Source: an uncultured Chloroflexia bacterium (GTDB lineage Bacteria > Chloroflexota > Limnocylindria > Limnocylindrales > CSP1-4). From it: 64,000 bases of DNA. Below the pieces are notes generated by a model that did no database searches, had not been told where the DNA came from, and was given only the letters and a program-made list of their open reading frames with translations. The stretch spans positions 914,154 through 978,153 of the forward strand of contig CAVRHM010000006.1 in the NCBI GenBank assembly GCA_963721015.1, in the 5' to 3' direction. Position 1 is the first letter of the stretch; the number at the start of each line of letters is the position of its first letter. Position numbers and translations under genes: made by a program. Below are positions 1 through 64,000 of the stretch, piece after piece.

Positions 1-589
1 TGCTCGGCCGGCGGGAGCAGCGTGCCGAGCACCTGCATGCCCTGGAGGAGGGCCTTGACGCTCGTGCTGTTGAGGCCCGCGACGACGGTGAACGTGTCGT
101 CCTCGGGATTCGAGGGTGATGACCGGGAACTGCGCCCCGGTGAAGCCCACGACCATGTCCACGTAGTCGCCGGTCTTGATGACCGTGCCGACGCCGGTGA
201 CCTGGTCGACTTCGACCGCCATACAGACCAGGCCGAGCGGACAGCTGATGTCCTGGACCGTGCCGGTGGACCCGAAGGTCGCGCTGGTGATCTGGGCACC
301 CTGGGTGACCGGCTGGCGGACGACCTTGCCGATGACCTGCGACGGGTCCTGGAAGGCCCCCGGGTCACGGGCGTCGACGGCAAGCGTCTGGGTCCGGACC
401 TGGCCGGCCGTGATCCGCGTCCCGAGCGGGATGTCCGCGGACGCGACGACCGTCGGAAGCTCCGTGGCGACCGCTTCGCGGATCGCCGCCGCCAGCGTCG
501 CCGCCACCCTGCAACAGGATGATGCCGACGAAGGCAAGGATGGCCAGGAAGACCCCGATAAGGAGGACCAGCCGATTAGAGCGCTTCAA
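1..589 (-). CDS. cpaB: Flp pilus assembly protein CpaB (SAF domain), 3' end outside the window, two apparent frameshifts (~500 and ~145)
   Basis: TTG start after GGGGAG. N-terminal TM helix MKRSNRLVLLIGVFLAILAFVGIILL. Shifted frame continues VVASADIPLGTRITADQV...VIGKVVRQPV...MAVEVDQVTGVGTVIKTGDYVDMV...LLQGMQVL, typical of CpaB. Lies next to the Flp pilins. Confidence 0.85.
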
Positions 590-823
590 GTTTTCACTCC
601 CCGAGGCGATGTGACAGGTGGCACCACTGTAGCACCGGCCCTACGGCGCGCGACTATACCAATGGGCTAGGACCATCTGGTAGGAAACCGAAGGATTCCA
701 CGCTCACCGCAAGGTTCTCTGCAAGGTGGGCGAATGCCCTATCCGGGGCGGTGCGCCCGGGTGGTGCGCGGGGCCCCGGATCCCGGCCGGCGACGCCAGA
801 ACCCGATCCGCGCTGGATACGGA

Positions 824-855
824 ACGACCCGCCGGACGGATGTCCGACGGGTCGT
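824..855 (-). terminator. Hairpin downstream of Flp pilin 1 (probable terminator)
   Basis: 14-bp stem ACGACCCGTCGGAC/GTCCGGCGGGTCGT (one G-U pair), 4-nt loop, weak U-tract. Confidence 0.5.
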
Positions 856-876
856 GACCGAGAAGCGGTCGGTTGG

Positions 877-1080
877 CTATTGGACGCTTTCCAGACCGCT
901 GCCGATGACGCTGAGCTTGTCGCTGACCTGCGATCCCATGAACAGGAGCGCGGCGATGGCGACGATGGCGATGAGTGCCAGGATGAGTGCGTATTCGGCG
1001 AGGCCCTGGCCGGATTCGTCATCCGAGTGCCAGTCCCTCAGGCGAAGGTAGCCGCGTACCAGAAGATCCATCGTATTCAC
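877..1080 (-). CDS. Flp family type IVb pilin 1
   Basis: GQG|LAEYALILALIAIVAI prepilin cleavage/Flp motif; SD AAGGAGG upstream. Confidence 0.92.
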   Translation of the reverse strand: MNTMDLLVRGYLRLRDWHSDDESGQGLAEYALILALIAIVAIAALLFMGSQVSDKLSVIGSGLESVQ

Positions 1081-1140
1081 CTCCTTCCTGTACGGCGATA
1101 TCGATCGTTCGGACGGAGATTCGCGCGCCCGACACCGGCA

Positions 1141-1168
1141 ACACTAGGGGCGGAAGGTCCCCCGTCAA
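1141..1168 (-). promoter_or_regulatory. Putative sigma70 promoter of pilin 1
   Basis: TTGACG-N16-TAGTGT on the minus strand. Confidence 0.45.
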
Positions 1169-1204
1169 TAGCCCGTACGGGTGGTCTGCGCGCATCGCCG
1201 CACC

Positions 1205-1248
1205 AGAAACGACGGTGACCGCCGAGCCATGCGGCCCGGCGGTCACCG
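1205..1248 (-). terminator. Intrinsic terminator after pilin 2
   Basis: Perfect 12-bp inverted repeat CGGTGACCGCCG/CGGCGGTCACCG followed by TCGTTTCT on the minus strand. Confidence 0.65.
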
Positions 1249-1266
1249 ATCAAGGTGGCGGATCGA

Positions 1267-1434
1267 CTAGATCGAGCTGCCGACGGTGCTGAGGATCGTG
1301 CTGACCTCGCCGCCCAGGAAGATCAGGGCGACGATCGCGACGATGGCGATGAGGGCGAGGATCAGCGCGTACTCCGCGAGACCCTGGCCGTCCTCGTCCC
1401 GGACCGAATTGATGAGAGCAAGAAGCTGCGTCAT
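1267..1434 (-). CDS. Flp family type IVb pilin 2 (55 aa, absent from the ORF track)
   Basis: Manual translation MTQLLALINSVRDEDGQGLAEYALILALIAIVAIVALIFLGGEVSTILSTVGSSI*; SD AAAGGAGG upstream. Confidence 0.92.
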   Translation of the reverse strand: MTQLLALINSVRDEDGQGLAEYALILALIAIVAIVALIFLGGEVSTILSTVGSSI

Positions 1435-1487
1435 GAAGTGGGTACCTCCTTTCCTCGAAAGCTCCCCGGCAGGCCGGAGGCCGGGTC

Positions 1488-1516
1488 ACGGTACGTAACC
1501 CCTCCAAGCCTGTCAA
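1488..1516 (-). promoter_or_regulatory. Putative sigma70 promoter of pilin 2
   Basis: TTGACA-N17-TACCGT on the minus strand. Confidence 0.6.
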
Positions 1517-1554
1517 CCTACCTAACCGCCCTATTCGGAACGGCCGGTGCACCG

Positions 1555-1591
1555 GGAAAACGAAAGACCGCCGGTCGGGTGACCGGCGGTC
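1555..1591 (-). terminator. Intrinsic terminator after pilin 3
   Basis: Perfect 11-bp stem GACCGCCGGTC/GACCGGCGGTC, 4-nt loop, followed by TTTCGTTTT on the minus strand. Confidence 0.75.
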
Positions 1592-1614
1592 CGCCGTTGC
1601 TGGTTGGCTTCGAC

Positions 1615-1785
1615 CTAGATCGAGCTGCCGACCGTGCTCAGGATCGTGCTGACTTCGCCACCGAGGAAGATCAGGGCGACGATCGCGACGATCGCGATGA
1701 GGGCGAGGATCAGCGCGTACTCCGCGAGACCCTGGCCGTCCTCGTCCCGACGAAGCGCGGCGAGGATGGTGTTGAACAGCGCCAT
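1615..1785 (-). CDS. Flp family type IVb pilin 3
   Basis: MALFNTILAALRRDEDGQG|LAEYALIL...; SD GGAGG upstream of ATG 1785; mature peptide identical to pilin 2. Confidence 0.92.
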   Translation of the reverse strand: MALFNTILAALRRDEDGQGLAEYALILALIAIVAIVALIFLGGEVSTILSTVGSSI

Positions 1786-1917
1786 GTGGCTGCCTCCTGG
1801 ATGAGTACTCACCCTCAGTTGAGGGCGGCGTCAATATAGGAAGCGAGCCCGCGGGCGGATACTGAGACGATGGTACCGCCACGTGCTTGGCTGCACCGGG
1901 ACCGGTCAGGGGGAGGC

Positions 1918-2106
1918 TCAGCCCCCGGTGGCCTGGTCGATGGCCTCGGCGATGGCCGCCAGGGCGTCCCCCACCGTGTCGCCGAACACGACCAGCCAGA
2001 CGATGGTCAGCACGGACGTCAGCCCCAGGATGAGGCCGTACTCCACGAGCCCCTGCCCGTGCCGGTCCAGGCGCCCGGACGGCCGTGGACGGCCGGCCAG
2101 GATCAC
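1918..2106 (-). CDS. Divergent Flp-like pilin 4
   Basis: GQG|LVEYGLILGL motif; GTG start overlaps the stop of the upstream kinase gene (GTGA). Confidence 0.75.
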   Translation of the reverse strand: MILAGRPRPSGRLDRHGQGLVEYGLILGLTSVLTIVWLVVFGDTVGDALAAIAEAIDQATGG

Positions 2107-3323
2107 GTCGCGGCGGCCTCCGGGGCCGGGTCGGGTGTCGCGGCATCGGCCAGCGGCGGCAGGTCCGCCACGAGGCGCACCTCACCGCCGTCGCTCAGCA
2201 GCTCCGCGGTGACCCCGATGGAGGTCGCTCGGGCCTGGATCTCCGTCCAGGTCGCCGGCGGCAGGGCGACGATGGAGCGCCGGACGGCCGCCTCGGCCGC
2301 TTCGCGCTCGACCTCGCGGCGTTCCTCGAGCATCGCGGCGAGGGCCGGCGGCAGGTCCGCCGCGGCCTCAGGCTCCGGGATGTCCGTGGCGCCCGCCGAC
2401 CGGACCGGATCGATGACGGCCCGCGAGGCGGCGACCCGTGCCTCCAGCTGCTCGCTCCAGTCGAGATGCAAGGTGACCACGTCGGGCGCGTCGGCGAGGT
2501 AGGCGGCCAAGGCTTCGTCGAGCATCCGGAACAGACCGCTCTCGAGCTCCATGGACAGCCGTCGGTCATTGCCCAGCGAGTCGAACTCGACCGGGACGCC
2601 CGCGCGGGTCGACCGCTCGCGCGTCGCCCGACGCAGTGTCGGGACGAGCCCCAGGTCGTCGAGGACCATGGGCCGGACGTCGAAGATGAACGACTTCGTC
2701 GCGTCCAGGGTCTGCTGGACCATGGCGATGAGGAGCCGCACTTCGCCGGCCGCCATCTCCGGATCGCGCTGGACGAGGCGCTCCACGATCTGGGCCTGGA
2801 GGACGATGTTGGTCAGGCTCTGGGCCGGCCCGTCGTGCATCGCCCGGGCGATCTCGCGGCGGAGGTCCTCCTGGGCGCCCAGGACGAGCCGTGACACCCC
2901 GGGGGAGGCGGGGTCGGCACCCGGACCTCCATCGGCGCCGGCACCGAGCGCAGCGGCGATCCGGGGGTCGATCGCACGGATGGCCTCGAGGTAGGCGGCC
3001 AGGGCGTCCCGATAGCGGGCCAGCGGCCGGCGCTTGCCCTCCAGGACCTCGACCTGGGTCTCCATCAGGGCCGCCCGCTTGGTCAGGGTCACGAGCGAGG
3101 TGGTCATGTCCAGGCGCGTGGCGGTATCGGTCTCGGGCGGGAGGGCGGCCAGCTTGTCCGCGGTCGCGCTGCGCCGACCCTCGTGGCGGACCGCCTCGGC
3201 CTTGGCCTGGGTGATGAGGAGGTCCACCTCCCCGAGCTCGGTGTCGAGCGTGACGAGGTCGTCCCCGATGCGGGTCGCCAGCGCGTCGAGGGTGGCCGGT
3301 GCGGTCGCGGAGTCGTCCGACAT
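2103..3323 (-). CDS. DegS-like cytoplasmic histidine kinase (HisKA_3) with degenerate ATPase domain
   Basis: Long N-terminal coiled coil; H-box AMHDGPAQSLTN; F-D-V-R-P-M-V-L-D-D-L-G-L; N and G boxes not recognisable. Confidence 0.8.
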   Translation of the reverse strand: MSDDSATAPATLDALATRIGDDLVTLDTELGEVDLLITQAKAEAVRHEGRRSATADKLAALPPETDTATRLDMTTSLVTLTKRAALMETQVEVLEGKRRPLARYRDALAAYLEAIRAIDPRIAAALGAGADGGPGADPASPGVSRLVLGAQEDLRREIARAMHDGPAQSLTNIVLQAQIVERLVQRDPEMAAGEVRLLIAMVQQTLDATKSFIFDVRPMVLDDLGLVPTLRRATRERSTRAGVPVEFDSLGNDRRLSMELESGLFRMLDEALAAYLADAPDVVTLHLDWSEQLEARVAASRAVIDPVRSAGATDIPEPEAAADLPPALAAMLEERREVEREAAEAAVRRSIVALPPATWTEIQARATSIGVTAELLSDGGEVRLVADLPPLADAATPDPAPEAAAT

Positions 3324-4069
3324 CAATCCTCGGGCATCCGGATCCAGCCCTGGCGCATCGCGTACACCACGGCCTGGGTCCGGTCGTTGACGGACAGCTT
3401 GCGAAGGATGGAGCTCATGTGGTTCTTGACCGTCTGCTCGCTGATCGACAGCGCGTAGGCGACCTGCTTGTTGGTCATGCCCTGGGCGATGTTGTCCAGG
3501 ATCTCGACCTCGCGCGGCGACAGCGGCGCGAAGATGGGAGCCGCCTCCTGGCCGTAGACCGCCAGCTCGCGGAACTCCTTGAGGACCCGCGAGGCGACGG
3601 CCGGCTTGGCGAAGACCTTGTCGTTGATGAGGAACTCACCAAGGGCGACCCGTCGGATGATCGTGACCAGGTCGTCCGGACCGACGTCCTTGAGGATGAA
3701 GGCGGCCGCGCCGGCCTTGATCGCATCGAACAGGGCGTCCTCGTCCTCGCTGACGGCCAGGACGATGATCCCGGCGCCGGCGACCTCGCGCTTGATGCGC
3801 TGGGTCGTCTCGATCCCGCCGGGTGACGGCAGTGACAGGTCCATGAGGACGATGTCGGGCGAGGTCTCCAGGGCCCGATCGACCGCGCTGCGCGCGTCGT
3901 CCGCCTCGCCGACCACCTCGAGGTCCGCCTCGCGCGCCAGGATGTTGGCGATGCCGACCCGGAAGAGGGCATGGTCATCCACGATGAGGATGCGGGTCGT
4001 CTCGCCTGCCCCGCGTCGATCGGGTCCGCCCCGTCGACGATCAGGGCCGCCGTATTCCATCGCGCTCAT
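3323..4069 (-). CDS. NarL/DegU-family response regulator (REC + LuxR HTH) with N-terminal YGGPDRR-GGPDRR extension
   Basis: ILIVDDH...VLMDL receiver; LSPREVEIL...GMTNKQVAYALSISEQTVKNHMSSILRKL HTH. Confidence 0.95.
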   Translation of the reverse strand: MSAMEYGGPDRRRGGPDRRGAGETTRILIVDDHALFRVGIANILAREADLEVVGEADDARSAVDRALETSPDIVLMDLSLPSPGGIETTQRIKREVAGAGIIVLAVSEDEDALFDAIKAGAAAFILKDVGPDDLVTIIRRVALGEFLINDKVFAKPAVASRVLKEFRELAVYGQEAAPIFAPLSPREVEILDNIAQGMTNKQVAYALSISEQTVKNHMSSILRKLSVNDRTQAVVYAMRQGWIRMPED

Positions 4070-4791
4070 CGGTTCTCCTCTACTCCCGTCATGGTCGTCG
4101 GGACCGCGAGTCGGATGACGGTACCGCCGTCCGGTCGTGATCGTACGTCGAGCCGACCGTGGATCAGCTCCGCTCGCTCCCGCATGAACTGCAAGCCGAA
4201 GGTCCGACGACCACGCGCGGTCGCGGCTTCGATGTCGAACCCGCGACCGTCGTCGCGGATCTCCAAGATATAAGGCCGATCATCGTCCCCGAGCTCGGTC
4301 CGCACCAGCACCTTCGTGGCGGCCGCGTGTTTCCGGACATTCTGCAGGGCTTCCTGGGTGACGCGCAGGACCACGATACGCACGTGGTCGTCCAGCTGGT
4401 CGGTGGGCGCGGTCAGGTCCGTCGCCACCTCGATGCCGGTGGCGGCACTGAAATCGGTCGCCGCGTCGCGGAGCGCCTCGTCGAGGCCCAGCTGGTCGAG
4501 GATCGATGGGCGGAGGTCGCTGATGATGTCGCGGATGGCCGTGAGCTCGCGCTCCAGCCGCTCGCGCAGGACGACCAGCTCGTCGGCGGCGGCGGCCGGG
4601 TCGGTCGCCTGCAGCCGCTCGACCAGCTCGATGCCGAAGATGGCGTTGGCCAGGGCCTGGGCCGGCCCGTCATGGATCTCCTGGGCGATGCGTGCGCGCT
4701 CCGCCTCTTGAGCCTCGGCGATGCGCTGCGTGACGTCGTCGGTCCCGGCGGGTGGAGCCTCCATCGACTTCGGAGTATAGGGGCCGGTCAT
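4066..4791 (-). CDS. Sensor-less histidine kinase (HisKA_3 + HATPase_c)
   Basis: ERARIAQEIHDGPAQ, QEALQNVRKHA, IRDDGRGF, FGLQFMRERA; ATG 4791 overlaps the upstream stop. Confidence 0.88.
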   Translation of the reverse strand: MTGPYTPKSMEAPPAGTDDVTQRIAEAQEAERARIAQEIHDGPAQALANAIFGIELVERLQATDPAAAADELVVLRERLERELTAIRDIISDLRPSILDQLGLDEALRDAATDFSAATGIEVATDLTAPTDQLDDHVRIVVLRVTQEALQNVRKHAAATKVLVRTELGDDDRPYILEIRDDGRGFDIEAATARGRRTFGLQFMRERAELIHGRLDVRSRPDGGTVIRLAVPTTMTGVEENR

Positions 4792-6444
4792 GTCGGACTC
4801 TCGGGGCAGACGATCTCGAACACGCGCGTGGCGGCCAGCGGGTCCTCGCCGTGGTCCGGGCCGCCGGGCAGCGGCGTCGTCCCCAGGTCGAGCTCGCGGA
4901 AGCAGTCGCTGCCGGGCGCCCCGGCGTCGATGTCGGCCGGCCAGTGGACGCTCATGGCGTCGGTCAGGACCAGGTAGCGGGTGCCCGGGAAGTGCTGGGC
5001 CAGGTCGACGACGTCGGCCGGCAATTCGTCGGGCAGGGCCAGGCCCGGGACGCCCTGGGTCTCGGCCAGCCAGATCGGGAAGTTGCTGATGACCGGGCCG
5101 GCGGCGGCGTCCAGCGGGTGGCCGATGGCCTCCATCCGGCGCCCCAGCTCCACGTAGTAGGCCGCCGTGCCCTGCGAGCCCGCGCCGAACGAGGGCAACA
5201 GCACGACCGTGAACAGGATGCTCCCGAAGATGCCCAGGGCGGGGCCCAGCCACGCCACCGGCCGGGTCCAGCCCTGCCGAGCCGCGAGTCGGGCGATGCC
5301 GGCGTCCAGGGCGAGGAGGGCCGACAGGACGATGAGGACCTGGACCGGGCCCGCGGCATGGAGGAACGTGCCCCACGTCGTCGCGACCGGGAACAGCAGC
5401 GTCGTCGCCAGGAAGGTCAGGAGGCCCAGCAGGACGACGGGGCGGACGGCCTGGCCGCGACCGGTCCACGGCAGGGCGAGCAGACCGATGAGCGAGATGG
5501 GCAGGCCCGGCAGCAGCAACACGGTGCCGAGGTTGTGCCACGCCCCTTCGACCCGCATCTCGAGCAGCCGGGCCGGCCCGACCGCCAGGTAGCGGGCCAG
5601 CGCTGGGCGGATCGTTCCAGGCGAAGATGTCATGACCGGTGATCGAGAACGCGTTGGTCACCGCCTGGCCGGGCAACGGGCTGCCGAAGACCGCCCAGTT
5701 GCGGGCCGCCCACGGCGCGAAGACGACCAGGGCGACGACACCGGCCAGGCCGATGAGGCGGACCCGTTCGGCCGCGGTCGTCGCCGGGATCCGCCAGGCG
5801 ACGATGATCCAGACGAGGGCCAGCCAGGCCGCCTCGTTGCGGGTCAACGCGGCCAGGCCCAGGCTCACGCCCAGGGCGATGACCCGCGGGTCGGTCAGGC
5901 GCCCGCCACGCGGGTCGGCCCGGATGCGGCTCATCAGCAGGCAGGCGACCAGCGCGAGCGCCGCGAAGGGCATCGTCGAATCGGGCAGGGCCGAGTGCAG
6001 GACGAGGGGCAGGTAGACCGCGCAGGTCAGCCCCGTGCCGATGGCCAGGGTCCGGGCGCGCTCCACGCCGAGGCCACGCTCGGCGGCGACGTCCGCGGCC
6101 AGCCGCCAGCCCAGGACCGGCACGATCGCCCCGACCAGGACGCTGGAGACCTGGGCGGCGCCGAAGGACGGCCCGAAGGCGGCCATCGCCGCGGCGGCGA
6201 GCCAGGTCGGGAGGGGCATCCAGACCTCGAAGGCCGGGCGTGGGAAGACGAGGGGCGGCGTGCTGTAGCTCCACAGGGCATCGCTGACCAGCCCACGGCC
6301 CTCGAGCAGGTTCTGGGCGACCCCGACGTAATACGCGGTGTCCTCCGGCTTGGGGAACACGATCTGGGCCGCGAAGACGATCCGGACGACGAGGGCCACG
6401 GCGAAGACCAGGAGGGCGGACAGGACCGCCTCGCGACGGCTCAC
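4788..6444 (-). CDS. ArnT/PMT-like (GT-C) glycosyltransferase, frameshift near 5610
   Basis: Multi-TM; PEDTAYYVGVAQNLLEGRG, LPDST, LTRNEA motifs; C-terminal half continues in ORF 4788..5633; paralogue of 6441..8036. Confidence 0.75.
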
Positions 6445-8036
6445 GAGCCCAGCTCCACGGGGTAGATCGCGAGCTCGACGGGCTGGCCCTCGGTCAGGAC
6501 CGGGTCGCCCAGCCAGTCGGGCCGGACCGTGCCGTCGATGATCGGCGCGACCGCCGGCACGCTCTCGTCCCGGTCGATGACGAGCCACTGGATGTCATAG
6601 GCCCGGGCGACCGCTTCGATCGTGTCCAGCGGGTCGTTGACCAGGACGACCCCGCCGCGACCGCTCCAGAAGCGGGTCCCCGAGGCATCGATGGACATGA
6701 CCCGGTCATCCGGGCCGGCGCCGGCGGCGTCGAGCGCGGCGGCCACCGTCTGGAAGCGGTCGCGACCGCCGGACCACACGCCGTGGACGAACGAGGCGCC
6801 CAACGTCGCCGTGGCGATGGCGAAGACGATGACCGCACCGCTGAACACCCGCGTCGCGGCCGTCACGTCCCAGCCGCGTCGACGGGCAGCGATCCAGGCC
6901 ACGGCGATGGCGACGCCCTCGAGGGCCAGGATGTAGGCGTGCGGCGCGAGGGCGACCGCCGAGTGGATGAACGTCCCGCCGGGCACGTGGACGGCCGACA
7001 CGATGGCCGAGAAGGCGAACAGCGCGCCGGCGTAGACGAAGTACGGCCCGAAGTCGACCGACCGCCGACGCGCCCACGCGCCGGCGATCATGAACGGCGC
7101 CAGGACGAATCCGGCGACCAGGGTCACGTAGATCATCAGCGCGGCGATGAGGCCGCCGATCCGCGATCCGAGCAGCGGGCCCAGGCCCTGGCCCAGGAGG
7201 TGCTGCAGGTCGGCCGGCGTCGTGATGCTGTTCCACTCGGCGATCTCGCGGATGAACAGGACCTTGCCGGACGTCGTCGACGGCGACAGCGAGCCGAAGA
7301 CGGCGAGCTGCCGGGCCCACCACGGCGCCATGACCAGCAGGAACAGGCCGCCGCAGGCGAGGACCGCTCGCCAGGGGATGGCCGGTGGCCGCGCGCCGTG
7401 CGACCGCCAGGCCCGCCAGCGGTCCCAGAGCACGGCCGCGCCGAGGGCGACCATGACCAGGACCCCGTCGTTGCGCGAGAGCGTGGCCAGGCCGGTCAAC
7501 AGCCCGGCCAGGGCGAACGAACCGGCCGACCCGCGGAGGCCGCGGGCGCCCATCCACAGCGCCGCGATGACCAGCGGCTGATAGATGGAGAAGTTGTCCG
7601 GTTGGGTCATGTAGACGAGGGTCAGGACCGGGATGGCGGTCAGGATCCCGGCGCCCACCGCGGTCAGCTCCTTGGCGCCGGCGTCGCGAGCGATGGCCCA
7701 GGTGATGGGCGCCGCCGTCGCCCCGATGAGCGCGAACGGCAGGGCGGACGCCCAGGAGGCGGTCCCGAACAGCCACAGGAAGGGGACCTGGACGAGCGAG
7801 GCGAGCGGCATCCAGTGGGCGTTGGACGGGATCGGCAGCACGGGATCGGCCGGGATCGCCCCACCGACCTCCGGGAAGATCCAGACGAAATCGACCGAGA
7901 ACCCCGCCCCCGATGCGAGCGCCCGCGCGACATCGACGTAATAGAAGGAATTGGGATAGGCGGGGTCCGGGAAGCGCCAGATGAGCACGACCCGAACGGC
8001 CAGGGCGAGCGCATATAGGAGCAAGGGGGTACGCAT
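6441..8036 (-). CDS. ArnT/PMT-like (GT-C) glycosyltransferase
   Basis: 531 aa multi-TM; D-P-A-Y-P-N-S-F-Y-Y-V-D-V-A-R loop, QPDN, LSRNDG, PWWARQ motifs. Confidence 0.78.
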   Translation of the reverse strand: MRTPLLLYALALAVRVVLIWRFPDPAYPNSFYYVDVARALASGAGFSVDFVWIFPEVGGAIPADPVLPIPSNAHWMPLASLVQVPFLWLFGTASWASALPFALIGATAAPITWAIARDAGAKELTAVGAGILTAIPVLTLVYMTQPDNFSIYQPLVIAALWMGARGLRGSAGSFALAGLLTGLATLSRNDGVLVMVALGAAVLWDRWRAWRSHGARPPAIPWRAVLACGGLFLLVMAPWWARQLAVFGSLSPSTTSGKVLFIREIAEWNSITTPADLQHLLGQGLGPLLGSRIGGLIAALMIYVTLVAGFVLAPFMIAGAWARRRSVDFGPYFVYAGALFAFSAIVSAVHVPGGTFIHSAVALAPHAYILALEGVAIAVAWIAARRRGWDVTAATRVFSGAVIVFAIATATLGASFVHGVWSGGRDRFQTVAAALDAAGAGPDDRVMSIDASGTRFWSGRGGVVLVNDPLDTIEAVARAYDIQWLVIDRDESVPAVAPIIDGTVRPDWLGDPVLTEGQPVELAIYPVELGS

Positions 8037-8150
8037 CGGCCGGTGCAGCGTAGCACCGGGTCCCGGGGCCGCCGACGGTACGAACGGACTACTCGGGCGG
8101 TCGTTTCCAGGTCATGCCGGGGCGGTCCGGAGGGGTCGTAGGATGCCCCC

Positions 8151-9011
8151 GTGCACCTCGTCGCCTCGGGTTCGCCCGCTCGCCGCGCCCTCCGGGATGG
8201 CGCCGTCCTCGCCGGCTTGCTGTTCGCGGCCTATCTCTTCCTGATCGTCGCGCCGGCGAGCGGGACATTCGGCTTCGATGCCTACGCCTACTGGTCGGTC
8301 GATCCGAGCGATCCGTACCAGTCGCAGGTCGGTGGACTGGCGGCGTTCAACTACTCGCCGGTCATCGCCACGGTCTTCGGCGCGTTCAAGTTCCTGCCCT
8401 GGCCGGCCTTCATCTGGCTGTGGACCGCCCTCCAGCTGGCCACCGTCGTGTGGCTCGGCGGATCGCGCTTCCTGTGGCTGCTGGCCTTCCCGCCGGTCGC
8501 CCTCGAGATCTACCACGGCAACGTCCACCTGCTCATCGCCGCGTGCATCGTCCTCGGGTTCCGGTACCCGGCGAGCTGGGCGTTCATCCTGCTGACCAAG
8601 GTCACGCCGGGCGTCGGCCTGGCCTGGTTCGCGGTCCGACGCGAGTGGCGGCCACTGGCCGTCGCCGTGGTCGTCACGACCATCCTCGTCGCCATCTCGT
8701 TCGTCCGAGAACCGGCCATCTGGTTGTCGTGGGTCGACTACCTGTCGAATGTCAGCAGCGACGCCGGCGGCCAGGCGAACCTGGCCATCCCGCTCGTCAT
8801 CCGCCTGCCGATCGCGCTGCTCGTCGTGGCCTGGGGCGCACGGACCGATCGGCGCTGGACGATCCCGATCGCGGCCACCCTTGCCCTACCGGTCCTGTGG
8901 CCGAGCGGCTTCGCCATCCTGGCGGCGTGCCTGCCGCTGGCCGGCAAGCGCGGAGTCTGGGGACGTCCGTTCCGGCGTCAGGCGCCCGAGGTGGCCCCGG
9001 TCGTCGCCTGA
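8151..9011 (+). CDS. GT87/DUF2029-family polyprenyl-P-sugar-dependent transferase
   Basis: GFDAYAYW, FNYSP, GNVH, LTKVTPG motifs. Confidence 0.8.
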   Translation: MHLVASGSPARRALRDGAVLAGLLFAAYLFLIVAPASGTFGFDAYAYWSVDPSDPYQSQVGGLAAFNYSPVIATVFGAFKFLPWPAFIWLWTALQLATVVWLGGSRFLWLLAFPPVALEIYHGNVHLLIAACIVLGFRYPASWAFILLTKVTPGVGLAWFAVRREWRPLAVAVVVTTILVAISFVREPAIWLSWVDYLSNVSSDAGGQANLAIPLVIRLPIALLVVAWGARTDRRWTIPIAATLALPVLWPSGFAILAACLPLAGKRGVWGRPFRRQAPEVAPVVA

Positions 9012-10111
9012 GCGGGCTCGGCGTCGGGTCGAGCCGCCCGGAGCCCGGGGAGCCGCGTCCCGAGGAGCATCGACCCGGTCACCAGGAGCACGCCAGCCCA
9101 CCAGCCGATCTCCGTGTAGCTGGCCATCCCGATGACCGCCAGCAGGGCGATCTCGCGGCGGACCGACAGCATCGCCGGCAGGATGAACAGGCCGGTGAAG
9201 GCGTGGACGTTCGGGGCGACGAGGAGCATGAGCAGGCCGACCCACGCCCCGGCCAGGGGACCGCGGAGCCAGAGGGTCGCGATGACGGCGGCGACGGTCA
9301 GGCCGACCACGACGATCCGGGGCAGGTAGACGAGCAGCGGCACACCGATCATGTCCCAGGTCGGATCGGCGGCCAGCGCCGCCTGCCCGAGCCAGGCGCC
9401 GTACAGGCCGATGCCCGTCAGCGGCAGGGTCACGACGAGGACCGCGACCCAGGGCAGCGCGCCCAGGATCGCCGCCCGCGGCTGGTGCCGGGCGACCAGG
9501 AGCCAGGCCAGCGCCTGGCTGATCTTCACGGCCCCCACCGTGGCCGCCGCGAAGCCGATGGCCGGGCCGGTCCGAGTCGGGTCGTCGAGGTCGCGCGCCC
9601 GGAGGCGCAGGTCATGGGCAGCCGGCGCCTCCCAGAATGCGACGGCGAACGCGGCGAACAGGACGACCTGGATGTTGCCGTTCCAGATCCCCTCGGCGAA
9701 CGGCGGCCAGGCCAGGGCGAATGGGATGAGCCACCAGGGCATCGCCAGGCGCCGGCAGGTCCATCCGGCGAAGGCCACCAGGACGACGAACCAGATGACC
9801 CGGACGAGGTCGATCGGCAGCACGGTCAGCGCCGCGGCGACCGGCAGCACGAACGGCGGGTAGAGGAACGGGGCGATCGCCTCCGGGTCGTGGAAGCCCG
9901 CGGCGACGTAGACCTCCTCGCCGGCCAGCCAGCGCTCGGCCGCCTGGAGCGGGATGAGCAGATCCAGGCCGAGCGGGAAGTTGGTGACGACCCGGGCCGC
10001 CCCGATGACCACGACGATGCCGGCGACGATGGCCAGGCCCAGCACCCAAGGGCTGGGCAGCCGCCGGGAGACGGGACGGTCCGGCGCGGGGTCGATCGTG
10101 TCGGTCACCAC
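8978..10111 (-). CDS. GT87/DUF2029-family transferase
   Basis: GLDL...AAERWLAGEEVY, FLYPP, GNIQ, VKISQ motifs; GTG start 7 nt after TAGACT. Confidence 0.75.
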   Translation of the reverse strand: MVTDTIDPAPDRPVSRRLPSPWVLGLAIVAGIVVVIGAARVVTNFPLGLDLLIPLQAAERWLAGEEVYVAAGFHDPEAIAPFLYPPFVLPVAAALTVLPIDLVRVIWFVVLVAFAGWTCRRLAMPWWLIPFALAWPPFAEGIWNGNIQVVLFAAFAVAFWEAPAAHDLRLRARDLDDPTRTGPAIGFAAATVGAVKISQALAWLLVARHQPRAAILGALPWVAVLVVTLPLTGIGLYGAWLGQAALAADPTWDMIGVPLLVYLPRIVVVGLTVAAVIATLWLRGPLAGAWVGLLMLLVAPNVHAFTGLFILPAMLSVRREIALLAVIGMASYTEIGWWAGVLLVTGSMLLGTRLPGLRAARPDAEPAQATTGATSGA

Positions 10112-10312
10112 GCCGGCGAGTCTAGCCCGCGGTCTTCGCCCCAGCCGCCCCGCCCCGGTCCTGCCCGCGGCGGGACCATCGGGTGATGCGGGCCGAGGCC
10201 GGGCGGGAGCGAGAATATGGACCACGGTTGCGTCAACGCACCGTTTTCGGCAGGCTAACGCCCGACCGGTCCGGCCCGACCACGGGCGAAGGACCGGAGG
10301 AGGAACGCATCT

Positions 10313-10516
10313 ATGGACTTCTTGCTCGCCTACATCGACCCGGGGTCGGGCAGCCTCATCATCCAGGCCGTCATCGCGACCCTCATCGCGGTCCCGTTCT
10401 TCTTCCGCACGCAGATCAGCCGCATCGTGCGGACCGTGCGGCGGCAGCCGGACCCCGAAGCGACCACCTCGACGACCTCCTCGGCCGCGCCGACGGTCGA
10501 CGACACCGCGCGCTGA
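10313..10516 (+). CDS. Small membrane peptide with AYIDPGSGS motif
   Basis: Strong SD GGAGGAGG; MDFLLAYIDPGSGSLIIQAVIATLIAVPFFFR, one TM helix, basic then Ser/Thr-rich tail. Confidence 0.8.
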   Translation: MDFLLAYIDPGSGSLIIQAVIATLIAVPFFFRTQISRIVRTVRRQPDPEATTSTTSSAAPTVDDTAR

Positions 10517-10532
10517 ACCGACCGACGACGGG

Positions 10533-11924
10533 GTGATCCAGACCGATCCCGGGTCCTTCCGCGACCCGAGCGGCTTCGTCTACCGTCGCGACGGCACCAT
10601 CTATCGCCAGGTCCAGCGCTCATTCGCATCCGATTGGGATGACCTGGCCGGCTCCGGCCTCCTGGGACGCCTGCAGGACGCCGGACAGCTCATCCGCCAC
10701 GACGTCGTCGACACCGCGACGTTCGCGGCCGATCCGTCGACCGCCCACGCGGTCCTCCGCCCGGAGCTCGTCGACTTCATCTCGTACCCGTACGAGTGGT
10801 CGTTCGGCCAGCTCCGCGATGCGGCCCTCCTGACCCTCGCCGTCCAGAAGACCGCGACCGACGCCGGCTTCACCCTCCGCGACGCGACGGCCTACAACGT
10901 CCAGTTCCACGGGGGCCGGCCCGTCCTCATCGACACCCTGTCGTTCGAACGAGCGACGCCCGGGGCGCCGTGGATCGCCTACAAGCAGTTCTGCGAGCAC
11001 TTCCTGGCGCCGCTCGCGCTGATGGCCCGGCGTGACGTCCGATGCGGGCTCATGCTCCGCGACCACATCGATGGGATCCCGCTCGACCTGGCGGCGCGGC
11101 TGCTGCCCGGCCGCTCGCGCTTCAACCTGGGGCTCGGCTCGCACATCCATGCCCATGCCCGCGCCCAGACCCGTTACGCGGATGCCGGCCAGGCCGCGGC
11201 GACCAAGGCCAAGACCCGGACGCTGAGCCCGCTCCAGCAGGCCGCGCTGCTGGACAGCCTGCAGCGGACCGTCAGCGGGCTGGCCTGGGAGCCGGCCGGC
11301 ACGGAGTGGGCGGACTACGCCGAGAACACGAGCTACAGCGACACCGCAGCCGACCAGAAGGACGCGCTCGTCGGACGGCTGCTCCGTGATGCCGGCGGCG
11401 ACGTCGTCTGGGACATGGGTGCGAACACCGGCCGGTTCAGCCGGATCGCCGCCGGCCTGGGTCGGCGGGTCGTCGCCTGGGACATCGACCCGGCCGCCAC
11501 GGAGCGCCATTACCAGCTCATCCGCCGCGACGGCACGACGAGCACGCTGCCGCTCGTCGTCGACCTCGGCAACCCCAGCCCTGGCCTGGGCTGGGCCCAC
11601 ACCGAGCGACGCTCGCTCGTCGACCGGGCGAACGCGGACACGGTCCTCGCCCTGGCCCTCATCCACCACCTGGCGATCTCGCGCAACCTGCCGCTCAACC
11701 GCCTGGCCGACTTCTTCCGGTCGCTCGGCCCGAACCTCGTCATCGAGTTCGTGCCCAAGGGCGACCCGATGGTCGAAAAGCTCCTCGCCACACGCGAGGA
11801 CATCTTCCCGGACTACACGATCGACGGCTTCCGGACCGCCTTCGGGCGGCTGTACCGGATCGACGAGGAAGCGCCCATCGAGGGCGTGACGCGCGTGCTG
11901 TTCCGGATGTCCGCGCGGACCTGA
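10533..11924 (+). CDS. NoeA-like protein: kinase-like N-terminal domain + class I SAM methyltransferase
   Basis: GSFRDPSG; LRDATAYNVQF...LIDTLSF; C-terminal VWDMGANTG, VVAWDID, LALIHHL. Confidence 0.8.
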   Translation: MIQTDPGSFRDPSGFVYRRDGTIYRQVQRSFASDWDDLAGSGLLGRLQDAGQLIRHDVVDTATFAADPSTAHAVLRPELVDFISYPYEWSFGQLRDAALLTLAVQKTATDAGFTLRDATAYNVQFHGGRPVLIDTLSFERATPGAPWIAYKQFCEHFLAPLALMARRDVRCGLMLRDHIDGIPLDLAARLLPGRSRFNLGLGSHIHAHARAQTRYADAGQAAATKAKTRTLSPLQQAALLDSLQRTVSGLAWEPAGTEWADYAENTSYSDTAADQKDALVGRLLRDAGGDVVWDMGANTGRFSRIAAGLGRRVVAWDIDPAATERHYQLIRRDGTTSTLPLVVDLGNPSPGLGWAHTERRSLVDRANADTVLALALIHHLAISRNLPLNRLADFFRSLGPNLVIEFVPKGDPMVEKLLATREDIFPDYTIDGFRTAFGRLYRIDEEAPIEGVTRVLFRMSART

Positions 11925-11928
11925 CCCC

Positions 11929-13470
11929 ATGACGGCCATCGCGGAGACCCCGGCCCCGTCGACGACACCCTGGTGGCGCGTCCCGCTCTACCCGGCGACG
12001 ATCCCGCTGGCGATCATCCTGCAGGCCTGGGCCGCGGCGGCGATCCACCCGGCCGCGATGTACCGGCCCCTCCTCCTGGCCATCGCGTTCTCGCTGCTGC
12101 TGACGCTCGCCCTGAGCCTGGTCTGCCGCAACCGCGACCTGGGCGCCCTGGCCGCCAGTGGGGCCCTCCTGGCCATCGTCGCCGCCGCGGTCCCATCGGC
12201 GGGGCTCATCGTCCTGCTCGCCGTCCTGCTCATCATCGCCTTGGGGCTCGTGCGGCGCGGCCGCCCGTGGCCGCTCGGTGCGCGGATCACCCAGGGGATG
12301 AACATCGTCGGGGCCGTGCTGCTCCTGGCCTCGGCCATCAATCTCGTCCAGACCGGTGCCCTGACCGAGGGCGTCGAGGACCTGCGCCTGGATCTCGAAG
12401 GCCGCGGTCCGATCGGTGTCGCGGCCTCCGGCAGCCCGGACATCTACCTCCTCCTGCTCGACGGCTATCCGGGCGCGGATGCCCGGGCGATGGCCCCGGA
12501 CCACCCGCCCAGCGTCCTCCGCGACGAGCTCCTCGCCCGTGGCTTCGACATGGCCGAGGACACGCACTCGAACTACCTGCAGACCACGACGACCCTGGCC
12601 TCGATGTTCCAGATGCGCCACTTGCAGGGCCTGCCGGAGCTGGCCCCGCCGTGGGGTCCGGAGCCGTCCGACTCGCGCCGCTTGCGTCGCCTCATCAACG
12701 CGGCCCCGGCGCTCGATGCCCTACGCGACGCCGGCTACACGTCGACGGCTGTCGCGTCCGGCTTCGCCGAGGTGGAGTTGCGCCGCGTGGATCGGCTCGT
12801 CGAGCCGGTCAGCCCGACCGAGTTCGAGCACAGCCTCATCCGGGGGACCGGCCTGGGCCTCCTCCTGGATGCCGTGGCGCCCGACCTCCTGCCGGAGACC
12901 CAGCGCGCCCGGATCGAGGACTCGTTCACCGCCGTCGTCGATGCCGCCGAGGCCGACGTCGCCAGCCCGCGGTTCGTCCTGGGGCACATCCCCGGACCAC
13001 ATCCACCGTGGGTCTTCGGGGCGGACGGCGAGCCGATCCGCGACGACATCTTCGCCTACTACACGGACTCGGCCCGCGACCGCGCGATCGACCGGTCCGA
13101 GGCGATGCGGCGCCACCTTGATCAGGCCGAGTATGTCGACCGGCGCGTCGTCGAGACCGTCGACCGGATCCTGGCCGCGTCAACGACGCCACCGGTCATC
13201 GTCGTCTTCTCGGACCACGGGTCGGGCACCGGCTTCGACCAGGACGCCCCCCTCGTGTCCGACCTCAAGGAGCGGACGAGCAACGTGTTGGCCGCCTACA
13301 CGCCCGGCCATCCTGGCCTCTTCGCCGAGCCGACCAGGTCCACGCCGATCGCCATCCTGCCGTCGCTGCTCGACACCTATCTCGGGATGGATGTCGCGGT
13401 CCCCGATCCGTCCGTGTGGGCCTGGCAAGGCGAGCTGCTCGATTTCGTCCCGGTCGACGTCGATGACTGA
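11929..13470 (+). CDS. Membrane-anchored alkaline-phosphatase/sulfatase-superfamily protein (LtaS/EptA-like) 1
   Basis: About 5 TM helices, then DIYLLLLDGY, SNYLQTT, HIPGPHPP, VVFSDHG. Confidence 0.75.
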   Translation: MTAIAETPAPSTTPWWRVPLYPATIPLAIILQAWAAAAIHPAAMYRPLLLAIAFSLLLTLALSLVCRNRDLGALAASGALLAIVAAAVPSAGLIVLLAVLLIIALGLVRRGRPWPLGARITQGMNIVGAVLLLASAINLVQTGALTEGVEDLRLDLEGRGPIGVAASGSPDIYLLLLDGYPGADARAMAPDHPPSVLRDELLARGFDMAEDTHSNYLQTTTTLASMFQMRHLQGLPELAPPWGPEPSDSRRLRRLINAAPALDALRDAGYTSTAVASGFAEVELRRVDRLVEPVSPTEFEHSLIRGTGLGLLLDAVAPDLLPETQRARIEDSFTAVVDAAEADVASPRFVLGHIPGPHPPWVFGADGEPIRDDIFAYYTDSARDRAIDRSEAMRRHLDQAEYVDRRVVETVDRILAASTTPPVIVVFSDHGSGTGFDQDAPLVSDLKERTSNVLAAYTPGHPGLFAEPTRSTPIAILPSLLDTYLGMDVAVPDPSVWAWQGELLDFVPVDVDD

Positions 13471-15041
13471 GACCACGTCGATGCCGCCGCCCATCGATCC
13501 GCCGTCGGCCGCCGACGCGCCGTCGACCAAGGGCGGCTGGCGACGCTGGACCATCCCCCTCTATCCGCTGGTCTTCCCCATCGCGCTCGTCGTCCTGGCC
13601 TGGTCGGCGGCGAACATCCACGTCGCCATCCTGGCGCGCCCGTTGGTCATCAGCATCGCCATCGGCCTGGTGGTCATCGCCGTCTGCACGGCGCTGGCCG
13701 GGAACCGCGACCTGGGCGGCATCCTGGCGTCGGTCGTGCTGCTGACGCTCATCGCCACCGACCCGCGGGCCGTCGTCCTGCTCGCCATCCTCGACGGTGC
13801 TGGTCGCGATCGTCATCCTCACGCGGCGTGGTCGAGTCTCGCGTCCGCTCCAGATCGCCGCCAAGGTCATGCGCGGCGTCGCGATCGTCCTGGCCATCGC
13901 GTTGACCATCAAGCTCATCAGCGACGGCGTCCCCGCCAACGCCATCGGCGAGGTCCAGGCCGACCTGGCCGGGCATCCGAAGGGGGCCGCGGTCGCTGAG
14001 GCCCCGGACGTCGTCGTCCTGCTCCTGGACGCCTTCCCGGGTGATCGGGCGATGGCCATGGCCGGCGGGGACAGCGCGCCGTTCATCAGCGAGCTGGAAG
14101 CCCGCGGCTTCGACGTGCAGCGGGACAGCCATTCCAACTATCTGTATACCGGCCTGACGATCGGATCGATGCTCGGCATGGAGCACATCCACGAGTCGGC
14201 CGCGCTCGACCCGCCCTGGGACATGGCCGTCGACGATGCCCGGCGTCTGCGGGGTGTCATCAACGACGGTGCGGCCTTGAAAAGCCTGGCCGCCGCGGGC
14301 TACGACCTCGTCTCGGTCGGGTCCGGATTCGACCACGCGGAGGTGCGTCGGGTGGACACCTTCGTCACGCCCTGGCAGCCGTCCGAGTTCGAGGTCGCGT
14401 ACCTCCGGCTCATCGCCGTCGGCGACCTCATCGACCTCGTCGCCCCGGATCTCCTGTCCGGGTTGCACCGGCAGCGGATCCTGGACACGCTCGATGCGAC
14501 GCGTGCCCAGGCGACGGCCCCGCATGACCGGCCGCGCTTCGTCTATGGCCACGTGCCGGCGCCCCACTCGCCGTGGGTCTTCGACGAGCACGGTGGCGCT
14601 CGGCAGGCGCGATTGACGACCTTCTACTCGGATGACCCGGGTGACCTCCAGACCGACAAGGCGACGGCGTTCGCTCGGTCACGGGAGCAGGCGGTCTACG
14701 TGTTCGGCCTGGCCATGGACACGGTCGATCGGATCATCGCGGACGCGCCACGGCCGACGATCGTGGTCGTCATGTCCGACCACGGCACGGGCGTCGGCCT
14801 CGACCCGCAGGATGCCAAGTCGACGGACCTCATCGAGCGCTTCAGCAACCTCATGGCCGTCCGGACCCCGGATGGCCGCGACCTCGTCGGCGATCGGCTC
14901 ACCCCGGTCAACGTCTTCCCGCGGATCCTGACCGAGTACGTCGGGATGCCGACGCCCGAGCACGACGATGGCACCTACGCTTGGGACGGCGCGTACCTCA
15001 ACACCGTCCCCGTCCAACCGGTCCCGGAATGGGTGCCCTAA
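13463..15041 (+). CDS. Sulfatase-superfamily membrane protein 2, frameshift near 13790
   Basis: N-terminal TMs in one frame (from 13463), catalytic part in ORF 13797..15041: VVVLLLDAF, SNYLYT, HVPAPHSP, VMSDHG. Confidence 0.72.
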
Positions 15042-16558
15042 GGTCACGGATCGCGATCTACCCGATCGCGTTCGCGCTCGGGTTCGTCGTCCTGCTCGTC
15101 GTCGTCTCCGGCGTCAGCCCGTTCGCGGCCGCTCGAACGCTGGTCGTCACCGCCGCCATCGCGACGGCCCTCGTCATCCTGGGCACGGTGCTCCTCGGCG
15201 ACAAGGACCGAGGCGGGGTCTTCGGGGCGCTGGCGATCCTGGCGGTGATGGGCGGCGACATCCGACTGACCATCGTCATCCTCATCGCCTTCGTGCTCCT
15301 CCTCCTGGAGCGCTACGCCATCCCGGCCGACCGTCAGACGATCCGCTGGTCGAAGATCGGGCTGATCGCGAGCCGCCTCGTCGTCATCCTCCTGCTGGCC
15401 ATCGGGATCCAGGCGATCCAGCTCGGCGCCCCGGCCTGGGCCTGGCGGGCCGTCACCCATGAGACCGCCCTGCAGCCTGGGCCCTCGCCGGTGCTCGATC
15501 CATCCGACCCGGACATCTACGTGGTGCTCCTCGACGGGCACACCCGGCTCGACGTCGGCGCGGACCTGCTCGGCATCGATCCGGCGCCCCTCCGCGACGG
15601 GCTAGGGCAACGCGGCTTCACCATCGCCGATCGAAGCCGCAGCAACTACACGCTGACCGCCGAGACCCTGACCTCCATGCTCGAGCAGGACCATCTCATG
15701 GACATCCCGCGGATGGCGGGTCTCGTCGCCGGTACCGAGAGCCTGCCCGCCGGGGCGGTCGTCCGGGATGTCGTCAACGACAACGTGACCCTTGAGATGC
15801 TCAGATCGCGCGGCTATGAGATCGAAGCCTCATCGTCCGGCTTCGAGGAGGTCTCCATCCGCGAAGCGGACCGGTTCATCGACCCGGGCCAGATCAACGA
15901 ATTCGAGATCGGGATGCTCCGGCGGAGCGTCCTGGGCGAGGTCCTGTCCGCCGTCGCTCCCGACGCCGCGAGCGCGCAGCAACGTGACCGCATCCGCGGC
16001 GTCCTCGACGTCCTGGCCTCGGCGCCAGCGCGAGCGACCGACCGCCCGACGTTCCACTTCGCGCACGTCCCCAGCCCGCACGCGCCGTGGGTCTTCCGGG
16101 CCGATGGCTCGCCACGCACGGTCGCCGACCTCGAGGCGTTCTATGCGGAGACGTCCGGCCCCACGAAGCTCGACCACGACGAGCTCGTCGCCGGTTTCAA
16201 GGACCAGGTCGTCGACATCGATCGCCGGTTGCTGGAGACACTCGACCGCCTCGATGCCGGGATCGCGGAGCGCGGGCGACCGGCCGTGACGATCGTGTTC
16301 AGCGATCACGGCTCGTGGATCGGCGCGCAGGAGGGCGACATCCGGCTGCGCTTCAAGAACCTGCTGGCCGTCCGCGGCACGGACGTGGACGTCGATGTCG
16401 ACCCGGACGCCACGCTGGTGAACGTCATGCCCACCCTGTTCGGCCAGCTGTTCGGAACGGCGGTCCAGCCCCGGGCCGACACGACCTACCGATACGACGC
16501 TCGCGACGTGTTCGATCTCGTACGAGTGGATGACCCCGACGCCCGGTCCAGCCCGTAG
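15029..16558 (+). CDS. Sulfatase-superfamily membrane protein 3
   Basis: DIYVVLLDGH, SNYTLT, HVPSPHAP, VFSDHG; paralogue of the two preceding genes. Confidence 0.75.
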   Translation: MGALRSRIAIYPIAFALGFVVLLVVVSGVSPFAAARTLVVTAAIATALVILGTVLLGDKDRGGVFGALAILAVMGGDIRLTIVILIAFVLLLLERYAIPADRQTIRWSKIGLIASRLVVILLLAIGIQAIQLGAPAWAWRAVTHETALQPGPSPVLDPSDPDIYVVLLDGHTRLDVGADLLGIDPAPLRDGLGQRGFTIADRSRSNYTLTAETLTSMLEQDHLMDIPRMAGLVAGTESLPAGAVVRDVVNDNVTLEMLRSRGYEIEASSSGFEEVSIREADRFIDPGQINEFEIGMLRRSVLGEVLSAVAPDAASAQQRDRIRGVLDVLASAPARATDRPTFHFAHVPSPHAPWVFRADGSPRTVADLEAFYAETSGPTKLDHDELVAGFKDQVVDIDRRLLETLDRLDAGIAERGRPAVTIVFSDHGSWIGAQEGDIRLRFKNLLAVRGTDVDVDVDPDATLVNVMPTLFGQLFGTAVQPRADTTYRYDARDVFDLVRVDDPDARSSP

Positions 16559-16568
16559 ACTGCCGCCC

Positions 16569-17369
16569 ATGTCCGAGAGCCCGTTGCTCACGCTCGTGTT
16601 GCCGGCCTACAACGAATCCGAGCGGATCGGACCCGCCCTGGACGAGCTCCTTGGCTACCTGCGCCGGCGTGGCGACAGCGCTCGTGATGGGGCTCCGGGA
16701 TCCGGCCGACTGCCGGACCGGATCGAGATCCTCGTCGTCGACGACGGCAGCACGGACGGCACGGCGGACCTCGTCGAGGCCCACGCGGCCACGACCGCCA
16801 TCGACGGGATCGGCCTCCACGTGCTGCGGGTCCCGCACGGCGGCAAGGGCGCCGCGGTCCGGGCCGGGATGCTGGCCGCGGCCGGCGACCTCGTCGTGTT
16901 CACCGATGCCGACATGGCGACGCCGCCCGACCAGATCCCGCTGCTGGTGGAGGCGCTGGATGGCCACGACGTCGCCCTCGGCTCGCGGATCCAGCCGGAT
17001 GGTTCGGATATGCGGGCCACCCAGCCCGGCTATCGCCGGCTCCTGGGCAAGACGTTCCACCTGCTCGCGTCCTTGTGGGTCGTGGGTCCCGTCCAGGACA
17101 CGCAGTGCGGGTTCAAGGGCTTCAGCCGCGAGGCCGCCCAGGACCTGTTCTCCCGACAGCAGGTCACGAGCATCGTCTTCGACGTCGAGCTGATCTACCT
17201 GGCGCGACGTCGCGGCTATCGCCTGGCCATCGTGCCGATCCGCTGGTACGACAAGCGCGGCTCCCGGATGCGCGCCTCGCCCGGGCTCGCCCTGCGGGTC
17301 GCCTGGGACCTGTTCCGGATCCCGCTCCGGCATCGCGGCGCACGGCGGAGCGCGACGGAGCGCGGGTGA
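16569..17369 (+). CDS. Polyprenyl-phosphate glycosyltransferase (GT2, Alg5/Dpm1-like)
   Basis: VLPAYNE, VDDGSTDGT, GKGAAVRAG, FTDAD, DTQCGFKGF, FDVELIY. Confidence 0.9.
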   Translation: MSESPLLTLVLPAYNESERIGPALDELLGYLRRRGDSARDGAPGSGRLPDRIEILVVDDGSTDGTADLVEAHAATTAIDGIGLHVLRVPHGGKGAAVRAGMLAAAGDLVVFTDADMATPPDQIPLLVEALDGHDVALGSRIQPDGSDMRATQPGYRRLLGKTFHLLASLWVVGPVQDTQCGFKGFSREAAQDLFSRQQVTSIVFDVELIYLARRRGYRLAIVPIRWYDKRGSRMRASPGLALRVAWDLFRIPLRHRGARRSATERG

Positions 17370-18469
17370 TGGACGGCAGCGCGATCGCCCGTCTCGGGCG
17401 GACGGCCCTGCCGATCGTCGCGATCCTCGTCTTCGGCGGCAGCCTCGCGGCGACGCTGGCGGCCGCGGGCGACACGCTCGGCTACGACTTCCTGGCCTAC
17501 CACGCCGCCGCGGCCCGGCTCCTGGACGGGGCGCCGCTGTACGACATGTCGTACACCCAGACCGGCGGCTTCGGGCTGTTCTACTACCCGCCGACGTTCG
17601 CGCCGCTCATCCTGCCGCTAGGCCTCCTCGCCCCGCCCACCGCGACCTGGGTTTGGATCGCCATCTCCGTCGCCGCCTTCCTGGTCGGTGTCGCGTGCCT
17701 GCCCGTGTCGCGACCGGTCCGCTGGTGGATCGTGCTCCTGGCCGGGGCGTCGTTCCCGTTCGTCTACGCGGTCAAGCTCGGCCAGGTCGGCCCAGTGCTG
17801 TTCCTGTGCTTCGCCGTGGGCTGGCGATGGCTGGACGACCCGGTCCGGCTGGGCGTCAGCGGCGCCCTGGGCGCCGCCATCAAGCTCCAGCCCGGCCTCG
17901 TTCTCGTGTGGGCCGCCCTGACCGGCCGGTGGCGCGCGGTGGCGGTCGGGGCCGTCACCCTGGCCGTGCTCGGCGTGGCCGCCCTGCTCCTGGCCGGCGT
18001 GGGTGCCTGGGCGGACTTCCTGACCCTCCTGCGGACCGTCAGCGACCCGATCACGACCGAGCACAACTTCACCCCTGGGTCGATCGCCTATCAGCTCGGC
18101 GTCCCGACGGGCGCGGCCGCGGCCATCCAGCTCGCCAGCACGGTCGCGGTCGTCGTCGCGCTGGTCATCGCCGTCCGGCGCGCGACGGACGAGGCCTCGT
18201 ACCTCGTCGCGGTCGTCGCCAGCCAGCTCGTCTCGCCGATCGTCTGGGACCACTACGCGGTCGTGCTGCTCCTGCCGGTGGCCTACCTCCTGGCGGCCGG
18301 CCGCTGGTGGGCGCTGGCCATCCCGCTGGCCACCGCGTGGCCGTTGGTCGGGGTCACGCCCGCCTGGCTCTACCCGGTCCTCTTCTGGATCGCCCTCGTG
18401 GCGACTCTCAGCGTCGGCTGGCGGGCGCACCGGTCGACCGGGGTGGCGACGGCCGCGGGGACGGCGTGA
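17369..18469 (+). CDS. GT87/DUF2029-family transferase
   Basis: GYDFLAY, FYYPP, GQV, IKLQP, WDHY motifs. Confidence 0.82.
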   Translation: MDGSAIARLGRTALPIVAILVFGGSLAATLAAAGDTLGYDFLAYHAAAARLLDGAPLYDMSYTQTGGFGLFYYPPTFAPLILPLGLLAPPTATWVWIAISVAAFLVGVACLPVSRPVRWWIVLLAGASFPFVYAVKLGQVGPVLFLCFAVGWRWLDDPVRLGVSGALGAAIKLQPGLVLVWAALTGRWRAVAVGAVTLAVLGVAALLLAGVGAWADFLTLLRTVSDPITTEHNFTPGSIAYQLGVPTGAAAAIQLASTVAVVVALVIAVRRATDEASYLVAVVASQLVSPIVWDHYAVVLLLPVAYLLAAGRWWALAIPLATAWPLVGVTPAWLYPVLFWIALVATLSVGWRAHRSTGVATAAGTA

Positions 18470-19671
18470 CCGACCCTGATGGCGGTGTGGCCCCACGGGT
18501 CGAGCGGGACACCTGGCTCGGGCTGGGCGTCGTCGCCGTCGCGGCGGTGCTCTACTGGCTGGCGGCCAAGGACTTCGACGCACTCCGCGGCGACTTCTTC
18601 TACCTCGCCGACGCCTTCCTCCACGGTCGGACCTGGCTGGAGGCCAGGCCCGGTCCCAACGACGTCATCCTCATCGACGGTCGCTCATACGTCCCGTTCG
18701 CGCCGTTCCCGGCGGTCGCGCTCATGCCCCTGGTGGCCCTCATCGGGCCCCTCGGGGCGGACCAGATCGAGTCCGGGGTCAACGCCCTGCTGGCCGCTGC
18801 CGGCGTCGGCCTGTGCTGGTGGCTGCTCCGCCGGATCGGGGTCACGTCCGTCGTCGACCGGCTGTGGCTCGTCGTCCTGTACGGCTTCTCGACCCAGATC
18901 CTGTGGGTCACGACCCGCGGCGGGGTGTGGCACACCGGCCACCTCGTGGCCAGCATCCTGACCTTCGCGGCGCTCATCGAGCTGTGGGGCCGCCGCCGGG
19001 CGATCCTCGTCGGCCTGCTGGCCGGCGCCGCCTTCCTGACCCGCGCGCCGCTGGCCTTCGCCGTGCCCTTCTACGCGCTGCTGCTGGAGCCCGGGCGACC
19101 GACCCTTCGCGACCTGCCGTGGCGGCGCTGGATCTGGCTGGCCGTCGGCGTGGCCCCGGCCATCGTCGCGTTCTTCGCCTACAACCAGCTCCGCTTCGGG
19201 ACGCCACTGGAGTCCGGCTACGCGCTGGCGACGCTGCCACCGTTCCTCGAGGCCCAGCGCGAACGCGGTCTGTTCGCCCTCGCCCACATCCCGATGAACC
19301 TCGACTATCTCCTCGTCCACCTGCCCGCGCCGACGGGCACGTTCCCGTTCTTCCAGCCCGACGGGCTCGGCATGTCCGTGCTGCTGACCAGCCCGGGACT
19401 CCTGTTCGCGGTCCGGGCGGACTGGCGCCAGCCGCGGGCGTGGTGGCTGGCCGGGGCCACGATCGCCGTCCTCATCCCGACGCTCCTGTACTACGGCGGT
19501 GGCTGGCTGCAGTACGGCTATCGCTACTTCCTCGACTCCGTCCCGTTCGTCATGGCCCTGTGCGGGATGGCCGCCGTCCACCGTGGCGGCGTGTCCTGGC
19601 CGTGGCGGGCGGCCATCGCCTTCGGGACCGTGGTGATGGCCTTCGGCGTGTACTTCGCCTACAACCTCTAG
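18466..19671 (+). CDS. GT-C-fold membrane protein (putative glycosyltransferase)
   Basis: LADAFLHGR, YVPFAPFP, FLTR, YNQLRFG, QYGYRYFLD; paralogue of 50779..52092. Confidence 0.6.
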   Translation: MTDPDGGVAPRVERDTWLGLGVVAVAAVLYWLAAKDFDALRGDFFYLADAFLHGRTWLEARPGPNDVILIDGRSYVPFAPFPAVALMPLVALIGPLGADQIESGVNALLAAAGVGLCWWLLRRIGVTSVVDRLWLVVLYGFSTQILWVTTRGGVWHTGHLVASILTFAALIELWGRRRAILVGLLAGAAFLTRAPLAFAVPFYALLLEPGRPTLRDLPWRRWIWLAVGVAPAIVAFFAYNQLRFGTPLESGYALATLPPFLEAQRERGLFALAHIPMNLDYLLVHLPAPTGTFPFFQPDGLGMSVLLTSPGLLFAVRADWRQPRAWWLAGATIAVLIPTLLYYGGGWLQYGYRYFLDSVPFVMALCGMAAVHRGGVSWPWRAAIAFGTVVMAFGVYFAYNL

Positions 19672-19682
19672 CATCCGCAGAC

Positions 19683-21961
19683 GTGCGTACCTTCCTCGTC
19701 CTTGCCATCTTCGTCCTGTCCGGGGCAGCCGGGCTCGTCTACGAGATCGTCTGGTCGCGCCAGCTGGTCCTCGTCTTCGGCAACACGACCCAGGCCGTCG
19801 CGGCCATCCTGACCGGGTTCTTCGGCGGGATGGCCATCGGGGCCGTGGTCGGCGGCCGCCTGGCCGACCGGGTCCGCTCGCCGCTCCGGATGTATGCCGT
19901 GCTGGAGCTGGTCCTCGTCGTCGTCGTCCTCGTCACACCGGTCACCTTCGGGCTCATCCTGGAGGCCTATCGCGGCCTCTACCCGTCGGTCGAGGGCACC
20001 GCGTGGCTGCCCATCGGACGGCTCGTCCTGGCCGTCCTGGCGCTGGCCCCGGCGACGATCCTCATGGGCGCCACCTTCCCGAGCCTGATGCGCCACCTGA
20101 CGACGACGGGTACGCTCAGCCGGTCGTTCGGCCGGCTGTATGCCGCCAACACGGTCGGAGCGATCGTCGGGACGCTGGCGGCCGGCCTCGTCCTCATCGA
20201 GCTGCTGGGCCTGACCGGCGCCCTCGTCGTCGGTGCGACGTGCTCGGCGATCGCCGGTCTGGCAGCCCTGGGCCTGGACCGGCGACGGCCGGCTGACGCC
20301 GCGCCGGGACCGGTCGACGCCAGCGCCGCCGCCACGACGCCGCCGCCAGCGATCGACGCCGCCGACGCCGACACCGCGCCGACCACCGACCGGTCCCGGG
20401 TCGGCCTGGCCCTCGTCATCGCCTTCGTCTCCGGGTTCACGTCGCTCGGCTACCAGGTCACCTGGACCCGGCTGCTGGCGTCCGGCACCGGCAACACGAC
20501 CTACGTCTTCACGGTCATCCTCGCGACGTTCCTGACCGGCATCGCCCTCGGCGCCTGCTGTTCAACGTCATCGGGCCGCGCATCCGGCACCCGATCCGGG
20601 TCCTGTCGGCGGCCCAGGCACTCGTCGCCGCCCTGGCCATCATCGGCCTCGTGACGGTCCTGGGGCAGCCGGAGGAGCTCGTGCCGGGGCAGCCGCTGGA
20701 GACGCTGCGGACGCTGTTCAGCTCGGTCATCCTCGTCGTCCTGCCGGTCACCATCGTCCTGGGCGTCGCCTTCCCGGCGGCGTCGGCCCTCCTGCGCGAC
20801 CGCGCCAGCGAGGCGGGCACCGAATCGGGGGGCCTCCTGGCCGTCAACACGACCGGCGCCATCCTGGCCAGCCTGGCCATCCCGTTCGTCCTCATGCCCG
20901 CGCTCGGCTCGCCGGCGATCATCGTCGTCCTGGCGGTCATCAACGGGCTGCTCGCCATCGGCCTCGCGATGGTCGCCGTGCCACGCTCCCGGACGCTCGC
21001 CCTCGTCGGCGCGGCCGTCGTCGTGGCCATCGTCGTCGTCGCCATCCGCCCCGGCGCCGTCGTCCAGCCCAACGAGGCGTTCATCGCGTCACGCAACGGG
21101 ACCCTGTTCGACTCGACCGAGGACGAGATCGCGTCCGTGCAGGCCGGCCAGATCCGCTCGACGCCGGAGCTGTGGGTGGCCGGCACCTCGATGACCCTGC
21201 TGACGGTCGACGCCAAGCTCATGCCCATCCTGCCGCTCATCGCCCGGCCGGAGGCCGATCGCGCCCTGGTCGTGGCCTTCGGGATGGGCACCGCCTTCCG
21301 ATCCGCGCTCATCGCCGGGCTGGAGACCGACGTCGTCGAGCTCGTGCCGTCCGTGCCCGACATGTTCGGGTTCTACTACCCGGATGCGGCCGACGTCCTG
21401 GCCGATCCGGCGGGCCGCGTCGTCGTGGCCGATGGCCGCAACCACCTGGAGCTGACCGACGAGCGCTTCGACATCATCATCACCGACCCACCGCCGCCCA
21501 TCGAGAGCTCGGGTGCCTCGGTCATCTCGTCGCTCGAGTACTACGAGGCCGGCCGCGACCACCTGACCGAGGGCGGGATCATGATGCAGTGGCTGCCGTA
21601 CGGCGCGCCGCTCGAGGACCTGCAGGAGCACGTGCGGACGTTCGCGGCGGTCTTCCCCGAGGTGAGCGTCATCCGCGGGGCGGGCGGGTACGGCGCCTAC
21701 ATGCTCGGCTCGGACGCGCCGATCACCATCGACGACGACGCGATCCGGGCGGTCCTGGAGCGCCCCGGCGTCCTCGACGACATCTCGTCCGCCTACGACT
21801 CGCCGGCCGACACCGTCGAGGGCTGGGTCCAGACCATCGCCGACCTCCGCTGGCTCGACGGCGACGGCGTCGCGGCCTTCGCCCATGACGGCCCGCTCAT
21901 CACCGACGACCGCCCCCGGCCCGAGTACTTCCTGCTCCGGCGGCTGACAGCCGGCAGCTAG
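19683..21961 (+). CDS. Fused MFS-like/spermidine synthase-like protein, frameshift near 20555
   Basis: FVLSGAAGLVYEIVWSRQL, LYAANTVGA, second repeat FTSLGYQVTWTRLL; C-terminal AFGMG, VELVP, ADGRNHL, FDIIITDPP. Confidence 0.82.
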
Positions 21962-22041
21962 CGGGCCCCGCCGACGGGGGCGTCCCGCCAGCCGGTTGCC
22001 GTCGCAACCATCTCCGGCCATCCGGTGCTATCCTCGCGGCG

Positions 22042-23220
22042 ATGACCGCCCCCGCCCTCGACACGGAGCCTGCCTGTCCAGGTCTCGCCGAGGCGCTCGA
22101 CTCCCTGACCCCACCACCGCCCGGCCGGCTGCGCGCCGAGCGGCGCGCGTTCGATGCCATCCCACGCCAGACCTGGGACGCGCTCGCCCAGCGCCAGCCG
22201 TGGGCCACGCCGTTCTCCGCCTGGGCGTTCCACCGGGCGTGGTGGGACGCGTACGCGGCCAACGCGCACGAGGAGACGCTCGTCGTCCTGGACGGCGACG
22301 ACCGGATCGTGGCCATCGCGCCGTTCATGCATCGCCACGAGGTCGAGCCGATCGACGCACTGACCCACACGACGATGCGCCACCAGCGCGATCGCCTGAC
22401 GCCCGTGAACCCGGCCGCCAAGGCCGTCTTCTTCGGGGCGTCCTACCACGCCGACTACGCCACCCTCCTGGCCGATCCCGACGACATGCCGGCGGTGGCC
22501 GAGGCGATCGTCGCCTACTTCGCCGGCCCGGACTGCGGTGACTGGGACGTCGTCGACCTGCGTCGCCTGCGCTGCGGCGACCCGGCCGCCGATGCCCTGA
22601 CCGAGGCGTTCGAGACGCACCGGGTCGAGCACGGCTGGACGCTCGACGTCGAGCGCGAGGATGTCTGCCCGGTCGTGACCTTCCCCGAAGGCATCGACCT
22701 GGACGGCTATCTCGCGACGCTCGGCAAGAAGGAGCGCCACGAGATCCGGCGCAAGGTCCGGCGAGCCGAGGCGGTCGGCGAGATCCGCCTGGAGCACGCG
22801 ACCGACCCGATCGCCGAGCTCGAGGCGTTCATCGACCTCCACCAGAAGCGCTGGGGGGCCGACGGCCTGTTCCCGCCGACGCCGGGCGGGGCGCAGAGCC
22901 GGGTCCTCTTCCGGCGCCTGTTCGAGCTGTTCGGGGCGGACGGCCCGCTGCAGCTGTGCTTCCTGTCGGTCGGCGGCCGGCGGATCGCGGCCGGCATCCA
23001 CTTCGAGACGTCGGACAGCGTCCTCTACTACAACGCCGGGGTCGACCCGGACGCGCGCGACCTGTCGCCGGGCGTGCTCATGGTCTACGGCTACGTCGCG
23101 GGTGCCCTGGCGGCCGGCAAGCGCCGGATGGACTTCCTGCGCGGCGACGAGTCGTACAAGTACGAGTGGGGCGCGGTGGACGAGCCCATCCAGCGCGTGC
23201 TCCTCGGACGAACCGTCTGA
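22042..23220 (+). CDS. GNAT-family acetyltransferase (CelD/BcsL type)
   Basis: PFSAWAFHRAWW, DYATLL, KERHEIRRKVRR, YYNAG...SPG, DFLRGDESYKYEW. Confidence 0.85.
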   Translation: MTAPALDTEPACPGLAEALDSLTPPPPGRLRAERRAFDAIPRQTWDALAQRQPWATPFSAWAFHRAWWDAYAANAHEETLVVLDGDDRIVAIAPFMHRHEVEPIDALTHTTMRHQRDRLTPVNPAAKAVFFGASYHADYATLLADPDDMPAVAEAIVAYFAGPDCGDWDVVDLRRLRCGDPAADALTEAFETHRVEHGWTLDVEREDVCPVVTFPEGIDLDGYLATLGKKERHEIRRKVRRAEAVGEIRLEHATDPIAELEAFIDLHQKRWGADGLFPPTPGGAQSRVLFRRLFELFGADGPLQLCFLSVGGRRIAAGIHFETSDSVLYYNAGVDPDARDLSPGVLMVYGYVAGALAAGKRRMDFLRGDESYKYEWGAVDEPIQRVLLGRTV

Positions 23221-23221
23221 C

Positions 23222-24427
23222 ATGAGTGCCCCAGGCCCGTTCGATCCCTGCCTCGACACGATCGAGCGCCCGTCCCTGGCCGGCGGCCGGCGGATCCGGG
23301 TCGTCCAGCTCCTCGCCACGGGCTCGAACGGCGGCGCCCAGGAGCATCTCTATTCGCTGGTCACCCGGATGGACCACGAGCGCTACGACGTGTCCATCGT
23401 GTCGCTGTCGCCGGGCAGCGCGGTCCGCAAGCTGGAGCGAGCCGGCTTCCCCGTCCTCGTCATCGACGAGCCGGATGACGCCATCGCCGTCGGGGCCCTG
23501 GCGGCCTACCTCTCGGAGATCCGGGCGGACGTCGTCCACAACCACATGTTCCGGGCGGAGACGGTCGGGACCCGGGCGACCATCGCCCTGGCCGAGATCG
23601 GCCAGCGCCGGCCGTACGTCGTGTCGACCGTCCACTCGAGCCGCATCCGCTCGGAGGCGGACCGCCAGCACCTGCGCGACCTGACGCCGCACATGGACCA
23701 GCTCATCGCCGTGTCCCGGGCGATCGAGCACAAGCTCGTCGACGAGGAACGGGTCCAGGCGCCGGTCCGGCTCATCTACAACGGCGTGGACCTGTCCCGC
23801 TACGACGACCAGGAAGCGTGCTGCACGCTGCCCGAGGAGTACGGGATGGAGCCCGGCTCGCAGATCGTCGGCGTCGTCGCCCGGCTGGAGCCGGAGAAGG
23901 GCCATCCGACGCTGCTCGAGGCCTGGCCCCTCGTCCTGCGCTCCGTGCCGAACGCCTACCTGCTCATCGTCGGCGAGGGCTCGCGGCGCGAGGCCCTCGA
24001 GGCCCAGGCTCGGGAGCTGCGCATCGCGCACCGCGTCGTGTTCACCGGCCGTCGCGACGACGTCCCGGCCGTGACGGCCGCGCTCGACGTCGCCGTCCTG
24101 CCCTCGTACCGCGAGGCCCAGGGCCTGTCCGTCCTCGAGGCCATGGCCCTGTCCCGGCCGGTCGTGGCGTCCAACGTCGGCGGCATCCCGGAGATGATCA
24201 CGGACGGCCGGACGGGCCTCCTCGTGCCGCCCCACGACGCCGCAGCGTTGGCCGGCGCGATCAGCCGACTCCTGCTCGACCACCCGTATGCCGACACGAT
24301 CGGTCGGGCCGGTCACGACATGGTCCATGACCGGTTCTGCGTCGAGCTCATGGTCAGCGCCATCCAGACGATCTACGACGAGGGCGCCCGAAGCGTGCGC
24401 CTCTCGGAGGTCGCCGCCGCGGTCTAA
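23222..24427 (+). CDS. Glycosyltransferase family 4 (GT-B)
   Basis: GGAQEH, IAVS, LIYNGVD, ARLEPEKG, PSYREAQGLSVLEAMA, VGGIPE. Confidence 0.9.
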   Translation: MSAPGPFDPCLDTIERPSLAGGRRIRVVQLLATGSNGGAQEHLYSLVTRMDHERYDVSIVSLSPGSAVRKLERAGFPVLVIDEPDDAIAVGALAAYLSEIRADVVHNHMFRAETVGTRATIALAEIGQRRPYVVSTVHSSRIRSEADRQHLRDLTPHMDQLIAVSRAIEHKLVDEERVQAPVRLIYNGVDLSRYDDQEACCTLPEEYGMEPGSQIVGVVARLEPEKGHPTLLEAWPLVLRSVPNAYLLIVGEGSRREALEAQARELRIAHRVVFTGRRDDVPAVTAALDVAVLPSYREAQGLSVLEAMALSRPVVASNVGGIPEMITDGRTGLLVPPHDAAALAGAISRLLLDHPYADTIGRAGHDMVHDRFCVELMVSAIQTIYDEGARSVRLSEVAAAV

Positions 24428-24481
24428 CGATCCGGCGGCCCTCAGTGGGCCCCGGGGCTCCCAGCGGGTAGGACCATCGGG

Positions 24482-25969
24482 ATGGTGCCGCCACGCACCG
24501 CGCCCGCTAGCATGCCGGTCGTGTCGCGGTCACAGCTCTGGACGTTCCTGGCCATCGCCCTGCCGGTCTTGGCCGCGCTGCTCGCCAGCCTGCCCAGCGT
24601 CGACCTGACCTACCACCTGCGGGCTGGCGCCGAGATCCTCGAGACCGGGGCCATCCCGAACGCCGACACGTGGACGTTCACCGCGCTCGGGATGCCCTGG
24701 ATCGACCAGCAATGGGGCGCCCAGCTCGTGCTCGCCAGCGTCGAGCGCGTCGGCGGGTGGACCGGCCTCGTCCTCCTGCGTGCGGCACTCGTCGGCTGGA
24801 TCGTCACCTGCCTGTTCGTCATCGCCCGGCGCTCGCTGGACCCGCGCTCCGCGTCGCTCCTGACCCTGGCCGCGTTCGTCGTCGCCGTCGTCACCCTCGC
24901 CCTCCGGCCACAGCTCTTCGGGATGGCCGCCTTCGCGACCGTCCTCCTCCTGGTCGCGCGCCGCCGCGAGCATCCGACGATGCTCTGGCTCGTCCCGGTC
25001 ATCACGCTCGTCTGGGCCAACCTCCACGGCAGCTTCTTCCTGGGCCCGGTCGTGCTCGGGCTGGCCTGGCTCCAGGACGTCCACGACGGCGTCCCGGCGC
25101 CGCATCGGACCCTGCTCGTCGGGATCGTCAGCGCCGTCGCCGCGTGCCTCACGCCGTTCGGACCGGCGGTCTGGGTCTACGCCATCGGCCTGTCCGTGGA
25201 TCCGCTCGTCACCACCCGGATCACCGAGTGGCAGCCCACCTCGTTGCGCGACGTGCCGGGGATCGCCTTCTTCGTGTCCGCCCTCGCCGTCGCCGCCGTG
25301 CTCGCCCGACGTGGCCGGCCGACCGACTGGCCGACGCTCCTGTGGTTCGCCGTGTTCTTCCTCATCGGGACCTACGCGATCCGAGGCCTGGCCTGGTGGC
25401 CGCTGGCGGTCGTGCCGGCCCTGGCGCCGATCCTGGCGTCGCTCCGGGCGCCCCGTCCGGCGACCGACGCGGTCGACGCCGCGCCTCCGCCGGAACCGGC
25501 CGGCCTCCGTCGCCTCAACGCGCTGGTCGCGGTCGTGCTCGGTCTGGCCATCGTCGCCCTGCTGCCGGTGTGGCGCCCGGTCGATCCCGGCCTGGATGCG
25601 CCGGCCGGCGTCGTCGGCAACGCCCCGCCTGGCATCACCGCCGCCCTGCGGACGATCGCCGGGCCCGACGATCGCCTGTTCAACCCGCAGCCGTGGGGCT
25701 CGTGGTTCAGCTACGCCCTGCCGGACCTGCCCATCGCCATCGATTCGCGGATCGAGCTGTACCCGGCGGAGGTGTGGGACCGGTACCAGGCCGTCAGCGC
25801 GGGGGTGGACGGCTGGGCCGAGCAACTCGACGATTGGGGGGTGACCCTGGTCGTCATCGGCGAGGGCCAGGGCCGCGCGTTGCTGGATCGACTGCTGGCC
25901 GCCGGCTGGACCGAGGCCCACGCGGACGACGATGGCTGGATCCTTCGGACCCCGGAGGCAACGACATGA
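24482..25969 (+). CDS. Multi-TM membrane protein, probable GT-C fold
   Basis: DLTYHLRAGAEIL, QQWG, LRPQLF, WANLHGSF, ITEWQP motifs; C-terminal FNPQPWGSWF...IDSRIELY domain. Confidence 0.6.
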   Translation: MVPPRTAPASMPVVSRSQLWTFLAIALPVLAALLASLPSVDLTYHLRAGAEILETGAIPNADTWTFTALGMPWIDQQWGAQLVLASVERVGGWTGLVLLRAALVGWIVTCLFVIARRSLDPRSASLLTLAAFVVAVVTLALRPQLFGMAAFATVLLLVARRREHPTMLWLVPVITLVWANLHGSFFLGPVVLGLAWLQDVHDGVPAPHRTLLVGIVSAVAACLTPFGPAVWVYAIGLSVDPLVTTRITEWQPTSLRDVPGIAFFVSALAVAAVLARRGRPTDWPTLLWFAVFFLIGTYAIRGLAWWPLAVVPALAPILASLRAPRPATDAVDAAPPPEPAGLRRLNALVAVVLGLAIVALLPVWRPVDPGLDAPAGVVGNAPPGITAALRTIAGPDDRLFNPQPWGSWFSYALPDLPIAIDSRIELYPAEVWDRYQAVSAGVDGWAEQLDDWGVTLVVIGEGQGRALLDRLLAAGWTEAHADDDGWILRTPEATT

Positions 25970-26850
25970 CCCTGGCCGACGCCTGGGCTCGATGGCGAGC
26001 ACCGATCCGGCTGGCCCTGTCCATCGTCGGCGTCCTCGCCGTGCCCTACATCATGTGGGTCAATCGCGATCGCGCGACGTTCCTCGGCTTCGATGCCTAC
26101 GCCTACTGGTCGATGGACTTCGACGACCTGTACGGCATCGTGTACATGCAGCTCGGGTCGTTCCGCTACACGCCGGCCTTCGCCCAGGCCTTCGCCTGGG
26201 TCTCCCTCCTGCCGTGGGAGGTCTACCTGGGGCTGCTGATCGCCGGGATGCTGGCGATGCTCGTGTGGTGGGGCCGCAGCTGGGCCCTCGCGCTCATCGC
26301 CTTCCCGCCGGTCGCCCTGGTCCTGTACCACGGCAACATCGACATGTACGTCGCGGCCGCGATGGTCATCGGCATGCGCTTCGCGCCCGCCTGGGCGTTC
26401 GTCTTCCTGAGCAAGGTCACGCCCGGCCTGGCCATCCTGTGGTTCGTGGGGCGCCGAGACTGGCGGTCGTTCTCACTGGCCGTCGTGGCGACGGCCGTGA
26501 TCATGGGCGTCTCGTTCGTGGCCGCTCCGCACCTGTGGGTGGAGTGGTTCCAGACGATGCGCGAGAGCCTGTCGTTCGTGCCGCCGCGGCCCTATCCCAT
26601 CGACATCCCGTTCCTGCTCCGCGCGCCGATCGCGGCCGTGATCGCGCTCTGGGGCGGGGCCACGAATCGCTCCTGGACCATCCCGATCGCGGGTGTCCTG
26701 GCGTTGCCCGTGGTCTGGGTGCCCGGCCTGTCGATGCTCGTCGCGATCCTGCCCCTGTGGCGCCGCGACCGCGCCGTGGGCAGCCAGGCCGTCCCGGCCG
26801 CCTTCACGCGACCCCTCGGCACCGTCAGCGGCGAGCCGACGGCCGGCTGA
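25966..26850 (+). CDS. GT87/DUF2029-family transferase
   Basis: GFDAYAYW, FRYTP, GNID, LSKVTPG; close paralogue of 8151..9011. Confidence 0.8.
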   Translation: MTLADAWARWRAPIRLALSIVGVLAVPYIMWVNRDRATFLGFDAYAYWSMDFDDLYGIVYMQLGSFRYTPAFAQAFAWVSLLPWEVYLGLLIAGMLAMLVWWGRSWALALIAFPPVALVLYHGNIDMYVAAAMVIGMRFAPAWAFVFLSKVTPGLAILWFVGRRDWRSFSLAVVATAVIMGVSFVAAPHLWVEWFQTMRESLSFVPPRPYPIDIPFLLRAPIAAVIALWGGATNRSWTIPIAGVLALPVVWVPGLSMLVAILPLWRRDRAVGSQAVPAAFTRPLGTVSGEPTAG

Positions 26851-27888
26851 TCAGGCCGATCCCGGCCGGGAGGGCAGGGTCCCCGCAGCGGGCGCCGCGT
26901 CCGGCTCGTCGGAGCGCGACGCGGACGGCGCCGGATCCGACGCGTCAGCCGACTGCAGCGGCCAGATCGCCGGCGCCAGCGCCGTCAGCAGGATCGAGAA
27001 CCAGTTGATGTTGATGACCGGCGAGCCGAGCAGCATCGTGACGATGCACACGGACCACGCGAGGCCCGGCCTGGCCCGCACGAGCCAGACCGTCACGAGA
27101 CCGACGACGAGGGCGACCGTCGGGAGCATGGTCGCGACCTGGTCGGCGACGCCCACGTAGCGGGCCATCCCGGCGAGGCTCAGGTTGCTCGTCCCGGTCG
27201 AGGCGGTCTGCCGGACGATGCCCAGGTACTCGAAATGGGGGGCCAGGCCGGCCCCCAGCACGCTGACGACGGCGATGACGACGCCGGCCAGGACGAAGCC
27301 CCGGATGCCGTCCCACCGCCGTTGGGTGATGAGCCACCAGGCGAGGACCATCGGGGTCAGCTTCAGGGCCGTCATCCCCGCGATGAGGGCGCCGGCCGGC
27401 GCGTCGCGGCCGCGGCTCAGGAGATACCACGAGCCGACGAGGCCGGCCACGAGCAGCGCGTTGAGGTTGCCGACGCCGATCTCGTACACGAGCGGGATGG
27501 TCAGGACGATGACCGCCAGGCCCACGAGGATCGGCCGGTGCCGGAGCATGACCAGGATCGTCCCGACGATGGCCACGATGCAGGCGATCCACCACAGGTA
27601 GACGCCGCTCTCCGAGGGCAGGGCGGCCAGGGGTCGGAAGAGGACGGCGATCGGCGGCGGCGACAGGAGCGGCACGGTCCAGAACGGGGGTTGCAGGACC
27701 ACGGGTCGGTCGCCGGGCGACAGCGCGTACAGGAGGTGGCCGTCGTTGAGCCGCTCGCCGGCCGCGAGGTACGTGAAGGCGTCACCCGGGACCAGGCCAC
27801 GCGAGAAGTACGCGATCTGGACGGCGATCACCAGGCCGAACGCCAGGGCCGGGACGACGACGCGCAGGAGACGTTGGCCGCGATCCAT
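26851..27888 (-). CDS. GT87/DUF2029-family transferase
   Basis: GDAFTY...AGERL, LSPP, GNLN, LKLTP motifs. Confidence 0.75.
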   Translation of the reverse strand: MDRGQRLLRVVVPALAFGLVIAVQIAYFSRGLVPGDAFTYLAAGERLNDGHLLYALSPGDRPVVLQPPFWTVPLLSPPPIAVLFRPLAALPSESGVYLWWIACIVAIVGTILVMLRHRPILVGLAVIVLTIPLVYEIGVGNLNALLVAGLVGSWYLLSRGRDAPAGALIAGMTALKLTPMVLAWWLITQRRWDGIRGFVLAGVVIAVVSVLGAGLAPHFEYLGIVRQTASTGTSNLSLAGMARYVGVADQVATMLPTVALVVGLVTVWLVRARPGLAWSVCIVTMLLGSPVININWFSILLTALAPAIWPLQSADASDPAPSASRSDEPDAAPAAGTLPSRPGSA

Positions 27889-27982
27889 CGGCGAGATGCT
27901 ACGCGGAGTGACGCGAGCGGGCGTCAGTACTATGTGGTGGTTGCGTCCTGGCACCACCGGCCAGCACGATCGTCACCACCCG

Positions 27983-28741
27983 ATGGATCTCGAGATGCCG
28001 CCTTCGACTCCCGCCTCGACCGCGCCGGGCGTTCCGCTCGTGGCTGTCATCATCCCGGCCCTGAACGAGGCCGGGAAGGTCGGGCGCGTCCTCGACAAGA
28101 TCCCGACCGACGGACGGTTCGAGGCGATCGTCGTCGACGACGGCTCCACGGACCGAACGAGTGCCGAAGCCCATGAGCACGGGGCCGCGGTCGTCATCCG
28201 GCACGAGCAGCGTGGCGGGGTCGGGGCGGCCATCCGCGACGGCTGGAAGGCCGGCATCGAGCGCCAGCGACCGTACCTCGCCCTCATCTCCGGTGACGAC
28301 CAGCACGAGCCGAGCGAGCTCTCGGCCGCCCTGGACGCCCTCCTCGCGGCCGACGCCGACTACCTGCAGGGGTCGCGCTGGATGCCCGGCGGCCAGGTCA
28401 TCGGCGCATCGGGCGGACGGGCCCATGGCACGCGACTCTATTCGGCGGCCTTCAGCCTCCTGGTCTGGCGGCGCGTGACCGACGCGACGAACGGATTCCG
28501 GATCTTCCGCAGCGAGCTCCTGTCGGACGCAAAGGTCAACCTGGACCAGCGCTGGCTGGACAGCTACGACCTGGAGCCGTACGTCCTGTACCGGGCCATC
28601 ACTCGCCAGTACCGGGTCATCGAGTTCCCGGTGACGGTCCGCTACCACCGCAACGAGAGCTACACGAAGATGCGCGGGCTGAAGGACTGGTGGCGGCTGT
28701 TCCGCCCGGCCCTGCTGCTGCGGACGGGGGTCAAGCGCTGA
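27983..28741 (+). CDS. GT2 glycosyltransferase (polyprenol-P-sugar synthase-like)
   Basis: IIPALNE, VDDGSTD, GVGAAIRDG, SGDDQH, QGSR, TDATNGFR. Confidence 0.85.
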   Translation: MDLEMPPSTPASTAPGVPLVAVIIPALNEAGKVGRVLDKIPTDGRFEAIVVDDGSTDRTSAEAHEHGAAVVIRHEQRGGVGAAIRDGWKAGIERQRPYLALISGDDQHEPSELSAALDALLAADADYLQGSRWMPGGQVIGASGGRAHGTRLYSAAFSLLVWRRVTDATNGFRIFRSELLSDAKVNLDQRWLDSYDLEPYVLYRAITRQYRVIEFPVTVRYHRNESYTKMRGLKDWWRLFRPALLLRTGVKR

Positions 28742-29739
28742 TGATGGATCGCTCGAACCTGGACCGGGCCTTCGGCGCTCGCCGCATCCTCGTCACGGGT
28801 GGGGCCGGCTTCGTCGGCTCGGCCGTGACCCGTCGGCTGGTCGACGCCGGGGCGCGGGTGACCGTCCTCGACGATCTCTTCACCGGCAAGGCCGACGCGG
28901 TGCCGACCGGCGCGCAGCTGGTCGAGGGCTCGGTCACGGACGCGCAGCTGGTCAGTGACCTCGTCGCCGATCACAGCCTCGTCCTGCACCTGGCCGCGCG
29001 GAACATCATCGCCTCGACGGCCAACCCCCTCGACGACTTCGCCACCAACATCGGTGGCACCCTCAACGTCCTCCTGGCGGCCAAGGCGTCCAAGGTGGAC
29101 CGGGTCGTCTACAGCTCGTCCGCCTCGGTCTACGGCAACCCGCGATCGGTGCCGATCAACGAGGACGATGGGCTCTGGACCCTCTCGCCCTATGCCGCCA
29201 GCAAGCTCGGCGGCGAGAACTACTGCACGGCGTTCTACGAGAGCTACGGCGTGCGCGTCGCGACCGTCCGCTACTCCAACGTCTATGGTCCCGGCCAACG
29301 CCCGGACAACCCCTATTGCGGCGTCGTCTCGAAGTTCCTCGTCGAAGCGCACGCGGGTCGCCCGATCTCGGTCCATGGCGACGGCGAGCAGACCCGCGAC
29401 TACACGTTCATCGACGATGCGGTCGATGCGACCCTCCTGGCCGCCGTCCATCCTCGGGCGGAAGGCGAGATCTTCAACGTCGGGACCGGCATCGAGGTGT
29501 CGGTCAACCACCTGGCGGCGAGCATCGGCGCCGCGCTCGACGTCCCGATCGACATCCAGCACATCGACCGGCGCGACATCGACAACATCCGCCGCCGCGT
29601 CGTCAACATCGAGAAGATCCGGCGGATGCTCCGCTGGACCCCGCAATGGACCCTGGAGCGCGGGCTGACCGAGACCGCGGACTGGTACCGGGCGTCGTCG
29701 TTCGCGAAGGCGGCGATGACGGATCGCCAGCGGGCCTAG
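28741..29739 (+). CDS. NAD-dependent nucleotide-sugar epimerase/dehydratase
   Basis: TGGAGFVGS, YSSSASVYG, YAASK, RYSNVYGP, QTRDYT. Confidence 0.9.
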   Translation: MMDRSNLDRAFGARRILVTGGAGFVGSAVTRRLVDAGARVTVLDDLFTGKADAVPTGAQLVEGSVTDAQLVSDLVADHSLVLHLAARNIIASTANPLDDFATNIGGTLNVLLAAKASKVDRVVYSSSASVYGNPRSVPINEDDGLWTLSPYAASKLGGENYCTAFYESYGVRVATVRYSNVYGPGQRPDNPYCGVVSKFLVEAHAGRPISVHGDGEQTRDYTFIDDAVDATLLAAVHPRAEGEIFNVGTGIEVSVNHLAASIGAALDVPIDIQHIDRRDIDNIRRRVVNIEKIRRMLRWTPQWTLERGLTETADWYRASSFAKAAMTDRQRA

Positions 29740-30809
29740 ACCCGGCGGGTCACCCAGTAGCGTTCGGCGGCGCCCTCGATGGTGCCCGCCTCGGCCAGCG
29801 TCCGGCCGTACGCCCGGACGGCGCCGCCCATCGCCTTGGCATCGTCGAACAGGCGGTCCAGCTGGCTCTCGTACAGGCTGATGCCGGTGATCTTGCGCTC
29901 GAGCTGGTCGGTCACGTCCGCGTAGGTCGGGAACAGGCTGATGTCGGCGGGCAGGCCGGCCAGCGCGGCCGGGCCCAGCTGATCGAGGTGCCGGAACTCC
30001 TCCCAGTAGGCGTACGGGAAGTCCTCGTAGAAGACGACCGTGCCCGCGTACTCCGGCCCGGGCATGACCCACTGGCGGGCCTCGGCCAGGAGCCCGATGC
30101 CGACCTCGCGGCAGAGCTGGTGGTCGACGTGGCCGCCGACGCCCAGCGGCAGGTAGACCTTCTGCGGCTCGAGCCGGGCGATCTCCTGGCGGAGGAGCTC
30201 GTACGGGACGGCGTCGTCGGCTCGGGGTGGCCCCAGGAGCTCGGCGTCGCCCTGGTAGCCGCGGAAGACCGCATCCGGCAGGTCCAGGAAGACGATGGCG
30301 GCTTCGGCGAAGTAGGCGAACCGCTCGTCCTCGATGCGCCGCCGGGCCATGAGGTCGCCGCCTGCGGCGGCGTCCATGACCTCATCGGTCAGGACCGCGC
30401 CCTGGGTCGAGAGATCGTCGATGACCGGCTGGCCGGCCAGCAATTCGTTGCGGATGCTGGCCCGTCGGTACCACGACGAGCGCTGCCAGAACCGCTTGGC
30501 CGCGGCGTCGGCATCGGTCTGGGTCGCCTCCAGCGCGTCGTCGCTGGCCGCCCACGAGGCCACGGCCGCGGCCGCGGGGTAGTCGGCCTCGATGGCCGAT
30601 CGATTGAACGCCTCGGTCGCCGGCCAGAGCGCCTTGCTGCCGAAACCCAAGGCCTCGCGCTGGTACGAGCTCAGGTCCGTCGAGTCCCCGTTGCCGGAGT
30701 AGACGGTGATGATCGCCACGGCCTGGCCGAGCTCCCGGAGGCTGGCGATGAGGCCGCCGCAGGAGAGGGCGACGTCGTCCGGATGGGGCGCGACGAAGAC
30801 GTGGGTCAT
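29736..30809 (-). CDS. PIG-L/LmbE-family de-N-acetylase with a large insertion
   Basis: VAPHPDDVALSCGG, RRIED, PLGVGGHVDH, FYEDFPY, YESQ. Confidence 0.85.
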   Translation of the reverse strand: MTHVFVAPHPDDVALSCGGLIASLRELGQAVAIITVYSGNGDSTDLSSYQREALGFGSKALWPATEAFNRSAIEADYPAAAAVASWAASDDALEATQTDADAAAKRFWQRSSWYRRASIRNELLAGQPVIDDLSTQGAVLTDEVMDAAAGGDLMARRRIEDERFAYFAEAAIVFLDLPDAVFRGYQGDAELLGPPRADDAVPYELLRQEIARLEPQKVYLPLGVGGHVDHQLCREVGIGLLAEARQWVMPGPEYAGTVVFYEDFPYAYWEEFRHLDQLGPAALAGLPADISLFPTYADVTDQLERKITGISLYESQLDRLFDDAKAMGGAVRAYGRTLAEAGTIEGAAERYWVTRRV

Positions 30810-30841
30810 GGCCGGCCGAGTATACCGAGCGAGACGGTGGC

Positions 30842-31495
30842 TCAGGCCGGGAAGCCGCCCGGGCCGACGAGGGGCACGAACACGCACGCGCCGTGGGGCG
30901 TCTCGTGCCAGTCGTTGCCGTGCCGGACGACGAGCATGAGCGTCTGGAGGTCGCGTGAGCCGACGGGGATGACCAGGCGGCCACCCTCGCCCAGCTGGTC
31001 GCGGAGCTCGATGGGGATGGCCGGTGCGGCGGCGGTGACGATGATCCCGTCCCACGGCGCCCCGGCGGGATCGCCCAGGCTCCCGTCGGCGACCTTGATC
31101 GTGACCCGGTCCGCGAGGCCCATATCGGCGATCCGCCGCCGGGCGGCGTCGGCCAGCTCCGGATGGCGCTCCAGGCTCGTCACCCGGGCCCCGAGCCAGC
31201 CCAGGATCGCGGCCTGGTAGCCGGACCCGGTGCCGAGCTCCAGGACGCGTTCGCCCGGTCGCGGGGCGAGGAGCTCGGTCATCCGGGCGACCATGTACGG
31301 CTGGCTGATCGTCTGGCCGGCCGGGATGGGCACGGCCTCATCGGCGAAGGCGCGACGGCGGAACTGGTCGGGGATGAACCGCTCCCGCGGGACGGTCGAC
31401 ATCGCGTCGAGGATCCGCGGATCGGCGATGCCGCGCGAGCGCAGCTGCTGCTCGACCATCCGCCCGCGATCCCGGGCGTCCTGCTCCGCGCCCAT
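30842..31495 (-). CDS. pcm: Protein-L-isoaspartate O-methyltransferase
   Basis: VPRERF, GQTISQPYMVA, LELGTGSGYQAA, WDGIIVTAA, GRLVIPVG. Confidence 0.93.
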   Translation of the reverse strand: MGAEQDARDRGRMVEQQLRSRGIADPRILDAMSTVPRERFIPDQFRRRAFADEAVPIPAGQTISQPYMVARMTELLAPRPGERVLELGTGSGYQAAILGWLGARVTSLERHPELADAARRRIADMGLADRVTIKVADGSLGDPAGAPWDGIIVTAAAPAIPIELRDQLGEGGRLVIPVGSRDLQTLMLVVRHGNDWHETPHGACVFVPLVGPGGFPA

Positions 31496-31513
31496 GCGCG
31501 GAGGATAGTCCCG

Positions 31514-32143
31514 CTAGGGGCTCGTCGACGCCGATGCGGACGGCTCGATCGACGCCGACGCGGAGGGCGCCACCGAAGCGGGGGCGGACGCCGACGGTGC
31601 GACCGACGCCGGCGCCGATGCCGACGGTTCGATCGAGGCCGAGGCGGCCGGTTCGTCGGACGCGATCGGCGACGCCGACGCCTCTACTGACGGCTGCGCG
31701 GTCGGCGTCCCGCTGACGATGCCGCCCTTGCCCAGGAACACGCCGTTCAGGAGGATGAGCGCGAAGACCGCGACGGCGGCGATGACATACCACTGGGACC
31801 ACGGTTCCTTGACGTGGACCGCGATCTCGGACGGGCTGGGCGCGCGCGGGGCGGTGCCGGTCTTGCGGGCGGTCCCGGCCGCGGCCGCGCCGGCGGTCGC
31901 CGCGGTCGCCGGGGCGAGCTCGTCGCTTTCGGCGAGGTCGTCCTCCTCGTCCTCATCCGAGGCCTCGAGGTCCTCGTCGCCGTCGGCGTCGTCGAGGTCG
32001 TCGTCGTCGGACGCCGGCTCCAGGTCGGCGTCGACCGAGGGCTCGGGCTCGGGTTCGAGCGCGGCGTCATCGGCCGCGTCGGCCGTCGGCTCCTCCGGAT
32101 CGGGCGCGTTGGGATCCGGGGCGCCCTCGGGTCGGTCGGTCAT
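31514..32143 (-). CDS. Single-pass membrane protein: acidic cytoplasmic N-terminus, Ser/Ala/Pro-repeat C-terminal tail
   Basis: D/E-rich N-terminus; TM WYVIAAVAVFALILLNGVFL; (PSASAPASVA)2-type repeats. Confidence 0.7.
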   Translation of the reverse strand: MTDRPEGAPDPNAPDPEEPTADAADDAALEPEPEPSVDADLEPASDDDDLDDADGDEDLEASDEDEEDDLAESDELAPATAATAGAAAAGTARKTGTAPRAPSPSEIAVHVKEPWSQWYVIAAVAVFALILLNGVFLGKGGIVSGTPTAQPSVEASASPIASDEPAASASIEPSASAPASVAPSASAPASVAPSASASIEPSASASTSP

Positions 32144-33627
32144 CCGTTCGTCGTCACTCCTGGCGCGCGGCGCGGGCCATCACTCGGGCGCCGCTGCGCG
32201 GGCGACAGTGTACCCGGCACCCCGATGCCCCGGTACGCGACGCCGTCAGGCCACGTCCTCGAGGTCAGGCTGTTTCGCCCGTCGAGGACCATCCGGAGGT
32301 CCGGGAACCACGCTGGATCCAGGTCATCGCGGAAGGCCGGGTCGTCGGTCTGGGTGACGATCGCCTGGATGCCCCGCGACGTCGTGCCCCACGGCCACGC
32401 CTCGGCGCCCAGGGCCTCGACCTCCGCGGTAGCAAGCAGGGCGTCGTGGGCGACGACCCGCGCCCCGGCATCACGCAGCGCGCCGATGAGCGGCAGGGCG
32501 CGAGAGTAGGCCAGCTCATGAACGCCGTGCCGGTAGGTCAGCCCGAGGACGGCGATCCCCATCCCGTCCAGGGGACCCAGGACGTCCCCAAGGGCCGTCA
32601 TCGCGACCTCGACCTGGCCGTCGTTGACGGACCGGGCGAGGCGGACCAGCTCGAGCTCCGGCGCTCGCTCCAGCAGGAAGTGGGGATACACCGGGATGCA
32701 GTGCCCGCCCACCCCGAGCCCGGGCTGGTGGATATGCGAGTAGGGCTGGCTGTTGGCCGCGTCGATGACCTCGGTCAGGTCCACGCCGATGCGGTCCGCG
32801 TAGCGGGCGAACTCGTTGGCCAGGGCGATGTTCACGTCGCGGTAGGTCGTGTCGGCGAGCTTCGCGAACTCGGCGGCCTCGCTCGATGACATCTGGACGA
32901 TCTCGGCGTCCAGGACCCCGTCGTAGAACGCGGCCGCCCGGGCGCCGGACACCGCGCCCACCCCGCCGACGAGCTTCGGATACGTGGCCAGGTTGCGCAG
33001 CGCGGCGCCGCTGAACAGGCGTTCCGGCGAGAACGCCACGAGGAGCCCGGCGTCGCCGTCCACTTCGACGCGCAGGCCGGTGGCCGCCTCCAGCCGTGGC
33101 GCGTAGTGGTCGCGCGTGTCCCCGACCGGGAGCGTGGTCTCGAAGATGACCAGCGTGCCGGCCCGCAGTCCCGGGGCCATCGCGTCGACGGCGGCATCCA
33201 TCGCGCGGCGATCCGGGTGCGAGGCGTCGTCCAGGATGATGGGCACGATCAGGACGACGACATCGGCCTCGGCGGCCGCCTCCGACGCGGCCAGGGTCGC
33301 GCGCAGGCGCCCATCGGCACTGGCGGCGCTGACCGCCTCGGCCAGGCCGGGCTCGCCCGCCACGTGCGAGCGCCCGGCGTTGATGCCCTCGACGACCCGC
33401 GCATCGATGTCGACGGCGATGACCCGCCAGCCGTGCGAGGCGAACTGGACGGCGAGGGGCAGGCCCATCTTGCCGGCGCCGACGACGGCGACGGTCCCGG
33501 CCGTGCCGGGCTCGCCGCGCCACGGGCGGACCGACCGCGCCGCCGCGTGGCGACACGGGTTGGGCGTTCCGGCGATGGCGGCGCCGAGGAGGCTGGCCGT
33601 CGTGCTCGGCCGCGACCGGACCGTCAC
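32140..33627 (-). CDS. UDP-N-acetylhexosamine 6-dehydrogenase (WbpA/WecC-like)
   Basis: VGAGKMG, ETT, FSPER, AEFAKL...RDVNIALANE, PGLGVGGHCIPVYP. Confidence 0.88.
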   Translation of the reverse strand: MTVRSRPSTTASLLGAAIAGTPNPCRHAAARSVRPWRGEPGTAGTVAVVGAGKMGLPLAVQFASHGWRVIAVDIDARVVEGINAGRSHVAGEPGLAEAVSAASADGRLRATLAASEAAAEADVVVLIVPIILDDASHPDRRAMDAAVDAMAPGLRAGTLVIFETTLPVGDTRDHYAPRLEAATGLRVEVDGDAGLLVAFSPERLFSGAALRNLATYPKLVGGVGAVSGARAAAFYDGVLDAEIVQMSSSEAAEFAKLADTTYRDVNIALANEFARYADRIGVDLTEVIDAANSQPYSHIHQPGLGVGGHCIPVYPHFLLERAPELELVRLARSVNDGQVEVAMTALGDVLGPLDGMGIAVLGLTYRHGVHELAYSRALPLIGALRDAGARVVAHDALLATAEVEALGAEAWPWGTTSRGIQAIVTQTDDPAFRDDLDPAWFPDLRMVLDGRNSLTSRTWPDGVAYRGIGVPGTLSPAQRRPSDGPRRAPGVTTNG

Positions 33628-34661
33628 GAGACCGGCAGGCGGTCGATGACGACCGGTGCGCCGTCGCGCGCGGAGCGGATGAGGGCGTCGGCCAGGACGA
33701 CGGCCCAGCGGCCGTCCTCCGCGGCGACGATCGGTCGTCGACCGGTGCGGATGACGTCGAGGAAGGACTCCAGCTCGGCCCGCAGCGGCTCACCACCGGA
33801 CACCGGGAGGTCCACGGTCTCGCCGGTGAACGTCGGGGCGTAGCCCGCGATGAGGTCCGGGTCGGTCAGGTCGGTCCCGCGGGTGAAGGTCAGGCGCTGG
33901 GTCAGGTAGTCGAGCTCGAACATGCCCTCCTCGCCGAGCACGGTCAGGGTGCGTCGCTTGGTCGGCGTCAGCCAGTCCACGTCGAGCATGGCCACCGACC
34001 CGGACGGGAAGCGCATGAGGCCGAACAGCAGGTCTTCGTGCTCCTGGTGGACCCGCTGGGCCGTCTCCGCCGTGACGCTGACCGGGCGCTCGGCGGCGAC
34101 CCAGCACAGGATGTCGACATCGTGGGTGGCCAGGTCGATGGTCACCCCCACATCACGGATCCGGGCCGGCAACGGGCCGCCGCGACGACTCGTGCTGGCG
34201 TAGACCGTCGACAGCCAGCCGGCATCCAGCAGCCGGCCCAGCTCGAGCACCGCCGGGTTGAAGCGCTCGACGTGGCCGACCTGGACCGGCACCCCGGTCG
34301 CCTCGGCGGCGTCGACGATGCGGTCGGCCTCGTCGGGCGTCGCGGCCAACGGCTTCTCGACGAGGACCGCGACGCCGCGCTCGATGGCGGCCAGGGCGAG
34401 GCTCAGGTGGGTCATCGTCGGTGAGGCGATGATCACCGCATCCAGGTCCGCCTCGCCAAGCAGGGCGAGCGGCTCGGCGTACGGTTGGGCGGCGGTGTCC
34501 GCCGCCTCGAGGGCGTCGGGCAGCGGATCCGAGATCGCGACCACGTCGACACCGGGCAGGTCGGTCAGGACGCGCAGGTGGTTGCGGCCCATCGCCCCGA
34601 GGCCGATGAGCCCGACCCGCGCGTCGCGCGAGCCGATCGGCTGCCAGCGACCCGCGGTCAT
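33624..34661 (-). CDS. Gfo/Idh/MocA oxidoreductase (WbpB-like sugar 3-dehydrogenase)
   Basis: IGLGAMG, VEKPLA, VGHVERFNPA, DLATHD. Confidence 0.85.
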   Translation of the reverse strand: MTAGRWQPIGSRDARVGLIGLGAMGRNHLRVLTDLPGVDVVAISDPLPDALEAADTAAQPYAEPLALLGEADLDAVIIASPTMTHLSLALAAIERGVAVLVEKPLAATPDEADRIVDAAEATGVPVQVGHVERFNPAVLELGRLLDAGWLSTVYASTSRRGGPLPARIRDVGVTIDLATHDVDILCWVAAERPVSVTAETAQRVHQEHEDLLFGLMRFPSGSVAMLDVDWLTPTKRRTLTVLGEEGMFELDYLTQRLTFTRGTDLTDPDLIAGYAPTFTGETVDLPVSGGEPLRAELESFLDVIRTGRRPIVAAEDGRWAVVLADALIRSARDGAPVVIDRLPVS

Positions 34662-35750
34662 CGCCCGACCACCGCGGTGACGGCGGCCCGCAGCGCCCCG
34701 ACGACGACGTCCTGCTCGTCGTCGCGGAGGCCCGGGAACATCGGCAGGGACAGGGTCGTCGCGGCCACATCGTCCGTCACGGGCAGCGACGCGCTGATGC
34801 CGAGCGCCGTCACGTACGGCTGGCGATGGACCGGGATGGGGTAGTAGATGCCCGTCGCGACGCCCGCGCCGGCGAGCTCGGCGACGATGCGATCCCGGTC
34901 CGGCCCGACCGTGACCGTGTACTGGTGGAAGACGTGGGTCCGGTCCGGCGGGACGAGGGGACGCCCGATGGGCAGGTCGGCCAGGGCTGCGTCATAGCGG
35001 GCGGCCAGCTCCCGGCGCCGCGCGGTGTTGCGCTCCAGCTTGTCGAGCTGGACGAGCCCGATCGCGGCCGCGAGGTCGGTGAGGCGGAAGTTGTAACCCA
35101 GCATGTCGTGGCGGTAGCGCTCGTGCATCCCCTGGTTCCGGTAGAGCCGGAGCCAGTCGGCGAGGTCGTCGTCGTCGGTCGTGATGAGCCCACCCTCGCC
35201 CGTGGTCAGGTTCTTCGTCCCGTACAGGCTGAAGACCCCGTGGCCGAAGCTACCCACGTGCCGCTCGCGATACGTGGCCCCGTGGGCCTGGCAGGCGTCC
35301 TCGATGATGGCCAGGCCGTGGCGCCGGGCGATGTCACCGACCGCGTCCATGTCGACCGGCAGGCCGAACAGGTGGACCGGGGCGATGGCCCGCGTCCGCG
35401 GGGTGACGGCCACCTCGATCCGGTCCGGATCCATGAGGTAGGTCGCCCGATCGATGTCGACGAAGACGGGCTGCGCCCCGGTCGACAGGATCGCGCTGAC
35501 CGTCGCGTTGAAGGTGTGGCCGACCGTGATGACCTCGTCGCCCGGGCCCAGGCCCAGCCCGGCAGCGACGCACATCAGGCCGACGCGTGCCGTTGCTGAC
35601 CGCGATCGCGTGCCGCGTCCCGATGAAGGCCGCCCAGCGCGTCTCCAGCTCGGCGACCCGTGGCCCGGCCGCGAGCATCCCGCTGCGCAGGACCTCGCTG
35701 ACCGCGGCGATCTCCTCGTCCCCGATGTCCGGACGCGCGACCGGGATCAT
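34658..35750 (-). CDS. DegT/DnrJ/StrS aminotransferase (WbpE-like), frameshift near 35585
   Basis: MIPVARP...GPRVAELE..AIAVSNGT, then VHLFG, IEDACQAHGA, FSLYGTKNLTTGEGG, GYNFRL. Confidence 0.88.
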
Positions 35751-36394
35751 GACGCCAGGACGACGCGATCGGCGTCGATGTCGAAGCGCCGTCCACAGGC
35801 GGCGCAATCGAGGACCCGGTCGGTGGCATAGCGTTCGTGGTCGGCCGGGGCCGGGATGCCGTCCGCCGTCCGCAGGCGTTGACCGCACACGCAGACCCAG
35901 CCGATCGTCCGGGCGGGATTGCCGGCCACCAGCGCGTGCGCCGGGACGGGATGGGTCACGACGGCGCCCGCCCCCACGGTCGCGTACGGCCCGATATCGC
36001 AGCCGGCGATGACGATCGCGCCCGCCCCGATCGAGCATCCGTCGTGGAGCGTCGTCGCGGTCAGCGTCCACTCGCCGGCCTGGGCCAACTCGCCGTCGGC
36101 GTTCGTGGCGCGTGGATAGCGGTCGTTGGTGAGGATGGCGCCCGGTCCGATGAACACCCCATCGCCGACCGTCACGCCGTGGTAGACGAGGGCACCGTTC
36201 TGGATCTTGACCCGCGACCCGATGGCGACGTCCGTATCGATGAAGGCGTCGCGCCCGATGATCGAGTCGGCCCCGATCCGCGCCCCCGTCCGGACCTGCG
36301 CCCGATGCCAGATGGCCGTCCCGGCCCCGATATCGACGTCGGGCTCCAGGTCGGCCGTCGGGTGGACGCGCGCGGCGGGGTCGATCGAGGACAT
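35747..36394 (-). CDS. Hexapeptide-repeat N-acetyltransferase (WbpD-like) with C-terminal CxC...CxxC
   Basis: IWH..QVR..A.IG, KIQNGA..Y.GV, FIGP..ILTND.YPR, ALVAGNPAR.IGWVC.CG. Confidence 0.88.
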   Translation of the reverse strand: MSSIDPAARVHPTADLEPDVDIGAGTAIWHRAQVRTGARIGADSIIGRDAFIDTDVAIGSRVKIQNGALVYHGVTVGDGVFIGPGAILTNDRYPRATNADGELAQAGEWTLTATTLHDGCSIGAGAIVIAGCDIGPYATVGAGAVVTHPVPAHALVAGNPARTIGWVCVCGQRLRTADGIPAPADHERYATDRVLDCAACGRRFDIDADRVVLAS

Positions 36395-36482
36395 CGCGCG
36401 GCGAGTATAGGCGTCGACCCTCACGCGGCGAGACGGGTCGAAGGGCTAGCCGGTCGGCGACGGAAGGGCTATGGCGGGCGGC

Positions 36483-38626
36483 TCACTTGGCGTCCCGGAT
36501 GGCCGGCACGAGGAAGCCGGCCAGGCCGGCGACCACACTGACCAGCCCGAACGTCGCCAGGACGAACTGGACGCCGATGAGCTCGGCCAACACGCCGCCG
36601 ACGGCCATGGCGATGGCCATCGACCCGAAGACGAGCCAGAACCGGAAGCCGACGACCCGGCCCATCAGGGCGGCCGGGGTCCGTTCCTGGAAGAGGGCCT
36701 GGCTGGGGATGACGAACATCATGTTGGCGATCCCCGACCCGAAGGCGATCCCGATGGCCACGCCCAGGTTGCCGGTCAGCGCCAGGGCGGCCACGGCGAC
36801 CCCCCATGCCGCGTAGCCGACGCTGATCATCCGGCCCTTGGCCAGGCGCGCGCCGACGAGGCCGATGACGAAGCCGCCCAGCAGGTTGCCGGCGCTGGTC
36901 GCGCCCTCCAGGAAGCCGTAGGCGGCCACGGCCTGGGACCGCCCGTACACGACGGCCGCGTAGGTCGGCATGAGCGCCGTGATCGCGCCGACGCTGAGCT
37001 GGGCCACGGACGCCTGGATGGTGTTCGCCCACAGCGTCAATTCGCTGCGCAGGAAGGTGTAGCCGGCGCGCAGCTCGGCGACGAAGCCCTGGCCGGCGCC
37101 CGTCTCGACCTCGGCGTCTTCGGCGGCGTCTTCGGCGGTCGCCGCGCGGACGACCATCGTGCTCAGCAGGAGGGCCGACCCGATGTAGGTCGCCGCATCC
37201 AGCCAGAACGCGACGGGCAGGGCGCTGCCCAGGGCCGCGACGAACAGGGCTGCCAGCGGGAAGCCGACGACGTCGGCCAGGGTCTCGCCCACCCACAGGG
37301 CGGAGTTGGCGGTCACGAGCTCGTCCTTGTCGACGAGCTGGGGCAGGATCGCCACCCGGGCCGGCCGGAAGAAGATCGAGATGGAGGTCATGACGAACAC
37401 GAGCGGGTAGACGAACAGCGGGTTGGTCACGAGGGCGATCGGGACGATCAGGACGACCGCCGCGCGCAGGAGGTCGCTGACGATGAGGACCTCACGCCGG
37501 TCCCAGCGGTCGACCAGGGTGCCCGCGATGGGGCTGACGATGAGGTTCGGGACGAACGCGGCCACGAACACGAACGCCGAGGCGATCGGCGAGCCGGTCA
37601 CGATGAGGACGGCGGTCGCCAGGGCGACCTGATGGATGCGGTCGCCGAACAGCGAGATGAGCTGGCCGGCCCACAGCGCCGTGAACGAGCCGTTGAGGGC
37701 CAGGCGGACGTACGGGTGGCGGCGGACCCGCTCCACCGCCTCCGTGGATGGCCGCGGGAGGGCGATGACCGGCGCGCCGGGGGCCGACGACGCGCAGTCG
37801 GCACGCCGGCCGCCTCGAACGCCGCGGCGATCGTCGCATCGTCGAGCCGGCCGGCCGCCGACGGTGCCGGGAGCGGCGCGAGGGCCGGCGACTTGATGAG
37901 CGGTCCCTGCGATCCGAGCATCACCGGCCGCTGCAGGCCGGCGGCAGGGTTCAGGGCCGGGGCGAGGCCGGTCTCGGCCTGGATGCCCGTGCCACCATCC
38001 GGGCGCGGCAGTCGGGTCGAGCTGGCCAGGCCAACGAGCCGGCGCCGGATGGCCTCCTCCTCGTGGGCCTCCAGGACGGTCGGGATGCGGACGACGCTGG
38101 CGAACAGGAAGAACCCGAGGCCCAGGGACAGGAACACATCGCCCAGCGATGCCACGTTGTTGAACGGCGGGACGGGGATGGGGATGACGTCGCCGAAGAT
38201 CAGGCCACGCAGCAGGAAGTCCGCCGCGTCGGCGTCCTCCACGACGACGTGGAGGTTGGAGATGACCTGCGACGGGTCGTAGCCTGCCGCGACCAGCGCC
38301 GGCTCCCAGATCGGCATGTAGCCGCCGTTGAGGAGGATGACGACGGCGTTGAGCAGGATGCCGACGAACGCGAGGCCCAGGCCCGGGTAGCCGCGGTTGA
38401 CCCACAGCCCCACCAGCAGCAGCCCGAAGCTGGCGGCCAGGAGCGGGACGCGGAGCACGTCCGCGATCGGGAGGCCGGCATCGAGCAGCGCCTCCGTCCC
38501 GAACCGGATGATGACGGCCGCGAACAGGAGCGGGACGAGGCGGAGCTGGATGGCGCCGAGGTTCACGAGCCGGCCGCCCGCGAGCAGGCCGAGCACGAGG
38601 CCGAGGATGATGCCGGCGATCAACAC
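36483..38626 (-). CDS. DUF5317-like membrane domain fused to an MFS transporter (one frameshift at ~37810)
   Basis: ORF 37598..38626: GLLAGG, LLNAVVILLNGGYMP, FGDVIP, SLGDVF. ORF 36483..38405: LWAGQLISLFGDRIH, GTLVDRWDRR, LMGRV. No start codon or SD seen at the MFS junction. Confidence 0.72.
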
Positions 38627-38756
38627 GGGCGAAGCCTGGGGGTTCGGCGCTCCGTCACCGCGACATCATGCTGGAGCGCGAACGTCGCCGTCCGCTCGGG
38701 GACCCGAGGGCGGGACGGGAGAGGGAACGCGGGGCCGCGGTCGGGCGGCCGGGCGC

Positions 38757-40203
38757 TCAGGCCTGTTCGGGCGCCGCCGCGGTCGCCGACGCGGTGGCCG
38801 GCAGGGCGGGCACGGCCGGGATCGTCGTGGCCGTCGGGCTCGGGTCGGGCGCTCCGCCGGTCATCCGCGCAGCGGCCTGGCCGATGAGCGGGATGGGCCG
38901 CGGCTGGACGGTCCGGCCGGGGTCGGCCACGCCCTCGACGTGGTGGGTCCGGACGAACGCATCGACGACGACCGGGTCGAACTGGATGCCGGCGAACTTG
39001 CGCAGCTCGGCGAGGGCCTGCTCGGCGGTCAACGGGGTCATCCGGTACGGGCGGGCCGCCGTCATCGCCTCGAAGGCGTCCGCGACGTGGAGGATGCGCG
39101 CGAGCTTCGGGGATCTCGTCGCCGATGAGGCGGTCCGGGTAGCCCGAGCCGTTGTACCACTCGTGGTGGTGGCGGATGATCGGCAGCTCGGGCGCCAACT
39201 TCGTGACCGGGGCGATGATCTCCGCGCCCAGGACCGGGTGCGCGTTCATGATCATCCGCTCCTCGCGGTTGAGGCGCTCCTGCTTGAGCAGGACGTTGTC
39301 CGGTACGCCGATCTTGCCGACGTCGTGGAGCAGACCGCCCCACTCGAGCGCTTCCACCTCGGCGTCGTTGACGTGCATGACTTGCCCGATGTCGACCGCG
39401 ATCTCCTTGACCCGGACGCTGTGCATCGCCGTGAACGGATCGCGCTTGTCCACCGCCTCGGCCAGCGCGCCGATCGTCTGGGTGAACATCTCGCGCATCT
39501 CGACGAAGCGCCGGTATGCCATCCGCGTCGAGTACAGCGGGATGGCAAACAGAGCGGTTGCCCACCACTGCACGACGTAGATCACGGACATCAACCACGC
39601 TAGCGGCGCGAGGGCAAAGACGCCGCCCATGATTCCTCGGATGTCGCCGATGAACACGTCTCGGGGCGATTGGCCGGTTCGCAGCCCGATTGCGGTGGAA
39701 ACGAGCGCCAAGTTGCCCACGATGAAGATCACGGCTGCGGCCATTGCCGACGCGAAGTCAGACGCAACACCCGGAAGGTACTCAAGCCATACGTGGCGGG
39801 TCACACCGGCAACGACCGCGGGTAGAACCAGTGCCGCGTGGTTGGCAAGAGTTCCATACCAGGGGACCTTTCCCCTGATCTCGCGAAGCTCCGTGGTGCC
39901 GATTAGTGCGACCCAGCCCGCGACGGCAGGCCCACCGAGGAACATCGAGCCCATGATCGGAGCGATCGCGACAGCCTGTTGTGTGCCTCGGGGCAACTGA
40001 ACAGGGAACGCCGAACTCACGAGTGTGAGCCCGATCCAATAGGCAACCCCCAGGGATGTCGCCACGCCCGCTGGGAGTGTGCGGGCCCCGTCGAGCTGGA
40101 TCGCGATAGCTGCAGACGGTTCAAAGAGAATTGTCGAGGCCATTAGCGCCAAGGCGCCAATGGCCACGACCGCGATGATGTACAGCTTCAATGAGACCGG
40201 CAT
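38757..40203 (-). CDS. Membrane-bound HD-GYP domain protein (putative c-di-GMP phosphodiesterase), frameshift near 39105
   Basis: About 6-7 N-terminal TM helices; DKRDPFTAMHSVRV, LLHDVGKIG, HHEWYNGSGYP, ILHVADAFEAMTAARPYR, QFDP. Confidence 0.9.
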
Positions 40204-40276
40204 TGCTGCCTCGTACGACCCAATCCCCGCTTCACTCTAACCCGTTGTCAGACGGCGCGGTAATGGGACATCCGTA

Positions 40277-40366
40277 CTAGAAGCCTCTAAGCGAAGCCCC
40301 CCCAGCGAGTGCGATCATCGCCACGCTAGAAAGCGTGATTGCGATACGCATAAGTTTGGCCTTCAT
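40277..40366 (-). CDS. 29-aa signal-peptide-like precursor MKAKLMRIAITLSSVAMIALAGGASLRGF
   Basis: Basic n-region, hydrophobic h-region, LAGG then a short tail; first gene under the riboswitch. Confidence 0.7.
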   Translation of the reverse strand: MKAKLMRIAITLSSVAMIALAGGASLRGF

Positions 40367-40450
40367 CGTGGTAGCTCGACTACCAGGCCTTGGCGGACTC
40401 GGGTGCCACGCTCGTTCCTCCTTCGCGGCCTCCGTGCTCCGAAAAGCACG

Positions 40451-40480
40451 AAAACCGACCAGACTCATGGTCGGTCGGTT
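40451..40480 (-). terminator. Intrinsic terminator (riboswitch expression platform)
   Basis: Minus strand AACCGACCGACC-ATGAGTCT-GGTCGGTTTT; the stem uses the 3' end of the aptamer. Confidence 0.7.
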
Positions 40481-40565
40481 GCACTACTTGCTCCGCCTCA
40501 CCCTAAGTGCCCATTTCAGGTGAGGCATCGGCGCGTCCGAGCGTCTTGACGTTGCTTCCTAGTAC
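40470..40565 (-). ncRNA. c-di-GMP-II riboswitch aptamer
   Basis: Minus strand GGAAGC...GCCTCACC-TGAAATGGGCACTTAG-GGTGAGGC-GGAGCAAGTAGTGCAACCGACC. This matches the class-II landmarks GGAAAC / AAAU-GGGCACUU / GAG-UAGUAGUGCAACCGACC, including GGGCAC-GTGC pseudoknot complementarity. Lies upstream of an HD-GYP gene. Confidence 0.8.
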
Positions 40566-40587
40566 TGGGGTACTAGCAAGTGGCCGG

Positions 40588-40617
40588 ACTTTACGGATGC
40601 CGGAGTAGTACGGTCAA
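40588..40617 (-). promoter_or_regulatory. Putative promoter of the riboswitch-peptide operon
   Basis: TTGACC-N18-TAAAGT just upstream of the aptamer. Confidence 0.5.
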
Positions 40618-40636
40618 TACGGCACCTTACCTATCC

Positions 40637-43600
40637 CTACAGGGATTCGAGGGGGATTGGCTCTGTGCCGAGCTCGTCGCGAACGTAATTGGCATAGTGT
40701 CCGTACTGTTCGGCGGCAGCCGCGTGAGCTCCCGTCGCTCGGTACAGGCGAAGCAGCGCAACCTCGACCTGCTCAGCATCCGGATCCACTTCTAGGGTGC
40801 GTCGGGCAAGCGCAATCGCGCGATCGTAGTGACCGGATCCGAAGTCAGCCCTGACCGCGCGTTCCAGGATCTCGAGGTAGGCGGCATGGAGACCGTCGCG
40901 GTACGCACTCGACCACTCTTCGTACTCGAAGTCCATCGCGAAGCGGCCACGATACAAATCCGCCAGAGAGGCTATGTCGGTTGGGCTCGAATGGGCCGTG
41001 ATCTGGCGGATGAAGACTCGGCACTGGATCGACCTGCTTGTCACCAACTCCGGATCCAACCACACGACGTCACCGTCGTGATGAACGTATCCCGGTGACA
41101 AATCCTCCGCAAAGTCTTCCTCAAATACGCGGCGGAGGAAGTAGATGGTCTGGTTAAGCGAGTTGACAGCGACATCCGGATCCTGTTCAGGCCAAAGAGC
41201 ATCGAGGACTTGGTCTCGGGTCGCGGAGGAATTCGGTCGCGTCAGGAGGAAGCAAAGTAATGCTAAGACTTTGCGCCGAATCGAGGACCCTGCGACCTCT
41301 GAGTCTCCGATCCGGATGGCCGTTCGGCCCTGGTCTTCCACGAAGACTCGATCTGCAAGCCGGCGTGCGAGAGTTCGGCCAAGCATGGCCACGTAGCGCC
41401 GCCGCTTGACTCCTCGGGCGAACTGCCGAAGGAGGGCGATGTCGGCCTTTTCGCCGATCTCCTCGAGCATCTCGGCGGCTCGGAGGCGCTCGGCTCTGGG
41501 TTCTTGCACCAGCTTCCGCAGCACGGCGCGCCAGCGGTCTGGATGAAGGCGCGCCGCCCGCAGGGCCACATCTACGGCTTCATGTGTCAGGTCGTCGAGA
41601 CGATCGGCGACAAGGTCTGCGACCGCTGTGATGTGCCATAAGTGGTCATGTCCGATGACTACCAGGGATCGCGAAGCGGCTTCAGGGCTGGTGGCAAGTG
41701 CCTGAAGGATCTCGCCGATGCGCCTGTTCGCATAGAGGCCCGATCCAGTCGCGGACTGCTGAGCTTGAGTGAGGATCCCACGACTGTGGCCCGCGTCAGT
41801 GAACAGGTCGCATTGGGCGACAAGCAAGTCTCGACTCGACGCGATGCCGACCATCGTCGCGACACCTTCGGGGTATTGCCTGAGAATGGCGCGAGCCTCA
41901 GTTGGGCGGCCATCGCGAAGCGCCATGCGTGCGGCGGTCACCACCCATAGCCGACGTTCCGCAACCGACTGGGTCGACAGGTCGCCGACGCGTTCAAAGA
42001 GCTGAAGCGCTGTATCGGGGTTGCCCCATCCATCGAACGCTTCCGCGGCTTCGAGGAGAACGTCGTTCTCGAGAGCGCCGCCGCCGCTCAAGAGGCCGTC
42101 GAGGAGCGCCAAGGCCTCCGAGAGTCGACCGAGTCGTGCCAGGACGGATATGAGGAGCGCCGTGGCTGCGTTCCGTTCGAGCTTGGACGACGTGTCGCCG
42201 AACGCTTCCAATGCCTCTCCAACCTCGCGCTCAGCATCGGCAAGTCGGTCCTGTTGGACCGAGATCGTGGCGAGGTTGTACATCGAGACACCAAAGTGAT
42301 GGACCTGCGCATCTCGCTGGTCCTTGGCCATCGATCGGAGCAGTCGGATTAGGGACTCGATGTCGGCAGCTGTCTCGAGTCGGAGGAGCGCAGCGGAGGC
42401 TCTCGCGATCGATCGCAGGTTGGGGTCGGAAGTCGTCGACTCAAGGTGGTCGGCCAGTACGAGTGCCCGCTCCCCGTATCCATAGTTGAAGCTGACAGCG
42501 AGCAGATTCAGCATCGCGTGGTCGCGTTCCACAGGGCCAGCGGAGGCGGAGTCCAGCACCGCCTGGGCTGCGGCCGTTGCTGCTTCGAAGTCGCCCTCCT
42601 GGTAGTCGATCCGCCCTTTGATGAGTTGTGAGCCAGGCGGCATGATTTCGCTTGGGGCGTCGACGACGAAGGCTGCGGCGAGCGAATACTGGGCGTTGCC
42701 CATGATGGTCGGGACCGCGTCGTTGATGACGTCCAGCATGGTCTGGAGGTCGTGGGCCTCGCGATAGTGGTGGGCCGCGACGCGCCAGTCGGTCGAGGCT
42801 GCGGCCGCGCCGGCCCGACGGTGGAGATCGTCGACGTCAGCATCCCCATCCGCGGATCGGAGGCGGGCCTCGAGGAACTCGCGGACGAGCGGGTGATAGC
42901 GAAGATGGGTCCGCGGCCCGCCGGACACTCGACTCAACAACGTCAATCGCTCGGCGTCGATCGTCAGCCGGGCGACCTCCGGTCCCGGTTCGTCGCTGAC
43001 CACCTCGGCCATCTCCGGCGTAACGATCTGAAGGACCGACGTGGTCATGAGGAAGCGCTGGAGGTCCTCGGGCAGGTCGCCGACGACCTCCTCGGCGAGA
43101 TAGTCGTAGAGGTCACTGTCCGCGCCGCTCAGGTCGCGCACGAATTGGCGGATCTCCCTGGGCGTGCGATTGCGCAGGGCGGCCTGGACGAGCTGCAAAG
43201 AGGCGATCCACCCCTCCGTCCGGACGGCTAGATCGCGCAGGATGTCCGGCTCGATGGACCGGCCGTAGGTCTCGGTGAACAGCAGGGCCGTTTCGCTCGC
43301 GTCGAACCGGAGGTCATCCGTGCCGACCTCGGCGACCTCGCCGACCGCGCGAAGGCGCCCCAGCGGTATCGTCGGCGCGCGACGGCTGGCGAATGCGATC
43401 GTCAACCGCTCTGGCGCTCGAGCCACCAACTCCCGAGCGACGTAACGCGCGTCCGGTGCGTCGTCGACGAGGTGGAAGTCGTCGAAGATCAGGAGGGCGC
43501 CACCCTCTACCATCGCCGACAGTTCGCGGACGAACGTCTCGACGACAGCGTCTCGGGTCGGCCCGCCGACGCCGATCTCGGCTAGAAGGGAGGCCGTCGT

Positions 43601-44080
43601 CGGCGCGAAGCCCGGCTCATGCTCCCGGCCGGCGGCGACAAGGTGGTGGAGGATCGAGGTCCAGTCGCGATCGTCCGCATCCAGTCGATACCAGAGGGTC
43701 CGGACGCGGGTCCGACGCGAGAAGTCGGCGAGCAACGTCGTCTTGCCGAAGCCAGCGTCAGCGATGAGCAGGATGACCCGATGGTGGAGCTTGGCGGCCA
43801 GCCAATCGAGCAGTCGTGGTCGCGCCAGCGTCTCGTCACGGAGCGCGGGCGGCTGGACCTTCGCGAGCTGGACGGGGAATCCGACGACCTCGTCGCGCAG
43901 GGGTCCACCTCTTCCAAGCGGGACCACGCCAGACGCCGGGCCCATGCCGACGTCGGCTGGCGAGCGACTCACCGACGCCCGGGCTGACGCCAGCTGTCCG
44001 AGCGGCGCGAACGATACCGAGCGCTCCGGAGGAGCGTCAACGGAGGCATCCAGGACTGTGCGTTCCCGCATCTTCGACAT
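40637..44080 (-). CDS. MalT-like STAND ATPase-TPR regulator with C-terminal SARP (winged helix + BTAD)
   Basis: ADAGFGKTT Walker A, LIFDDFH Walker B, TEGWIASLQL, YHPLVREFL; C-terminal RRKVLALLCFLL...DQVLDALWPE, LYRGRF, VDPDAE...LLRLY. Confidence 0.88.
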   Translation of the reverse strand: MSKMRERTVLDASVDAPPERSVSFAPLGQLASARASVSRSPADVGMGPASGVVPLGRGGPLRDEVVGFPVQLAKVQPPALRDETLARPRLLDWLAAKLHHRVILLIADAGFGKTTLLADFSRRTRVRTLWYRLDADDRDWTSILHHLVAAGREHEPGFAPTTASLLAEIGVGGPTRDAVVETFVRELSAMVEGGALLIFDDFHLVDDAPDARYVARELVARAPERLTIAFASRRAPTIPLGRLRAVGEVAEVGTDDLRFDASETALLFTETYGRSIEPDILRDLAVRTEGWIASLQLVQAALRNRTPREIRQFVRDLSGADSDLYDYLAEEVVGDLPEDLQRFLMTTSVLQIVTPEMAEVVSDEPGPEVARLTIDAERLTLLSRVSGGPRTHLRYHPLVREFLEARLRSADGDADVDDLHRRAGAAAASTDWRVAAHHYREAHDLQTMLDVINDAVPTIMGNAQYSLAAAFVVDAPSEIMPPGSQLIKGRIDYQEGDFEAATAAAQAVLDSASAGPVERDHAMLNLLAVSFNYGYGERALVLADHLESTTSDPNLRSIARASAALLRLETAADIESLIRLLRSMAKDQRDAQVHHFGVSMYNLATISVQQDRLADAEREVGEALEAFGDTSSKLERNAATALLISVLARLGRLSEALALLDGLLSGGGALENDVLLEAAEAFDGWGNPDTALQLFERVGDLSTQSVAERRLWVVTAARMALRDGRPTEARAILRQYPEGVATMVGIASSRDLLVAQCDLFTDAGHSRGILTQAQQSATGSGLYANRRIGEILQALATSPEAASRSLVVIGHDHLWHITAVADLVADRLDDLTHEAVDVALRAARLHPDRWRAVLRKLVQEPRAERLRAAEMLEEIGEKADIALLRQFARGVKRRRYVAMLGRTLARRLADRVFVEDQGRTAIRIGDSEVAGSSIRRKVLALLCFLLTRPNSSATRDQVLDALWPEQDPDVAVNSLNQTIYFLRRVFEEDFAEDLSPGYVHHDGDVVWLDPELVTSRSIQCRVFIRQITAHSSPTDIASLADLYRGRFAMDFEYEEWSSAYRDGLHAAYLEILERAVRADFGSGHYDRAIALARRTLEVDPDAEQVEVALLRLYRATGAHAAAAEQYGHYANYVRDELGTEPIPLESL

Positions 44081-44142
44081 GGTGCTTGGAAGCGCTCAAC
44101 GCGCGGTTATCTGCAGCGCGCCGTGCCTGACCGGTCGCCGCC

Positions 44143-44346
44143 CTAGCCCTCGTATTCGAAGCCGATCTTGACTTCGACCCGGTACTCGACGATCTCGCCG
44201 TCCTCGACCCGGGCGCTCGACTTCACGACCTCGACCGTCTGGATGTTGCGGACCGTCTTGGACGCCGTGGCGACGGCCTGGCGGGCGGCGTCGCTCCACG
44301 AGCGCGGACTCGTGCCGACCATCTCGCGGATGATGATGACGCCCAC
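44143..44346 (-). CDS. Dodecin-family protein
   Basis: EMVGTSPRSWSDAARQAV..ASKTVRNI....V...VEDGEIVEYRV..KIGF. Confidence 0.88.
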   Translation of the reverse strand: MGVIIIREMVGTSPRSWSDAARQAVATASKTVRNIQTVEVVKSSARVEDGEIVEYRVEVKIGFEYEG

Positions 44347-44448
44347 GACCGCACCTCCAGAAGGACCGCTCGGCGACCGGCCGCCATCATGCCAGAGGCC
44401 GGTCCGTCGCCGGGCCGGCCTCGAGTTCGCGCGGTAGAAGTCGCGTGG

Positions 44449-44760
44449 TCAGGCGTGCGCGGGCGTGGACTCCTCCAACGTGCCGGCGCGGACCTTGTCG
44501 AAGCAGGAGCTGCAGTAGACCGGTCGGTCGTTGCGCGGCGCGAACGGCACGACGGCCTGGCCCCCGCAGGCGCCGCAGATCGCGGCATGGAACTCGCGCG
44601 GGCCCTCACCCGATCGAGCCCGCTTGGCGGCCGCTCGACACGACGGGCATCGCTGCGGGTCGTTCGTGAGGCCTTTGCTGGCGTAGAAGGCCTGCTCCCC
44701 AGCCGAGAAGATGAACTCCTCGGAGCAGTCCCGGCAAGGCAGCGTTCGGTCCTGGTACAC
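44449..44760 (-). CDS. Zinc-ribbon / CxxC-x17-CxxC domain protein
   Basis: GTG after GGAGAGG; DRTLPCRDC.EEF.FSAGEQAFY..KG..N.P.RCP.CR and CGACG....VPF.P...RPVYCSSCF. Confidence 0.88.
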   Translation of the reverse strand: MYQDRTLPCRDCSEEFIFSAGEQAFYASKGLTNDPQRCPSCRAAAKRARSGEGPREFHAAICGACGGQAVVPFAPRNDRPVYCSSCFDKVRAGTLEESTPAHA

Positions 44761-45102
44761 CCTCTCCAGACCCTCCAATGCTCGGACGCCATGACGGTCG
44801 GAGTCGCCGGGCACACATAGCGCAGGGGCCGGTGAGCCGGTCGCGTCTGGAACGGGGCGCGCGCCCGGGTCGGTCCGGGTCGTGCCCAGGACTCTTAGCG
44901 GAGACGATACGCGCGGCGTCAAGGGGTTCTGGGGCCTCGTCCCGGTGCCGGATACGGGTCGGATATGCGACCCTCGCCGCGGTGCCGAGTGAGCACGGGT
45001 CGAACGGAGGGATCGATGGCCATGACGGGGGTGGTGCGCGAGGGCACCGACGGACCACGAGGCGGGCCGGAACCGGTGGCGGGGACGCCGCGTCCGGCGG
45101 CC

Positions 45103-46020
45103 ATGTCACATCACCGACGCCGTTCCCTCAGCCTGCTCGCCACGCCCGTGCTCGTGCTCGCGGTCGCGGCCTGTTCCACGTCCGGCGGCGCGTCGCCGGC
45201 GGCCAGCACCGACACCTCGGGGCCCTCGACCGCGCCGTCCGGAGCCCCCACCAGCTCGGGCGCCATCGAGCATCCGACCGGCGCGACCGACGTCATCCTT
45301 CGCTACGAGGAGGGCGGCGGGTTCGTCATGCCGGCGTTCACGGCCAGCCAGATCCCGCACTTCACCCTGTACGGCGACGGCACGATCGTCTATCGCGATC
45401 CGGCTGCGGAGCTGCCGCCGGCCCAGGGCTCGGTGTTCGTCATGAACCCGGCCCGGACGGCCACGCTGACCGAGGACCAGATCCAGGAGCTGCTCGCTTT
45501 CGCGCTCGGGGAAGGCGGCCTCGCCGCGGCCCGGCCGGAATACCTCAATCAGATGATCGCGGACGCCTCGACGGCGATCTTCACGATCGACGCCGGCGGG
45601 CTCCAGAAGATGGTCTCCGTGTACGCGCTCGGCCTCGAGATGGAGAACGATCCGGACGGGCCGGCCCGCCTGGCCTTCAAGCGGCTCGCCGAGCGGCTCG
45701 TCGGGCTCGAGGGCGGCGGGGTCATCACCGGGGCCGACTACACGCCCGAGGGCTATCGGGTGACCCTGCTCGAGTCGCCCGGTGCCGTGGCGCCGGATGT
45801 CCGGGCCTGGCCGTGGGCGGACGTCGCGGTCACCGACTTCGTCCCGTCCGTCGATCCGAACGGCCCACAGTTCCCGCACCTGACGATGACGTCGGAGCAG
45901 CTCGACCAGCTCGACATCACCGACTACGAGGGCGGCTTCCAGGGCCTGCTCATCACCGGCCCCGACGGCAAGACCTACACGCTCGCGGCGCGGCCGATCC
46001 TTCCGGGTGAGTCTGGATGA
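45103..46020 (+). CDS. Lipoprotein of unknown function
   Basis: Lipobox AVAAC; Ser/Thr/Pro-rich linker; FTLYGDG.IVY motif. Confidence 0.7.
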   Translation: MSHHRRRSLSLLATPVLVLAVAACSTSGGASPAASTDTSGPSTAPSGAPTSSGAIEHPTGATDVILRYEEGGGFVMPAFTASQIPHFTLYGDGTIVYRDPAAELPPAQGSVFVMNPARTATLTEDQIQELLAFALGEGGLAAARPEYLNQMIADASTAIFTIDAGGLQKMVSVYALGLEMENDPDGPARLAFKRLAERLVGLEGGGVITGADYTPEGYRVTLLESPGAVAPDVRAWPWADVAVTDFVPSVDPNGPQFPHLTMTSEQLDQLDITDYEGGFQGLLITGPDGKTYTLAARPILPGESG

Positions 46021-46128
46021 CCGGATCTCGCGCCGGAGGGAGGCCCTCGCCGTGCCAGGTGCGGCCCCGGGATCGGTCTCCTCGCTAGTCTTTGGGCAAG
46101 ACCCGCAGGGTCAGGAGGACGCTGAGGC

Positions 46129-46539
46129 ATGACCGAACGCGACGATTTCCTAGCCTGGGTCAAGTCCGCGCTCTACGACGCAGAACGCGCCCTGCATGAC
46201 GGCGACGCGGCGCCACGTAGGGCGCTGTGGTCCCGCAGCGAGCCCGTCAGCGTCCTGGGAGCGATGCGCAACGCCATCGGCCAGCAGGAACTCGACGAGC
46301 TCTTCACTGCCCTTGGACGGAGCTTCTCCGACTGCACCTCGTATCGGTTCGAGGTCGAGGCATACGACGTGGTGGGCGACATGGCGTACACCGCCGGGTT
46401 CGAGCACACGTCGGCGTCGATCGACGGCCAACCCCGGAGCTACATCCTCCGGGCCACCCAGGTGTATCGCCGCGAGGGCGGCGATTGGAAGGTTGCACAT
46501 CGGCATGCCGACACGGTGACCCGTGATGCCCCTCCCTAG
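46129..46539 (+). CDS. SnoaL/NTF2-like (DUF4440-type) protein
   Basis: SD AGGAGG; GDMAY, RATQVYRREGGDWKVAHRHAD. Confidence 0.82.
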   Translation: MTERDDFLAWVKSALYDAERALHDGDAAPRRALWSRSEPVSVLGAMRNAIGQQELDELFTALGRSFSDCTSYRFEVEAYDVVGDMAYTAGFEHTSASIDGQPRSYILRATQVYRREGGDWKVAHRHADTVTRDAPP

Positions 46540-46647
46540 CAGGCTCGTGGCTTGCCGCGGACGGACAGTGACTACTGGTCGGCCGGTTAGACGTGGATCG
46601 CGATGATGCGGGCACGGGATCGGATGCCGGCAGGGAGCGCGTAAGCC

Positions 46648-46998
46648 GTGGATCGCCGGTCCGTCCTGCGCGGGGTGCTGTTGGCGCTCGCCGCGTTCGG
46701 TGCCGTCGGCTGCGTGCCCATCAACGAGGCCGTCACGGGCCGCGATCTGGACTGTCGGAATGCGTCCGAAGACGTATGTCTACGCGCCGCCGACTTCGGG
46801 TGGTCCCTTATCGGAATGGAAGCCGAGGCCCAGCTGGTCGAGCCGATCACGACCGTCATCGTGACGTCGGTGGATTGCAAGGTGGTGCCGGCCCCTCGGG
46901 CCTCCCGCTGCTGGGATGTCGCCTTCGAAACTGACGGGGGATCTGGCATGAGCACGTTCGTTCAGGAACTCTCCGGCGGCGCGTTCGCTGCACCCTGA
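46648..46998 (+). CDS. Small Cys-containing putative lipoprotein
   Basis: MDRRSVLRG..LALAAFGAVGC lipobox; four further Cys residues. Confidence 0.55.
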   Translation: MDRRSVLRGVLLALAAFGAVGCVPINEAVTGRDLDCRNASEDVCLRAADFGWSLIGMEAEAQLVEPITTVIVTSVDCKVVPAPRASRCWDVAFETDGGSGMSTFVQELSGGAFAAP

Positions 46999-47301
46999 GA
47001 CGGGACAGGCCGCCCTCCGCGTGGCGTGGAGGACGGCCTGGTTCCTGGGTAAGGCCCCGTCCCCCACATCGCCGTAGGTGATGTCTCTTCGGGACCCTAT
47101 CAGCAACAACGAACCAGGTCGGTTGTCGTTACGCCCTCACCGTCACAAGGGCGCGCGCCCCAAAGCCCGCAGTGGTTCGGCTCCATGCCCGCTCCGCAGA
47201 TAGCCGTCGGCGTGGCGGGCCGAGTTGTTGGCGCGGTACCGTCGGGTCGGCTACGCCGCCCGCAAGGCTCCGCGTCCGATGGGCCGAGTCGTAGTAGCGA
47301 C

Positions 47302-48651
47302 CTAGCCAGCCTCCGCGTACCGGTCCGCTGCGTAGGAGACGAACCGGGTCTGGCGCTTCTTGAACCAGAGCTGGACCTCGCCGGTGGGACCGTTGCGGTG
47401 CTTGGCCAGCTTGAGGTTGATGATCTCGCCGTCGGTGTCCTGGTCGTCCTGACCGCGCTCCTTGTCGCGCCACAGGAACATGACCAGGTCCGCGTCCTGC
47501 TCGATGGCCCCGGACTCGCGGAGGTCGGACAGGCGCGGTTCCTTGGACTCGCGCATCTCCGGCTGGCGTGACAGCTGCGACAGGGCGATGACCGGGACGG
47601 ACAGCTCGCGCGCGAGGGCCTTGAGCCCGCGCGAGATCTCGCTGACCTCCTGGACGCGGTTGGCGTCGCGGTTGGTCGTGGTCGCCTGCATGAGCTGCAG
47701 GTAGTCGACGACGACGAGGTCCAGCCCCGCCTCGGCCTGCAGCCGGCGGGCCTTGGTCCGGAGCTCCATGGCCGAGATGTTGGGCGTGTCGTCGATGTAC
47801 ATCGGCGCCTCGGACAGCGAGTTCATCGCCGGCGCGATGCGGGCGAAGTCGAGCTCTTCGAGGAAGCCCGTGCGGAGCCGCTGCGAATCGATGTTGGCGA
47901 CGCTGGACAGCAGGCGCAGGACGAGCTGCTCCTTGCTCATCTCCAGGCTGAACACGCCGACGCTCTTGCGCTCGCGCACGGCCGCATGCTCCGCGATGTT
48001 CAGGGCGAAGCTCGTCTTGCCGACCGACGGCCGGGCCGCGACGATGACCAGGTCGCTGGGCTGGAGGCCGGTCGTCAGCGAGTCGAGGTCCTGGAAGCCG
48101 GTCCGGACGCCGCTGATCTCACCGCGGTGAGCGTGCAGGTAGTCGAGCCGGTCGTAGGCCTCGTGGAGCAGCGCCTTGAGTTGGCTGAACCCGGCGTCGA
48201 CGCGCTTCTGCGAGACCGCGAACAGCTCGGACTCGGCGCGGTCGATGGCTTCCTGGATCTCCGCCGGGTCCTCGTAGCCGATGCCGGCGATCCGCCCGGC
48301 CGCGCCGATGAGATTGCGCAGGACCGCCTTGCGCTCGACGATCCGGGCGTACTGCGCGGCATGGACCGCGGTCGGCGTCTCGTTGGACAGGCTGCTCAGG
48401 TAGGCCCGACCGCCGATGGCCTCGAGCTCCTCGCTCCGCTCCAGGGCCTCGGCGACCGTGACGATGTCGATCGGCTCGCGACGCTCGAACAGGTCGAGCA
48501 TGGCGGCGTAGATGAGCTCGTTGGCCTTGCGGTAGAAGTCGGCCGGCCGCAGGAACTCGGCGACCTCGACGATGGCATCGCGGTCGATGAGCACGGCGCC
48601 GAGCACGGACTGCTCGGCCTCCAGACTTTGCGGCGGCAGACGATCGATCAC
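47302..48651 (-). CDS. dnaB: Replicative DNA helicase
   Basis: PPQSLEAEQSVLG, AARPSVGKT, FSLEMS, DYLQLM, ALSQLSR, LRESGAIEQDAD, KHRNGP. Confidence 0.98.
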   Translation of the reverse strand: MIDRLPPQSLEAEQSVLGAVLIDRDAIVEVAEFLRPADFYRKANELIYAAMLDLFERREPIDIVTVAEALERSEELEAIGGRAYLSSLSNETPTAVHAAQYARIVERKAVLRNLIGAAGRIAGIGYEDPAEIQEAIDRAESELFAVSQKRVDAGFSQLKALLHEAYDRLDYLHAHRGEISGVRTGFQDLDSLTTGLQPSDLVIVAARPSVGKTSFALNIAEHAAVRERKSVGVFSLEMSKEQLVLRLLSSVANIDSQRLRTGFLEELDFARIAPAMNSLSEAPMYIDDTPNISAMELRTKARRLQAEAGLDLVVVDYLQLMQATTTNRDANRVQEVSEISRGLKALARELSVPVIALSQLSRQPEMRESKEPRLSDLRESGAIEQDADLVMFLWRDKERGQDDQDTDGEIINLKLAKHRNGPTGEVQLWFKKRQTRFVSYAADRYAEAG

Positions 48652-48974
48652 GGCGGGGTAGGACTCCAGCGGTCGGATGGGGCGGCCATTGTCCCGGCGA
48701 GGGTCGTCCGTCCGGTCAACGAAGGCCGGTCAGCCGCCGCGGGCCGGTCCACGGAATCCCACCCAGTGTGGGCGCCATGTGGACGACTTCGTGGATATCC
48801 CCAGTGCCGGCCCGGCGATCGCGGGCCATTCGACGACGGTCGTTGAACCGAGAATCAGGTCGCTGGTCGGTCGAGGCCAAGGCGCCGGGGAGCAGGTGAG
48901 CGAGCGCACCCGGGGTGCGTGAGCGAGCCCGCGGACCCGGCAACGCGGGCATCGGCCGCTCCAGCGACCTGCTG

Positions 48975-49625
48975 CTAATCCAGTTTCCGGATGACGCCGA
49001 TGAGCTTCCCCTGGATGCGCACATCGTCATAGAACTGCGGCGGGTAGGCCTCGTTGGCGGGCTGGAGTCGGATCTTGTCCTTCTCCTTGAAGAACCGCTT
49101 GAGGGTGACCGCGTTCTCCTCCACCTGGGCGACGACGATGTCGCCGTTGCGGGCGGTGGTCTGGGGGCGGATCAGGACGAAGTCGCCGTCCGCGATGTGC
49201 GCCTCGATCATCGAGTCGCCGCGGACCTTGAGGACATAGGCGTCACCGCTCGGCGCGAGCATGTCCGGGACGGACATGCTCTCCGAGGCGTCCTGATAGG
49301 CCTCGATGGGCCCACCGGCGGCGATCTCGCCGATGATCGGCACGACCCGCGAGTCCGCGGTCGTGGCCTGCGGGACGAGCTCGCTGGACAGCCCGAGGCG
49401 GATGGCCGCGGTGGGCGTCAGGCGGATGGCCCGGGACTGGGCGGCGCCGCGCTCCAGGTAGCCCTCGCGCTCGAGGATCTGGAGGTGGTGGTGGACGGCG
49501 GATGTGGAGGCCAGCCCGACCGCGTGGGCGATCTCCCGGACCGACGGCGGATAGCCGCGCGCGCGCAGGGTCGCGGCGATGAAGTCCAGGATCTTGAGCT
49601 TGCGTTCGGCGTCGTGCTTCGTCAC
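48975..49625 (-). CDS. lexA: SOS repressor LexA
   Basis: GYPPSVREIAHAVGLASTSAV, IAAGGP, VRGDSM, AVTLKRF. Confidence 0.97.
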   Translation of the reverse strand: MTKHDAERKLKILDFIAATLRARGYPPSVREIAHAVGLASTSAVHHHLQILEREGYLERGAAQSRAIRLTPTAAIRLGLSSELVPQATTADSRVVPIIGEIAAGGPIEAYQDASESMSVPDMLAPSGDAYVLKVRGDSMIEAHIADGDFVLIRPQTTARNGDIVVAQVEENAVTLKRFFKEKDKIRLQPANEAYPPQFYDDVRIQGKLIGVIRKLD

Positions 49626-49643
49626 TCGCGCCTCCTTGGCCCC

Positions 49644-49671
49644 ATCATACCGAACGGACGTTCGATGTCAA
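49644..49671 (-). promoter_or_regulatory. lexA promoter with LexA (SOS) box in the spacer
   Basis: TTGACA-N16-TATGAT; CGAAC-GGAC-GTTCG at 49651-49664. Confidence 0.9.
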
Positions 49672-49767
49672 GGCATGGCCGCCGCGCGGGCCGGATCGGC
49701 GCTGACGGCCGCGCACGAAGGGCGCTGGTAGACTGCCCGTCCCACCGCACGAGGAGGAACTGGGTCG

Positions 49768-50292
49768 ATGGCGCGTACGAGCGCGAACGGCAAGACGCGC
49801 CGAGCCCGATCGCTCTCCGGCGCCAGCCTCGGCCGGATGCTGTCCCTGATGGCCTTCCTGCCGGTCGCCAGCCGGATCCCCGACTACGCCCGATTGGTGA
49901 CCGCGCTCGTCCTCGACGAGCGGATGCCCAAGGACCGCAAGGTGCTCCTCGGAGCCGCGGCCGGCTACCTCGTCATCGGGCGGGACATCGTCCCGGATGA
50001 CCTGCCGATCATCGGCGGGCTGGATGACCTGGTCGTCGTCATCCTGGCGGTCGACCTGTTCCTCGACGGCGTGCCTCGCGAGCTCCTCGACGAGAAGCTC
50101 ATCGAGCTCGATATCGACCGCGCGGCGTTCGACCGCGACGTCGCCCAGATCCGGCGCTTGACGCCGGGACCGGTCCGTCGGACCATCCGGCGGGTCCCCG
50201 TGCTGATCAACAACGCCGGGGAAGCCATCAGCCAACTCGGTCTGGGCCCCCGACTCCGGGCCTGGATCAACAGGGAGGATCCCATCACTTGA
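49768..50292 (+). CDS. YkvA/DUF1232-family protein
   Basis: GYLV...DIVPDDLPIIGGLDDLVV motif; SD GAGGAGG. Confidence 0.8.
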   Translation: MARTSANGKTRRARSLSGASLGRMLSLMAFLPVASRIPDYARLVTALVLDERMPKDRKVLLGAAAGYLVIGRDIVPDDLPIIGGLDDLVVVILAVDLFLDGVPRELLDEKLIELDIDRAAFDRDVAQIRRLTPGPVRRTIRRVPVLINNAGEAISQLGLGPRLRAWINREDPIT

Positions 50293-50735
50293 AGGTCATC
50301 CTGACCAAGGACGTCGCCAAGCTCGGCAAGAGCGGCGAGATGAAGCAGGTCGCCGACGGCTACGCCACGAACTTCCTCATCCCCCAGCAGCTGGCCGTGC
50401 CGGCCGCCGGCGGTGCCTATCGCGCCTGGCAGCACGACATCGCCAGCCGCGAGGAGAAGCGCGAAAAGGAGCGGGCGGACGCCGAGATCGCCGCGACCCG
50501 GATCGCCTCGACGACCCTGACCATGGGCGTCAAGGTCGGCGACGGCGGCAAGCTTTACGGCTCGATCACCTCGAAGGACATCGCCGATGCGCTGGCCCGC
50601 CGGGGCATCGAGATCGACCGCCACAAGATCGACCTCGAGGAGCCGCTCAAGACGCTAGGCACCTACAAGGTCGCCATCAAGGTCGCCAGCGGCATGACGT
50701 CGGAAGTCACGATCATCGTCGAGCCCAAGGGCTAG
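50289..50735 (+). CDS. rplI: 50S ribosomal protein L9
   Basis: MKVILTKDVAKLGKSGE...VADGYATNFLIP, KLYGSITSKDI, LKTLG. Confidence 0.97.
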   Translation: MKVILTKDVAKLGKSGEMKQVADGYATNFLIPQQLAVPAAGGAYRAWQHDIASREEKREKERADAEIAATRIASTTLTMGVKVGDGGKLYGSITSKDIADALARRGIEIDRHKIDLEEPLKTLGTYKVAIKVASGMTSEVTIIVEPKG

Positions 50736-50778
50736 ACGCCCGACGCTCGGAAACGCCGATGGCGGCGTTGTCGCCTGC

Positions 50779-52092
50779 TCAGAACGAGATGAAGTCGATC
50801 GAGATCGCCCAGATCGCGTAGGCGCAGATGGCGATGGACGCGATCGACGCGATGAGCGCCAGCCTCGACATCCCGCGTTCGAACACGGTCGCCAGGATGA
50901 CGAACAGGAAGACCTGCACGTCCAGGCTGAAGCGGTAGCCGAACTGGGCGAGCCCGACGTTGCCGTGGGTGATGATCGGGATGCTCACGAGGGCGATGGC
51001 CACGACCGAGGCCAGCACGCGCGGATCCTGCAGCCGCGCCCGGACGATCCAGACCAGGACCGGCGTGGTCAGGAACAGCGCCAGGCCGTACCAGTTGGGC
51101 TGGAGGAACGGCGGGTCGTCGACGTAGTTCCACGACTGCAGGAAGATCGCGTAGATGTGGCGCGGGATGTACTCGATGGCGAAGATCCCGTGCTTGATGT
51201 AGATCGGGTCTTCGAGGACGCCCGGGATGAGCGTGTAGCCCTGGTCCATGAGCGAGCCCCAGCGGGCCAGGTTGTAGGCGAAGTACAGCCCGACCGGGAC
51301 GGCCATCCCGAGCCCGAACAGGACCGTCCGCCGGATCGCCAGGACCCGGTCCTCGGGGATCCGGATCGGCCAGCCGATGCCCAGCACGAGCATCCACACG
51401 CCGACGCACGCCAGCGCGACCGGCAGGCGCGAGATCGCGGCCAGGCCCAGGAACAGGCCGACGACGAGCGGCCACCGGCGGTCGATGGCCAGGAGCACCG
51501 CGGCGACGCTGAACAGGACCGCGCAGACGTGGCCCAGGTACCAGGCCGATCCGGTCTCGGCGACGTACCACAGGACCGTCCCGAAGGCGAAGACCAGGGT
51601 CAGGACGAGGCGCCGCCGCAGGTCGAGGGCGAACCGCCCGAACAGCAGCCAGACCAGCCCGACGGATACGGCCGCGAACAGGCACGACGCCAGCTGCTGG
51701 GGGAACTCGCTGCCGAAGACGGCCACGAACGGGAGCAGCATGAGCGCCGGCACCGGCGGGTAGACGACGTACCAGCCGCCACCGCCCGGCACGAGCTCGT
51801 TGAGCCACGACGGGGCCTCGGTGAGGTACAGCCGACCCTGGAGGAAGGCGTCGGCCAGGCGGACGAAGTAGTCGAACGCGCTCGGCTCGCGCTCGGCCGT
51901 GACCAGGTAGATGGCAAAGGCGAGAGCGATGATGAGAACGGTCCCGACCGAGTCGGGCCGTCGCGCGACATAGCGGACCAGCTCCGATCCGGCTCCGCCC
52001 GCGGGCGCCGGCCGGCGGGCGCCGGCCGTCGGCAGCCCGGGGGCGCTCGGGCGAGGACCGGGGTCGGGCCGGGGGTCGGTGCGCTCCGCCAT
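50779..52092 (-). CDS. GT-C-fold membrane protein (putative glycosyltransferase)
   Basis: LADAFLQGR, YVVYPP, AAISR, YNLARWG, QFGYRFSLD; paralogue of 18466..19671. Confidence 0.6.
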   Translation of the reverse strand: MAERTDPRPDPGPRPSAPGLPTAGARRPAPAGGAGSELVRYVARRPDSVGTVLIIALAFAIYLVTAEREPSAFDYFVRLADAFLQGRLYLTEAPSWLNELVPGGGGWYVVYPPVPALMLLPFVAVFGSEFPQQLASCLFAAVSVGLVWLLFGRFALDLRRRLVLTLVFAFGTVLWYVAETGSAWYLGHVCAVLFSVAAVLLAIDRRWPLVVGLFLGLAAISRLPVALACVGVWMLVLGIGWPIRIPEDRVLAIRRTVLFGLGMAVPVGLYFAYNLARWGSLMDQGYTLIPGVLEDPIYIKHGIFAIEYIPRHIYAIFLQSWNYVDDPPFLQPNWYGLALFLTTPVLVWIVRARLQDPRVLASVVAIALVSIPIITHGNVGLAQFGYRFSLDVQVFLFVILATVFERGMSRLALIASIASIAICAYAIWAISIDFISF

Positions 52093-52166
52093 CGGTCGCG
52101 ACGATACACTCTGGCCCGCTCGCCGGTCCCGGCGGTGGGCGTTGGAATCGTCGTGGTGGAGGTCCG

Positions 52167-53378
52167 ATGTCCGCCGTCACCCGGGCGCTGGAACGGCTCC
52201 CGCCGGGGCTGCTCGATGCGATCGTCCTGTTCCTCATCCTTCGGGTCGCCCTGGGACTGGTCGCGCTCTTCGCCTGGTGGGGCGGCGGCCTGCCTGGGCC
52301 GTGCCACTTCGAGCTCGCCCGCAACGGCTGGCTGACCATCCCGCCGCTGGCCGACAGTGGCGCCGAGTTCCCGCTGGTCGGGGTCTGGCAGCGCTGGGAC
52401 GCGTGCTGGTACTCGAAGATCGCGGCCTTCGGCTACGAGGCCGGGGAGATCAGCGTCAACTTCTGGCCGCTCTTCCCGCTGGCCATGGCCAGCGTCGCCC
52501 GGGCGGTCGGCGGGTCGCTGGCCTTCGGCGGCCTGATCGTGTCCGGGATCGCCTACGTCGCCGCGATGACCGGCCTGTACCGCCTCGTCGCTCGCGACCT
52601 GGAGCCGGACACGGCGCGGCGGACCGTCCTCCTCCTGTCGATCTTCCCGAGCGCGTTCTTCCTGTTCGCCCCGTTCACCGAGTCGCTCTTCCTGGCCCTG
52701 GCGGTCTGGGCGTTGGTCGGCGCCCGGGAACGGCGCTGGTGGCTGGCCGGCCTGCTCGGCCTGCTGGCCGGCCTGACCCGCATCCAGGGCGTGTTCCTCG
52801 TCCTGCCCATCGGCTGGGAGGCGCTGGCCGCGGGTGGCCTGGCGGCCTGGCGACCGTGGCGTGAGCTGCGCCTCCCGCCGATCGCCTGGCGTCCGGTCGT
52901 GGCCGGGTCGATCGCCGCGCTGGGGCCGGCCGTCGGGTTCGTCGGCTTCCTCGTCTACTCGGGGGTCTCCGTCGGGCAGACGCCGCTCGACACCCAGGAC
53001 GCGTGGGGCGGCAAGCAGTTCTTCCCGCCGTGGGAGGTCGTGGCCGCGGCCTGGCAGTGGACCATCGACCAGACCGATCCGCTGCAGGGCCTGAACCTGG
53101 TCCTGCTGCTCCTGTTCGGGGTGTTGTTGCTGGTCGGGCTCAAGCGCCTGCCGCTGGCGTATTCGCTCTACGCGCTGCCGCAGTTCGTGCTCCTGGCGAC
53201 GCGTATCCAGCCGACCCCGCTGACCTCGACCAATCGCTACCTGCTGGTCATCTTCCCGGCCTTCGTCGTCCTGGCCCTCATCCCGTGGCCGCGGGTCCGG
53301 CTCGCCTGGGCCATCACGTCGACGCTGTTCTTGGCCGTCCTCCTCCAGGCGTTCCTGGCCGGAGACTACGTGGCGTAG
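52167..53378 (+). CDS. PIG-V/GT76-like mannosyltransferase
   Basis: RWDACWY..IA..GY, NFWPLFP, FP.AFFL..P.TESLF, LTRIQG, S..RYL motifs. Confidence 0.8.
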   Translation: MSAVTRALERLPPGLLDAIVLFLILRVALGLVALFAWWGGGLPGPCHFELARNGWLTIPPLADSGAEFPLVGVWQRWDACWYSKIAAFGYEAGEISVNFWPLFPLAMASVARAVGGSLAFGGLIVSGIAYVAAMTGLYRLVARDLEPDTARRTVLLLSIFPSAFFLFAPFTESLFLALAVWALVGARERRWWLAGLLGLLAGLTRIQGVFLVLPIGWEALAAGGLAAWRPWRELRLPPIAWRPVVAGSIAALGPAVGFVGFLVYSGVSVGQTPLDTQDAWGGKQFFPPWEVVAAAWQWTIDQTDPLQGLNLVLLLLFGVLLLVGLKRLPLAYSLYALPQFVLLATRIQPTPLTSTNRYLLVIFPAFVVLALIPWPRVRLAWAITSTLFLAVLLQAFLAGDYVA

Positions 53379-53379
53379 G

Positions 53380-54699
53380 GTGGGCGCGATGGTCGAGCGG
53401 ACGATCCTGCACGTCGACCTCGACGCGTTCTTCGCCGCCGTCGAGCAGCGCGACCGGCCGGAGCTCCGCGGGCGACCGGTCATCGTCGGCGGGGAGCCCG
53501 GCGGCCGAGGCGTCGTCTCGGCCGCGAGCTACGAGGCGCGCCAGTTCGGGGTCCACTCCGCGATGTCCCTGCGTGAGGCCCAGCGCCGCTGTCCCGACGG
53601 CGTGTTCGTGCCGGTCGACGGCCATCGCTACCAGCAGGCCTCGCGCGACGTCATGGAGGTCCTGCGCCGGTTCACCCCGCAGGTCGAGCCGATCTCGATC
53701 GACGAGGCCTTCCTGGACGTGACCGGATCCATGGCCCTGTTCGGCGACGGCGAGGCCATCGGGCGGGCGATCAAGTCGGCGGTTCGCGACGAGGTCCACC
53801 TGACCGTGTCGGTCGGCGTCGCCCGGACCAAGCTCGTGGCCAAGATCGCGTCCGACCTGCGCAAGCCGGACGGCCTGGTCGTCGTGCCGCCGGGCGAGGA
53901 GGCGGCCTTCCTCGCGCCCCTCCCCATCTCCCGGCTATGGGGCGTCGGCGACAAGACCGCGACCGTGCTCGCCGACTACGGCGTCCGGACCATCGGCGAC
54001 CTGGCGGCGCTGCCGCCCGATGTCGTCATCCGCCGATTCGGCAAGCACGGGGCGTCGCTCGTCGAACGCGCCCGCGGGATCGATGCCGATCCCGTCCACC
54101 AGGGCGAGCCGGCGAAGTCGGTCGGCCACGAGCACACGTTCGACGTCGACACGAGCGACCCGGAGGTCATCGAGCGGACGCTCCTGGCCCTGTCCGACGG
54201 GGTCGCCGGTCGCCTGCGCTCGGCCGACGTCCGGGCATCGACCATCGCCGTCAAGATCCGGGACTCGTCGTTCCGGACCATCACCCGCCAGCGCACGCTC
54301 GACGAGCCGACCGACCTGACCGAGCCGATCTATCGGGTCGCCCTAGCGCTCGCCCGGCCCGAAGTCCGCGGGATCCGGGTCCGGCTGCTGGGCGTCAGCG
54401 CCTCCCATCTCGGCGAGCGTGAGCAGCTCGGGATGTTCGCGACCGAGGATCCGCGTCGGCGAGCCGCGATCGAGGCCGCCGATTCGGTCCGGCGACGATT
54501 CGGGTCGCAGGCCATCACCCGGGCCCGGCTGGTCCGTTCGCGCTTGCCCGCACCGTTCGAGCGCGATCCACGCAACCCGCTCGATCAGCGGGCACGCGGC
54601 GTCCTGGATGCCCCGGCGACGACGCCCGCGGCAGCTGCGGACGGTCGTGACAGCCTAGGTGACACGGACCTCGACGACATTCCCCCCGACGACGCTTGA
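53380..54699 (+). CDS. dinB: DNA polymerase IV
   Basis: LHVDLDAFFAAVEQ, SAASYEARQFG, SIDEAFLD, AKIASDLRKPDG, KSVGHEHTF. Confidence 0.96.
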   Translation: MGAMVERTILHVDLDAFFAAVEQRDRPELRGRPVIVGGEPGGRGVVSAASYEARQFGVHSAMSLREAQRRCPDGVFVPVDGHRYQQASRDVMEVLRRFTPQVEPISIDEAFLDVTGSMALFGDGEAIGRAIKSAVRDEVHLTVSVGVARTKLVAKIASDLRKPDGLVVVPPGEEAAFLAPLPISRLWGVGDKTATVLADYGVRTIGDLAALPPDVVIRRFGKHGASLVERARGIDADPVHQGEPAKSVGHEHTFDVDTSDPEVIERTLLALSDGVAGRLRSADVRASTIAVKIRDSSFRTITRQRTLDEPTDLTEPIYRVALALARPEVRGIRVRLLGVSASHLGEREQLGMFATEDPRRRAAIEAADSVRRRFGSQAITRARLVRSRLPAPFERDPRNPLDQRARGVLDAPATTPAAAADGRDSLGDTDLDDIPPDDA

Positions 54700-54746
54700 C
54701 ATCGAACACTTGTTCGGTCTACGGTGACGTCATCGAACAGATGTTC
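54696..54746 (+). promoter_or_regulatory. SOS promoter with two LexA boxes
   Basis: TTGACA (54696)-N18-TACGGT; CGAAC-ACTT-GTTCG (54703-54716) and GAAC-AGAT-GTTC (54735-54746). Confidence 0.9.
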
Positions 54747-54799
54747 TGTCGGCCGAGGTGCCCCGGGCGACGCCGAAGAGACCTTCGAGGAGGCCTGTC

Positions 54800-55060
54800 G
54801 TGGCATTCACCCGTGTCGAGCCGGTCCAGGTCCAAGTCCGGACGGATTGGTTCAGCGGTCGTCCCCGGGAGATCACCTGGGGCGACGAACGACTACCCAT
54901 CACCCACCTGTCCGCCGTTCGCGAGGAAGCGGCCGCCTACCCGGTCATCACCGGGCCGCGCACGCTCTTCGAGGTGGAGACGCCGCGCGCCCGCCTCGCC
55001 CTGACCTACCAGCATCGCTCCCGCCGTTGGACGGTCACGGCCCTAGATCGAGCGGCCTAA
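54800..55060 (+). CDS. Small SOS-regulated protein resembling DUF6504 / ImuB C-terminal domain
   Basis: SD GGAGG + GTG; G.P..ITWG, FEVET, L.Y....RRW.V..LD pattern; LexA boxes upstream. Confidence 0.7.
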   Translation: MAFTRVEPVQVQVRTDWFSGRPREITWGDERLPITHLSAVREEAAAYPVITGPRTLFEVETPRARLALTYQHRSRRWTVTALDRAA

Positions 55061-55162
55061 CAACGACGACGGATCCACATTCGACGACGCCGCTGGGCGA
55101 ACAAGCCAGCGGTGGCGTCCTCAGTCGGCGGCGTGCCCTCCCTCAGCCGCTGACAGCCGTTG

Positions 55163-55204
55163 GGAGAGGGGCAAGGAGCGCCGGTACCGCTCCTGCCCCT
55201 CTCC
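55163..55204. repeat. 17-bp inverted repeat (hairpin) in intergenic region
   Basis: GGAGAGGGGC(A)AGGAGCG / CGCTCCTGCCCCTCTCC with a 7-nt loop. Confidence 0.7.
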
Positions 55205-55275
55205 GACGCGGCACCCGTACCGCATCGTGGTCGTGGCCGGCCCCCGGCTGAGCGGGCGGTCCTACAATCGCGGCG

Positions 55276-55953
55276 ATGCATGACGAACCTGCCGACGCGG
55301 ACCCCTTCCGCGATCTGACCCTCGAAGCGTTCACGACGCGACTCGCCTCCGCGGAGCCGGTCCCGGGTGGCGGCAGTGCCTCGGCCGTGGCGGCGGCCCT
55401 TGGAGCCAGCCTGGTGACGATGGTCGCCTCCCTGTCGACCGGCCGACCCAAGTTCGCCGCGCACGAGGACCTGCTCGCCTGGGCGATCACGACCGGTGAG
55501 GGCCTGCGGACCCGGTTGCTGGAGCTCGCCGACGACGACGCGGCGGCCTACGCCGGATTCGCGGCCGCGCTCAAGCTGCCCAGGGAATCGGACGAGCAGA
55601 TCGCGCTGCGCAAGGTCGCTCTGCAGCGTGCGGCCCGCCAGGCCGCCGACATCCCCCTCGCCATCGTCGAAGCGTGCCTGGACCTCGCCGGCGTAGCGGA
55701 GGCGCTTGCCGGACGCAGCAACGTGAACGCGTCCAGCGATCTGAACGTCGCCTCGCTGCTGGCCGCGGCCGCGGCCCACGGCGCCGCGGCGAATGTGATG
55801 ATCAACCTGCCTTCGGTCGGCGACCCGGGGTACGAAGGCGAGATGACCGGACGCGTCTCCGAGCTCCTGCGCGACGTCGACGATCTCACGGCCTCCACGC
55901 GCGTGGTCGTGGGCGGCGGCGAGGCCCGCGAACCGGCTGTCCCGCAGGCGTGA
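55276..55953 (+). CDS. Formiminotetrahydrofolate cyclodeaminase (FTCD C-terminal) family
   Basis: [15 protein letters not shown]...L, DDAAAY, VP, SN.NA.SD, NV.INL. Confidence 0.88.
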
Positions 55954-56861
55954 CGGTGACCGCCGGCCCGGCTCGCCTCCTGGAAGGCGGCCCCATCGCC
56001 AGCGAGATCCGCGCCGCCGTCGCCGAGGACGTCGCGTCGTTCACCGCCCGGGAGGGTCGCGCCCCCGGCCTCGCGGTCGTCATCATCGGGAAGGACGCCC
56101 CGTCGACCGTCTACCTCGAGCAGATCCTGCGCGGCTGCGCCAAGGTCGGCATCGATGCCCGCTTTGCCGAGCTCGAGGGGGAGGCCACGGAGGCCGCGGT
56201 CGTCGAGCGCATCCGCGAGCTGAATGCCGACCCGGGCGTCGACGGGGTCATCGTCCAGATGCCGCTCCCGCCGACGATCCGCCTGCGCTCGGTCATCGAT
56301 GCGATCGACCCGGCCAAGGACATCGACGGCATCCATCCGCTCAACGCCGGCCTCCTCCGGCTCGGCTACGACGGGTTCCTGCCGGCCACGGCGCACGCGG
56401 CGGTCGAGATCCTGCGCCGCTCCGCGATCGAGATCGCCGGGCGGGACGCGGTGGTCATCGGCCGCTCGGCCGTCGTCGGGATGCCGGCGGCCTTCCTCCT
56501 CGTCAAGGAGGACGCGACGGTGACCGTCTGCCACTCGCGGACCCGCGACCTCGCGACGCATGTCGCTCGAGCGGACATCGTGGTCATCGCGGCCGGGAAG
56601 CCCGGCCTGGTGACCGGGGCGATGCTCAAGCCCGGCGCCGTCGTCGTCGACGTCGGCATCAATGTCGTCGAGGGCAAGCTGGTCGGAGACGTGGACTTCG
56701 CGACCGCCCGCGAGGTGGCCTCGGCCATCACGCCCGTGCCCGGCGGGGTCGGGCCATTGACCAATGCGCTGTTGCTTACCCACCTCATCCGCGCGGCCGA
56801 GCGCCAGGCCGAACGCCGCTCGACGCGCGCGGCCCAACCCGAGCCCGTCCGGGCCCGTTGA
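55950..56861 (+). CDS. folD: Bifunctional methylene-THF dehydrogenase/cyclohydrolase
   Basis: [54 protein letters not shown]. Confidence 0.95.
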
Positions 56862-56892
56862 CCCACCGGGCGGCCCCGCCCACAGGAGACCG

Positions 56893-58599
56893 ATGAGCTT
56901 CCCGTCCGACCTCGATATCGCCCGTTCCGTCACCCCGCGACCCATCGTCGACATCGCCGCCGAGCTGGGCATCCGCGATGACGAGCTGGAGCTCTACGGC
57001 CCGACCAAGGCCAAGGTCACCCTGGAGGCCATCACCCGGCTCGAGGCCGAGCGGCCACGGGGCAAGTACGTCGTCGTCACCGCGATCACCCCGACGCCCC
57101 TCGGCGAAGGCAAGTCGACGACGACGGTCGGCCTGGCCCAGGGCCTCAACAAGATCGGCAAACGCGCCTCGGTCAACATCCGTCAGCCGTCGCTCGGGCC
57201 GGTCTTCGGGATCAAGGGCGGCGCCGCGGGCGGCGGCTACAGCCAGGTCATCCCGATGGAGGACTTCAACCTCCACCTGACCGGCGACGTCCATGCCATC
57301 GGCGCGGCCCATAACCTCGCGGGGGCGTTCATCGACAACAGCCTCCACCACAAGAACCCGCTGGGTATCGACCCGCATGGGATCCTCTGGCCGCGGGTCG
57401 TCGACATCAGCGACCGGGCGCTGCGCAACGTGATCATCGGCCTGGGTGGCCGCGAGGATGGTGTCCCGCGCCAGACCCAGTTCGTCATCACCGTCGGCTC
57501 CGAGGTCATGGCGGTCCTGGCCCTGGCCACCGACCTGTTCGACCTGCGGTCCCGGCTCGGGCGGATCGTCCTGGCCACCCGCCCGGATGGCAGCGCCGTC
57601 ACCGCCGACGACCTGGGCGTCGCCGGCGCGATGACCGTCCTGCTCCGCGACGCCATCAAGCCGAACCTCCTCCAGACCCTGGAGGGCGGGCCGGCCTTCG
57701 TCCACGCCGGACCCTTCGCCAACATCGCCCACGGCAACAACTCGATCATCGCTGACCGGCTGGCGCTCCACACCAACGACATCGTGTGCACAGAGGCCGG
57801 CTTCGGGGCCGACATGGGCGCCGAGAAGTTCTTCGACATCAAGTGCCGGGCATCCGGCCTGAAGCCGGACGCGGCCGTCGTGGTGGCCACGGTCCGCGCC
57901 CTCAAGATGCACGGCGGCGTGGGCAAGATCGTGGCCGGCAAGCCGCTCGACCCGGCCCTCCTCGAAGAGAACGTCGAGGCCGTCCGGACCGGGGCCGGGA
58001 ACCTGGCCAAGCACATCGAGATCGTCCGCCAGTACGGGATCCCTGCGGTCGTGGCCATCAACTCGTTCCCGACGGACACGCCGGCCGAGGTCGAGGCCAT
58101 CCGCGAGGTCGCCCTCGCGGCCGGCGCGAGCGACGCCGTCCTCGCCACGCACTTCGTCGATGGCGGCGACGGCGCGACGGAGCTGGCGGGAGCGGTCTGG
58201 GCCGCGACCGAGGACCCGAGCCGCGACTTCCGGCTGCTGTATCCCGACGAAGCGCCGCTGGGCGAGAAGATCGAGACGATCGTCACCCGGATCTATGGCG
58301 CGGACGGGTTCGACCTGACGCCGGCGGCCAAGAAGCAGCTCAAGCAGTACGAGGATCTGGGCTATGGCCACCTGCCCGTGTGCATGGCCAAGACCCAGTA
58401 CTCCCTGAGCCACGACGCCAACCTCAAGGGCCGCCCGTCCGGCTTCACGGTCCCGATCCGCGAGATCCGCCTGTCGGCCGGGGCCGGGTTCATCACCCCG
58501 ATCTGCGGGGACATGCGGACGATGCCAGGCCTGCCGTCCAAGCCGGGTGGCGAGAACATCGACATCGACGCCGACGGGAACGTCGTCGGCCTGTTCTAG
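56893..58599 (+). CDS. fhs: Formate--tetrahydrofolate ligase
   Basis: TAITPTPLGEGKSTT, RQPSLGP.FGIKGGAAGGGYSQ, HAGPFANIAHG, EAGFGADMG, MAKTQYS, MPGLP. Confidence 0.97.
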   Translation: MSFPSDLDIARSVTPRPIVDIAAELGIRDDELELYGPTKAKVTLEAITRLEAERPRGKYVVVTAITPTPLGEGKSTTTVGLAQGLNKIGKRASVNIRQPSLGPVFGIKGGAAGGGYSQVIPMEDFNLHLTGDVHAIGAAHNLAGAFIDNSLHHKNPLGIDPHGILWPRVVDISDRALRNVIIGLGGREDGVPRQTQFVITVGSEVMAVLALATDLFDLRSRLGRIVLATRPDGSAVTADDLGVAGAMTVLLRDAIKPNLLQTLEGGPAFVHAGPFANIAHGNNSIIADRLALHTNDIVCTEAGFGADMGAEKFFDIKCRASGLKPDAAVVVATVRALKMHGGVGKIVAGKPLDPALLEENVEAVRTGAGNLAKHIEIVRQYGIPAVVAINSFPTDTPAEVEAIREVALAAGASDAVLATHFVDGGDGATELAGAVWAATEDPSRDFRLLYPDEAPLGEKIETIVTRIYGADGFDLTPAAKKQLKQYEDLGYGHLPVCMAKTQYSLSHDANLKGRPSGFTVPIREIRLSAGAGFITPICGDMRTMPGLPSKPGGENIDIDADGNVVGLF

Positions 58600-58605
58600 C
58601 GACCC

Positions 58606-59208
58606 TCAGCGCTCGCCGGGGGTGCGCCGACGCCAGATCCCCACGAAGCCGGCGACGAGACCGACCGCGAACAGACCCACGAGGACCACCGGCAGGAGCG
58701 CCATGACGGTCGCTGTCGGGTCGTCCGTCGGCGGCGTCGTCGGCTCCGCCGATGGCGGCGCGCTCGCGACGGCCTGCGGCGCCCCGAGCGTCGCCACCGC
58801 CTTGGCCAGGACGGCCTGACCCTCCGGCGTCCCCAGGTCGGCCACCACGGAGCACAGGTTCAGGGCGAGCCGGCCGGACTCCGCCGTATACGGCATGAAC
58901 AGGTACTCGCGGCCGGCCGGCGGTGCCGACATCCCACACATGCTGGACTCGCCGCCCTCGACCTGGACGATGACCACGTCCATGGGCGTCGCCGGGCCGG
59001 GGAACCAGCCGGTCACGCTGACCGGCAACGCGTCACCGACCGCCGGCCCGGCCTCGCCCGTGAAGGCGATCGTGGCCGGATCCTCGGCCGCCATCGTGAT
59101 GATGTCCTCCGGAGCCACGCACGAGCAGGCGACGGTGATCCGGGGGACGGCCAGCTGGACCGTGGCCGAGACGGCGAGTGCCAGGAGCAGGACGGCGAGG
59201 CGGCGCAT
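58606..59208 (-). CDS. Exported, C-terminally anchored protein with TIMP/NTR-like CSC N-terminus
   Basis: Signal peptide ending TVA|CSCV; later C-G and NLCS; Pro/Thr linker, TM helix and RRR tail. Confidence 0.65.
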   Translation of the reverse strand: MRRLAVLLLALAVSATVQLAVPRITVACSCVAPEDIITMAAEDPATIAFTGEAGPAVGDALPVSVTGWFPGPATPMDVVIVQVEGGESSMCGMSAPPAGREYLFMPYTAESGRLALNLCSVVADLGTPEGQAVLAKAVATLGAPQAVASAPPSAEPTTPPTDDPTATVMALLPVVLVGLFAVGLVAGFVGIWRRRTPGER

Positions 59209-59274
59209 GCCAGCGAGACGGGCGCCCGGCCCGAGTTGTTGCGTTCCGTCGCGGTCGGATCGGGGCCGGGCGCG

Positions 59275-59496
59275 TCAGCCCGGTGCCGGCATCGTGGCGA
59301 TGACGAACGCGACGGTCACGACGAGGCCGAGGGCCACACCCAGCAGGCCGGCACCCCAGGCCATGACGTCGATCGGGCCAAGGGCGGCCTCCCCGTGCGC
59401 GTGATCGTCATGCCCGTGGTCGTCGCCGTGATCGCCGGTCACGTGGTGCGCGACCGCGCCATCGTGGCCGGGAGTGTCGCTGTCGTGGATCGTCAT
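59275..59496 (-). CDS. Small His/Asp-rich single-TM protein
   Basis: SD GGAGG; MTIHDSDTPGHDGAVAHHVTGDHGDDHGHDDHAHG followed by a TM helix. Confidence 0.7.
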   Translation of the reverse strand: MTIHDSDTPGHDGAVAHHVTGDHGDDHGHDDHAHGEAALGPIDVMAWGAGLLGVALGLVVTVAFVIATMPAPG

Positions 59497-59565
59497 CTCG
59501 TCGCGGTTCCTCCGTCGGCATCGTCGCATAGCGCTCCGGCCGGCGCACGCCCATAGACTCCGGAG

Positions 59566-60882
59566 ATGGCGACGCCCAGCTCCCACCCGGCCGGCCTGGT
59601 CGATGGCTCCCTCATCGCGAGCCTGCGCGCCCTCGACCGCGACGGCCGGCGGCTGTTCGCCATGCGCCTCGCCCGGATGTTCGCGTACGGGTCGATCGCC
59701 GTCGTCCTTGTCCTGTACCTCGCGGAAGCCGGCCTCGACGCGCTGGCCATCGGGATCCTGCTGACCCTGACCCTGGTCGGCGACGCGGTCATCTCGCTCG
59801 TGCTGACGACCCACGCCGACCGGATCGGGCGTCGCCGGGTCCTGGCCCTCGGCGGGCTGCTGATGGTCATCGGCGGCGTGATCTTCGCCACGACCGACCT
59901 GCTGCCGTTCCTCCTCCTGGCCGGGATCATCGGGGTCATCTCCCCGACCGGCAGCGAGGTCGGCCCGTTCCTGGCGGTCGAGCAGGCGGCCCTCAGCCAG
60001 GTGACGGCGGACCGGCGGCGGACCGCGGTCTTCGCCTGGTACAACGTCGCCGGCTACCTGGCCGTGGCGGTCGGCTCACTCGCCGCCGGGCTCGTCAGCC
60101 AGGCGTTGCTGGCGTCGGGCGCCAGCCCGCTGGACGCCTACCGGGCCGTCGTCGTCGGCTACGCGGCCATCGGTCTCGCGCTCGTCGCGATCGCCTGGAC
60201 GCTCGGCCCCGGTATCGAGGTCGTCGCAGCGCCGGACGATGGCCTCCGCCGCCGGCTCGGTCTCGGGCGCTCCCGGTCCATCGTCGCCCGGCTGTCCGCG
60301 CTGTTCGCCCTCGATGCCTTCGGCGGCGGGTTCATCCCGCAGAGCCTCATCGCCTACTGGTTGCACCTCGCGTTCGGCGTCGAGCCGGCCGGCCTCGGGG
60401 CGATCTTCTTCGTGACCAACGTGCTGGCTGCGGTCTCCGCCCTGTCGGCCGCCCGGATCGCGGCGCGCATCGGGCTCATCCGGACGATGGTCTTCACCCA
60501 CCTGCCGTCGAACGTCCTGCTCATCCTGCTGCCGTTCATGCCGACCCTGCCGCTGGCCGTCGTGACGCTCCTGGCCCGGTCCTTGCTCAGCCAGATGGAC
60601 GTGCCGACCCGGCAGTCCTACGTCATGGCCGTGGTCGATCCGGACGAACGCTCGGCCGCCGCCGGCGTGACCGGCATCGCCCGGACCTTCGGGTCCGCCG
60701 TGTCGCCGTCGCTGTCGAGCGTGCTCATGGCGAGTGCCGGCTACGTCGCCGCGCCGTTCGTGCTGGCGGGCGGCCTGAAGATCGTCTACGACCTGTTGCT
60801 CTACCGCGACTTCCGGAGCGTCCGCCCGCCGGAGGAGCAGCCGACGGTCACGGTGTCGCCCGAGCGGCCCGCCGGGGCTTGA
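59566..60882 (+). CDS. MFS transporter
   Basis: 12-TM pattern; ADRIGRRR, EVGPFLAVEQA, SQMDVPTRQSY. Confidence 0.88.
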   Translation: MATPSSHPAGLVDGSLIASLRALDRDGRRLFAMRLARMFAYGSIAVVLVLYLAEAGLDALAIGILLTLTLVGDAVISLVLTTHADRIGRRRVLALGGLLMVIGGVIFATTDLLPFLLLAGIIGVISPTGSEVGPFLAVEQAALSQVTADRRRTAVFAWYNVAGYLAVAVGSLAAGLVSQALLASGASPLDAYRAVVVGYAAIGLALVAIAWTLGPGIEVVAAPDDGLRRRLGLGRSRSIVARLSALFALDAFGGGFIPQSLIAYWLHLAFGVEPAGLGAIFFVTNVLAAVSALSAARIAARIGLIRTMVFTHLPSNVLLILLPFMPTLPLAVVTLLARSLLSQMDVPTRQSYVMAVVDPDERSAAAGVTGIARTFGSAVSPSLSSVLMASAGYVAAPFVLAGGLKIVYDLLLYRDFRSVRPPEEQPTVTVSPERPAGA

Positions 60883-61510
60883 TGATGCGCAGCCAGATCC
60901 AGGCCAGGACGATGACGACGAGGACGGCCACGATCGCGTACTCGAAGCGCTTGAGCCACGCGCCGACGTCCTCCCAGTTCGCGCCGAGCTGGACGCCGAC
61001 GAACACGAGGAAGGCCGTCCACGGCAGCGACCCGAGGAACGAGAACACCGTGAACCGCACGAGGTTCATGTGGCCGATCCCGGCGCCGAACGACACCAGC
61101 GAGCGGATGACCGGGATCATCCGGCCGAAGAAGCTGGCGGCCTCGCCGTGCTTGGCGAAGAACGCGTCGGCCTTGTCGAGGTCCTGCGCCGTCACGCCGA
61201 TGTAGCGGCCCCAGCGTTCGAGGATGGGCCGCCCGCCCCACCACCCGATGGCGTAGGCGATGAGCGCGCCGACCGTCGCGCCCAGCGTGCCCGCCAGCAC
61301 GGTCAGCCAGAAATCCCAGGGCTGGCCGGTGATCGGCTCGAGCGCCGTGCCCTCGCCGACGAGGAAGCCCGCGAACGGGAGGACCAGCTCGGATGGGATG
61401 GGGATGACGACGCTCTCGATGGCCACCCACAGGGCGACGCCGAGGTAGCCGACCGCTTCGTAGATCTGGGTGACCAGGTCGCGGACCGGCCCGTTCAGGA
61501 AGTCGAACAC
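60848..61510 (-). CDS. DedA-family membrane protein
   Basis: ES..IPIPSELVLPFAG, GA...Y.IG..GG, FFGRMIP.IR, GANW. Confidence 0.92.
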   Translation of the reverse strand: MFDFLNGPVRDLVTQIYEAVGYLGVALWVAIESVVIPIPSELVLPFAGFLVGEGTALEPITGQPWDFWLTVLAGTLGATVGALIAYAIGWWGGRPILERWGRYIGVTAQDLDKADAFFAKHGEAASFFGRMIPVIRSLVSFGAGIGHMNLVRFTVFSFLGSLPWTAFLVFVGVQLGANWEDVGAWLKRFEYAIVAVLVVIVLAWIWLRIIKPRRAARATP

Positions 61511-61542
61511 GGCCGGGAGTCTAGCCGACTATCCTCGGGACC

Positions 61543-63201
61543 GTGACCGAGCCGAACGTCCCGCATCGCGACCCGGACCTCGCGGCGCGACGCCGGGCCC
61601 GAGGCCCCGGCGACGCGGACCCGGTCATCCTCACCGGCGCGGACCTGACGGTCGACGATGTCGAGGCGGTCGCCCGGCACGGCGCGCCCGTGGCGCTCGA
61701 CATCCACGCGCGCGAGCGGATGCAGGAAGCGCGTGACGTCATCGAGTCCCTAGTCGCGGAGGGCGCCGTCGTCTACGGCGTGACGACCGGGTTCGGCGAT
61801 CTCGCGTCGACCTCCATCGAGCCGTCGCAGACCGGCCGACTCCAGGAGAACCTCCTGATGAGCCACGCGGCGGGCGTCGGTCCGACGTTCCCGCGCGAGG
61901 TCGTCCGGGCGATGCTCCTGCTCCGGGCGAACACGCTGGCCCTCGGCCACAGCGGGTGCCGGCCCGAGATCGTCGACCGGCTGCTCGATCTCCTGCGGCT
62001 GGGCGTGCACCCGGTCGTGCCCGAGCAGGGGAGCGTCGGGGCGTCCGGCGACCTGGCCCCGCTCGCCCACCTCGCCCTGCCGCTCATCGGGCGTGGCCAG
62101 GCCGAGCTCCACGGCCAGGTGGTCCCGGGCCTCATGGCTCTCCGCGAAGTCGGGCTGGAGCCGCTGACCCTGGGACCCAAGGAGGGCCTGGCCCTGCTCA
62201 ACGGGACCCAGATGATGACCGCCCTGGCGGCCCTCTTCCTGGCCGATGCGGATCGCCTGACCCGCACGGCGAGCGTCGCCGCCGCGCTGTCGGTCGAGGC
62301 CCTGCTGGGCACGGATGTCGCCTTCGCGGCGGCCTACCAGCTCGCTCGCCCGCACCCGGGCCAGATCGCCGTGGCCGCCGAGCTCCGCCACCTCCTGCGC
62401 GACAGCGGCCTCCAGGCGTCCCACCACGGGCATGACCACAAGGTCCAGGACCCGTACTCGCTGCGCTGCGTGCCCCAGGTCCACGGGGCCGTCCGCGACA
62501 CCCTTGACCATCTCCGCCGGGTCCTGGACATCGAGCTCAACTCGGCCACGGACAACCCGCTGGTCTTCCCGGGCGGGGGCGTCGCCGATGTCGGGACGAT
62601 CGCCACGGGCGGCGGCCGGGTCATCAGCGGCGGCAACTTCCACGGTGAGCCGATCGCCCTGGCCATGGATGTCGCCAAGCTGGCCGTCGCCGAGCTCGGC
62701 TCGATCAGCGAGCGGCGCACCGCGCTCCTCGTCGACCCGCGCCTGAACGGCGGGTTGCCGCCGTTCCTGGCGGCCGCCTCCGGCGTCGAGTCGGGGATGA
62801 TGATCTACCAGTACACGGCCGCGGCCCTGGTCTCGGAGCACAAGGTCCTCGCCCATCCGGCGACCGCCAATTCCATCCCGACGTCGGCCAACCAGGAGGA
62901 CCACGTCTCGATGGGCTCGATCGCCGCCCGTCATGCCCGGACGGTCCTCGAGGGCGTCGAGCGGATCCTCGCCATCGAGCTGGTCGTCGCCGCCCAGGCG
63001 CTCGACCTCCGGCTGACGGCGATGGCCGGCGAGGACGGCGGCGAGCCCGCGCCACGACCCGGCGCGGGCGTCGCCGAGGCCCATGACCGGATCCGGGCCG
63101 TGGTCGCCCACCTTGACCGCGATCGCGAACCCGGGCCGGACCTGGCCGCGGCCACCACGCTCGTCCACGCGGGCACGCTCGCGGAGTTGGCCGGACCCTG
63201 A
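61543..63201 (+). CDS. hutH: Histidine ammonia-lyase
   Basis: VYGVTTGFG, GSVGASGDL (MIO-forming ASG), KEGLALLNGTQ, VQDPYSLRC.PQVHG, GGNFHG, NQEDHVSMG. Confidence 0.95.
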   Translation: MTEPNVPHRDPDLAARRRARGPGDADPVILTGADLTVDDVEAVARHGAPVALDIHARERMQEARDVIESLVAEGAVVYGVTTGFGDLASTSIEPSQTGRLQENLLMSHAAGVGPTFPREVVRAMLLLRANTLALGHSGCRPEIVDRLLDLLRLGVHPVVPEQGSVGASGDLAPLAHLALPLIGRGQAELHGQVVPGLMALREVGLEPLTLGPKEGLALLNGTQMMTALAALFLADADRLTRTASVAAALSVEALLGTDVAFAAAYQLARPHPGQIAVAAELRHLLRDSGLQASHHGHDHKVQDPYSLRCVPQVHGAVRDTLDHLRRVLDIELNSATDNPLVFPGGGVADVGTIATGGGRVISGGNFHGEPIALAMDVAKLAVAELGSISERRTALLVDPRLNGGLPPFLAAASGVESGMMIYQYTAAALVSEHKVLAHPATANSIPTSANQEDHVSMGSIAARHARTVLEGVERILAIELVVAAQALDLRLTAMAGEDGGEPAPRPGAGVAEAHDRIRAVVAHLDRDREPGPDLAAATTLVHAGTLAELAGP

Positions 63202-63247
63202 GCATCGTCCGGCGGCCGCCAGGCGGCAAGGCGCCCGCGACGGAACG

Positions 63248-63853
63248 CTACGGCGCGCGCCCCCGATAGCCGACCCGCTCGAGGGCCGCGTCGATCTCCT
63301 GCCGATAGGGCAGGCCCTCGCGGCGCTGGACCAGCCACTCGAGGTAGCCGGGGTCGACCCGGGCGATCTCTCCGATCGACCAGCCGATGTGCCGCCCGAA
63401 GCGCAGGACGCTGCCCGATGGCCGTCCGGGCGGTGGCCCGGCGCCGCCAGTGCCATCCCGAGCCGCTTGCCACTGGGGCCGGTCACGCTGGCCGGCGTCG
63501 GCCGCCGGGGCCGTGCGCGGTGGGGGCGACCCGGTAGCCGAGGGCCGGCGCGCGCTGGTCCGGCGCGGGGCCGGCGCGGCATCGGCGGGCGCCGCAGGTC
63601 CGGCGGACCAACCGTCCTCGCTGGCGAACTCGAGGCGCCGCTTGGCGGTCCGGATGGCATCGAACGCGGCATTGATCCGGATCATCATCGGCGTGGCGCG
63701 CTCACCCGCGAGGTCCGGGTGGTAGCGGCGCGCGAGATCCCGGTAGGCCGCCGCGATGGTCGCGTCGGTGGCCTGCCTCGAGACCCCCAGGATCACGTAC
63801 GGATCGTCGTCCCCAGCCGTCGTCCTGCCCTCACGTCGTCGGACGGACATCAT
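63248..63853 (-). CDS. J-domain protein with C-terminal FG..GW...DPGYLEWL domain
   Basis: DPY.ILGV......I..AYR.LA..YHPD....M..IN.AF; C-terminal LRFGRHIGWSIGEIARVDPGYLEWL. Confidence 0.85.
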   Translation of the reverse strand: MMSVRRREGRTTAGDDDPYVILGVSRQATDATIAAAYRDLARRYHPDLAGERATPMMIRINAAFDAIRTAKRRLEFASEDGWSAGPAAPADAAPAPRRTSARRPSATGSPPPRTAPAADAGQRDRPQWQAARDGTGGAGPPPGRPSGSVLRFGRHIGWSIGEIARVDPGYLEWLVQRREGLPYRQEIDAALERVGYRGRAP

Positions 63854-63899
63854 CGGCCACGGAGACCCGCCACGTCACGCCCGGGCTAGACTCCGGCCG

Positions 63900-64000
63900 A
63901 TGGCCAGCCTCGCTCGGATCAGCATCTTCGACGTCACCGACCTCGACGCCTTCGGCCGGATCCCGCCCTGCGCGGACCCCGGCTTCGACCATCGGACGTG
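63900..64000 (+). CDS. 5' fragment of an uncharacterised gene
   Basis: TAGACT + 7 nt + ATG; MASLARISIFDVTDLDAFGRIPPCADP... open to the window edge. Confidence 0.45.
   Translation, partial: MASLARISIFDVTDLDAFGRIPPCADPGFDHRT

Follow-up and report, generated by a model that had tools for sequence, protein, structure and literature searches.

A 2.9-kb low-GC block at 39610–42505 of the window, i.e., the whole 64,000-nucleotide stretch of DNA that was analysed, is probably a long-lived allelic cassette within a signalling locus that is conserved in soil 'Candidatus Limnocylindrales' (Chloroflexota). Very different versions of this cassette coexist within one species or population in congeners of this genome, and in these congeners homologous recombination in the flanks, which are conserved, exchanges the cassette as a whole. 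The direct evidence comes from metagenome contigs of the congeners, the species of this genome itself being present at 2–4x read coverage.

Composition and boundaries of the low-GC block

The block has a GC content of 0.617, against 0.718 and 0.695 in the flanks on either side. Across the 3.39-Mb genome, 16,851 windows of the same size gave a mean of 0.715 with a standard deviation of 0.0225, placing the block at z = -4.36; 0.28% of these windows are equally low, and the only three other regions of this kind are the rRNA operon (C2:1-6497), C6:692001-694897, and C7:334001-342097. At a finer scale, GC in 300-nt windows falls from 0.70–0.79 to 0.56–0.65 within about 39250–42700. The lower-GC segment of the original prediction is thus real and outside the usual genome variance, and the 60-mer counts given for it (35/60 at 40141 and 32/60 at 41221, versus 45/60 at 38041) are exact.

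The drop occurs chiefly at third codon positions. Because GC3 steps within both the regulator gene (0.82 for residues 1–526, 0.69 for residues 527–1147) and the HD-GYP gene (0.72 for residues 1–198, 0.94 for residues 199–364), the edges of the block lie inside these two genes, as had been predicted, with the ATPase N-terminus and the HD-GYP catalytic domain remaining high in GC. GC1 is also slightly lower in the C-terminal part of the regulator and in the HD-GYP membrane domain. The minimum, 0.58–0.60, spans the 3' end of the regulator gene, the intergenic region, and the riboswitch, a stretch that is among the best conserved of the locus at the nucleotide level (0.74–0.82).

Organization of the locus

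The features of the locus are as follows.

40637–44080, minus strand: regulator gene, 1147 residues (Pfam, PDB, and NCBIfam matches)
42506–44080, minus strand: regulator residues 1–526 (NTPase and arm), conserved high-GC3 left flank, outside the cassette
39610–42505, minus strand: low-GC allele cassette (edges from congener recombination breakpoints)
41441–42505, minus strand: regulator residues 527–880, hypervariable TPR-like region, putative sensor (identity, GC3)
40637–41440, minus strand: regulator residues 881–1147 (wHTH and BTAD), a conserved protein part within the low-GC cassette (identity, GC3)
40588–40636, minus strand: conserved candidate promoter block GGATAGGTAAGGTGCCGTATTGACC (13-genome alignment)
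40559–40576, minus strand: conserved palindrome CTAGTAC-CCCA-GTACTAG, shortly after the -10 element
40464–40547, minus strand: c-di-GMP-II riboswitch aptamer (Rfam RF01786, 65.6 bits, E = 1.9e-13)
40451–40479, minus strand: terminator-like hairpin (read from the sequence, conserved in 13 genomes)
40380–40409, minus strand: hypervariable micro-ORF, M-APESAKAW, 9 residues (Shine-Dalgarno and 153-locus comparison)
40277–40366, minus strand: hydrophobic 29-residue peptide gene, MKAKLMRIAITLSSVAMIALAGGASLRGF (comparison of loci)
39610–40203, minus strand: HD-GYP residues 1–198, polytopic membrane domain, putative sensor, low in GC3 and variable
38757–39609, minus strand: HD-GYP catalytic domain, conserved high-GC3 right flank (Pfam HD_5 and HD)

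The regulator consists of an N-terminal MalT-type STAND NTPase, a middle helical-repeat sensor, and a C-terminal OmpR-type wHTH with BTAD (SARP), with Pfam matches to AAA_16 (residues 94–210), Trans_reg_C (935–989), and BTAD (1040–1142). Residues 74–468 match MalT (PDB 8bob, E = 1.9e-29) and residues 923–1143 match AfsR (PDB 8hvr, E = 3e-6); against the NCBIfam MalT model NF003420 the protein scores 177 bits, under the 537-bit equivalog cut-off. Residues 1–526 show an amino-acid identity of 0.6–0.79 in a set of 24 orthologues. Pairwise identity is 23–38% for residues 527–880 (GC3 0.65–0.70) and 54–70% for residues 881–1147 (GC3 0.64–0.72). Within one species, alleles of residues 527–880 share 45–66% of their nucleotides. 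The dN/dS of this region is 0.08–0.34.

The membrane domain of the HD-GYP protein shows 40–65% amino-acid identity to congeners, and 50–75% nucleotide identity between alleles of the same species. The catalytic domain is 84–92% identical to congeners with a GC3 of 0.94–0.97. As assembled, the frame is broken by a single surplus base within the run of Cs at 39109–39112, where the contigs of relatives are one base shorter (at 39109). The locus also encodes DUF5317 and an MFS transporter.

Between the two genes, the promoter block carries a -35 element TTGACC (40612–40617) and a -10 element TAAAGT (40588–40593) separated by an 18-nt spacer, and its match to the consensus suggests that it acts as a promoter. 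A second copy of CTAGTAC (40274–40280) overlaps the stop codon of the 29-residue peptide gene. The riboswitch is the single RF01786 match in the genome (gathering score 53.5). Its 3' end, ACCGACC, can pair with GGTCGG, followed by TTTT, and from this arrangement the riboswitch and the terminator-like hairpin may constitute an ON switch.

The original prediction had placed the variability in the 29-residue peptide, which turned out to be conserved: its C-terminal half hardly varies (SSVAMIAxAGGASL[RK]G[FW]), and the variation is found in the N-terminal half. The hypervariable peptide is encoded by a separate, overlooked micro-ORF with a GTG start 7 nt after the Shine-Dalgarno sequence AAGGAGG (40417–40423). 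In 153 loci it specifies 113 distinct peptides of 9–10 residues, five with tandem repeats, that conform to M-x-[PA]-[ED]-x-x-x-K-[GPA]-[WFY]-stop. Alleles of one species differ in this peptide. MAPESAKAW itself is found together with very different HD-GYP membrane domains, which weakens a strict one-peptide, one-receptor reading.

Exchange of the cassette in congeners

Aligning the locus across relatives revealed intragenic recombination breakpoints rather than uniform divergence, as the original prediction had anticipated. When the congener loci L091, L180, and L197 are compared with L189, the flanks are 99.9–100% identical over more than 2 kb each, and the cassettes share 45–80% of their nucleotides. 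For L091 and L189, identity is 100% from -4200 to -1999 relative to the riboswitch anchor (regulator residues 1–526 are 100% identical) and 99–100% from +897 to +2842. The breakpoints, at about regulator residue 526 and HD-GYP residue 198 (offsets -1998 and +896), define the cassette and coincide with the GC3 steps. The enclosed segment comprises the sensor and wHTH-BTAD half of the regulator, the candidate promoter, the c-di-GMP-II riboswitch, the two micro-ORFs, and the HD-GYP membrane domain. Two more same-species pairs, L113/L129 and L164/L179, show the same pattern, and the left boundary falls at -1980 to -1998 in three pairs.

Since the exchange was seen in metagenome contigs, and assemblers could be misled by a riboswitch and an HD domain that different species have in conserved form, the divergent alleles might be assembly chimeras or paralogous copies. 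We consider this highly improbable. Both flanks are nearly or fully identical over long distances, three independent pairs have the same boundaries, and allele 1 was independently assembled in four separate samples. In the rhizosphere runs X21, X22, and X27, the flank unitig ends exactly at the breakpoint k-mer, where the contigs of both allele 1 and allele 2 start, and in X21 the depths of the alleles (5.7–7.9 for allele 1, 6.8 for allele 2) add up to that of the flank (13.1). In this genome, the locus is present in a single copy.

The trough in related species

The same trough with the same edges was found in 41 of 41 loci from related species of more than one genus, spanning about 2200 nt before to about 1300 nt past the regulator stop codon. 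In these relatives, GC3 steps from 0.84–0.88 to 0.65–0.70 at regulator residues 480–527 and from 0.62–0.73 to 0.84–0.89 at HD-GYP residues 192–212. At four-fold sites, the C-terminal part of the regulator has a G+C of 0.67, versus 0.86 in the N-terminal part, and identity between species there is 0.304, close to the 0.279 expected of saturated or random sites. With synonymous sites thus saturated from one species to another, the low GC represents a local equilibrium rather than a relic.

These data bear on a recent import by this genome from a lower-GC donor, as a genomic island or an un-ameliorated cassette, which would be in line with a 4.4-sd compositional outlier whose edges lie inside genes. 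Such an import is very hard to reconcile with a trough at the same place in 41 species and with saturated sites, at which a relic would be ameliorated by now; in segment trees, moreover, the cassette of this genome branches with its flank. The window contains no tRNA gene and, as predicted, seven ORFs (36483–46020) scanned against Pfam include no integrase or transposase. The proposal of an exchanged allele cassette rather than a mobile element therefore stands for the congeners, with their identical flanks and intragenic breakpoints, but not as the cause of the low GC in this genome, which is not a trace of exchange here: the trough is ancestral to the 41 species and represents a compositional equilibrium.

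A second alternative is purely vertical and gene-intrinsic, with weakly expressed or fast-evolving sensor domains using A/T-ending codons and AT-rich amino acids and no exchange taking place. It is consistent with the slight decrease in GC1 and with the deep tree topology, which is alike for the N-terminal, middle, and C-terminal segments (Mantel r = 0.87–0.93 between cassette and flank). However, GC3 steps inside single genes, hence single mRNAs, at the recombination breakpoints, and the well-conserved wHTH-BTAD part is as low in GC3 as the hypervariable middle, showing that low GC is independent of protein conservation. A paralogue of the same architecture (about C2:121338) has a GC3 of 0.77–0.86 along its whole length, so the trough is not a property of the regulator's protein family. 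Together with the same-species allele pairs and coexisting alleles directly seen, these observations make the gene-intrinsic explanation quite improbable. As cassette and flank have concordant deep phylogenies, exchange must be taking place mostly among close relatives.

AT-richness could also be selected for a role of the DNA or RNA around the promoter and riboswitch (silencing, the binding of nucleoid-associated proteins, or effects on mRNA structure or the rate of translation), or result from local AT-biased hypermutation that would diversify the cassette as well. The GC minimum at the well-conserved 3' end of the regulator gene, the intergenic region, and the riboswitch would fit the former, and hypermutation predicts both a lower GC and the elevated dS that is seen inside the cassette: in close species pairs, dS is 0.58–0.80 in the N-terminal part of the regulator, but in its middle and C-terminal parts it reaches 1.3–2.3 or saturation. 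In the favored explanation, this contrast reflects a deeper coalescence within the cassette than in the flank. Both forms of this explanation accord with the flanking DUF5317, MFS, and lipoprotein genes, which diverge across species like the regulator C-terminal part yet keep a high GC, so divergence alone does not lower GC, a point that also weighs against the favored explanation. On the other hand, four-fold sites are conserved no more than composition predicts, indicating a diffuse rather than motif-bound AT effect; A and T are raised alike (0.166 and 0.167), giving no strand-biased mutational signature; the ORFs examined, seven of them scanned against Pfam, include no diversity-generating machinery; and regulatory AT-richness does not predict trough edges at recombination breakpoints. 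On balance, we regard selection or local mutation as rather unlikely.

Proposed basis of the low GC

In the favored allelic-cassette explanation, the cassette would hold the input parts only, namely the sensor and DNA-binding half of the regulator, both peptide genes, and the membrane domain of the putative HD-GYP c-di-GMP phosphodiesterase, between flanks that supply the NTPase module of the former and the HD catalytic domain of the latter. Because the alleles differ in 25–50% of their nucleotides, recombination between them would be impossible within the cassette. In this 71%-GC genome, two processes that depend on recombination, namely GC-biased gene conversion and a weak selection favoring codons that end in G or C, would both be weakened there, and AT-biased mutation would then bring the cassette to a lower GC equilibrium. 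Such a contribution of suppressed recombination is in line with a comparison of 14 bacterial groups, 11 of which show a higher GC3 in genes that recombine than in those that do not (Lassalle et al. 2015, PMC4450053). As in that study, GC3 is lower where homologous recombination is rare (a rarity that we infer for the cassette interior), most markedly at synonymous positions, but whole genes were compared there, whereas here the step occurs within genes at the cassette boundary.

Comparison with known signalling systems

The cassette parts may determine specificity, with the variable peptide or peptides and the two variable sensor domains forming matched sets that could work as pherotypes. By analogy, the locus may function like agr or ComQXP with no homologous proteins. 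The hypervariable core of staphylococcal agr (the 3' end of agrB, agrD, and the 5' end of agrC) spans the peptide gene and the membrane half of the sensor; its edges are intragenic and coincide with domain junctions, conservation is confined to the catalytic and output domains outside it, and about four groups of divergent alleles coexist within species and are exchanged as a unit. The present locus has the agr-like anatomy that had been proposed, with a core of a small peptide gene and a membrane sensor half, intragenic edges, and conserved output domains. In contrast, it has no AgrB, AgrC, or AgrA homologue, its output would be c-di-GMP hydrolysis and a MalT/SARP transcription factor instead of a histidine kinase and response regulator, and the cassette also holds a riboswitch and a putative second, cytoplasmic sensor. 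Instead of the expected few discrete allele groups there are very many alleles, and the host is an uncultured Chloroflexota lineage in which peptide signalling is putative.

Among known regulators, the closest are MalT and the large ATP-binding (LAL) STAND proteins, together with the AfsR-type SARPs. MalT carries its sensor between NTPase and DNA-binding domain. The regulator, homologous to the MalT NTPase and arm and to the AfsR SARP domain over the regions given above, shares this placement with MalT but has a wHTH-BTAD output in place of a LuxR-type HTH and an allelic, low-GC sensor half; relative to AfsR, its domain order is reversed. In Bacillus subtilis, comQ clusters share 65–70% nucleotide identity within the species (PMC4408185), comparable to the 45–80% between cassette alleles. 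Different ComQXPA pherotypes occur together in soil and on roots, just as the rhizosphere samples contain both alleles. The protein families differ, with no modifying enzyme identified at the present locus, a leaderless 9–10-mer and a signal-peptide-like 29-mer as the peptides, and two receptor candidates in the cassette instead of one. Uncultured soil Chloroflexota whose genomes are otherwise identical exchange versions of the cassette, much like the pherotype loci of Staphylococcus and Bacillus.

Organization of the locus

The cassette (39610–42505, minus strand) joins the input halves of a regulator gene and an HD-GYP gene, with the promoter, a riboswitch, a micro-ORF and a 29-mer gene between them. 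The features of the locus are as follows.

40637–44080, minus strand: regulator of 1147 residues with a MalT-like N-terminus, a helical-repeat middle and a SARP-like C-terminus
Promoter region, minus strand: conserved block with TTGACC, 18 nt and TAAAGT, followed by a CTAGTAC palindrome
40464–40547, minus strand: c-di-GMP-II riboswitch (Rfam RF01786; 65.6 bits against a gathering threshold of 53.5; full model, positions 1–84)
40380–40409, minus strand: micro-ORF of 9 codons with a strong Shine-Dalgarno sequence upstream of it, located between riboswitch and 29-mer gene
40277–40366, minus strand: 29-codon ORF (the 29-mer gene)
Starting at 40203, minus strand: membrane HD-GYP phosphodiesterase, followed by DUF5317 and an MFS transporter

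Judged by its profile and structure matches, the N-terminus of the regulator is a STAND NTPase of the MalT type with its arm: residues 74–468 match MalT (PDB 8bob, E = 1.9e-29), and the MalT profile NF003420 scores 177 bits over residues 73–455, which is below its equivalog cut-off of 537 bits. Residues 923–1143 are SARP-like (PDB 8hvr, AfsR; Pfam Trans_reg_C and BTAD), and the Pfam search found these domains at the C-terminus instead of a LuxR-type HTH. In the sensor region, TPR-like Pfam matches are weak only (TPR_16, E = 0.0035, residues 601–664). RRNPP receptors bind peptides through a TPR domain, carry an HTH or phosphatase domain at the N-terminus and lie next to a gene for a secreted propeptide. 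The arrangement here is a different one, with the STAND NTPase N-terminal and the SARP part C-terminal. The micro-ORF of this locus has no signal sequence.

A conserved block, GGATAGGTAAGGTGCCGTATTGACC (within 40559–40636), adjoins the stop codon of the regulator gene and may be the binding site of the regulator. The palindrome CTAGTAC-N4-GTACTAG is conserved directly past the -10 element in the same interval, and a third copy of CTAGTAC, at 40274–40280, extends over the point where the 29-mer gene stops. The riboswitch is present in a single copy genome-wide, and a terminator-like hairpin is predicted to compete with its 3' end.

The HD-GYP frame breaks at a C4 run (39109–39112, minus strand) between GDEIP and KLARILHVADAF, where contigs of relatives are one base shorter and no read from the same strain spans the run. 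The relatives are mostly soil MAGs from a long-read survey, which makes a homopolymer indel in the assembly a likely cause, though the frameshift could be real. Among long-read MAGs (loci L027–L086, MFD MAGs), the frame is broken in about half of the copies of the regulator and HD-GYP genes. Homopolymer errors are the probable reason, and pseudogenes should be called with care in this lineage.

A GC trough with boundaries inside genes

The three 60-mer counts on which the original prediction of a low-GC segment rested were exact on recounting, and sliding windows showed that the dip is real, with the GC of 300-nt windows falling from 0.70–0.79 to 0.56–0.65 over about 39250–42700. The block 39610–42505 has a GC of 0.617, which is 4.4 sd under the genome mean, and only 0.28% of windows of equal size are as GC-poor genome-wide (3.39 Mb in 8 contigs, GC 0.715; the window is C6:914154–978153). 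This comparison used raw-GC windows; a GC3 ranking from crude ORF calls was contaminated with shadow ORFs and was dropped. The only other equally GC-poor regions in the genome are the rRNA operon, C6:692001–694897, which lies inside a patch at about 683–721 kb holding several low-GC3 ORFs, and C7:334001–342097, which has a GC of about 0.50 at a contig end. The latter two may be genuine islands or additional cassettes.

The trough does begin and end within genes, as had been proposed. Third codon positions carry most of the drop, and GC3 steps from 0.82 (residues 1–526) to 0.69 (residues 527–1147) in the regulator and from 0.72 (residues 1–198) to 0.94 (residues 199–364) in the HD-GYP protein.

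The trough in relatives is ancestral and at equilibrium

Every relative examined has dnaB, the zinc-finger gene, (the lipoprotein), the regulator, the peptides, HD-GYP, DUF5317 and MFS in this order, and the same trough is present in all 41 full-length species loci, more distant genera included. Relative to the regulator stop, mean GC over these loci is 0.70 up to about -2400, 0.63 from -2000, 0.58 just past the stop and 0.72 from about +1600. Codon-aligned across 24 intact orthologues, the regulator has a GC3 of 0.84–0.88 at residues 55–330, which settles on a plateau of 0.65–0.70 from residue 527 to the C-terminus, at the same level in the hypervariable middle (23–38% identity) and in the conserved wHTH-BTAD part (54–70%). 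HD-GYP GC3 in the relatives is 0.62–0.73 up to residue ~190 and 0.84–0.89 from residue ~212. A paralogue of identical domain order has no trough.

Four-fold sites are near-random between species (identity 0.304 observed against 0.279 expected), and their G+C is 0.67 in the cassette versus 0.86 in the flank, as measured in the C-terminal and the N-terminal part of the regulator, respectively. Since these sites have been randomised and their G+C is still low, the low GC is a maintained local equilibrium rather than a decaying relic. We therefore dismissed a recent arrival of the segment in this genome: the trough recurs in first 12 and then 41 relatives, and synonymous sites are saturated. The presence of locus and trough in 41/41 species loci with identical gene order likewise does not fit a horizontally acquired genomic island. 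The original statement that no integrase or transposase is visible holds for the seven Pfam-scanned ORFs (36483–46020), and the window contains no tRNA gene.

Among species representatives, the identity matrices of the N-terminal, middle and C-terminal regulator segments correlate (Mantel r = 0.87–0.93), and three deep clades recur in all three segment trees with a constant position of this genome, so that the representatives look mainly vertical from their sequences. The HD catalytic matrix was left out because of frameshifts in nanopore MAGs. There is one strong conflict, in the middle segment of locus L082 (p-AU = 3e-7; the clades for AU tests were picked after the matrices had been seen, which makes the p-values optimistic). 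An apparent conflict between loci L046 and L060 proved not to be real, as the alternative tree is compatible with the N-terminal data.

Cassettes are exchanged as a unit in congeners

A scan of metagenome contigs with the riboswitch pattern yielded 120 loci, and in 3 of 12 groups with flanks at least 96% identical the cassettes differ sharply (L091/L189, the clearest, L113/L129 and L164/L179).

Nucleotide identity between loci L091 and L189 (offsets in nt from the riboswitch anchor)
-4200 to -1999: 100%
Regulator sensor: 45–66%
wHTH-BTAD: 65–80%
Promoter and riboswitch: 91–94%
Micro-ORF region: 59%
29-mer: 82%
Membrane domain: 50–75%
+897 to +2842: 99–100%

The breakpoints correspond to regulator residue 526 (window ~42505) and HD-GYP residue 198 (window ~39610) and coincide with the GC3 steps; three pairs share a left boundary at -1980 to -1998. 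A chimeric assembly was ruled out. Allele 1 of this species was assembled in four samples; the flank unitig ends exactly at the breakpoint in metagenome runs X21, X22 and X27, where contigs into allele 1 and allele 2 both branch; and depths in X21 are additive (flank 13.1, allele 1 5.7–7.9, allele 2 6.8). In run X26, the two alleles have depths of 6.9 and 6.95. In these congeners, divergent alleles occur side by side in one species and are swapped as whole cassettes. The contig pairs and unitig branching led us to abandon a purely vertical ancestral feature without exchange, and the exchanged allele cassette of the original prediction is borne out in congeners by intragenic breakpoints, divergent cassettes on near-identical flanks and alleles coexisting in runs.

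In close species pairs, dS is 0.58–0.80 in the flank versus 1.3–2.3 or saturated in the cassette, indicating that coalescence is deeper inside the cassette than in the flanks. dN/dS is below 1 throughout (sensor 0.08–0.34, wHTH-BTAD 0.03–0.08). In the MAG pairs L042/L058 and L073/L080, marked divergence beyond that of the flanks is confined to the regulator half (-2000 to about -900), and the half with the peptides and the HD-GYP membrane domain follows the flanks; the conserved promoter and riboswitch may therefore divide the cassette into two separable modules. The pair L135/L204 was rejected as a sub-module exchange, as both carry one shared allele; they are otherwise identical and differ only in 50 nt of the 5' leader (-98 to -48; 68% identity), past the -10 element and ahead of the riboswitch.

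For this genome, the cassette junctions were confirmed by mismatch-free unitigs from independent soils, and there was no indication of a recent swap in its lineage. Searches for a second allele in its own species were swamped by contigs of other species at 85% likeness and gave 2–4x coverage with short unitigs at 97%; within-species coexistence is known from the congeners.

The micro-ORF is the variable peptide

The original prediction pointed to the 29-mer. Its C-terminal half turned out to be conserved (AGGASL[RK]G[FW]), and it is instead the micro-ORF that is hypervariable, with 113 distinct peptides in 153 loci (L027–L206). Nearly all have 9–10 residues and follow the pattern M-x-[PA]-[ED]-x-x-x-K-[GPA]-[WFY]-stop. 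Alleles of the same species differ in it (APESVKGW/APESAKAW, EPVAVGKGW/EPVYNNKPW and QPDSTLKGF/QPDQSIKGF). Five variants contain tandem repeats, e.g. MEIQSVTKGFTSVTKGFTSVTKGF and MTAESAKAWTASSAKAW, and the peptide may thus be processed into units of ~7 residues with K-G-[WF] at the end.

The micro-ORF peptide and the 29-mer have their last five residues in common in 19% of 108 distinct pairs, compared with 1.1% after shuffling, a contrast inflated by the phylogenetic non-independence of the loci. Shared ends include TLKGF, SVKGW, SLKGW and SIKGF; in this genome, the micro-ORF end SAKAW differs from the 29-mer end SLRGF. One micro-ORF peptide can accompany very different membrane domains, and a strict one-to-one code is thus not supported.

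Proposed origin of the low GC

We infer that the low GC stems from blocked recombination inside the cassette. Alleles too divergent for internal recombination would escape GC-biased gene conversion (gBGC); alternatively, the Hill-Robertson effect would weaken selection for G/C-ending codons. In either case, AT-biased mutation would then set the lower GC of the cassette. This mechanism agrees with published work that ties GC3 to recombination (PMC4450053). A caveat to gBGC is that the flanking genes are equally divergent yet high in GC. Local AT-biased hypermutation, or selection for AT-rich DNA, could also lie behind the trough, but we consider this improbable.

Comparison with known systems and implications

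The likeness to agr suggested in the original prediction extends to anatomy, which matches both agr and ComQXP. By sequence comparison, the locus has the make-up of a pherotype system, with hypervariable candidate signal and sensor parts (regulator middle 23–38% identical, HD-GYP membrane domain 40–65%), conserved catalytic parts outside the cassette (HD catalytic domain 84–92%, regulator N-terminal part 62–79%) and boundaries within genes. In ComQXP, polymorphism covers comQ, comX and the 5' end of comP (PMC6334282), and comQ clusters within species are 65–70% identical (PMC4408185). Pfam, NCBIfam and PDB searches found no homologues of AgrBDCA or ComQXPA and matched only MalT, SARP, HD-GYP, DUF5317 and MFS; the resemblance would thus lie in workings and not in descent. 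The output here would be c-di-GMP turnover together with a MalT/SARP regulator. The alleles are also far more numerous than in those systems.

Peptides and sensor domains alike are confined to the cassette, and by this and by analogy they may form matched signalling sets. Tentatively, and with a probability that we rate as rather low, uncultured soil Chloroflexota may communicate by peptides in a pherotype-like system new to science that feeds into c-di-GMP signalling, with the following parts. The signal would be a leaderless ribosomal peptide of 9–10 residues in hundreds of variants, encoded behind the c-di-GMP-II riboswitch, with the 29-mer as a companion acting with it. It would be read by two allele-matched receptors, the sensor domain of the MalT/SARP regulator and the HD-GYP membrane domain. 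Negative frequency-dependent selection would maintain many alleles per population, and the resulting block to recombination would give the low-GC footprint.

Chloroflexota are abundant in soil and the rhizosphere and almost uncultured. A limited literature search found no published description of the locus, and to our knowledge none of its parts (MalT/SARP hybrid regulator, riboswitch, micro-ORFs, HD-GYP) has so far been tied to kin or pherotype discrimination. The locus is also a natural experiment, as GC3 steps of 0.15–0.25 within single genes fall exactly at recombination breakpoints with the low value at equilibrium, making it directly testable here whether recombination upholds high bacterial GC through gBGC or through more effective selection. 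Conserved intragenic GC troughs may provide a search rule for hidden allelic specificity cassettes in metagenomes. If true, a pherotype-style, balanced and swappable specificity cassette would be a new example of its kind, in Chloroflexota.

Follow-up and report, generated by a model that had tools for sequence, protein, structure and literature searches.

The 64,000-nt stretch of Chloroflexota DNA analysed here (the window) carries on its reverse strand a genuine, canonical class-II c-di-GMP riboswitch aptamer, and the riboswitch-led operon to which it belongs is conserved throughout Limnocylindria. The first genes under the riboswitch are two conserved micropeptide ORFs, and a gene for an HD-GYP phosphodiesterase comes third. 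Together with an overlapping downstream hairpin (hairpin 1), the aptamer probably forms a transcriptional switch in the leader of this micropeptide/HD-GYP operon that is ON at high c-di-GMP, a reading to which we assign a probability of about 0.65. The features on which this reading draws are collected in Table 1.

Table 1. Sequence and RNA features of the riboswitch leader and the genes behind it; positions are those of the window.
Feature	Position	Strand	Sequence, basis or remark
Putative sigma-70-type promoter	40588..40617	-	-35 TTGACC 40617..40612, 18-nt spacer, -10 TAAAGT 40593..40588; consensus scan
5'-terminal hairpin	40555..40580	-	CTTGCTAGTAC-CCCA-GTACTAGGAAG (RNA CUUGCUAGUAC-CCCA-GUACUAGGAAG); conserved across clade
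c-di-GMP-II aptamer	40464..40547	-	Rfam match and covariation in 90 leaders
Aptamer P1 core	40540..40537 with 40474..40471	-	UCGG with CCGA; well supported
Aptamer 8-bp hairpin, RNA form		-	GCCUCACC/GGUGAGGC; P2 also present
Pseudoknot	within aptamer	-	GCAC:GUGC; hairpin loop (GGGCAC) with 3' segment (GUGC)
Ligand-contact segment	within aptamer	-	GCAACCG; invariant
Hairpin 1, putative intrinsic terminator	40453..40480	-	AACCGACC-GAC / GUC-u-GGUCGGUU
U-rich tail	40441..40454	-	UUUUCGUGCUUUUC; read from sequence
Hairpin 2, short form	40452..40431	-	9 bp, UUCG loop, dG -10.6 kcal/mol
Hairpin 2, extended form	40426..40457	-	CGGUUUUCGUGCUU/GAGCACGGAGGCCG; 14 bp, dG -20.2 kcal/mol
Shine-Dalgarno (SD) sequence of ORF1	40417..40423	-	AAGGAGG; nearly invariant in 90 leaders
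Spacer plus GU of ORF1 start codon	40408..40414	-	CGAGCGU; complements P1 5' strand ACGCUCG 40544..40538
ORF1, 9-aa micro-ORF	40380..40409	-	GTG start; M-APESAKAW-stop
ORF2, 29-aa small hydrophobic protein	40277..40366	-	MKAKLMRIAITLSSVAMIALAGGASLRGF
TAGTAC	40279..40274	-	overlaps ORF2 stop codon; conserved in alignment of 84 ORF2-to-HD-GYP spacers
TAGAGT, possible internal -10	40239..40234	-	~31 nt upstream of HD-GYP ATG; in most of 84 spacers
Membrane-sensor HD-GYP phosphodiesterase gene	38757..40203	-	527-aa ORF; Pfam HD_5 E = 1.7e-22

The initial annotation had called this element a c-di-GMP-II riboswitch, and a covariance-model search of the reverse strand bears out that identity. The Rfam family RF01786 (c-di-GMP-II) matches 40547..40464 with 65.6 bits (E = 2e-12), against a gathering score of 53.5 bits, the Rfam cut-off that was applied. 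The match spans the full model (positions 1-84 of 84), and Rfam gave no other hit in the window; a search of the whole genome reproduced the score and found the aptamer in a single copy. The model aligns without insertion, and the insertion of roughly 25 nt that had been described between the 5' end and the main stem does not exist. Two of the class-II landmarks named in the same annotation are present, namely AAATGGGCACTT, the loop closed by an 8-bp stem (GCCTCACC/GGTGAGGC), and GAGCAAGTAGTGCAACCGACC. The third, GGAAGC, was misassigned: at 40559..40554 it belongs, as 3' arm, to a distinct 5' hairpin that is conserved and covaries, and it can be ruled out as part of the aptamer, whose true 5' GGA lies within UCGGACGCG (40540..40532, reverse strand).

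Further support for the aptamer comes from an alignment of 90 orthologous leaders, in which helices were scored by the percentage of paired cells and by the pairs that change on both sides. The main aptamer hairpin is 93.9% paired, with six of its eight pairs covarying, and P2 is 98.1% paired. Support for P1 is restricted to the inner 4-5 bp, the outer P1 of the Rfam model being only 23% paired. The two strands of the pseudoknot are complementary in 90/90 leaders; since they are invariant, this demonstrates complementarity and not covariation. Also invariant across the leaders is GUGCAACCG, which carries the GCAACCG ligand contacts. In the solved structure, ligand is contacted by two adenines and the guanine of GCAACCG and by an A-U pair at the start of P2 (PDB 3Q3Z, PMC13715770). 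Both bases of this last pair, the A behind GG and the U in A-N-U, occur in the Rfam alignment, a test at the level of sequence.

The aptamer is widely retained among relatives. Its motif stands upstream of the gene in 74/80 loci with an HD-GYP orthologue (57-79% identity), and five of the six loci lacking it have no more than about 400 nt of upstream DNA. A c-di-GMP-II match above the cut-off occurs in 25/36 genomes of the same genus and in 43/301 sampled Chloroflexota genomes; the earlier remark that class II is described mostly from Clostridia thus understates the spread of the family.

Upstream of the aptamer, the genus alignment shows conservation of both hexamers of the putative promoter and of a further box ahead of them, GGATAGGTAAGGTGCCGTATTGACC, and the -10 element is also conserved, as TAnAGT, across the 90 leaders. 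Transcription from this promoter would start near 40584..40580. In the 5'-terminal hairpin 87% of cells are paired and 5/11 pairs change on both sides in the 90 leaders. Because many of its pairs are G-U wobbles, it is better read as an RNA pairing than as a DNA palindrome, and it could conceivably stabilise the 5' end of the mRNA.

Hairpin 1, the putative intrinsic terminator, overlaps the aptamer. As the initial annotation had noted, a 3' segment of the aptamer is able to pair with a downstream arm: AACCGACC (40480..40473) is complementary to GGTCGGTT (40460..40453), next to which come TT and then CGTGCTTTTC. The 5' arm of the hairpin, AACCGACCGAC, consists of the ligand-contact junction and the P1 3' strand of the aptamer, such that the overlap is complete. 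Its dG is -14.7 kcal/mol, close to the mean of -15.3 in 89 orthologues. Across the 90 leaders hairpin 1 is 94.4% paired and nearly invariant, so that no covariation test is possible. The 3' arm, GGUCGGUU, which lies outside the aptamer, is invariant in these leaders, whereas the flanking loop and hairpin 2 vary. The terminator state is computed at -29.6 and the aptamer secondary structure at -15.2, and OFF is therefore the predicted default.

The T-run that had been reported behind this hairpin is present but modest. Its longest unbroken stretch is four U, two of them inside the stem, and when the stem is extended through these first two, 4/8 of the following bases in the window are U; a consensus terminator scan of the window did not flag the site. 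Each of the four U in the run is also explained by pairing in hairpin 1 or hairpin 2. On the other hand, five to seven of the 9 nt after GGUCGG are U in 87/89 leaders, and tail U is kept opposite its hairpin-2 partner G, with U-G in 22-35 sequences and C-G in only two. Two strong native terminators in the window bear similarly interrupted tails (TTCGTTTTCC and TCGTTTCTGG).

These features suggest the following course of events. RNA initiated at the TTGACC/TAAAGT promoter, probably near 40581, would form the 5'-terminal hairpin first and the aptamer next. Without ligand, AACCGACCGAC would pair with GUC-GGUCGGUU to give the -14.7 kcal/mol hairpin, followed by UUUUCGUGCUUUUC, and the polymerase would terminate, releasing a leader transcript of about 130 nt. 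Binding of c-di-GMP would retain AACCGACCGAC in P1 and the pocket, preventing the terminator from forming, and read-through would follow (ON); the freed 3' arm could then pair with a conserved GGCCG, extending hairpin 2 to 14 bp. Read-through would express the two micro-ORFs, of 9 and 29 aa, and probably also the HD-GYP, DUF5317 and MFS genes, with negative feedback on c-di-GMP as the outcome. From the sequence we infer that transcription ends at hairpin 1, that the switch is ON with ligand and that the HD-GYP gene is co-transcribed; the ON logic of the initial annotation, with ligand sequestering the 5' arm of the terminator, is the reading best supported by this kind of analysis. A precedent exists in Clostridioides difficile, where all class-II riboswitches but one switch transcription ON (PMC11477304).

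The genes closest to the riboswitch encode micropeptides. In about 70 orthologous loci ORF1 fits M-x-P-[ED]-x(2-3)-K-[GAPTS]-[WFY]-stop, and its end stays aromatic, with W replaced by Y or F in orthologues. Three ORF1 loci contain in-frame repeats of a TKG[WF] unit. Codon periodicity in ORF1 is weak, and its last codons are conserved at the nucleotide level as well. ORF2, conserved in 75 loci, shows strong three-base periodicity, as judged from entropies of 0.85, 0.51 and 1.60 at codon positions 1, 2 and 3, and has no Pfam or NCBIfam family match. The C-termini of ORF1 and ORF2 share [KR]-G-[WFY] as a conserved pattern. The two tails mostly occur in the combination KGW with RGF, a few loci having matched changes such as KGF/KGF and KGW/KGW, and by inspection they show no clear co-variation. 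Practically all the loci examined preserve the order riboswitch, ORF1, ORF2, HD-GYP. Both small ORFs between the riboswitch and the HD-GYP gene had been overlooked in the earlier reading.

The HD-GYP gene that had been placed downstream of the riboswitch is confirmed by its Pfam match and by its motifs, LHDVGK and HHEWYNGSGYP, the latter having N where D is usual (HHExxDGxGYP). Ahead of the catalytic domain lies a multi-pass membrane domain of about 240 aa, for which NCBIfam gave nothing and Pfam gave a weak, sub-threshold match to MASE9 alone. In the window the reading frame is not intact: an extra C in the C-run 39112..39109 shifts it, and the continuation (PKLARILHVADAFEAM...) lies in another frame, whereas the orthologues are intact at 460-486 aa. 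Because several GGDEF genes of the same assembly are split likewise, the one-base frameshift is probably an error of long-read assembly and not the mark of a pseudogene. The DUF5317 and MFS genes stand behind the HD-GYP gene.

Riboswitch-mediated feedback on the phosphodiesterase, as proposed in the initial annotation, is plausible but only partly supported, because the micropeptide ORFs come first, TAGAGT is a possible promoter, and the HD-GYP gene is frameshifted in the window. TAGAGT may be the -10 element of an HD-GYP promoter, a role suggested by its likeness to the TAnAGT of the upstream promoter. Were this so, the riboswitch could govern the micropeptide genes only, with HD-GYP, DUF5317 and MFS expressed mainly from TAGAGT and no direct feedback, an arrangement compatible with an ON switch. 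The conservation of TAGAGT in most of the 84 spacers speaks for this arrangement, which we nevertheless regard as somewhat unlikely: TAGAGT has no clear -35 element, the spacer from ORF2 to HD-GYP measures only 73 nt and contains no terminator-like hairpin with a U-run, and the gene order from riboswitch to HD-GYP is maintained.

The extended form of hairpin 2 bears on the sign and level of the switch. It is 98.7% paired, six of its pairs change on both sides, and 0/500 shuffles reach the observed values. It competes with hairpin 1, as both use CGGUU, part of the 3' arm of the latter; the leader sequence thus allows mutually exclusive pairings. A model of termination alone assigns no function to extended hairpin 2, despite its conservation. 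Hairpin 2 was ruled out as a terminator, as no U-run follows it (the sequence there is CGAAGGAGGAACGAG). The extended form stops 2 nt before the SD, for which folding predicts little pairing, whether the RNA is left free or the aptamer is forced. A translational switch that sequesters the SD was ruled out for this reason, and a GCCGCG/CGUGGC helix enclosing the SD, only 74% paired, was unconvincing. Neither an OFF design nor an SD-sequestering one is thus evident, given the missing U-run after hairpin 2 and the open SD in both states.

Control at the ORF1 start codon is a different matter. Here the switch would act mainly on translation of full-length mRNA and would still be ON with ligand, hairpin 1 serving as an energy-balancing helix instead of, or besides, a terminator. 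In the ligand-free state, hairpin 1 and short hairpin 2 would form and the freed ACGCUCG would pair with CGAGCGU at the ORF1 start; in the ligand-bound state, the aptamer would coexist with extended hairpin 2 and the start codon would be free. The ACGCUCG:CGAGCGU helix does occur in the free-state MFE fold, and the start codon is predicted to be unpaired at 1-3% in the free state and at 13-38% with the aptamer forced. Moreover, the outer P1 5' strand is conserved although it lacks a 3' partner in the aptamer, and extended hairpin 2, itself conserved, brings the two states to within about 5 kcal/mol of each other, a margin that ligand could surmount. Against this stands the alignment, in which the long-range helix is 86.1% paired, compared with 85.3% in shuffles, and its pairing breaks in up to 17/90 sequences per position, without compensation; the open SD in both states also argues against it. 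We consider a mainly translational switch unlikely, and the helix itself a possible second, translational layer, with weak evidence in its favour.

In topology, the chain of aptamer, hairpin 1 and extended hairpin 2 also matches a classical OFF platform. In an OFF switch, hairpin 1 would be the anti-terminator or anti-sequestrator, and ligand would free GGUCGGUU for extended hairpin 2, strongly conserved and just 5' of the SD, which would reduce expression by terminating transcription in the absence of a U-tract, or else by impeding the loading of ribosomes. The U-run, however, is placed after hairpin 1 and not after hairpin 2, the SD is unpaired with the aptamer forced, and those class-II riboswitches with terminators that are known act as ON switches (PMC11477304), all of which makes an OFF switch very improbable.

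As for the ligand, c-di-GMP is the presumptive one, and it is hard to credit another cyclic dinucleotide such as 3',3'-cGAMP in its place, even though an engineered single-nucleotide-deletion variant of c-di-GMP-II binds cGAMP isomers (PMC13715770) and the best solved relative of the HD-GYP domain is the cGAMP-specific V-cGAP3 (5Z7C; E = 1.1e-30 with the catalytic domain of a 79%-identical orthologue), because the c-di-GMP enzyme PmGH (4MCW; E = 5.5e-26) is nearly as good a match, the canonical model fits the aptamer better than the variant models do (65.6 bits on RF01786, 45.5 bits on the GAG variant model RF03169), the GCAACCG contacts, by which two guanines are recognised (PMC13715770), are retained, and the genome is rich in c-di-GMP signalling, with 19 GGDEF matches and three class-I (c-di-GMP-I) riboswitches.

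Class-II riboswitches that turn ON by anti-termination have been described before, and Chloroflexota commonly carry the family; the present case extends a known element to Limnocylindria, for which we found no literature on c-di-GMP, and to a new gene context. The aptamer is of the same family as those of C. difficile by covariance model, and apparently the same logic applies, the 5' arm of the terminator overlapping the 3' end of the aptamer. The host, in contrast, is a high-GC member of the Chloroflexota, and the targets are two micropeptides and an HD-GYP protein in place of adhesins or pili (in C. difficile, the type IV pilin operon, CD2831 and CD3246; PMC11477304). The leader, known here from its sequence, also has an extra conserved 5'-terminal hairpin and an extended hairpin 2, a third conserved helix that simple terminator models leave unexplained. 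Clean, highly conserved and present in a single copy, the riboswitch is well suited to testing feedback control by c-di-GMP in an uncultured lineage from soil and fresh water.

Two micropeptide genes as the first products under riboswitch control parallel the small membrane proteins recently described in C. difficile. There, the CD1980.2 family is regulated by class-I (c-di-GMP-I) OFF riboswitches and promotes sporulation (PMC13724677). Both systems place a c-di-GMP riboswitch over very small membrane-associated proteins, by way of premature termination in C. difficile and, on the reading favoured here, probably in the window too. The riboswitch of the window, however, is class II and probably ON, its peptides of 9 and 29 aa have [KR]-G-aromatic C-termini and no recognisable sequence relationship to that family, and a phosphodiesterase gene comes next. 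Speculatively, the leader and its operon could form an undescribed clade-wide module in which high c-di-GMP induces two micropeptides that act as ligands or subunits of the HD-GYP, DUF5317 or MFS proteins, the leader being a three-helix device (aptamer, terminator and extended hairpin 2) that gates both termination and the ORF1 start; we think this rather unlikely. One peptide would be soluble, 9-11 aa long and sometimes carry three or four in-frame TKG[WF] repeats, and the other, of 29 aa, would be membrane-anchored with the same [KR]-G-aromatic end. If true, second-messenger homeostasis would depend on a layer of peptides, and not simply on inducing a phosphodiesterase.

The predicted enzyme itself shares the HD and HHE...GYP motifs with PmGH and V-cGAP3, to which its catalytic domain aligns, and differs from them in its multi-pass membrane N-terminus, in the N for D replacement and in its frameshift. 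The GAG and GCG variants of c-di-GMP-II (RF03169 and RF03170, clan CL00127) share fold and clan with the aptamer of the window, which retains the canonical GCAACCG pocket, and both variant motifs are found in genomes of the same genus.

The Rfam covariance model of the c-di-GMP-II riboswitch (RF01786) matches the minus strand over its entire length with 65.6 bits (E = 2e-12; gathering score, 53.5), bearing out the class that the initial annotation had proposed from sequence alone. The 64-kb window contains no other Rfam match, and the 3.39-Mb genome no other RF01786 match. The core of the aptamer had been read correctly: AAATGGGCACTT lies within the loop closed by the 8-bp stem GCCTCACC/GGTGAGGC, GAGCAAGTAGTGCAACCGACC is present 3′ of that stem, and AACCGACC is complementary to GGTCGGTT. 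The reading of the 5′ end requires correction. The model aligns without the insertion described there, the GGAAGC taken as an aptamer landmark forms the 3′ arm of an independent hairpin (CTTGCTAGTAC-CCCA-GTACTAGGAAG), and the true 5′ "GGA" sits within UCGGACGCG. The GAG variant model scores 45.5 bits on this aptamer versus 65.6 for the canonical model. In PDB 3Q3Z, two adenines and the guanine of GCAACCG read and intercalate both guanines of c-di-GMP (PMC13715770), and GCAACCG, including these three residues, is invariant in our aptamer alignment. The riboswitch is a real, canonical class-II c-di-GMP aptamer.

RF01786 is common in the Chloroflexota, given above-cut-off matches in 25 of 36 same-genus genomes and in 43 of 301 genomes from a phylum-wide sample, and matches in 54 of 171 genera of that sample when weaker ones (E <= 0.001) are included. 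The relatives of the HD-GYP protein encoded downstream belong to MAGs with the labels Chloroflexia, Chloroflexota or Candidatus Limnocylindrales/Limnocylindria. Among 80 HD-GYP orthologue loci (57–79% identity), 74 have the aptamer motif ahead of the gene, in most cases at a distance of about 300 nt; five of the six others have upstream DNA of no more than about 400 nt. In an alignment of 90 distinct leaders, the main aptamer hairpin is 93.9% paired, with changes on both sides at six of eight pairs, and P2 is 98.1% paired; the pseudoknot GCAC:GUGC and the segment GUGCAACCG are invariant. P1 is supported only in its inner part (UCGG/CCGA and one G-C/G-U pair), and the outer P1 of Rfam, 23% paired, lacks support.

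Three further conserved elements lie 3′ of the aptamer: hairpin 1, its U-rich tail and hairpin 2. The 5′ arm of hairpin 1 consists of the ligand-contact junction of the aptamer and the entire P1 3′ strand, so that aptamer and hairpin 1 are mutually exclusive. Hairpin 1 (−14.7 kcal/mol; mean −15.3 in 89 leaders) is 94.4% paired across leaders and, being invariant, can give no covariation signal. Its 3′ arm, which lies outside the aptamer, is invariant as well, in the midst of an adjoining loop and a hairpin 2 that vary freely, as would be expected of a strand bound to remain complementary to an immutable aptamer segment. In 87 of the 89 leaders, 5–7 U occur within the 9 nt 3′ of GGUCGG. The site was not flagged by a consensus terminator scan, and if the first two U are counted as part of the stem, U makes up only four of the eight bases that come next in this window. 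Similarly interrupted tails (TTCGTTTTCC and TCGTTTCTGG) are found at the two clearest native terminators of the window. These two strong intrinsic-terminator-like hairpins, of 12 and 16 bp, can serve as a local standard for the appearance of terminators in this organism.

Coordinates of features at the riboswitch locus and related sites (window positions, except G000:C6 and G000:C7, contigs of the window's own genome)
Feature	Position	Strand	Sequence or remark
Regulator gene	44080..40637		1147 aa
Box	40636..40612		GGATAGGTAAGGTGCCGTATTGACC
5′ hairpin	40580..40555	minus	arms CTAGTAC/GTACTAG
GGAAGC	40559..40554	minus	
RF01786 match	40547..40464	minus	
P1 5′ strand	40544..40538	minus	ACGCUCG
Hairpin 1	40480..40453	minus	AACCGACC-GAC paired with GUC-u-GGUCGGUU
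Complementary segments	40480..40473, 40460..40453	minus	AACCGACC, GGTCGGTT
U-rich tail	3′ of hairpin 1	minus	UUUUCGUGCUUUUC
Hairpin 2	40452..40431	minus	
Hairpin 2 extension	40430..40426	minus	GGCCG
Shine-Dalgarno	40423..40417	minus	AAGGAGG
Start-codon segment	40414..40408	minus	CGAGCGU
ORF1	40409..40380	minus	M-APESAKAW
ORF2	40366..40277	minus	MKAKLMRIAITLSSVAMIALAGGASLRGF
Heptamer at ORF2 stop	40279..40274	minus	
HD-GYP gene	start 40203; resumed frame to 38757	minus	
Frame break	39112..39109	minus	extra C in C4 run
Native terminators	1592..1565, 1248..1213	minus	
Class-I riboswitch	G000:C7:199309-199383		
Class-I riboswitch	G000:C6:175232-175314		
Class-I riboswitch	G000:C6:156483-156557		
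GAG-like match	G000:C7:177570-177659		sub-threshold

With tertiary and ligand energy excluded, folding strongly favours the terminator state (−29.6 kcal/mol) over the aptamer secondary structure (−15.2), making hairpin 1 the default. Hairpin 1, the competitor of the aptamer, is also the sole hairpin followed by U residues; in the free and aptamer-forced states alike, folding predictions leave most of the Shine-Dalgarno sequence unpaired. This anatomy fits an ON switch acting by anti-termination, the sign put forward in the initial annotation, and we consider it the best-supported reading, with a probability of about 0.65–0.7. Class-II riboswitches of C. difficile are, with one exception, also ON (PMC11477304), matching this sign.

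Hairpin 2 shows strong covariation (98.8% paired; two-sided changes at six of nine pairs). Pairing of CGGUU, within the 3′ arm of hairpin 1, with the conserved GGCCG can lengthen it to 14 bp; the extended form (−20.2 kcal/mol) is 98.7% paired, with pairing values that no shuffle attains, and it brings the two full-length conformers to within about 5 kcal/mol of each other. A pure termination model offers no explanation for this helix. An OFF switch with the extended hairpin 2 as effector would have the right topology, but there is no U-run in the sequence 3′ of hairpin 2, nor is the Shine-Dalgarno sequence sequestered. An extra translational layer, likewise of ON sign, might exist on top of anti-termination: in the predicted ligand-free fold the freed P1 5′ strand pairs with CGAGCGU over the ORF1 start codon, which is unpaired at 1–3% versus 13–38% in the aptamer-forced state, but we regard this helix as weak because shuffles do equally well and its breaks are uncompensated.

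Two small ORFs lie directly 3′ of the Shine-Dalgarno sequence, ahead of any enzyme gene. ORF1 follows the pattern M-x-P-[ED]-x(2-3)-K-[GAPTS]-[WFY]-stop in about 70 orthologous loci, the aromatic end being kept through TGG to TAC or TTC changes. ORF2, which is conserved in 75 loci, shows strong codon periodicity (entropy 0.85, 0.51 and 1.60 at positions 1, 2 and 3) and has no family match in Pfam or NCBIfam. The direct targets of the riboswitch would be two conserved micropeptide genes, which together with the third conserved helix are the moderately interesting features of this locus. The nearest precedent, small membrane proteins recently described in C. difficile, differs in being regulated by class-I OFF c-di-GMP riboswitches (PMC13724677). 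In the final ORF1 codons, AAG GGC TGG TAG, third positions are conserved too, which may reflect a constraint on the RNA or on particular codons besides the peptide sequence. In three related loci (L071, L076 and L084) the C-terminal TKG[WF] unit of ORF1 is repeated in tandem and in frame (...VTKGW x4, ITKGW x3 and SSVTKGF x3), about 170–260 nt 3′ of the aptamer core, and the expanded ORF1 resembles a multi-core peptide precursor.

The HD-GYP gene begins 73 nt 3′ of ORF2 and is followed by DUF5317 and MFS genes. Its protein matches Pfam HD_5 (E = 1.7e-22) and contains the motifs LHDVGK and HHEWYNGSGYP; the membrane N-terminal domain has only a sub-threshold match, to MASE9. In an orthologue with 79% identity, the catalytic domain aligns with both V-cGAP3 (5Z7C) and PmGH (4MCW). 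An extra C in a C4 run disrupts the reading frame in this assembly, and the protein resumes in another frame. Homopolymer errors in long-read assemblies typically produce splits of this kind, and the genome, 77% "complete", comprises only 8 contigs. An assembly error is more likely than a pseudogene, since the orthologues are intact (460–486 aa) and several GGDEF genes of this genome are divided between neighbouring frames in a similar manner. Between ORF2 and the HD-GYP gene there is no site resembling a terminator. The phosphodiesterase is best described as a probable co-target, and the negative feedback of c-di-GMP suggested in the initial annotation would be plausible in view of the shared strand, invariant synteny and short spacer. 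Two spacer motifs are conserved clade-wide, TAGTAC at the stop codon of ORF2 and, some 31 nt ahead of the ATG, TAGAGT; the latter resembles the −10 element (TAnAGT) of the putative leader promoter, so the HD-GYP gene may have an additional promoter of its own.

The locus contains three copies of the heptamer CTAGTAC, one in each arm of the 5′ hairpin and one at the ORF2 stop. All three are conserved clade-wide, and where the ORF2 stop is displaced a separate CAGTAC is kept. Upstream, a box nearly invariant in the genus begins directly 3′ of the stop codon of an AAA/TPR/winged-helix/BTAD regulator gene and reaches into the −35, and might serve as the binding site of this regulator.

The genome encodes 19 GGDEF matches, two HD-GYP genes and three class-I c-di-GMP riboswitches (RF01051, 58–70 bits); c-di-GMP signalling and its RNA sensing are clearly in use. 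Its only variant class-II match is GAG-like and sub-threshold. In same-genus genomes, variant motifs occur at position 1501-1586 of each of four related loci with 60–74 bits, RF03169 (c-di-GMP-II-GAG) in L027, L028 and L030 and RF03170 (c-di-GMP-II-GCG) in L029, and at least two of them precede genes with signal-peptide-like N-termini.
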